In this document: piece by piece, positions 1-5,991 of the stretch | Numbering within the stretch: position 1 is the stretch's first letter | Layout: every line of letters begins with the position of its first letter | Source of the DNA: Candidatus Iainarchaeum sp. | Lineage (GTDB): Archaea; Iainarchaeota; Iainarchaeia; Iainarchaeales; CSSED10-239 | Assembly: GCA_003559395.1 (NCBI GenBank) | Contig: PWLL01000057.1 | Location: forward strand, 1-5,991 | Length of the DNA stretch: 5,991 nt | Direction: 5' to 3' | Notes under the pieces: model-generated | What the model saw: the letters and a program-made list of their open reading frames with translations, nothing else | Database searches by the model: none | Told to the model about the DNA's origin: nothing | Translations under genes and position numbers: made by a program

Positions 1-1
1 A

Positions 2-412
2 GAGTGGAGAGATGATGAAGGGAATATTGATTATGAAAAACATTATGCTGTAGTTAGTTGGTTTGAAACTGATTATGATAGACCTGAAACTAGAATGGTT
101 GAATACGAAGTATGTGATGATTATGAAAAAGAGATTAATTGTAGGATTGAGAGGTTTGAAGAAGAATATTTTCCTCACGAAAAAGAAGTGTTTGGTTTTA
201 ATGTAGAAACAAGGATTGCTGAAATGGAAGGAATGCATTGGGAATTATGGGGTTTTGTTAAAACAATACAAACCCAAATAACAAACATATTAAACAGGTT
301 GACTGGAGCAGAAGCAAGAATAGAAAGTTTAGAAGCAGAAAATGTTTTAATCAAAAACGAATTATGCGAAAAGGATAATTCGTATTCTTGGTGTAGAACC
401 ATAATAAAATAA
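2..412 (+). CDS. 3' end of a hypothetical acidic protein with a coiled-coil C-terminus (5'-truncated by the window edge)
   Basis: Frame 2 is open from nt 2; EWRDDEGNIDYEKHYAVVSWFETDYDRPETR precedes the Met at 95. No purine-rich RBS precedes ATG 95, so the gene probably starts upstream of the window. Stop TAA at 410-412. The protein is D/E-rich. The stretch TQITNILNRLTGAEARIESLEAENVLIKNEL looks heptad-like. No family recognised. Confidence 0.6.
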   Translation, partial: EWRDDEGNIDYEKHYAVVSWFETDYDRPETRMVEYEVCDDYEKEINCRIERFEEEYFPHEKEVFGFNVETRIAEMEGMHWELWGFVKTIQTQITNILNRLTGAEARIESLEAENVLIKNELCEKDNSYSWCRTIIK

Positions 413-433
413 TGGGGTTAAAGTTGATTAGAA

Positions 434-520
434 ATGATACTAGAACCAATTAGTTTTGTTCTAAGCATTCTAACCTTAGCTCCTATATTAACATTAATCA
501 TTTTGCGAACAAGTCCCTAA
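434..520 (+). CDS. Possible 28-aa hydrophobic mini-protein (MILEPISFVLSILTLAPILTLIILRTSP), speculative
   Basis: ATG 434 to TAA 518-520, translated by hand. It is a single hydrophobic stretch followed by Arg. The only upstream purine run is GGGG at 414-417, about 16 nt upstream, which is poor spacing. It is too short to separate from chance in AT-rich DNA. Confidence 0.15.
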   Translation: MILEPISFVLSILTLAPILTLIILRTSP

Positions 521-532
521 TAATAGAAACAA

Positions 533-557
533 TTATATACAAGTTCGGTATATAAAT
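533..557 (+). promoter_or_regulatory. Candidate archaeal-type TATA boxes upstream of the 1148-aa gene
   Basis: TTATATA at 533-539 and TATATAAAT at 549-557 lie in the 202-nt non-coding spacer. The second box is about 60 nt upstream of ATG 615. That would place a start site near 580 and leave a short leader containing GTGAT (605-609, part of the GGAGGTGATC-type SD). This is motif-level evidence only, in AT-rich DNA. Confidence 0.3.
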
Positions 558-614
558 TATTATGTTTTCAAAAATAATCGAAAAACAAAAAACTATTAAT
601 AATAGTGATGTTTA

Positions 615-3600
615 ATGGGAAGCTATAGTTATTTCAAACCAGCTGCACAACCCAGTGTCCCTTCTTGGTTTAAACCAGGTGTTGTTGCTGCGGCCACCAA
701 AAAAGTAGAACAACACACTGGTAGGTCTTTTATTAGTGGTAGTGGTGGAACAATTTCTAGTGGTGCTGGTGTTTCTAGAGGCAGTGGTGGTTCTGCACCC
801 GCTAGACCTGCTCCAATTACTTATTCTTCTAGTTTGTTAGGCCAAACATTTACAAGCAAAGACGCATTACAAAAAGCTGAAACCCAATACAAACAACAAC
901 AAGCAGAAATTGCTCGTCAAGAACAAGTAAAAAAAAGCGAAGACTTGAGAAAAACCTTGACACAAAAAGATTTCGAAACAAGACAATTTCGAGCAAGTCT
1001 AATGGCTGATGATGTATCAAGAACAATTCCAGCAAGCCAATTATTATCACAACAAGATACTAGAATGATTACCCCTCCTCCTCCAAGCACAAGAACCATA
1101 AAAGACAGGTACAAAATAGCAGAAGCTACTAGACAACCAGGTTGGATGAGAACAAGACTAGCTTACGGAAAACTTGGTCAAACAACAGGAACTTTTAGTT
1201 TATTAGGCGATTATGACGAAAAAAAACAAGCTGAATTAGAAAAAGATATTGAAAAAAAAACTGGTGAAATCGAAGCTCGTCAAGAAAGATATGAAAAAGC
1301 TAAAAAAGAAGCTACTAGAGATGATGAAAAATTACAAGAAGACTTAAAATTGTTGGATGAAAGAATCAAAAAAACAACTACTTATTGGCAAGAAAGAGAC
1401 ATAGAACCTGATAAACCAGGCATTACTCTTAGTGAAGAAGATTACAAGATTTATAAAACACAAACGATTCCTCTTTTAGAAAGATACCAAAAACAAGCCG
1501 ATGATTTAAAATATAAAATAGATGTTAGAAAATCCAAGTTACAGACTGTTGAATCTCTTGGTTTTGATGTTCGTTGGAGACAAAAAGATTTTGAAGATAA
1601 ATATGGAGAAGTTTTTAGTGCTGCTGATGATTTCGAAAAATCAAGAAAAGAATTGAGTGGTTACGGTTTGGATGCTGAAAAAATTAGGGGTTATGATATT
1701 GACAAAGCTGAATATGATTATTCTCCTTTTCAAAAAGGAAACCTTGATTTGGTTGCGAGTGGTGGTCTTGCTTTTTCTACTATTACTGGAAAAAAAGAAG
1801 AGTTAACAGAACCCGTTTTGAGAACACAAAAAGATATTGATACTCTAAAAACGTTTGGTGGTCAAAGAGCGTATAGAGAAACTTTGTTAAAACCTTTTGA
1901 TCCTATTGATGCTGGTTCTAGGATTGCTTCAAGTGCTATGGTTGTTGGGGGTATTGGTGCTGTTGGTGGGAGTGCTATAGGTTCAGGAATACCTTTAATA
2001 GGTACTGGTATTGGTGCGGTTAGTGGTTTTGTGGTTGGAGCTAAAGCTGGTGCTGTTGGTGGTATAGCTGATGTTGTTGCTAGTGAAACTGTTGGTCGTG
2101 TTTATGGTGATGAAAAGATTGGTCGGACTGCTGGTTTTGTTGCTGGTATTGTTGGTACTGTTGGAGCATCAAAATATTTTATGGGTAAAGAGTTTGCTAA
2201 GCGGACTGTTGTTAAAACACTAAAACCTACTATTGCACAACAAGTTCTTGAACAACGGGTTGTTGAAGGAAAAATTGTGACTGGTAAAGGATTGGTTAAA
2301 GGACAAATAATCCAACCTTATGAAATCAAGGTTTTGGCTAGTCAAGGAAAAATTGATAAGTTTATTGCTAAAGGTGTTTCAAAATTAACTGGTAAACCAC
2401 CAAAAACTGTTTTGAAAACTATTACTAGAGAACAAAAATTTATTGTTGAACAAGAATTAGATTTTATAGCTAAACAAGGACTAACAGTTTATCCTAGTGG
2501 AGATTTGGCTGCGACATCTAAACTTCCTGTTATTGGTGGTAAAAAAACTTTTTTTATAGCAGAATCTATTGCACCAACAACCAAGATTATTGAAACAACC
2601 AAGACAAGTCCTTTTAGAGAAAAACTTGCTAGTTTTATTATTCCAGGCAAAACAAAAGGTTTGGCTGCACAAGATGGAACAAAGTTTCAAAATTTTTGGA
2701 TTGACAAACCAAAAACAGTAACCCAAAAAATTGCTAGTCGTGTTAGAGGAGAAAAATTTGTTGACGATTCTTATTTCAGAGACATGGGGTTTTATCAACC
2801 AGTTTATCAAACTAGAGATGGTCGAGTTTTAACTTTCGTTGACAAGGTGAGCACGGTTTCGACTCCTAGAGGAATACAAATTACTCGTATGGTGGATTTG
2901 AAAGATGGTAAAGAGTTTTTGGGGACTTCTGGTTTTTGGGATTTTGGGAAAAAATTAACAGCAACACAGTTTGTTGGTAAAAGATTACCCGAAATCCTTA
3001 AACCCAGTGGTTCCAAAATCTTGTCTATTACTGGAGAAAAACCTCTTGCGTTGCCTGGAATAGTAACAGGAAAAGGAGTAACGAGTATGAGTTTTGCAGA
3101 AGCTTCTAAACAATTAACTCAACAAAAAGCGTTGTCTGTAGTGGCTAGTGGTCAGTTAAAACAAGTTAGTTTGGGTATACAAAAAGATGTGAGTGCTAGG
3201 AGTCTTGGTATTGTTGCTCCTGGTTATTTAAAGTCGAGTTATGGTGGTGGTATAGTATTGGCTAAAGCTGGTAGGATTAGAGGTTATGACGGTGCTGTGG
3301 ATTATACTGATGTTGGTGTTGATAGTGTTGGAACAGTTTCTAGACCAGCGAGTTTGTCTACACCGAGTGTTGGTGGCTTGACTAGTATTGATTTTAAAGA
3401 GCGTGTTGATGTTGGTGTGAAAGATGTTTTTGTTGATAGGACTAAGGTGTTTCAACCTTACAAAGTTTTTTCTCCTACAATTTCGAAAGTGGTTGTTGGT
3501 CAAAAACTTGGTTATGATAAGGTTGATAGGTTTAGGGTTGATGGTAAGATAGTTGATAGGTTGGATACTTCTCAAGATACTAGGCTTGTTGATAGGCTTG

Positions 3601-4061
3601 GCTTGGGTCAAGGAACTATTATGCAGGTTGGACAAGTTACGATGCAAGATACTAGGCTTGTTGATAGGTTAAGTTTAGTTGATAGGTTGGATACTCCAAG
3701 ACCAGTGATCGATTTTAAAATAAAAATCTCTCCACCAATCCCTCCACCTATTGTTGGTGGTGGCCTGCCTGGTTTTGGTAGGTTTGATGTTGGGTTTGGA
3801 GTGCCTAAACAACCGAGAAGAAGAAAAGCGGGTAGGGTTAGTCCTTTGTTTGCTATTAAAAGCGATTTTTATAGGAAGTTTGTTACAGGAGAAAAAGATT
3901 TGTTAGTATCAAAAGAAAACGTTGCGTTAGTAAAGGGTTTGAGAGCAAGAAAGGGTTCTTTGTTAGCGTTTATTCCGACAAAAGAATTGTTGGCTAAGAA
4001 AAAAAAGAGTAGAAAGAGTTTTTGGGAGGATTCTGGATGGTTGAAGAAGTTCGGTCTTTAA
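615..4061 (+). CDS. Large (1148 aa) mosaic structural-type protein of unknown family; candidates are a virion fibre or ejection protein, or a tape-measure-like protein
   Basis: Uninterrupted 3447-nt ORF. ATG 615 is the first start after the in-frame TGA at 606-608. GTGAT lies 5 nt upstream. Codon usage is consistent along the ORF. There is no signal peptide, no Walker A motif and no catalytic motif I recognise. Stop TAA at 4059-4061. Confidence 0.93.
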   Translation: MGSYSYFKPAAQPSVPSWFKPGVVAAATKKVEQHTGRSFISGSGGTISSGAGVSRGSGGSAPARPAPITYSSSLLGQTFTSKDALQKAETQYKQQQAEIARQEQVKKSEDLRKTLTQKDFETRQFRASLMADDVSRTIPASQLLSQQDTRMITPPPPSTRTIKDRYKIAEATRQPGWMRTRLAYGKLGQTTGTFSLLGDYDEKKQAELEKDIEKKTGEIEARQERYEKAKKEATRDDEKLQEDLKLLDERIKKTTTYWQERDIEPDKPGITLSEEDYKIYKTQTIPLLERYQKQADDLKYKIDVRKSKLQTVESLGFDVRWRQKDFEDKYGEVFSAADDFEKSRKELSGYGLDAEKIRGYDIDKAEYDYSPFQKGNLDLVASGGLAFSTITGKKEELTEPVLRTQKDIDTLKTFGGQRAYRETLLKPFDPIDAGSRIASSAMVVGGIGAVGGSAIGSGIPLIGTGIGAVSGFVVGAKAGAVGGIADVVASETVGRVYGDEKIGRTAGFVAGIVGTVGASKYFMGKEFAKRTVVKTLKPTIAQQVLEQRVVEGKIVTGKGLVKGQIIQPYEIKVLASQGKIDKFIAKGVSKLTGKPPKTVLKTITREQKFIVEQELDFIAKQGLTVYPSGDLAATSKLPVIGGKKTFFIAESIAPTTKIIETTKTSPFREKLASFIIPGKTKGLAAQDGTKFQNFWIDKPKTVTQKIASRVRGEKFVDDSYFRDMGFYQPVYQTRDGRVLTFVDKVSTVSTPRGIQITRMVDLKDGKEFLGTSGFWDFGKKLTATQFVGKRLPEILKPSGSKILSITGEKPLALPGIVTGKGVTSMSFAEASKQLTQQKALSVVASGQLKQVSLGIQKDVSARSLGIVAPGYLKSSYGGGIVLAKAGRIRGYDGAVDYTDVGVDSVGTVSRPASLSTPSVGGLTSIDFKERVDVGVKDVFVDRTKVFQPYKVFSPTISKVVVGQKLGYDKVDRFRVDGKIVDRLDTSQDTRLVDRLGLGQGTIMQVGQVTMQDTRLVDRLSLVDRLDTPRPVIDFKIKISPPIPPPIVGGGLPGFGRFDVGFGVPKQPRRRKAGRVSPLFAIKSDFYRKFVTGEKDLLVSKENVALVKGLRARKGSLLAFIPTKELLAKKKKSRKSFWEDSGWLKKFGL
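1212..1544 (+). other. K/E/Q-rich predicted coiled-coil region of the 1148-aa protein (aa ~200-310; a shorter one at aa ~80-125, nt 852-989)
   Basis: Sequences such as DEKKQAELEKDIEKKTGEIEARQERYEKAKKEATRDDEKLQEDLKLLDERIKK and KDALQKAETQYKQQQAEIARQEQVKKSEDLRK are charged, helix-favouring and free of Pro/Gly. Judged by eye; no coiled-coil predictor was run. Confidence 0.5.
1923..2171 (+). other. Glycine-zipper / GxxxG-rich hydrophobic segment (aa 437-519), a putative membrane-inserting hairpin
   Basis: IASSAMVVGGIGAVGGSAIGSGIPLIGTGIGAVSGFVVGAKAGAVGGIADVVA is about 53 residues with one Lys and one Asp as its only charges. A second stretch follows, TAGFVAGIVGTVGAS. The DNA is low-complexity GGT/GTT/GCT, with repeats TGCTGTTGGTGG (1958-1969 and 2051-2062) and GGTATTGGTGC (1950-1960 and 2008-2018). 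Confidence 0.7.
3522..3695 (+). repeat. In-frame VDR(L) repeat array with perfect 24-nt and 20-nt direct repeats inside the 1148-aa gene
   Basis: GTTGATAGG (Val-Asp-Arg) occurs at 3522, 3552, 3588, 3660 and 3678, plus an outlier at 3432, all in the coding frame. CAAGATACTAGGCTTGTTGATAGG is perfect at 3573-3596 and 3645-3668. TAGTTGATAGGTTGGATACT is perfect at 3550-3569 and 3676-3695. Confidence 0.9.
3807..4058 (+). other. Basic C-terminal tail of the 1148-aa protein, preceded by a PPIPPP hinge (3732-3749)
   Basis: KQPRRRKAGRVSPLFAIKSDFYRKFVTGEKDLLVSKENVALVKGLRARKGSLLAFIPTKELLAKKKKSRKSFWEDSGWLKKFGL is strongly K/R-rich. Its function (nucleic-acid or membrane-surface binding) is only inferred. 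Confidence 0.5.
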
Positions 4062-4177
4062 AAAAACGTTTGAAACGTAAGGGTTTGTTGATGGGTTTGG
4101 AGTGTTTGTCTCCTGAAGAAGAAGCTATTATTCAAAAGAACTTGTTGTATAGGTTAAAGAGGAGTATGAGAAAATGA
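4037..4177 (+). CDS. Unlisted 46-aa basic protein (MVEEVRSLKKRLKRKGLLMGLECLSPEEEAIIQKNLLYRLKRSMRK)
   Basis: Translated by hand; it falls below the ORF-track size cutoff. GGGAGGA at 4024-4030 lies 6 nt before ATG 4037. The ORF overlaps the last 25 nt of the giant gene. Its TGA (4175-4177) overlaps ATG 4174 of the next gene as ATGA. It fills an otherwise 112-nt gap in a tightly packed operon. It has 13 K/R against 6 E. An alternative internal start at ATG 4091 is possible. Confidence 0.5.
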   Translation: MVEEVRSLKKRLKRKGLLMGLECLSPEEEAIIQKNLLYRLKRSMRK

Positions 4178-4383
4178 ATTTTTTGTACGGTTTCATAATG
4201 TTTTTTATTGGATTGATTACTATTGTTGCTTTTCTTCCAATGTATAACGAGGTTATTTCACTTATCCCTTATTCGGGTATTGTTATTACTTTGTGTGGGG
4301 TAATGGTTTTGTTACTCGTAGTTGGTTTAATTTATCGTTTATACGCTGATAGCGTTTATACTGGTACAGGAGGGAGAATATGA
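4174..4383 (+). CDS. Small two-TM hydrophobic protein, paralogue A (69 aa); candidate capsid or membrane protein, or a holin-like protein
   Basis: GAGGAG at 4159-4164 lies 9 nt upstream of ATG 4174. Two hydrophobic helices are present, FLYGFIMFFIGLITIVAFLPM and IVITLCGVMVLLLVVGLIYRLY. It shares the block IGLIxIVAFLPxxN with the next gene. Its stop TGA (4381-4383) overlaps the next ATG. Confidence 0.85.
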   Translation: MNFLYGFIMFFIGLITIVAFLPMYNEVISLIPYSGIVITLCGVMVLLLVVGLIYRLYADSVYTGTGGRI

Positions 4384-4637
4384 ATTGGTTAAACAAACGA
4401 GGTCAAGGAAGCATTTTTTCGTTTTTCACCTTGTTAATCGGGTTGATTTTAATCGTGGCTTTTTTGCCATTGTTGAACGACTTGGTTGCTATTGGTGTTG
4501 CGAGTAATATGAGTGCTCTTGGTTTTGGGTCAATAATTAATTTGATGCTTGGGATGACAGGAATACTTTTAGTATTATTGTTTTTCATGGGTGTTATTAG
4601 TGATTTCCAAACAAGACAACAATATTATGGACCATAA
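4380..4637 (+). CDS. Small two-TM hydrophobic protein, paralogue B (85 aa)
   Basis: AGGAGGG at 4368-4374 lies 5 nt upstream of ATG 4380, which forms an ATGA overlap with the upstream stop. It has a short basic N-terminus (NKRGQGS). Its two helices are IFSFFTLLIGLILIVAFLPLL and IINLMLGMTGILLVLLFFMGVI. Stop TAA at 4635-4637. Confidence 0.85.
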   Translation: MNWLNKRGQGSIFSFFTLLIGLILIVAFLPLLNDLVAIGVASNMSALGFGSIINLMLGMTGILLVLLFFMGVISDFQTRQQYYGP

Positions 4638-4651
4638 AATGGTTTTTTTTT
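4631..4651 (+). terminator. Short hairpin plus T-run at the end of the operon
   Basis: ACCAT (4631-4635), AAA loop, ATGGT (4639-4643), running into a T9 tract (4643-4651) immediately after the stop codon. The stem is only 5 bp. The T-run alone would fit archaeal oligo-T termination. Confidence 0.5.
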
Positions 4652-4668
4652 GGGAAGCTTGAACAAAG

Positions 4669-4678
4669 TTTTTTTTTT
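4669..4678 (+). terminator. Second oligo-T tract (T10), a possible back-up terminator
   Basis: T10 at 4669-4678 with no convincing upstream hairpin. A third tract, T8, lies at 4751-4758 in a similar context (AAAGTTTTTTTTGA). Confidence 0.35.
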
Positions 4679-4689
4679 GAGGAGAATGA

Positions 4690-4701
4690 GTGTGTGTGTG
4701 T
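4690..4701. repeat. (GT)6 dinucleotide microsatellite in the intergenic region
   Basis: GTGTGTGTGTGT read directly at 4690-4701, between the T10 tract and the LamG gene. Function unknown. Confidence 0.9.
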
Positions 4702-4780
4702 AATATTGGTTCGATGGTTGGGAGACCTTTTGCAGGTAAGAAGAAGAAAGTTTTTTTTGAAGAAACAGAATCTTTTGTTA

Positions 4781-4786
4781 AGGAGG
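4781..4786 (+). promoter_or_regulatory. Shine-Dalgarno site of the LamG-domain gene
   Basis: AGGAGG at 4781-4786 (extended context AAGGAGGAT), 7 nt before ATG 4794. Confidence 0.7.
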
Positions 4787-4793
4787 ATTCTTT

Positions 4794-4856
4794 ATGAATT
4801 ATAAACTTCTTTTTGTTGGAGTATTATTCTTGTTTTTAATAGGAAGCGTACACGCT
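4794..4856 (+). other. Predicted Sec-type signal peptide (aa 1-21, cleavage after VHA)
   Basis: Lys at position 4, hydrophobic core LLFVGVLFLFLIG, and small residues at -3/-1 (V-H-A) before SLTDD. Confidence 0.7.
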
Positions 4857-5991
4857 AGTTTAACAGACGACTTGGTTTCTTATTATAAATTAGATGGAAC
4901 AACAGGTGTTGTTGTAGACGAACTTGGAACTAATGACGGAACTAATTATGGTGCAACACGAGGAGTAACAGGAATAATTAATAATGCTTTTGAATTTGAC
5001 GGAACAAATGATTATGTTATAAGTGATTTTGATTTAGATGATTATCCTTTTAGTTTTTCTGGATGGTTTTATATACCCGAAGGAAGTAGTGGTGGTGTAG
5101 TTATGACTATTTCAGATATAACAGCACCTAATAGACATGTATATATTAGTGCTTCTGAAATTAATGAAACAATAACATTATTAGTAAGAATGGATCCATC
5201 TGGATCAGAAGAATATGCATATATAATAAAAGATATTGAGAGTATAAATCTTGTTGAAAAATGGATTCATGTAACAGGTGTTTGGGTGAGTTCAAGTGAA
5301 AGGTATTTATATGTTAATGGAGAAATTGTGACTGGTGGAGATGATACTAAACAAACTAATTCATTTAATACTAATATAAACAAATTTGTTCTTGGCAGAA
5401 GATATACTAGTTATGGAACCCAAAATTATTTTGATGGTAAAATAGACGAGGTTGGTATTTGGTCTCGTGCTTTAACAAGCAATGAAATAACAACTTTATA
5501 TAATAGTGGTTCAGGTTTAACATATCCTTTTACTGAGGTTAATGCTAATTTTGATTTTAGTTTAAATTACGAAACAGCAACTGCGACTTTAACAGATACC
5601 TCGACTACAACAGATGCTGTTGAAATTACTAATTGGTTATGGACAATAGACGGAAACACTTTATCAACAGACCAAAACACTAGTTTTGTTTTCACAGCAA
5701 ACACAGATTATAACATAGGATTATTTGTTGATACAAACGTTCCTGATTTAAATTCACAAATATATAAAACAATTAGTATTCCTGGAACAGCAAACTTTAC
5801 TTTTTATGATGAAGACACAGAAGCACTACTAAACGATGTTGTTTACACTATTAGTCCAAGCATTAATGGTGTTAGTGGGGGAACACTAACAGACACAAAC
5901 ACACTAGACTTAAACTTGCAAGGAATAACAAGCCAAGAATACACTTTTACATTTAGCAAAGAAAACTACGGAACAAGAACCTACCAAACCA
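4794..5991 (+). CDS. Secreted LamG (concanavalin A-like lectin) / PKD-like / beta-sandwich surface protein, 3'-truncated by the window edge
   Basis: Translated by hand: 399 codons without a stop, from ATG 4794 to the window end. It is missing from the ORF track because no stop lies in the window. It has a strong SD. N-terminus MNYKLLFVGVLFLFLIGSVHA|SL. It then shows Laminin_G_3 hallmarks: LVSYYKLDG..DELGTNDGTNYGA...AFEFDGTNDYV ... YFDGKIDEVGIWSRALTSNEITTLYN. Confidence 0.92.
   Translation, partial: MNYKLLFVGVLFLFLIGSVHASLTDDLVSYYKLDGTTGVVVDELGTNDGTNYGATRGVTGIINNAFEFDGTNDYVISDFDLDDYPFSFSGWFYIPEGSSGGVVMTISDITAPNRHVYISASEINETITLLVRMDPSGSEEYAYIIKDIESINLVEKWIHVTGVWVSSSERYLYVNGEIVTGGDDTKQTNSFNTNINKFVLGRRYTSYGTQNYFDGKIDEVGIWSRALTSNEITTLYNSGSGLTYPFTEVNANFDFSLNYETATATLTDTSTTTDAVEITNWLWTIDGNTLSTDQNTSFVFTANTDYNIGLFVDTNVPDLNSQIYKTISIPGTANFTFYDEDTEALLNDVVYTISPSINGVSGGTLTDTNTLDLNLQGITSQEYTFTFSKENYGTRTYQT
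4860..5531 (+). other. LamG / Laminin_G_3 (concanavalin A-like lectin/glucanase fold) domain, aa ~23-246
   Basis: The motif pattern typical of PF13385-type domains is present. It opens with L..YY.LDG, then G.NDGT..GA and A..FDG..DYV. It continues with W.H..GV, LY.NG and FDG.IDEV.IW.RALT..EI..LY. Recognised by eye; no HMM was run. Confidence 0.8.
5538..5783 (+). other. PKD-like Ig-fold domain, aa ~249-330
   Basis: ANFDFSLNYETATATLTDTSTTTDAVEITNWLWTIDGNTLSTDQNTSFVFTANTDYNIGLFVDTN..SQIYKTISI follows the PKD pattern: A.F...(strand).F.D.S......W.W.FGDG......H.F...G.Y.V.L.V.D......I.V. The core here reads W-L-W-T-I-D-G, a degenerate form of the WDFGDG core. Confidence 0.55.
5784..5991 (+). other. 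Start of a further beta-sandwich domain (carboxypeptidase-regulatory-like pattern), truncated
   Basis: FTFYDEDTEALLNDVVYTISPSINGVSGGTLTDTNTLDLNLQGITSQEYTFTFSKENYGTRTY resembles the V.D..T..PL..A.V......TD.NG...L..L..G.Y...S..GY pattern. This is a weak call made by eye. Confidence 0.3.

Follow-up and report, generated by a model that had tools for sequence, protein, structure and literature searches.

The window, by which we mean the whole stretch of 5,991 nucleotides that was analysed, contains the following features.

ORF0, 2..412, + strand: 3' part of a gene whose acidic product has a coiled-coil-like C-terminus, outside the conserved module.
ORF1, 615..4061, + strand: large basic module protein of 1148 aa, family F1.
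ORF1 glycine zipper patch, 1905..2219, + strand: hydrophobic, Gly-rich segment, aa 431-535.
ORF1 C-terminal domain, 3840..4058, + strand: conserved domain, aa 1076-1148.
ORF2, 4037..4177, + strand: strain-specific 46-aa basic ORF, doubtful as a gene.
ORF3, 4174..4383, + strand: hairpin protein type A of 69 aa, candidate capsid subunit.
ORF4, 4380..4637, + strand: hairpin protein type B of 85 aa, candidate major capsid subunit.
Spacer, 4643..4758, + strand: three oligo-T runs and (GT)6, putative terminator region followed by a restart.
ORF5, 4794..5991, running off the window, + strand: secreted LamG / PKD-like protein of >399 aa, putative receptor-binding adhesin.

The ORFs are as described in the first-pass annotation, which saw a unidirectional and tightly coupled cluster, and this description holds: all ORFs lie on the + strand, and ORF1 through ORF4 overlap, by 25 nt between ORF1 and ORF2 and by 4 nt each (ATGA) between ORF2 and ORF3 and between ORF3 and ORF4. 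ORF0 has a net charge of -17, matches no Pfam or PHROG family and has no homologue in any related locus. The big F1 protein, the hairpin pair and the LamG protein recur together as a conserved module on approximately 50 metagenome contigs that we fetched. There the genes for F1, hairpin A, hairpin B and a variable secreted adhesin share one orientation and are translationally coupled, and this conserved block is located on contigs whose genes almost all lack a family.

ORF1 runs from a disordered Gly/Ser/Pro N-terminus through a charged coiled-coil-like region to the Gly-zipper hydrophobic patch. This is followed by a long region with little conservation even among relatives, by 'VDRLDT' repeats, by a Pro/Gly linker and by the conserved basic C-terminal domain. 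Conservation at the DNA level is limited to two parts of the gene, one of which is the Gly-zipper patch, having 69-75% blastn identity to relatives over window 1894-2213; the patch is 23% Gly and has weak TM-like segments at aa 437-476. The C-terminal domain carries the motif PLFxxKSDxFRKFVTGEKD..EN..L.K...KGS.L..IPTKELL (the invariant columns of the alignments), then a Lys-rich tail, and all distant F1 members were retrieved via this C-terminal segment; its AlphaFold2 model is poor (pLDDT 55), with 3-4 short helices. ORF1 belongs to no Pfam, PHROG or PDB family, has no significant similarity to known virion proteins and no match in 50,697 phage records, and only 11 relatives were found at E<=1e-3 among 1.84 billion representative proteins. 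An earlier proposal likened ORF1 to VP4 of the fusellovirus SSV1. SSV1 VP4 is secreted and C-terminally anchored, whereas ORF1 has a net charge of +57 and neither a signal peptide nor an anchor at its C-terminus, and for these reasons we do not regard it as a VP4 counterpart.

ORF2 contains 13 K+R residues against 6 D+E. It is present only in the window and in L001 and L002, two other assemblies of the same strain; in most relatives the small type A gene and the end of the big gene overlap directly, ORF2 being missing between them, and window positions 4017-4173 have no DNA match among relatives. This lack of conservation speaks against the suggestion that the 46-aa basic ORF2 is a DNA-binding protein like SSV1 VP2, and the analogy fails.

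ORF3 and ORF4 are adjacent paralogues, as had been noticed from the sequence (BLASTP E 8e-7), each with two hydrophobic segments. Type A proteins, represented by ORF3 and its conserved family members P0008 and P0011-P0014, follow the pattern MNFLYGF..GLI..AFLP.YNE.., then a second helix and a polar tail. Type B proteins such as ORF4 have a leader that is short and variable, then an invariant G-Q (mostly [KR]GQG[ST]), a first helix ending LP..N, a second helix and a conserved VISDFQTRQxY tail. ORF4 is the most conserved protein of the module, with 90 clusters at E<=0.01, and relatives carry a third hairpin family, F10, which counts against naming one major capsid protein. The AlphaFold2 model of ORF4 is a hairpin of two helices (H6-41 and H50-81, mean pLDDT 80), agreeing at the level of architecture with the structure anticipated in the first-pass annotation; Foldseek does not discriminate between helix hairpins. 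That annotation recognised no sequence-level similarity to known capsid proteins, and our comparisons of sequence, profile and fold likewise gave nothing significant: hhalign probabilities against SSV VP1/VP3, His1 VP21 and PAV1 ORF121 were 6%, 0.3% and 1.7% (not significant), ORF4 matched nothing at E<5 in the 50,697 phage records, and the hairpins match no PHROG. A PHROG miss is expected for divergent members, because His1 VP21 and PAV1 ORF121 themselves match none.

The terminator-like T-runs reported after the hairpin pair are present in the sequence as T9 at 4643-4651, T10 at 4669-4678 and T8 at 4751-4758, accompanied by (GT)6 at 4690-4701, and we infer that the spacer is an archaeal-type terminator region, then a restart. 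The two same-strain assemblies break within the spacer, L001 ending at window position 4668 and L002 at 4726. ORF5 has an AAGGAGG 7 nt upstream of its ATG and a hydrophobic signal-like segment at its N-terminus. Its LamG domain (aa 69-232, nt 4998-5489) matches Pfam Laminin_G_3 at E 1e-20, and PKD-like repeats begin at approximately aa 262. Of its original description as a secreted LamG-PKD protein, the LamG domain and the signal-like segment are thus supported, whereas the PKD matches fall short of the Pfam thresholds (PKD_3 9e-5, 22.7 bits vs 26.3). Between relatives' genomes that are otherwise 99.9% identical the LamG domain has been exchanged as a cassette, and by this swapping the gene behaves as expected for the proposed role in host recognition; ORF5 is a putative receptor-binding adhesin.

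The module was not found in the phage records (INPHARED), IMG/VR or GTDB representative genomes that we searched, and its absence from all 185,579 GTDB species genomes argues against a core cellular gene cluster. Neighbours of mobile-element type occur in relatives, namely DNA methyltransferase, D5-type SF3 helicase and IS200/IS605 genes. As the first reading implied, these genes belong together as a mobile element's conserved module and are not an ordinary chromosomal gene set. The loci showed no integrase, tRNA gene, att site, terminal repeat or circular closure, so that neither the SSV-type integrase with a tRNA att site nor the circular or terminal-repeat contig ends suggested as signs of a fusellovirus-like genome were recovered.

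ORF1, ORF3, ORF4 and ORF5 match four consecutive genes of the relative L067 in the same order (E 2e-15, 7e-12, 4e-25 and 5e-36). L067 is a 30.5-kb contig whose 31 genes share one strand and almost all lack a family; Pfam assigns only LamG/PKD, a beta-solenoid protein and a P-loop ATPase. Its counterpart of ORF4 is only 48% identical to that of the window, and ORF5 is 35% identical to its 942-aa LamG/PKD protein. The ATPase gene, located approximately 9 kb downstream of the hairpin pair, belongs to the SSV1 B251/His1 ORF16 family. Among the PHROGs its product matches phrog_5484 (E 2e-4, profile positions 25-230 of 239) and phrog_11254 (6.8e-4); these E-values are modest, and the Pfam AAA_22 score is just below the cut-off. 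SSV1 B251 and His1 ORF16, taken as controls, were assigned to phrog_5484 at 5e-101 and 3e-62. A tblastn search of the 50,697 phage records with the L067 ATPase returned a sole match, Haloferax virus LSV-48N (E 2e-13, 85% of the query), which by BLASTP scores E 3.5e-19. A relative with the same block of four genes therefore encodes an AAA+ ATPase of B251/His1-ORF16 type, the second signature gene of spindle-shaped archaeal viruses; a DnaA-like/AAA+ ATPase was among the genes that the first-pass annotation had listed to be looked for. The 5991 bases of the window leave no room for this gene, and by synteny with L067 the genome to which they belong would encode one as well.

The neighbouring genes also bear on whether the block encodes tail components of a tailed virus of archaea or bacteria, with ORF1 as its tape measure protein, the mini-proteins as holins and the LamG protein as a tail fibre. 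ORF1 has a weak PHROG match to a tape measure family (E 0.0065, in its low-complexity N-terminal part), Gly-rich hydrophobic patches occur in tape measure proteins, and the LamG domain matches phage virion proteins (phrog_8510, 1.6e-10). However, the stretches covered around the pair, up to 10 kb on either side (20 kb in L067, 17.8 kb in L031, 16.5 kb in L061 and 13.9 kb in L058), yielded no terminase, portal, HK97 capsid, sheath, tube or baseplate family. The failure of ORF1 and ORF4 to match phage records extends to IMG/VR, and within the element the hairpin genes show the highest conservation, unlike holins. A tailed virus, which the first-pass annotation had named as an alternative, is thus largely refuted and we consider it very improbable.

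It is unlikely, but deserves more weight, that a DPANN-like archaeon with a small genome carries the module as a non-viral mobile element or as a cell-surface island, plasmid-borne or integrated, and that no virions are made. ORF3 and ORF4 would then be pilin-like subunits processed by prepilin peptidase, or membrane subunits, and ORF1 and the LamG protein would serve attachment to host cells. The [KR]GQG[ST] motif after a short basic leader in ORF4 resembles archaeal class III signal peptides, although the Pfam class III signal family is not matched and a second hydrophobic helix, as in ORF3/ORF4-type proteins, is atypical for pilins. Episymbiotic archaea typically have LamG adhesins and giant surface proteins. 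The lack of a signal peptide in ORF1 counts against this reading. Relatives carry a polytopic membrane protein, a GT2 glycosyltransferase and a methyltransferase, and some copies could be chromosomal because some distant relatives adjoin SHMT, ERCC4, YbjQ and Band 7 genes and one sits on a 71-kb contig. The missing capsid homology also favors such an island, while the absence of the module from GTDB species representatives speaks against it. No pilus-assembly ATPase or platform protein is encoded within approximately 10 kb on either side of the L067 pair or in the sequenced parts of L031, L061 and L058, and the sole ATPase found is of a spindle-virus family. Conjugative pilins of VirB2/CedA1 type were rejected, as none of the loci has a gene assigned to a VirB4, VirD4 or CedB family.

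An envelope module, belonging to a vesicle-like pleomorphic virus or to an infectious plasmid vesicle (pleolipovirus/pR1SE type), with the hairpins as membrane matrix proteins and the LamG protein as spike, would fit the many small membrane proteins encoded in relatives. Particle shape is not readable from sequence, and Foldseek does not separate helix hairpins. Against this, the ATPase is of B251/His1 type with its nearest characterised relative in a lemon-shaped virus, and there is no PHROG match to the pleolipovirus VP3, VP4 or VP8 families; we judge this explanation improbable.

The reading that we prefer, a spindle- or lemon-type virus, draws on comparison with known systems. Spindle viruses share a module of an approximately 80-aa hairpin capsid protein, in 1-2 paralogues, with an adhesin and an AAA+ ATPase (10.1101/2021.07.29.453957; 10.1101/2025.02.15.638363). 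The paired two-hydrophobic-helix protein of approximately 70-100 aa is present here as ORF3/ORF4, a likeness of architecture only, and the secreted LamG/PKD protein directly downstream probably takes the place of the adhesin. Halspiviridae (His1), Wyrdviridae and the nanohaloarchaeal DNSV have the same module, DNSV and Wyrdviridae being likened to it by description only; DNSV has genomes of 21-22 kb in which one gene exceeds 1900 codons (10.1101/2025.02.15.638363). In contrast, His1 VP21 has no significant match here. No protein-primed DNA polymerase was seen in the loci.

LSV-48N (PP151251) resembles the module in its 'DnaA-like' AAA+ ATPase, the only match of the L067 ATPase in the phage collection, in a gene layout of 824 aa, 86 aa, 92 aa and 904 aa followed by small membrane proteins, and in the two hydrophobic segments of each of its two approximately 90-aa proteins. 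Its particles are lemon-shaped, yet its authors found no recognisable capsid gene (PMC12714723). Its genome of 24.9 kb compares with contigs of 25-36 kb here. In contrast, its structural proteins have no significant similarity to those here, its GC content is 61% vs 32-35% for our loci, its host is a haloarchaeon, and it encodes integrases and uses both strands for its genes, whereas our loci are strictly unidirectional and showed no integrase.

Fuselloviridae share two adjacent paralogous hairpins, one with an N-terminal leader like the SSV1 VP1 precursor, a B251-family ATPase (here in L067), and a large protein followed by a small two-TM protein, as VP4 and B78 in SSV1. They differ in the hairpin profiles (hhalign 6%), in having a VP2 whose counterpart here is not conserved, in the SSV-type integrase, and in hosts and GC content. 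With no PHROG or BLAST match to fusellovirus structural proteins, ORF2 unconserved and neither integrase nor tRNA gene seen, membership in Fuselloviridae sensu stricto was rejected. The Pyrococcus virus PAV1 has LamG-type proteins (ORF676/678) proposed as its adhesins, but differs in gene order and in its ATPase, ORF375, which falls in another PHROG. By eye, PAV1 ORF898 and ORF1 share a coiled coil, a hydrophobic Gly patch, 'LDT.QDTR' repeats and a Lys/Trp-rich C-terminus in the same order, a likeness without statistical support (BLASTP E 0.3, hhalign probability 0.4%).

Taken together, the window is probably part of the virion module, morphogenetic and host-recognition, of an uncultivated spindle- or lemon-type archaeal virus of an undescribed lineage. 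Because the hairpins have no significant profile or fold similarity to capsid proteins, this placement is based on architecture, synteny and the ATPase. The first-pass annotation of a spindle-type virion module is in this way upheld for a new, family-level lineage, for the mobility of the module, for the ATPase in a relative and for the variability of LamG, while the parallels with VP2 and VP4, a place among the fuselloviruses in the strict sense and an integrase found no support.

In such a virus, ORF3 and ORF4 would be membrane-derived alpha-helical hairpin capsid subunits of the particle body, as are SSV1 VP1/VP3 and His1 VP21, with ORF4 possibly matured by cleavage at the invariant G|Q in the manner of an archaeal class III (prepilin-type) signal peptide. 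ORF5 would be located at the particle tip, its exchangeable LamG domain contacting the host surface. ORF1 may be a large basic virion-associated protein, either internal and contacting DNA or membrane or part of a tail, anchored or oligomerised by its Gly-zipper patch and docked by the conserved domain at its C-terminus. Assembly and extrusion without lysis could be powered by the ATPase, whose gene lies elsewhere in the genome.

The group is most likely environmentally widespread and previously undescribed. A broader proposal, to which we give only slim odds, combines a global archaeal virus group of family level or higher that virus-detection pipelines have missed, prepilin-type capsid maturation, and F1 as a virion component shared by lemon-shaped viruses. 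If this were so, host prepilin peptidase would cut the precursor of an ORF4-type/F10 major capsid subunit at G|Q, capsid assembly would use the host pilin maturation route, and F1 architecture would be common to LSV-48N gp15 and PAV1 ORF898, where it has so far gone unrecognised. As for the host, our guess from composition, oligo-T terminators and the GQ motif is a low-GC archaeon, possibly DPANN.

All convincing genes of the window (GC 34.6%) lie on the + strand, with overlaps of 25 nt (ORF1/ORF2), 4 nt (ORF2/ORF3) and 4 nt (ORF3/ORF4). The first-pass annotation had described these genes accurately with respect to their shared strand, their protein sizes, the paralogy of ORF3 and ORF4, the hydrophobic segments and the LamG match.

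Genes of the window
2..412, +, ORF0, 3' gene fragment
615..4061, +, ORF1, the big protein, 1148 aa
4037..4177, +, ORF2, 46 aa, basic
4174..4383, +, ORF3, hairpin A, 69 aa
4380..4637, +, ORF4, hairpin B, 85 aa
4638-4793, spacer of 156 nt, containing a (GT)6 tract and three runs of oligo-T
4794 to window end, +, ORF5, >399 aa, AAGGAGG upstream; LamG domain (Pfam E 1e-20) and sub-threshold PKD matches

The window probably represents a module for virion structure and host recognition from spindle-type archaeal viruses that form a new lineage. It is an entire 5991-bp NCBI contig, so genomic context had to be taken from relatives. About 50 fetched contigs share the order big protein, hairpin A, hairpin B and secreted protein (often LamG). 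None of the related loci contains a homologue of ORF0, an acidic protein fragment whose C-terminus is coiled-coil-like; the module's upstream neighbour is therefore variable.

The link to spindle-shaped viruses comes from an ATPase seen outside the window, in the relative L067, where homologues of window ORF1, ORF3, ORF4 and ORF5 are four consecutive genes (E 2e-15, 7e-12, 4e-25 and 5e-36). Approximately 9 kb downstream of this module L067 encodes a P-loop ATPase with the motifs GETGAGKS and IVWDEAG, whose best PHROGs matches are phrog_5484 (E 2e-4, over almost the full profile) and phrog_11254 (E 6.8e-4). The controls SSV1 B251 (5e-101) and His1 ORF16 (3e-62) fall in phrog_5484, the family to which the ATPases of spindle-shaped viruses belong. 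A tblastn search with the L067 ATPase against all phage records gave one match, the lemon-shaped Haloferax virus LSV-48N (E 2e-13, 85% of the query; E 3.5e-19 by BLASTP), and its profile matched nothing in the PDB. The module is thus linked via the ATPase to an isolated virus. In the literature, the spindle-virus module is defined by one or two paralogous hairpin capsid proteins of about 80 aa together with an adhesin and an AAA+ ATPase (10.1101/2021.07.29.453957; 10.1101/2025.02.15.638363).

ORF3 and ORF4 are paralogous (E 8e-7) and each consists of two hydrophobic segments. Structure prediction for ORF4, which the first-pass annotation had proposed as a check, gave a helix hairpin (H6-41 and H50-81; AlphaFold2, 56-sequence alignment, pLDDT 80). 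With 90 clusters, conservation of ORF4 is far above that of ORF1. In hairpin B an invariant G-Q, most often in the form [KR]GQG[ST], always comes after a short leader of variable sequence, and the tail reads VISDFQTRQxY; the G|Q site offers a testable idea on capsid maturation. Comparison of the hairpins with SSV VP1/VP3, His1 VP21, PAV1 ORF121 and the LSV-48N small proteins gave no significant match (hhalign probability 0.1-11%). Recognised spindle-virus capsid proteins likewise miss one another by HMM search, so this result neither supports nor rules out common descent. The ORF4 model had no Foldseek hit below E 1 in the PDB and BFVD, searches that do not discriminate helix hairpins; the ORF4 profile found nothing in IMG/VR and GTDB, and tblastn of ORF4 against 50,697 phage records gave no useful match.

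Relatives encode a third family of small hairpins, F10, whose leader reads KGQ[AS] and whose second helix opens with L[IV]P[LW], as does that of SSV1 VP1 and His1 VP21. The hhalign matches run collinearly without reaching significance (probability 9-11%), and F10 could be the true major capsid protein.

Conserved genes in relatives
F10 hairpin, 70-91 aa: L031 15339-15614; L061 14369-14560; L058 13169-13381; L067 15703-15978; L037 1-192
Conserved 369-aa polytopic membrane protein: L031 14198-15307; L061 13161-14270; L058 11998-13110

The first-pass annotation had proposed a virion and host-recognition gene set, and this was largely right in kind; its analogies to VP2 and VP4 were wrong. The element is not a fusellovirus in the strict sense. 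The VP2 analogy of the 46-aa basic ORF2 fails because ORF2 is confined to one strain, being found solely in the window and two other assemblies of the window strain, and because hairpin A overlaps the stop codon of the big gene in most relatives. ORF2 sits on approximately 110 bp absent from related loci and is either a strain-specific insertion or a non-gene. ORF1 is unlike VP4: it has no signal peptide and a net charge of +57.

ORF1 belongs to no Pfam, PHROG or PDB family. It has a Gly-rich hydrophobic patch, and a search of 1.84 billion representative proteins returned just 11 relatives at E<=1e-3. An exact look-up of ORF1 gave no match, tblastn against the 50,697 phage records no useful match, and the family profile nothing in the PDB. 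Although ORF1 alone or the family alignment A2 found nothing in IMG/VR, JGI and GTDB, the broader alignment A3 recovered 27 JGI/ENA loci. Across module loci the big protein measures 1000-2500 aa, and only two parts of it are conserved: the Gly-zipper patch and the last ~100 residues, which carry the motif KSDxFRKFVTGEKD..IPTKELL. An AlphaFold2 model of the C-terminal domain (pLDDT 55) was too poor for a fold search. This domain and the ORF4-type hairpin provide a sequence handle for finding more such genomes. Among individual family members, one of 2501 aa carries a NUDIX domain (L055 2153-9658; L056 522-8027), and for the hairpin B of that module (P0046) there is a further record on a 71-kb contig. 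The L004 big protein (40-3714) has an internal duplication of the N-terminal segment 'KTFTDSSGKKFSTADPQK...QQTALQ', and the corresponding gene of L003 is broken into two ORFs (91-426 and 544-3801).

The layout of LSV-48N (824, 86, 92 and 904 aa) resembles that of the module, and its 86-aa and 92-aa proteins have two hydrophobic segments each. Lemon-shaped particles were seen for this virus and its capsid gene was not recognisable to its authors (PMC12714723). ORF1, PAV1 ORF898 (13730-16426) and the LSV-48N 824-aa protein (region 4807-10527, minus strand) have a segment order in common: disordered N-terminus, charged coiled coil, Gly/Ala hydrophobic patch, 'LDT..D' repeats (like 'LDT.QDTR', without statistical support), Pro-rich linker and basic Trp-rich C-terminus, which ends in FGL in ORF1 and FGGL in LSV-48N. 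Kinship of the three was tested, was not significant, and remains a lead only.

The longest loci (L031, L058, L061 and L067, on contigs of 25.3, 25.3, 36.3 and 30.5 kb) are strictly unidirectional, and nearly all their proteins belong to no family, many being small membrane proteins. L031 and L061 have a common gene order downstream of the module, including F10 and the 369-aa membrane protein; L058 keeps its first part, and gene sizes suggest the same order in L067. Close to the N-terminus the 369-aa protein carries the motif DGDSYYYLN, and by eye it resembles a GT-C glycosyltransferase; it matched nothing in Pfam, PHROGs or the PDB. A gene for a terminase, portal, HK97 capsid or tail was found in none of these four loci, covered up to 10 kb on either side of the hairpin pair, which removes the tailed-virus alternative of the first-pass annotation, with a tape measure and holins. 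Mobile-element genes are present in relatives (N6/N4 DNA methyltransferase, D5-type SF3 helicase, IS200/IS605 genes), and 16 loci contained no tRNA gene.

The main rival reading, a non-viral mobile element or a cell-surface island of a small-genome archaeon, we consider unlikely. Upstream of distant module relatives, on the same strand, lie YbjQ, SHMT, ERCC4 nuclease and Band 7 genes (L037 204-3173; L045 345-3306), which could be element auxiliary genes or host flank. These neighbours were dropped as proof of chromosomal location, the same loci having an F10 hairpin upstream. The similar lengths of several contigs (24.3-25.3 kb) do not establish that they are complete genomes, one of these modules being also on a 71-kb contig. 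Together, these neighbours and the 71-kb contig make it possible that some copies are integrated or chromosomal, or that the neighbours are auxiliary genes. The hairpin pair is followed 1.7 kb downstream by a D5_N/DUF5906 SF3 helicase in one lineage, and in a different one IS200/IS605 tnpA and tnpB are inserted directly after it (L035 2690-4000; L042 6344-7917; L045 10964-11383).

Spindle-shaped viruses are regarded as ancient and as confined to archaea, but are known from few host groups. The module reported here defines no fewer than 90 protein clusters, from metagenomes of lakes, sediments and other sources, and is in none of the reference collections searched (GTDB species representatives, IMG/VR and the 50,697 phage records).

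Its LamG part is exchanged between close relatives. L019 and L020 are 99.9% identical over 5 kb, but approximately 700 bp encoding the LamG domain (L019 5953-6660) have no detectable similarity, and identity returns in the PKD part; L003 (4510-5038) and L010 show the same replacement pattern. An exchangeable receptor-binding domain would be expected to behave in this way, and the cassette offers a natural system for host-range change in uncultivated archaeal viruses. Both other assemblies of the window strain, L001 and L002, break off within the T-run/(GT)6 spacer right upstream of the LamG gene.

Follow-up and report, generated by a model that had tools for sequence, protein, structure and literature searches.

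The window, by which we mean the entire 5,991-nt stretch of DNA analysed, carries a giant gene, two small genes that we denote S1 and S2, and the beginning of a gene for a secreted protein (Table 1). The giant gene is the sole long open reading frame (ORF) in its interval when both strands are considered, and an earlier note on this DNA had correctly read it as encoding 1148 aa; the ORF is ATG-initiated and lies on the plus strand. On its 5' side, the window holds a single ORF, which is unrelated, and a gap of 202 nt; AT-rich, TATA-box-like elements located about 60-80 nt 5' of the ATG are a candidate promoter of a giant-S1-S2 operon, and the number of sites found in a sigma-70 scan did not exceed that in shuffled sequence. 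The start codon of S2 overlaps the stop codon of S1 (ATGA). The T-runs that follow S2, at which no intrinsic-terminator hairpin was found, are candidate archaeal-type terminators closing the operon.

Table 1. Features of the window and of the giant protein, in order of position
Feature	Position	Strand	Basis or remark
AT-rich TATA-box-like elements, ATTATATA at 532 and TATATAAA at 549	532..556	+	read from sequence
Giant protein gene	615..4061	+	ORF, ATG start; 1148 aa, 125.7 kDa, pI 9.75
Gly/Ser-rich low-complexity stretch SGSGGTISSGAGVSRGSGGS, aa 41-60	735..794	+	composition
Charged helix-prone region, aa 76-425	840..1889	+	composition, AlphaFold2
Glycine-zipper hydrophobic block, aa 436-525	1920..2189	+	GxxxG enrichment, hydrophobicity, conservation
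Variable V/I/T/K/G-rich basic region, aa 531-935	2205..3419	+	composition; net charge +26
Short-repeat array, six [VIL]DR[LFT] motifs, aa 940-1025	3432..3692	+	motif and DNA repeats
PPIPPP proline hinge, aa 1040-1045	3732..3749	+	followed by Gly-rich GGGLPGFGRFDVGFG and basic cluster RRRK
Conserved basic C-terminal domain, aa 1075-1148, SPLFAIKSDFYRKFVTGEKD...IPTKELLAKKKK...FGL	3837..4058	+	alignment A1
S1, 69 aa, leaderless, two hydrophobic helices	4174..4383	+	candidate capsid hairpin protein
S2, 85 aa, two-helix hairpin	4380..4637	+	95 homologs, AlphaFold2; candidate major capsid protein
T9, T10 and T8, the longest T-runs in the window	4643..4758	+	no hairpins
Secreted LamG (Laminin_G_3) and PKD-like protein, strong Shine-Dalgarno	4794..5991, runs past window end	+	Pfam 9.9e-21

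All the protein features listed in the earlier note are present in the translation, namely, a Gly/Ser-rich N-terminus, about 350 aa of charged, helix-prone sequence, a glycine-zipper hydrophobic block, about 420 aa of V/K/T/G/I-rich sequence, a VDRL repeat array, a PPIPPP hinge and a very basic tail. In relatives of the giant protein, the equivalent Gly/Ser stretch is followed by a 'TYTD..G.K.S' motif. The charged region is rich in K, E, Q, R and D (45-70% charged residues per 50-aa window) and encompasses two family motifs conserved among relatives, LSEEDY (aa 272-277) and DYSP.Q (aa 368-373); the helices predicted by AlphaFold2 at aa 81-424 are of low confidence except for aa ~210-290 (pLDDT 52-72), and heptad periodicity reaches a z of only 1.5-1.9. 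The glycine block contains 10 GxxxG motifs, compared with 5.4 +/- 1.8 in shuffled sequences (1.5% of the shuffles reach 10), and its hydrophobicity is marginal for a transmembrane segment (19-aa Kyte-Doolittle mean peaking at 1.62); it probably forms two or three helices embedded in a membrane or in a protein lattice. The region that follows shows the greatest divergence in length and sequence among family members. Its composition is as described in the earlier note, which also thought that the C-terminal half looked beta-rich; this half lacks a period-2 hydrophobic signal (z -1.4 to -2.0), and AlphaFold2, uninformative for aa 531-935, yields mostly coil there (pLDDT ~25-35). The repeat array includes two copies of QDTRLVDRL and is backed by exact DNA repeats of 24 nt (3573/3645) and 20 nt (3550/3676), with analogous D/R-rich repeats at the same position in relatives (PDRVPDRL, DTRLRQD and similar).

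The last 118 aa carry a net charge of +18 (pI 10.8) and end in a conserved domain which AlphaFold2 models as three helices (pLDDT 40-52) and whose profile has no match in the PDB. The possibility that this domain is VP2-like was tested and rejected. For the giant protein as a whole, the AlphaFold2 model is uninformative (pLDDT 34.9); searches of Pfam, PHROGs, NCBIfam and the PDB returned no match, and it matches no cellular family.

At the DNA level, the gene had been described as switching abruptly near nt 1900, as though two modules were fused. The compositional shift is real, with the A content falling from 42.5% (nt 840-1890) to 19.3% (nt 1890-2205) and G+T rising from 43% to 71% across the same intervals, but A is back at 33% after nt 2205, so that the gene does not switch between two states. 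Synonymous codon preferences are alike in the first and second halves of the gene (0.57 vs 0.60 for four-fold codons ending in T, 0.96 vs 0.80 for K/E/Q codons ending in A, and 0.73 vs 0.88 for D/N/F/Y/H codons ending in T) and, therefore, the switch follows the amino acid content. Homologs are colinear over their full length, and the architecture of the giant protein is ancient. The fusion idea survives only weakly, in that one distant clade encodes the N-terminal module in a gene of its own, upstream.

A pattern scan identified 28 metagenome loci of the giant-protein family, the members of which range from 1085 to 2501 aa and come from metagenomes only. The degree of relatedness varies: P0002 and P0003 are full-length homologs (E 1e-82 and 2e-75; 34% identity), several proteins of 1236-1405 aa and one 333-aa sequence have the C-terminal ~100 aa in common with the giant protein, and in P0005 and P0011, only the glycine-zipper block is shared. 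The two conserved blocks of the family are this glycine-zipper block (conservation peak 0.30-0.40), among the two most conserved parts, and the ~75-aa basic C-terminal domain (conservation 0.40-0.57), which is the family signature. Searches of 185,579 GTDB species genomes, IMG/VR and INPHARED yielded no relatives. The family contigs, from 25 to at least 71 kb in length, are of low GC content (30-34%) and carry every gene on one strand, and they apparently represent previously undescribed low-GC mobile elements.

S1 and S2 directly follow the giant gene in essentially every locus with downstream DNA; across the loci, proteins of this type are 70-95 aa paralogs with two hydrophobic helices each, and the paralogy of S1 and S2 is supported by hhalign (probability 94%, E 1e-7). 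S2 is predicted to form an alpha-hairpin (pLDDT 80.7, helices 3-41 and 50-81). Its short leader is basic, a [KR][GA]QG[ST] motif and the C-terminal SDFQTRQ are conserved, and 74 of 93 sequences carry an N-x-S sequon within the loop. Foldseek is not discriminating for a helical hairpin such as S2, and the same fold occurs in the capsid proteins of rod-shaped viruses and in conjugative pilins, which also are two-helix hairpins of ~70 aa. The secreted LamG/PKD protein, a candidate adhesin or tail-spike, is usually encoded next after S2; in relatives, the order past S2 is a LamG-type large protein, a membrane protein of 165-182 aa and a 369-aa polytopic membrane protein. When 50,697 virus records were searched with the LamG/PKD protein, the best matches came from five spindle-shaped viruses of Nitrosopumilaceae (phmmer 1.7e-18 for NMC1 ORF35).

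This context bears on the proposal, one of two made in the earlier note, that the giant protein is a tape measure of a tailed virus (Caudoviricetes), in which case 1148 aa would correspond to a tail of ~170 nm and the glycine-rich segment to a DNA-ejection channel. Like tape measures, the giant protein is long, combines a charged, coiled-coil-like helical part with a glycine-rich hydrophobic segment, is modelled by AlphaFold2 with poor confidence and belongs to a family that is highly variable in length with both ends conserved; it also weakly matches phrog_10780, 'tail length tape measure protein' (E 0.0065). This match, however, lies in N-terminal sequence that is charged and of low complexity and, unlike in tape measures, the C-terminal half is not predicted to be helical. 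The genomic context is the wrong one as well: neither a chaperone pair nor a -1 frameshift lies upstream of the giant gene, and conservation among relatives does not extend to the genes upstream; what follows downstream is invariably a pair of tiny hairpin membrane proteins, never distal-tail or baseplate genes. In four relatives (L011, L017, L044 and L049), examined over as much as 20 kb of surrounding DNA, there is no Pfam or PHROG match to terminase, portal, HK97 or tail proteins, and tblastn found no match to the giant protein in 50,697 phage records. We consider a tape measure very improbable.

A further clue comes from L049, a 30-kb relative encoding the giant protein P0010. This is a distant member of the family (S2 48% identical), and it has a single ATPase within the 20 kb examined, a gene known there and not in the window. 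The best PHROG for this ATPase is phrog_5484 (E 2e-4, profile positions 25-230 of 239), which contains SSV1 B251 (5e-101) and His1 ORF16 (3e-62), and among the 50,697 virus records, only the Haloferax lemon-shaped virus LSV-48N (PP151251.1) matched it (tblastn 2e-13; phmmer 5e-19).

A rival reading places the module in a plasmid, an integrative element or another non-viral element, or in a cell-surface apparatus, in which S1 and S2 would be pilin-like proteins comparable to VirB2/TraA or CedA1/TedC, the giant protein a membrane-anchored filament scaffold or assembly factor, and the LamG/PKD proteins tip adhesins. Such an apparatus would be in keeping with the hairpin structure of conjugative pilins and with the basic leader of S2 and its [KR][GA]QG[ST] motif, which we take to resemble an archaeal class III (prepilin-type) cleavage site, as well as with the many membrane proteins encoded near the module, including TatC, which adjoins it in L047, and with the lack of family relatives in IMG/VR. 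Nevertheless, Pfam pilin families match neither S1 nor S2, and the contexts seen contain no Pfam match to a VirB4/HerA/VirD4-type ATPase, a relaxase or a VirB6-like protein; the sole ATPase belongs to the spindle-virus B251/ORF16/LSV-48N family, the gene layout matches that of LSV-48N, a virus seen by electron microscopy, and the family is absent from the species genomes searched. We regard this reading as improbable.

The elements are most likely archaeal viruses with a capsid made of small hydrophobic alpha-hairpin proteins, which is the lemon-shaped or spindle-shaped type, or a close morphological relative of it; neither a particle nor a host nor a replication module has been seen for them. 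Being encoded by the first gene of a three-gene operon in such virus-like elements, the giant protein is therefore most likely a membrane-anchored virion protein and, with slightly better than even confidence, we assign it to a new lineage of hairpin-capsid archaeal viruses. Of the two readings in the earlier note, a membrane-active virion protein is accordingly the better one, with indirect support from a genomic context resembling a morphogenetic module of spindle-shaped or lemon-shaped viruses and from the detection of the positional LSV-48N counterpart in virus preparations. The giant protein, S1 and S2 show no statistically supported similarity to any characterised viral protein, so that it is synteny, architecture and one ATPase that carry the likeness to spindle-shaped viruses; homology between the giant protein and such a protein was tested and gained no support, and its exact role is therefore one that we infer. 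As a virion-associated structural protein, it could oligomerise via the long charged N-terminal helical region, with the glycine-zipper helices (aa 436-525) embedding it in a lattice of S1/S2 hairpins with lipid or, while particles assemble, in the host membrane, and with the basic variable C-terminal half and the conserved basic C-terminal domain facing the genome or docking on capsid proteins. It would probably be located at one end of the particle, beside the LamG/PKD adhesin, and may aid genome delivery into a presumably archaeal host by insertion into the target membrane.

Alternatively, the giant protein could be viral but non-structural, an unpackaged scaffold for assembly or egress that is anchored in the host membrane and organises S1 and S2 at the site of budding or extrusion. 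The predicted co-transcription with S1 and S2 and the presence of a membrane-active block together with a long coiled-coil-like region would suit this role; furthermore, the ATPase family is annotated as Zot-like in LSV-48N, and the authors of the Wyrdvirus study likened spindle-virus assembly to filamentous-phage extrusion (bioRxiv 10.1101/2021.07.29.453957). The positional counterpart of the giant protein in LSV-48N, CDS0015, for which homology is unsupported, is however among the best-detected proteins of the LSV-48N preparation, a precipitated culture supernatant and not a purified virion fraction (81% coverage, 475 PSMs; PMC12714723 Dataset EV2, where we equated P_03685 with CDS0015 by length and mass). 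We regard an unpackaged scaffold as unlikely and retain the virion protein as the preferred reading.

LSV-48N offers a parallel in gene order: the 824-aa CDS0015, 86-aa CDS0014, 92-aa CDS0013 and 904-aa secreted CDS0012 are arranged as in the window, and the two ~90-aa two-helix proteins have overlapping stops and starts, like S1 and S2. CDS0015 resembles the giant protein in the order of features along the chain, with a Ser/Gly-rich N-terminus, a charged helical region, a Gly/Ala hydrophobic segment, short D/R/L repeats, a Pro-rich stretch, a basic cluster and an aromatic/hydrophobic end; it lacks the conserved ...KSDxFRKFVTGEKD...IPTKELL domain. The homologous ATPase (CDS0023) adds to the likeness. 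LSV-48N differs in being halophilic, acidic and of 60.6% GC (pI 4.8 for CDS0015 vs 9.75 for the giant protein), and in encoding integrases and genes on both strands, unlike the family elements. Neither the giant protein nor the hairpins show significant sequence similarity to LSV-48N.

The viruses of Nitrosopumilaceae (BK067782-BK067790; PMC10866085; e.g., NMC1 ORF33/34/35/36/38 and NBC1 ORF42), with a GC content of 41%, share with the family the order of two 88-89 aa hairpins, a LamG giant and a ~184-aa membrane protein, and NMC1 ORF35 is a homolog of the LamG domain found in the secreted LamG/PKD protein. All three S1/S2 HMMs rank ORF33 first among 10 NMC1 proteins, albeit weakly (E 0.002-0.04 in this set of 10). 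Each of these genomes also encodes a protein of 1286-1782 aa that combines an N-terminal coiled coil with a basic body rich in V/K/T/G, tandem repeats of short units (SKLDT[KR]IS in NBC1), a Pro-rich segment and a C-terminus that is very basic; it is encoded 3' of the adhesin, whereas the giant protein of the family is encoded 5' of the hairpins, and it has no significant similarity to that family. Comparisons by hhalign with LSV-48N CDS0015 and CDS0013, NMC1 ORF38 and a Nitrosopumilaceae C-terminal profile gave E values of 0.3-0.7, and the Smith-Waterman and HMM scores for these viral comparisons lie inside the shuffle range.

The Fuselloviridae and Halspiviridae have smaller genomes than the family elements, and S1 and S2 match SSV1 VP1/VP3 and His1 VP21 no better than shuffles do (E at least 0.025). 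The tail-spike VP4 (C792) comprises a signal peptide, domains of glycosidase-like and beta-sandwich type and a helical anchor at the C-terminus; the giant protein, by contrast, lacks a signal peptide, and its glycine zipper is central and its tail basic. In Fuselloviridae, a large end protein is encoded nearby, with helices that nucleate capsid strands (PMC9351363). One or two capsid-protein paralogs of ~80 aa with two hydrophobic segments are a hallmark of spindle-shaped viruses (bioRxiv 10.1101/2021.07.29.453957), exemplified by SSV19 VP1, in which 84 aa form a hairpin of two helices, 15-44 and 54-83 (PMC9351363). Fuselloviridae (SSV1, SSV19) and Halspiviridae (His1) build their capsids from one or two such paralogs, hydrophobic alpha-hairpins of ~73-92 aa with a glycosylated loop, and the phrog_5484 ATPase family is common to both these virus families and L049.

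The sole long open reading frame (ORF) in the window runs exactly from 615 to 4061 on the + strand and encodes 1148 aa, as the earlier note had claimed, and the features ascribed there to this giant protein are all present, in the claimed order, as judged by translation and windowed composition (see the table). The glycine-rich block contains 10 GxxxG motifs, compared with 5.4 +/- 1.8 in shuffled sequences, and its 19-residue hydropathy peaks at 1.62. The repeat array is backed by the DNA itself, with exact 24-nt copies at 3573/3645 and exact 20-nt copies at 3550/3676.

Features of the giant protein and of the genes downstream of it
Feature	Position	Strand	Size	Basis or remarks
G/S-rich stretch SGSGGTISSGAGVSRGSGGS	aa 41-60			translation
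Charged K/E/Q/R/D region	aa ~76-425			windowed composition
Glycine-rich hydrophobic block	aa 436-525			composition, hydropathy
V/I/T/K/G-rich basic region	aa 531-935			net charge +26
[VIL]DR[LFT] motifs, n=6	aa 940-1025			translation
PPIPPP	aa 1040-1045			translation
Basic tail	last 118 aa			pI 10.8
S1	4174..4383	+	69 aa	
S2	4380..4637	+	85 aa	start overlaps S1 stop
Gap after S2			156 nt	three longest T-runs of the window, without hairpins
Secreted Laminin_G_3 + PKD protein	starts 4794, runs past window end			signal peptide; strong ribosome-binding site

The proposal that the C-terminal half is beta-rich gained no confirmation: the period-2 signal is absent, and AlphaFold2 renders this part as low-confidence coil. 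Fourier analysis of the giant protein for heptads and beta-strands was weak or negative. The AlphaFold2 model of the whole protein, predicted from a 9-sequence alignment with a mean pLDDT of 34.9, places helices at aa 81-592 and 1077-1135 and coil in the remainder, and is uninformative. The compositional switch near nt 1900, with A at 42.5% before it and 19.3% after, and G+T at 43% and 71%, is real, but the fusion of two modules previously proposed as its cause is not borne out. Synonymous codon preferences are equal on either side (four-fold codons ending in T, 0.57 vs 0.60; K/E/Q codons ending in A, 0.96 vs 0.80; two-fold pyrimidine codons ending in T, 0.73 vs 0.88), and past nt 2205 the A content is back up to 33%. 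The switch arises because the residues change from those encoded by AAA/GAA/CAA to those encoded by GGT/GTT/GCT, and it is no sign of two origins.

The giant protein has no significant match in Pfam, PHROG, NCBIfam or the PDB sequences, and a word-indexed search of 5.8 billion proteins returned the protein itself as the sole match. A protein search with a profile of the C-terminal region yielded two fragments only. Exhaustive phmmer comparison with 1.84 billion representatives identified 10 relatives, among which P0002 (1085 aa, 1e-82) and P0003 (1146 aa, 2e-75) are full-length homologs at 34% identity. Four relatives of 1236-1405 aa and one 333-aa sequence have only the last ~100 aa in common with the giant protein, P0005 and P0011 mainly the glycine block, and the match of P0007 (157 aa) is confined to aa 18-134, in the N-terminal region.

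Family alignments show two peaks of conservation, the glycine-zipper block and a C-terminal domain with the consensus ...P[LIV]FQ[VL]K[SA]D[LF]FRKF[VA][TS]GEKD...IPTKELL.KKKK..., which is preceded in all members by D/R-rich short repeats and a proline hinge. Lesser common motifs are a G/S stretch with 'TYTD', LSEEDY and YSP.Q. Protein size ranges from 1085 to 2501 aa, and the variable part is the middle. Because the close homologs are colinear with the giant protein from end to end, the architecture is old. A modular history is supported solely by one distant clade, in which a gene of its own (350-530 aa), immediately upstream, encodes the N-terminal module. For P0002 (L003, 91-566), the first ~100 aa, as they occur in P0003, are spread over two short ORFs that overlap, lie in other frames and precede the called start, owing either to frameshifting sequence errors or to a real split, and the true N-terminus is probably longer.

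The earlier note had also raised the possibility of a tape-measure protein of a tailed virus. Context, hallmark genes and the family profile all speak against this reading, which we regard as very unlikely. Upstream of the giant gene, where a tape measure would have tail-assembly chaperone genes with a -1 frameshift, the window has a single unrelated ORF (2..412), which no ORF in the -1 frame overlaps, and then 202 nt of gap. Downstream lie genes for the small two-helix hairpin proteins S1 and S2, in contrast to the distal-tail or baseplate genes expected to follow a tape measure. Up to 20 kb around the relatives, in what are incomplete genomes, terminase, portal, HK97 capsid and tail genes gave no Pfam or PHROG match, and a chaperone pair was likewise absent. 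The giant protein matches no tape-measure family profile in Pfam, and tblastn against 50,697 phage records was likewise negative. One PHROG match, to the tape-measure-like phrog_10780 (E 0.0065, 15 bits), covers aa 39-256, a low-complexity, charged region.

Scanning of metagenome contigs with the C-terminal motif yielded 28 loci, to which look-ups added more; no relative was found in the searches run against IMG/VR, 50,697 INPHARED virus genomes and 185,579 GTDB species genomes. All loci have a GC content of 30-34% and carry their genes on a single strand. At essentially all loci with downstream DNA, S1 and S2 come next after the giant gene, succeeded by a large LamG-type protein, a membrane protein of 165-182 aa, a 369-aa polytopic membrane protein of no assigned family (cluster C7) and further small membrane proteins. 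The few other recognisable genes encode an N6/N4 DNA methylase, an ERCC4 nuclease, an SPFH/Band 7 protein, TnpB, a glycosyltransferase and a methyltransferase. The genes upstream of the giant gene differ among relatives. The ORF at 2-412 of the window, which is open at the window start and encodes an acidic, coiled-coil-like product of at least 136 aa, matches no family and is without a relative in the fetched loci, so that this upstream region is not conserved either. The stop of the giant gene and the start of S1 are 112 nt apart, a gap spanned by a basic, possibly coding ORF of 46-51 aa (4022-4177), which was called as a gene on L043, a Logan contig. In relatives, the two genes overlap at this stop and start, and hence the spacer is specific to the lineage of the window.

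Several loci have peculiarities of their own. The operon has two structural variants: in L023 (4492-10330), the giant gene is divided into ORFs of 1624 aa and 274 aa, and in L044 (1-3344), an inserted 988-aa gene of LamG type separates the giant gene from S1. One clade carries an IS200/IS605-type element directly 3' of S2 (L033, 6344-7917; L032, 10964-11383), consisting of a 139-aa TnpA-like ORF and a 385-aa TnpB with OrfB_IS605 and Cas12f-like TNB domains. The 38-kb contig L047 has genes for a TatC homolog and a beta-helix protein (2504-3139) immediately upstream of its module of LamG, giant protein, S1 and S2; for a virus-like element, a subunit of the twin-arginine translocase is an unusual gene product. 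In the 30.5-kb relative L049, a 195-aa product with repeats of the YdcK beta-solenoid/bactofilin type (Pfam, 2.8e-30) is encoded in the region upstream of the giant gene (2203-2790). Finally, L017 (25,298 bp) and L044 (25,346 bp), the latter beginning within the giant gene, are independent assemblies of related elements; their near-equal sizes and different opening points suggest that the genomes are circular and, at about 25.3 kb, complete.

According to hhalign (probability 94%, E 1e-7), S1 is a paralog of S2, and S2 homologs form 95 clusters. The AlphaFold2 model of S2, predicted from the 95-cluster alignment, is an alpha-hairpin (pLDDT 80.7) with helices at 3-41 and 50-81. This geometry is that reported for the 84-aa VP1 of the fusellovirus SSV19, with helices at 15-44 and 54-83 (PMC9351363). 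Capsid proteins of spindle-shaped viruses are in general ~80 aa long, with two hydrophobic segments and one or two paralogs (bioRxiv 10.1101/2021.07.29.453957). The window thus displays, at the level of architecture only, the spindle-virus trait of one or two hairpin proteins of ~70-90 aa. In 74 of 93 S2 sequences, the loop contains an N-x-S sequon. S2 begins with a basic, variable leader of 4-21 residues, followed by a near-invariant [KR]-[GA]-Q-G-[ST] and a hydrophobic helix, whereas S1 is a leaderless paralog that begins directly at the helix. The near-invariant motif with its flanks resembles an archaeal class III (prepilin peptidase) cleavage site, and to judge from its sequence, S2 may be proteolytically processed.

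Such a site is of interest for the rival explanation that the locus encodes a non-viral, conjugative or pilus-like apparatus, an unlikely one in our estimate: S1 and S2 match none of the pilin families in Pfam, and neither a VirB4/HerA-type ATPase nor a VirB6/CedA-like channel protein has a Pfam match at L011, L044 or L049. Homology to known capsid proteins is not apparent either. Comparisons of S1/S2 with SSV1 VP1/VP3 and VP21 of the halspivirus His1 gave hhalign E >= 0.025, no better than shuffled sequences, and those with control two-TM proteins did not exceed shuffles either. The power of this test is low, since even His1 VP21 scores no better than E 0.029 against the SSV capsid family; there was no PHROG match to phrog_11172 or phrog_5402. 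A Foldseek search of the S2 hairpin against PDB and BFVD returned nothing at E <= 0.001 and is uninformative because the fold is so simple.

Links to known viruses come from two other genes. Within the 20 kb of the 30.5-kb contig covered by L049, the locus of the giant-protein homolog P0010, a single ATPase is encoded. Its best PHROGs are phrog_5484 (E 2e-4, over nearly the full profile length), which includes SSV1 B251 (5e-101) and His1 ORF16 (3e-62), and phrog_11254. In tblastn, it matched 1 of 50,697 records, the Haloferax lemon-shaped virus LSV-48N (2e-13; phmmer, 5e-19). The B251/ORF16-type AAA+ ATPase is thus found in a relative, the short window itself having none. The second link is the LamG protein of the window, which represents the spindle-virus trait of a large secreted adhesin or tail-spike beside the capsid genes. 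Its best matches are in five Nitrosopumilaceae spindle-shaped viruses (1.7e-18 for NMC1 ORF35); LamG is a promiscuous domain.

Both groups of viruses resemble the window in gene order as well. LSV-48N has the same layout, with CDS0015 (824 aa), CDS0014 (86 aa), CDS0013 (92 aa) and the secreted CDS0012 (904 aa), and the features of CDS0015 follow the same order as those of the giant protein. The Nitrosopumilaceae viruses have the order hairpin, hairpin, LamG giant and ~184-aa membrane protein, and encode a protein of 1286-1782 aa that is coiled-coil at the N-terminus and very basic at the C-terminus, and has a basic body rich in V/K/T/G, short tandem repeats and a Pro-rich stretch. Homology of the giant protein and S1/S2 to these counterparts is not demonstrable (hhalign E 0.3-0.7; Smith-Waterman and HMM scores within shuffles). 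The C-terminal ~130 aa resemble, in a colinear manner, LSV-48N CDS0015 (...LWKERFGGL), NMC1 ORF38 (...MPASGLLKTKKKKKKK) and ORF42 of NBC1, another of the Nitrosopumilaceae viruses (repeats, IPPAILPPI, basic cluster, ...GFWKL). Given that none of the three was supported by hhalign or by Smith-Waterman and HMM shuffles, these resemblances are of architecture only. Homology of the basic C-terminal domain to SSV1 VP2 was ruled out (hhalign E 0.67). No relatives of CDS0015 were found in phage and plasmid collections, a literature search on DPANN spindle viruses found nothing, and cluster look-ups yielded neither names nor hosts.

Proteomics of the LSV-48N virus preparation detected protein P_03685 with 81% coverage, 52 peptides and 475 PSMs, as well as CDS0012 and CDS0013 (PMC12714723 Dataset EV2). 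We matched P_03685 (679 aa, 74.6 kDa) to CDS0015 from Met146. The GenBank CDS of 824 aa (L051, 8053-10527) opens with a (DR)n low-complexity run, and the discrepancy between the two versions makes the true start uncertain. The presence of CDS0015, an architectural counterpart, in the virus preparation bears on a further rival, namely, that the giant protein is a scaffold for assembly or egress that is not packaged, which we consider improbable.

A membrane-active virion protein of an archaeal virus, as the earlier note had alternatively proposed, is the best-supported reading by virtue of synteny, hairpins, ATPase and adhesin, but finds no backing in sequence homology to viral counterparts. 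We lean, with modest confidence, towards a virion-associated structural protein, anchored in the membrane or the lattice, whose gene leads the capsid operon of a new hairpin-capsid (lemon/spindle-type) lineage of archaeal viruses. Because homology of the giant protein, S1 and S2 is not demonstrable, this viral assignment rests on synteny, hairpin architecture, one adhesin domain and one ATPase, which comes from a distant family member, and all the elements are known from metagenomic contigs only. Under this scenario, the charged N-terminal helices would oligomerise, the basic C-terminal half with its conserved domain would touch DNA or capsid subunits, and the protein might be active in genome delivery. 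The glycine zipper would embed among the S1/S2 hairpins and lipid, by analogy with SSV19, in which VP4 helices seat VP1 strands (PMC9351363).

A more specific scenario, to which we give only a slim chance, is that the giant protein is a length-variable internal ruler and anchor, tape-measure-like, for a tailless lemon-shaped capsid in a widely distributed, unrecognised virus family with genomes of 25 to at least 71 kb. Nucleating or seaming the S1/S2 lattice would be the task of the glycine zipper, the C-terminal domain would hold the genome, and the variable middle (1085-2501 aa) would scale with particle and genome size. Contig and giant-protein sizes (25.3 kb/1303 aa, 30.5 kb/1247 aa, 36.3 kb/1382 aa, 38.1 kb/1348 aa and at least 71.2 kb/2501 aa) hint at such joint scaling, in a trend that hangs on a single point and on contigs that are possibly incomplete. 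If true, this would be a functional analogue of the tape measure in a type of virus that has no tail tube.

Lemon- and spindle-shaped viruses are specific to archaea. To our knowledge, the nucleation, sizing and opening of their elastic helical capsids are poorly understood, and we know of no large non-capsid virion protein characterised outside SSV19. What emerges from the locus is a protein family together with a conserved capsid operon of three genes; the giant protein occurs at no fewer than 28 metagenome loci, and S2 in 95 clusters. The locus is indicative of a lineage of archaeal viruses that has been overlooked, in which the giant protein is a testable candidate for the link of the capsid lattice to genome and membrane. 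Morphogenetic modules of spindle viruses are a known kind of system; the lineage, the giant-protein family and its C-terminal domain are unannotated in the searched databases. With sequence similarity undetectable, the same architecture recurs in the Nitrosopumilaceae viruses and also in LSV-48N, a cultivable, genetically tractable virus, which makes the hypothesis testable in Haloferax.

Follow-up and report, generated by a model that had tools for sequence, protein, structure and literature searches.

What are the two tandem mini-proteins that follow a giant gene in the window, i.e., the 5,991-nucleotide stretch of DNA analyzed here (all features given below lie on its plus strand), and to what kind of genetic element do they belong? 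Mini-protein A (positions 4174 to 4383; 69 amino acids [aa]) and mini-protein B (4380 to 4637; 85 aa) carry a conserved block, IGLITIVAFLPMYN in A (4207 to 4248) and IGLILIVAFLPLLN in B (4437 to 4478). A preliminary description had regarded the pair as an old duplication that was preserved by selection on the protein and had offered two functions, either capsid proteins or a holin/antiholin pair. The reading put forward here, to which we give an even chance, is that A and B represent the tandem minor and major hairpin capsid proteins of a spindle-shaped-type archaeal virus or provirus and are part of its structural module. The source element is most likely an undescribed lemon-shaped-type virus or a virus-like mobile element of uncultivated low-GC archaea.

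The open reading frames, the identity of 11 of the 14 block residues, and the five synonymous codon differences between the two blocks (ATT/ATC, GGA/GGG, ATT/ATC, GTT/GTG, and CTT/TTG) that had been described before were reproduced exactly; at the nucleotide level, 30 of the 42 positions are identical. None of 2,000 shuffles of B reached 11/14 identities (maximum, 9; mean, 5.7), and BLASTP aligned the two proteins with 12/27 identities (E 1e-6). Profile-profile comparison with database homologues resulted in a probability of 95% (E 2.8e-8), and hhalign with 19 A and 21 B orthologues in one of 93.5% (E 2.3e-7) over 62 columns that span both helices. By these comparisons A and B are true paralogues, which agrees with the proposed old duplication. 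The claim of selection on the protein also held: dN/dS among orthologues amounts to 0.05 to 0.13 in most pairs of B (0.28 in one pair) and to 0.2 to 0.5 in A, with dS near saturation in both cases, and on these ratios B is under strong and A under weaker purifying selection. The stop codon of A and the start codon of B overlap in an ATGA (4380 to 4383), an arrangement read from the sequence that suggests translational coupling; the 4-nt overlap between the two genes is also found in the related metagenome loci L002 to L009.

A common topology of helix, proline-containing turn, helix, and polar tail had been proposed for both proteins, and structure prediction and hydrophobicity agree on it. 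AlphaFold2 models B as a helix hairpin (helices at residues 6 to 41 and 49 to 83; pLDDT, 74) and A as a hairpin whose first helix begins at the very start of the protein (helices at residues 2 to 28 and 34 to 65; pLDDT, 72). Each protein contains two hydrophobic segments in which 19-residue Kyte-Doolittle windows reach values of 2.5 to 2.95, a level typical for membrane-spanning segments. The C-terminal tails, ending in YRLYADSVYTGTGGRI in A and SDFQTRQQYYGP in B, contain two to three charged residues each after helix 2 and are polar, not strongly basic. A Foldseek comparison of the B model with the PDB and BFVD returned nothing below E 0.8, two-helix hairpins being uninformative for this program.

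The two paralogues differ at their N termini. B carries a short extension that ends in K6-R7-G8-Q9 (4395 to 4406), i.e., an invariant [KR]-G-Q motif located just before helix 1, which is a candidate maturation site with putative cleavage after G8. Gly and Gln of this motif are invariant in 8 database homologues and the Gln in 15, and the extensions N-terminal of it are variable in length and unconserved in sequence. A has neither an extension nor the motif, which reappears in a second hairpin family, C, of the same elements. The loop between the helices of B contains a possible N-glycosylation sequon (N43-M44-S45; 4506 to 4514). Its Asn is nearly invariant (retained by no fewer than 90% of the 32 diverse members of the family), and the complete N-x-S/T sequon is present in 17 of the 21 B orthologues; since Ser/Thr is absent from the other 4, glycosylation of the loop is proposed as a mere suggestion.

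The remainder of the window is compatible with a structural module. The giant open reading frame upstream of A (615 to 4061; 1,148 aa) combines an N-terminal coiled coil with a Gly-rich hydrophobic stretch at about aa 440 to 520 and lacks any significant family or PDB match. BLASTP aligned only its C-terminal ~110 aa (aa ~1035 to 1148; 3717 to 4058), a candidate anchor domain, across nearly all loci, and the giant proteins of the window and L002 are 30% identical, with 93% identity in B. Hypervariability together with a conserved C terminus is what one would expect if a receptor-binding protein kept its anchor constant, and the giant protein is probably an adsorption or tail-type structural protein; its combination with a conserved lattice-type protein provides a useful marker of an adsorption apparatus. 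Further upstream, the list of open reading frames includes a 105-aa coiled-coil protein (95 to 412) with only weak matches to coiled-coil-type Pfam and PHROG families and a 111-aa counterpart at the same place in L002. Two oligo-T runs directly after B (4643 to 4678; T9 at 4643 to 4651 and T10 at 4669 to 4678), as read from the sequence, form a probable archaeal-type end of the transcription unit of the giant gene, A, and B; bacterial-type hairpin terminators, Rfam families, and notable tandem repeats were not found in the window. The last gene (4794 to 5991), cut by the contig end, encodes a secreted protein with a signal-like hydrophobic segment at the N terminus, a LamG domain (Laminin_G_3, Pfam PF13385, E 9.9e-21), and a PKD-like domain (PKD_3, E 9e-5). 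It also matches phrog_8510 ("virion structural protein"; E 1.6e-10) and is a candidate receptor-binding adhesin.

The family formed by A and B is small and unannotated, with 40 clusters among 1.84 billion proteins. Both proteins and their distant relatives obtained nothing above noise from Pfam, PHROGs, and NCBIfam, and a profile search of all PDB chain sequences remained empty up to E 10. Among GenBank phage and archaeal virus records, megablast and tblastn with the window, B, and the giant protein as queries returned no match, scans of IMG/VR with B alone and with a 15-sequence alignment identified neither relatives nor a listed related contig, and two scans of 185,579 GTDB species genomes with family-specific patterns did not find the family. 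A and B accordingly constitute a new protein family, though of an already known kind. The capsid proteins of spindle-shaped viruses are too small and too hydrophobic for standard annotation and hence are missed, and the module of giant protein, A, B, and adhesin offers a handle for finding unbinned elements in metagenomes from sediments, saline lakes, and digesters and for their later linking to hosts.

More than 35 metagenome loci, with B down to ~30% identity, share the order giant gene, A, B, and large secreted or LamG protein. A giant open reading frame of 890 to 2,500 aa precedes the pair in every related locus with enough upstream DNA, and downstream of B there is usually a LamG or other large secreted protein. 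The preliminary description had raised a constant co-occurrence with a giant and a LamG gene; it applies to the giant gene in all loci with sufficient upstream sequence and to LamG in only some of them (the window, L002, L011/L012, L048/L049, and L053). The related sequences are low in GC and originate from mesophilic, anoxic, or saline metagenomes.

The distant relatives are located on contigs of 17 to 25 kb that resemble mobile elements. The 23-kb contig L050 encodes a Mom protein, a D5_N/DUF5906 primase-helicase, and many small open reading frames, all on one strand. Its P-loop protein matches phrog_5484 (E 4.6e-6; AAA+ ATPase), the family that comprises B251 of SSV1 (E 5e-101) and gp16 of His1 (E 3e-62). 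This ATPase was detected by the PHROG profile only, since a phmmer search with SSV1 B251 and His1 gp16 against all locus open reading frames gave no match, and the analyzed portions of L018, L028, L032, L048, and L053 yielded no ATPase of this type; the contig of the window has a size of only 6 kb. L048 (25.6 kb) harbors a tyrosine integrase, a methyltransferase, and two LamG proteins, L053 (17.5 kb) a 1,591-aa LamG protein, a methyltransferase, and a PMT_2 glycosyltransferase, and in L013/L014 a B with 59% identity to that of the window is followed, at a distance of 1.4 kb, by a D5-like helicase. The long loci contained no tRNAs, and no terminal direct or inverted repeats were present on whole contigs.

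Between the two functions originally offered, gene order, mobile-element-like relatives, and the B251-type ATPase of L050 favor the capsid. The proposed link to fuselloviral and halspiviral capsid proteins is one of architecture and context; homology at the sequence level could not be demonstrated, the scores being close to those of reversed sequences. Comparison of the A and B profiles with eight fusellovirus VP1/VP3 sequences (hhalign) yielded probabilities of 1 to 5%, and the VP1/VP3 PHROG families phrog_11172 and phrog_5402 were not matched. The broad family reached 50% (E 1.6e-4; reversed-sequence control, 28% and E 6.5e-4), the distant member P0047 89% (control, 73%), and A/B an E value of 0.02 against VP21 of His1. 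Because homology to the capsid proteins of fuselloviruses and His1 does not rise above the reversed-sequence control, we infer the capsid role from architecture and context and not from family membership.

If A and B are indeed capsid proteins, their genes would be transcribed together with the giant gene, and their translation would be coupled via the ATGA overlap. Both proteins would insert as hairpins into the host membrane, the termini pointing inward and the loop outward. B would be made as a precursor whose variable N-terminal extension is removed between Gly and Gln of [KR]-G-Q, and the loop Asn may carry an N-glycan. Hydrophobic helix-helix contacts would then allow B to polymerize into the capsid lattice, as described for fusellovirus VP1. 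A could correspond to a minor or shape-modulating capsid protein comparable to VP3, because it lacks the extension and evolves faster, and the giant protein and the downstream LamG/PKD protein would contribute to a terminal adsorption structure.

The first alternative, which we consider rather unlikely, retains the virus or mobile element and assigns the lattice to another protein. A and B would be virion-associated membrane proteins that either anchor the giant adsorption protein or act as its adaptor, or that belong to the envelope or matrix of an element of the pleomorphic or vesicle type, and the lattice would be built from family C. Tandem paralogues of C are encoded elsewhere on L050 and L053, and L032 has a single copy; C aligns colinearly with His1 VP21 (E 0.0022; reversed control, 0.17), and its helix 2 resembles the capsid proteins of His1 and SSV more closely. 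C could be the actual major capsid protein, with A and B then being accessory proteins of the virion or the membrane. In favor of this alternative, A and B always adjoin the 3' end of the giant gene, whose conserved part is the C terminus only, and AAA+ ATPases related to B251 have also been reported from pleomorphic archaeal viruses (10.1101/2025.02.15.638363). However, no other gene of the module is as conserved as B, which would suit a major lattice protein, and the pairing of a putatively processed with an unprocessed paralogue mirrors VP1/VP3. Moreover, hhalign relates C to A/B with a probability of 94.9% (E 4.6e-8), by which it belongs to the same superfamily, and consequently the assignments of the lattice to B or to C are not sharply separable.

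Less probable still is a cell-surface system encoded on the chromosome of DPANN-like archaea with small genomes, in which the giant and LamG proteins would act as adhesins and A and B as pilin-like or anchor subunits exported via a class III (prepilin-type) signal. In L024, L035, and L018 the module indeed shares one orientation with cell-like neighbors (ERCC4/XPF, SHMT, Band 7, YbjQ, and a GT4 glycosyltransferase), archaeal XPF and Hef come closest to the ERCC4 protein, and the contigs of L018 and L028 are as large as 36 and 71 kb, respectively. By the FlaFind and EppA rules, the combination of [KR]-G-Q and a subsequent hydrophobic helix also resembles archaeal class III signals. Nevertheless, the family was found in none of the 185,579 GTDB species representatives that were scanned, and no match to pilins, archaellins, or Class_IIIsignal was obtained, with the Pfam and NCBIfam pilin models being negative even at E 1. 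A lacks the motif, a second transmembrane helix is located where a pilin has its globular domain, and none of the loci revealed a pilus ATPase or platform gene. The small contigs with primase-helicase, integrase, Mom, and B251-type ATPase also argue against a chromosomal system.

It is very improbable that A and B are conjugative pilins of the VirB2/TraA type (CedA1/TedC-like) that belong to an integrative conjugative element. The likeness consists of small hairpins with two hydrophobic helices, one of them with an N-terminal leader, and of the integrase on the elements, but ~60 kb with 47 open reading frames of L048, L050, and L053 yielded neither a VirB4, CedB, or TraG-type ATPase nor a VirB6-like protein. 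Scanning all loci for Walker-A motifs likewise revealed no VirB4/CedB-type ATPase, and the PDB chain set without a profile match at E 10 should, by its description, include the solved pilus subunits. The holin/antiholin pair of the preliminary description, which would permeabilize the host membrane at lysis and has in its favor the adjacent paralogues and a size and two-transmembrane-helix topology like those of class II holins and pinholins, is rejected: no endolysin, pseudomurein endopeptidase, or spanin adjoins the pair in any of the more than 35 loci, Pfam and PHROG scans detected no lysis enzymes among the neighbors in the window, L018, L024, L028, L032, L035, L048, L050, and L053, the single "Rz-like spanin" match (E 0.009) concerns a coiled-coil protein of L035 at a distance of 7 kb upstream, the tails are not strongly basic, the very low dN/dS of B and its conservation over long evolutionary distances exceed by far what a holin would show, and the pair lies within a structural or adhesin module. 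The preliminary description had itself named a directly neighboring endolysin as the observation that would speak for the holin over the capsid, and this check was negative.

For the capsid reading, the putative processing motif of B leads to a broader proposal. The [KR]-G↓Q of B and C and the T-K-G↓E-A of SSV1 VP1 (arrows mark proposed or reported cleavage) follow a shared rule of K/R at position -2, G/A at -1, and a subsequent hydrophobic helix. The similarity of [KR]-G-Q plus helix to class III signal peptides raises the tentative and rather doubtful idea that hairpin capsid proteins of spindle-shaped-type archaeal viruses are class III signal-peptide proteins that are matured by a host prepilin peptidase of the PibD/EppA/FlaK type. 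The residue at position +2 in the motif of B and C is usually Gly, which presumably lies outside the FlaFind set. The protease of VP1 was reported as unknown (PMC5748691), and our literature search for a link of class III signal peptides or PibD to VP1 maturation returned nothing relevant. If the proposal were true, the VP1 protease would be identified, and the superfamily of A, B, and C would mark a new family-level virus lineage that has as many as four hairpin paralogues and infects low-GC archaea, possibly DPANN, in anoxic and saline sediments. A directly testable hypothesis on capsid protein maturation follows from the shared K/R-G↓Q/E motif.

Spindle-shaped viruses are specific for archaea and thought to be ancient, and the comparison with known systems places A and B closest to their capsid proteins by architecture. 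Archaeal class III signal-peptide proteins, i.e., type IV pilins and archaellins, share with B a short, positively charged N terminus and, after [KR]-G and Q, an extended hydrophobic helix. They differ from the pair in that a globular domain takes the place of the second transmembrane helix, pilus machinery is missing near the pair, and A is devoid of the signal.

The VP1/VP3 proteins of Fuselloviridae (SSV1 and SSV19) are likewise tandem paralogues of ~70 to 90 aa (mature VP1) in which a short polar tail follows two hydrophobic helices, and they share Pro followed by Asn in helix 1 as well as N-x-S/T sequons in the loop. The VP1 precursor of SSV1 has a poorly conserved N terminus of variable length that is cut at ...TKG↓EATNIG, VP3 begins at helix 1, and C792, the large gene of the end filament, is located just upstream of the capsid genes on the same strand (PMC5748691). 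A and B have the same combination of one paralogue with a variable extension ending in a K-G↓E/Q-type site and another starting at helix 1, and they too are preceded on their strand by a large gene of the terminal-filament or tailspike kind. The helix lengths of B match those of SSV19 VP1, an 84-residue hairpin with helices at residues 15 to 44 and 54 to 83 (PMC9351363). In contrast to Fuselloviridae, the gene order is reversed, with the unprocessed-type paralogue A first, and the extension of B is much shorter; unlike those of the thermoacidophiles, the sequences of A and B are low in GC and derive from mesophilic, anoxic, or saline metagenomes.

Hairpin proteins of ~80 aa are also known from His1 (VP21), Wyrdviridae, and the nanohaloarchaeal DNSV. 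Wyrdviridae and nanohaloarchaeal spindle-shaped viruses combine tandem paralogous hairpin capsid proteins with a very large gene and an AAA+ ATPase; one or two hairpin paralogues accompany an adhesin and the ATPase in wyrdviruses and DNSVs, and a DNSV gene exceeds 1,900 codons (10.1101/2021.07.29.453957; 10.1101/2025.02.15.638363). The likeness of A and B to these viruses is drawn from the published descriptions. His1, with its gp16, resembles the relative L050 in the ATPase of the B251/gp16 family but differs in the sequence of VP21, to which the similarity is weak (E 0.02 for A/B and 0.002 for C). ORF121 of PAV1 is longer (121 aa); in hhalign it aligned with A marginally and in part (42%, E 2.6e-4, 40 columns) and did not match B. 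The spindle-shaped viruses of Thermococcales of the PAV1/TPV1 type nevertheless share with the window the association of a small hydrophobic capsid gene with large presumed adhesins of the concanavalin-A/LamG type.

The forward strand of the window carries five genes in the ORF list, encoding a coiled-coil protein of 105 aa (95-412), the giant protein of 1148 aa (615-4061), mini-protein A of 69 aa (4174-4383), mini-protein B of 85 aa (4380-4637) and a secreted LamG/PKD protein that runs from 4794 to the contig end (Pfam PF13385, E = 1e-20). A shared ATGA contains both the A stop codon and the B start codon. A, B and the LamG gene each have a GGAGG-like ribosome-binding site in front of them, the B-LamG spacer contains a (GT)6 run (4690-4701), and the coding strand (35% GC) has a strong excess of G over C (GC skew of about +0.26 overall, up to +0.5, window 1-5991). 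A 51-aa basic ORF (4022-4177) overlaps the 3' end of the giant gene and terminates at the start codon of A; gene calling on the identical Logan contig L001 gave a 46-aa version. The ORF probably does not represent a genuine gene, because the related contigs L002-L009, where A directly overlaps the stop codon of the giant gene, lack it.

The preliminary description regarded A and B as old duplicates with a common two-helix topology, maintained by purifying selection, and all three points were borne out. The core blocks IGLITIVAFLPMYN of A and IGLILIVAFLPLLN of B share 11 of 14 residues and 30 of 42 nucleotides, with five synonymous codon differences exactly as first counted, and 0/2000 shuffles of B attained 11/14. 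Both proteins are linked by BLASTP (E = 1e-6), and profile-to-profile comparison yielded 93.5% with orthologues (E = 2.3e-7, 62 columns) and 95% with database homologues. Since the orthologue profiles align across both helices, the duplication is real and old. With synonymous sites near saturation, dN/dS was 0.05-0.13 in most pairs of B orthologues (0.28 in one pair) and 0.2-0.5 among A orthologues. AlphaFold2 predicted helix-loop-helix hairpins (pLDDT 72-74) with helices 2-28 and 34-65 in A and 6-41 and 49-83 in B, and each protein contains two hydrophobic stretches typical of membrane-spanning segments. Helix 1 is the very start of A orthologues. The N-terminal extensions of B orthologues are unconserved (2 to >50 residues) and end in an invariant N-x-[KR]-G-Q; their loop Asn is nearly invariant, lying within an N-x-S/T sequon in 17/21, and D-F-Q-x-R-Q-x-Y is their common tail.

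Scanned in full with HMMER, 1.84 billion representative proteins yielded only 40 clusters at E < 1e-3, 38 of which have lengths of 70-106 aa. The family had no model match in Pfam, PHROG or NCBIfam, no sequence match in the PDB, no match in GenBank phage and archaeal-virus records and no contig in IMG/VR. Homologues scattered in cellular genomes, a possibility raised at the outset, were likewise not found among GTDB species genomes. A and B represent a new family of an already known kind.

More than 35 contigs of lake, sediment and other metagenomes carry exact or related copies. Wherever contig DNA suffices, B is directly preceded by an A-type gene and A by a giant ORF (890-2500 aa), so the suspected constant association holds for the giant gene, but LamG occurs in some loci only. 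B is followed by a LamG protein (window, L002, L011/L012, L048/L049, L053), by a secreted protein of ~220-234 aa and then a large secreted protein of >1700 aa (L018, L019, L028; the large protein is seen only where the contig reaches it, and L035 stops after the 234-aa secreted protein), or by another protein of >1000 aa (L032, L050). The giant proteins of the window (615-4061) and L002 (544-3801) are only 30% identical, while B is 93% identical, and conservation across all loci is confined to the C-terminal ~110 residues (window 3717-4058). Receptor-binding proteins whose attachment domain is conserved usually show this pattern, which suggests an adsorption protein undergoing rapid diversification or module swapping.

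Contig L017 has the usual upstream A and, shortly past B on the opposite strand, an extra A-type paralogue of 80 aa (922-1164, - strand). Selfish elements sit directly after the B gene on four contigs, namely an opposite-strand NUMOD3-motif homing-endonuclease-like gene (L018:10258-11004, - strand; L019:8357-9103) and, judged from the sequences, an IS200/IS605-type TnpA-like gene followed by a TnpB-like gene (L024:10354-10773; L025:6344-7917). Glycosyltransferase genes accompany the module (L032:14198-15307 or L053:14393-15505; L018:1205-2188), in keeping with glycosylation of virion or surface proteins. In L053 a PMT_2-like dolichyl-phosphate-mannose transferase is probably encoded by the gene of a ~370-aa membrane protein, a similar L032 protein had no Pfam match, and L018 encodes a GT4 (AglH-like) enzyme.

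Scanning the same elements for [KR]-G-Q with a hydrophobic stretch behind it revealed a sister family, C, of two-helix hairpin proteins (67-91 aa), often tandem paralogues, with an N-terminal [KR]-G-Q as in B. Tandem pairs were found on L050 (16178-16426, 16468-16704) and L053 (15596-15802, 15896-16099) and a single copy on L032 (15339-15614). By hhalign, C groups with the broad A/B family (94.9%, E = 4.6e-8), and since its pairs reside on the same elements as A and B, these carry up to four hairpin paralogues. The recurrence of [KR]-G-Q in two families argues for a putative processing signal, and B may mature at [KR]-G|Q; in one hypothesis a prepilin peptidase would cleave it, which, if true, would make the family more interesting.

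The most likely reading, to which we assign about an even chance, makes A the minor-type and B the major-type hairpin capsid protein of a spindle-shaped-type archaeal virus or provirus not yet described. The contigs bearing more distant family members measure 17-25 kb; their numerous small ORFs are mostly co-oriented, and they carry genes typical of mobile elements: Mom and a D5_N/DUF5906 primase-helicase on L050, a tyrosine integrase and a methyltransferase on L048, a methyltransferase and a PMT_2 glycosyltransferase on L053, and, on L013/L014, a D5-like helicase 1.4 kb downstream of a B that is 59% identical to that of the window. A P-loop protein ~9 kb downstream of B on L050 matches phrog_5484 (E = 4.6e-6), which we checked to be the family of SSV1 B251 (E = 5e-101) and His1 gp16 (E = 3e-62); the combination of this AAA+ ATPase with the hairpin capsid protein is regarded as the hallmark of spindle-shaped viruses (10.1101/2025.02.15.638363). 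That A and B on such elements serve as accessory virion-membrane or anchor proteins appears rather unlikely.

Some evidence points away from a virus. On L018, L024 and L035 the module is co-oriented beside ERCC4/XPF nuclease, SHMT, Band 7, YbjQ and GT4 glycosyltransferase genes, and the source contigs of L018 and L028 measure 36 and 71 kb; such loci may represent proviruses, viruses of larger size or chromosomal regions. That A and B are pilin-like subunits of a cellular surface system is unlikely. Archaeal XPF and Hef come closest to the ERCC4 protein, and the SHMT is bacterial in type, from which the host would probably be a low-GC archaeon. A conserved block upstream of the structural module (L024:1995-3841, L035:1757-3769, L018:15-1196) comprises an ERCC4/XPF-type nuclease (L024, L035), a ~200-aa coiled-coil membrane protein and two small Zn-ribbon (CxxC) proteins; the bacterial-type SHMT gene directly precedes it in L035, and a ~450-590-aa protein beginning ...GKTDYFSSIDKLADDF... 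comes after it in L018 and L028 (496-aa counterpart in L024). That A and B are conjugative pilins is very improbable. A holin/antiholin pair, proposed initially beside the capsid role, is rejected because no lysis enzyme was found beside the pair at any locus, the tails are non-basic and conservation is strong.

The capsid assignment invites comparison with the fusellovirus hairpin capsid proteins VP1 and VP3. In SSV1 the gene for the end-filament protein C792 is followed by three small genes and then by VP1, VP3 and VP2; the VP1 precursor reads ...KLTKG|EATNIGVLLGLFIFILIGIVLLPVIVSQVNNLTSG...NAT...(helix 2)...AYKIYKD, and VP3 begins at helix 1. A conserved Glu is the first residue of mature VP1, the N-termini (15-66 residues) are poorly conserved except for a few residues ahead of the cleavage site, the E66Q mutant remains infectious, and the protease is stated as unknown (PMC5748691). 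The 84 residues of SSV19 VP1 form a hairpin (helices 15-44 and 54-83); through hydrophobic contacts it packs into seven helical strands, and it rests on a C-terminal helical bundle of the tailspike VP4, a protein of 1236 residues (PMC9351363). The A and B profiles reached only 1-5% probability against eight VP1/VP3 sequences; against known hairpin capsid proteins, the broad A/B family reached 50% (reversed-sequence control 28%) and its distant member P0047 89% (control 73%), and Foldseek structure comparison was uninformative. Family C aligned colinearly with the His1 hairpin capsid protein VP21 (E = 0.002; reversed control 0.17), and the start of its helix 2 (...NLLPL... / LIPLVLVG) resembles NLVPLF of SSV1 VP1 and ELLPLL of His1 VP21. 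By analogy, B and A follow the VP1/VP3 logic, without demonstrable homology: a processed-type and an unprocessed-type paralogue, sizes like those of VP1 and VP3, a Pro followed by an Asn behind helix 1, sequons in the loop and a large structural gene upstream.
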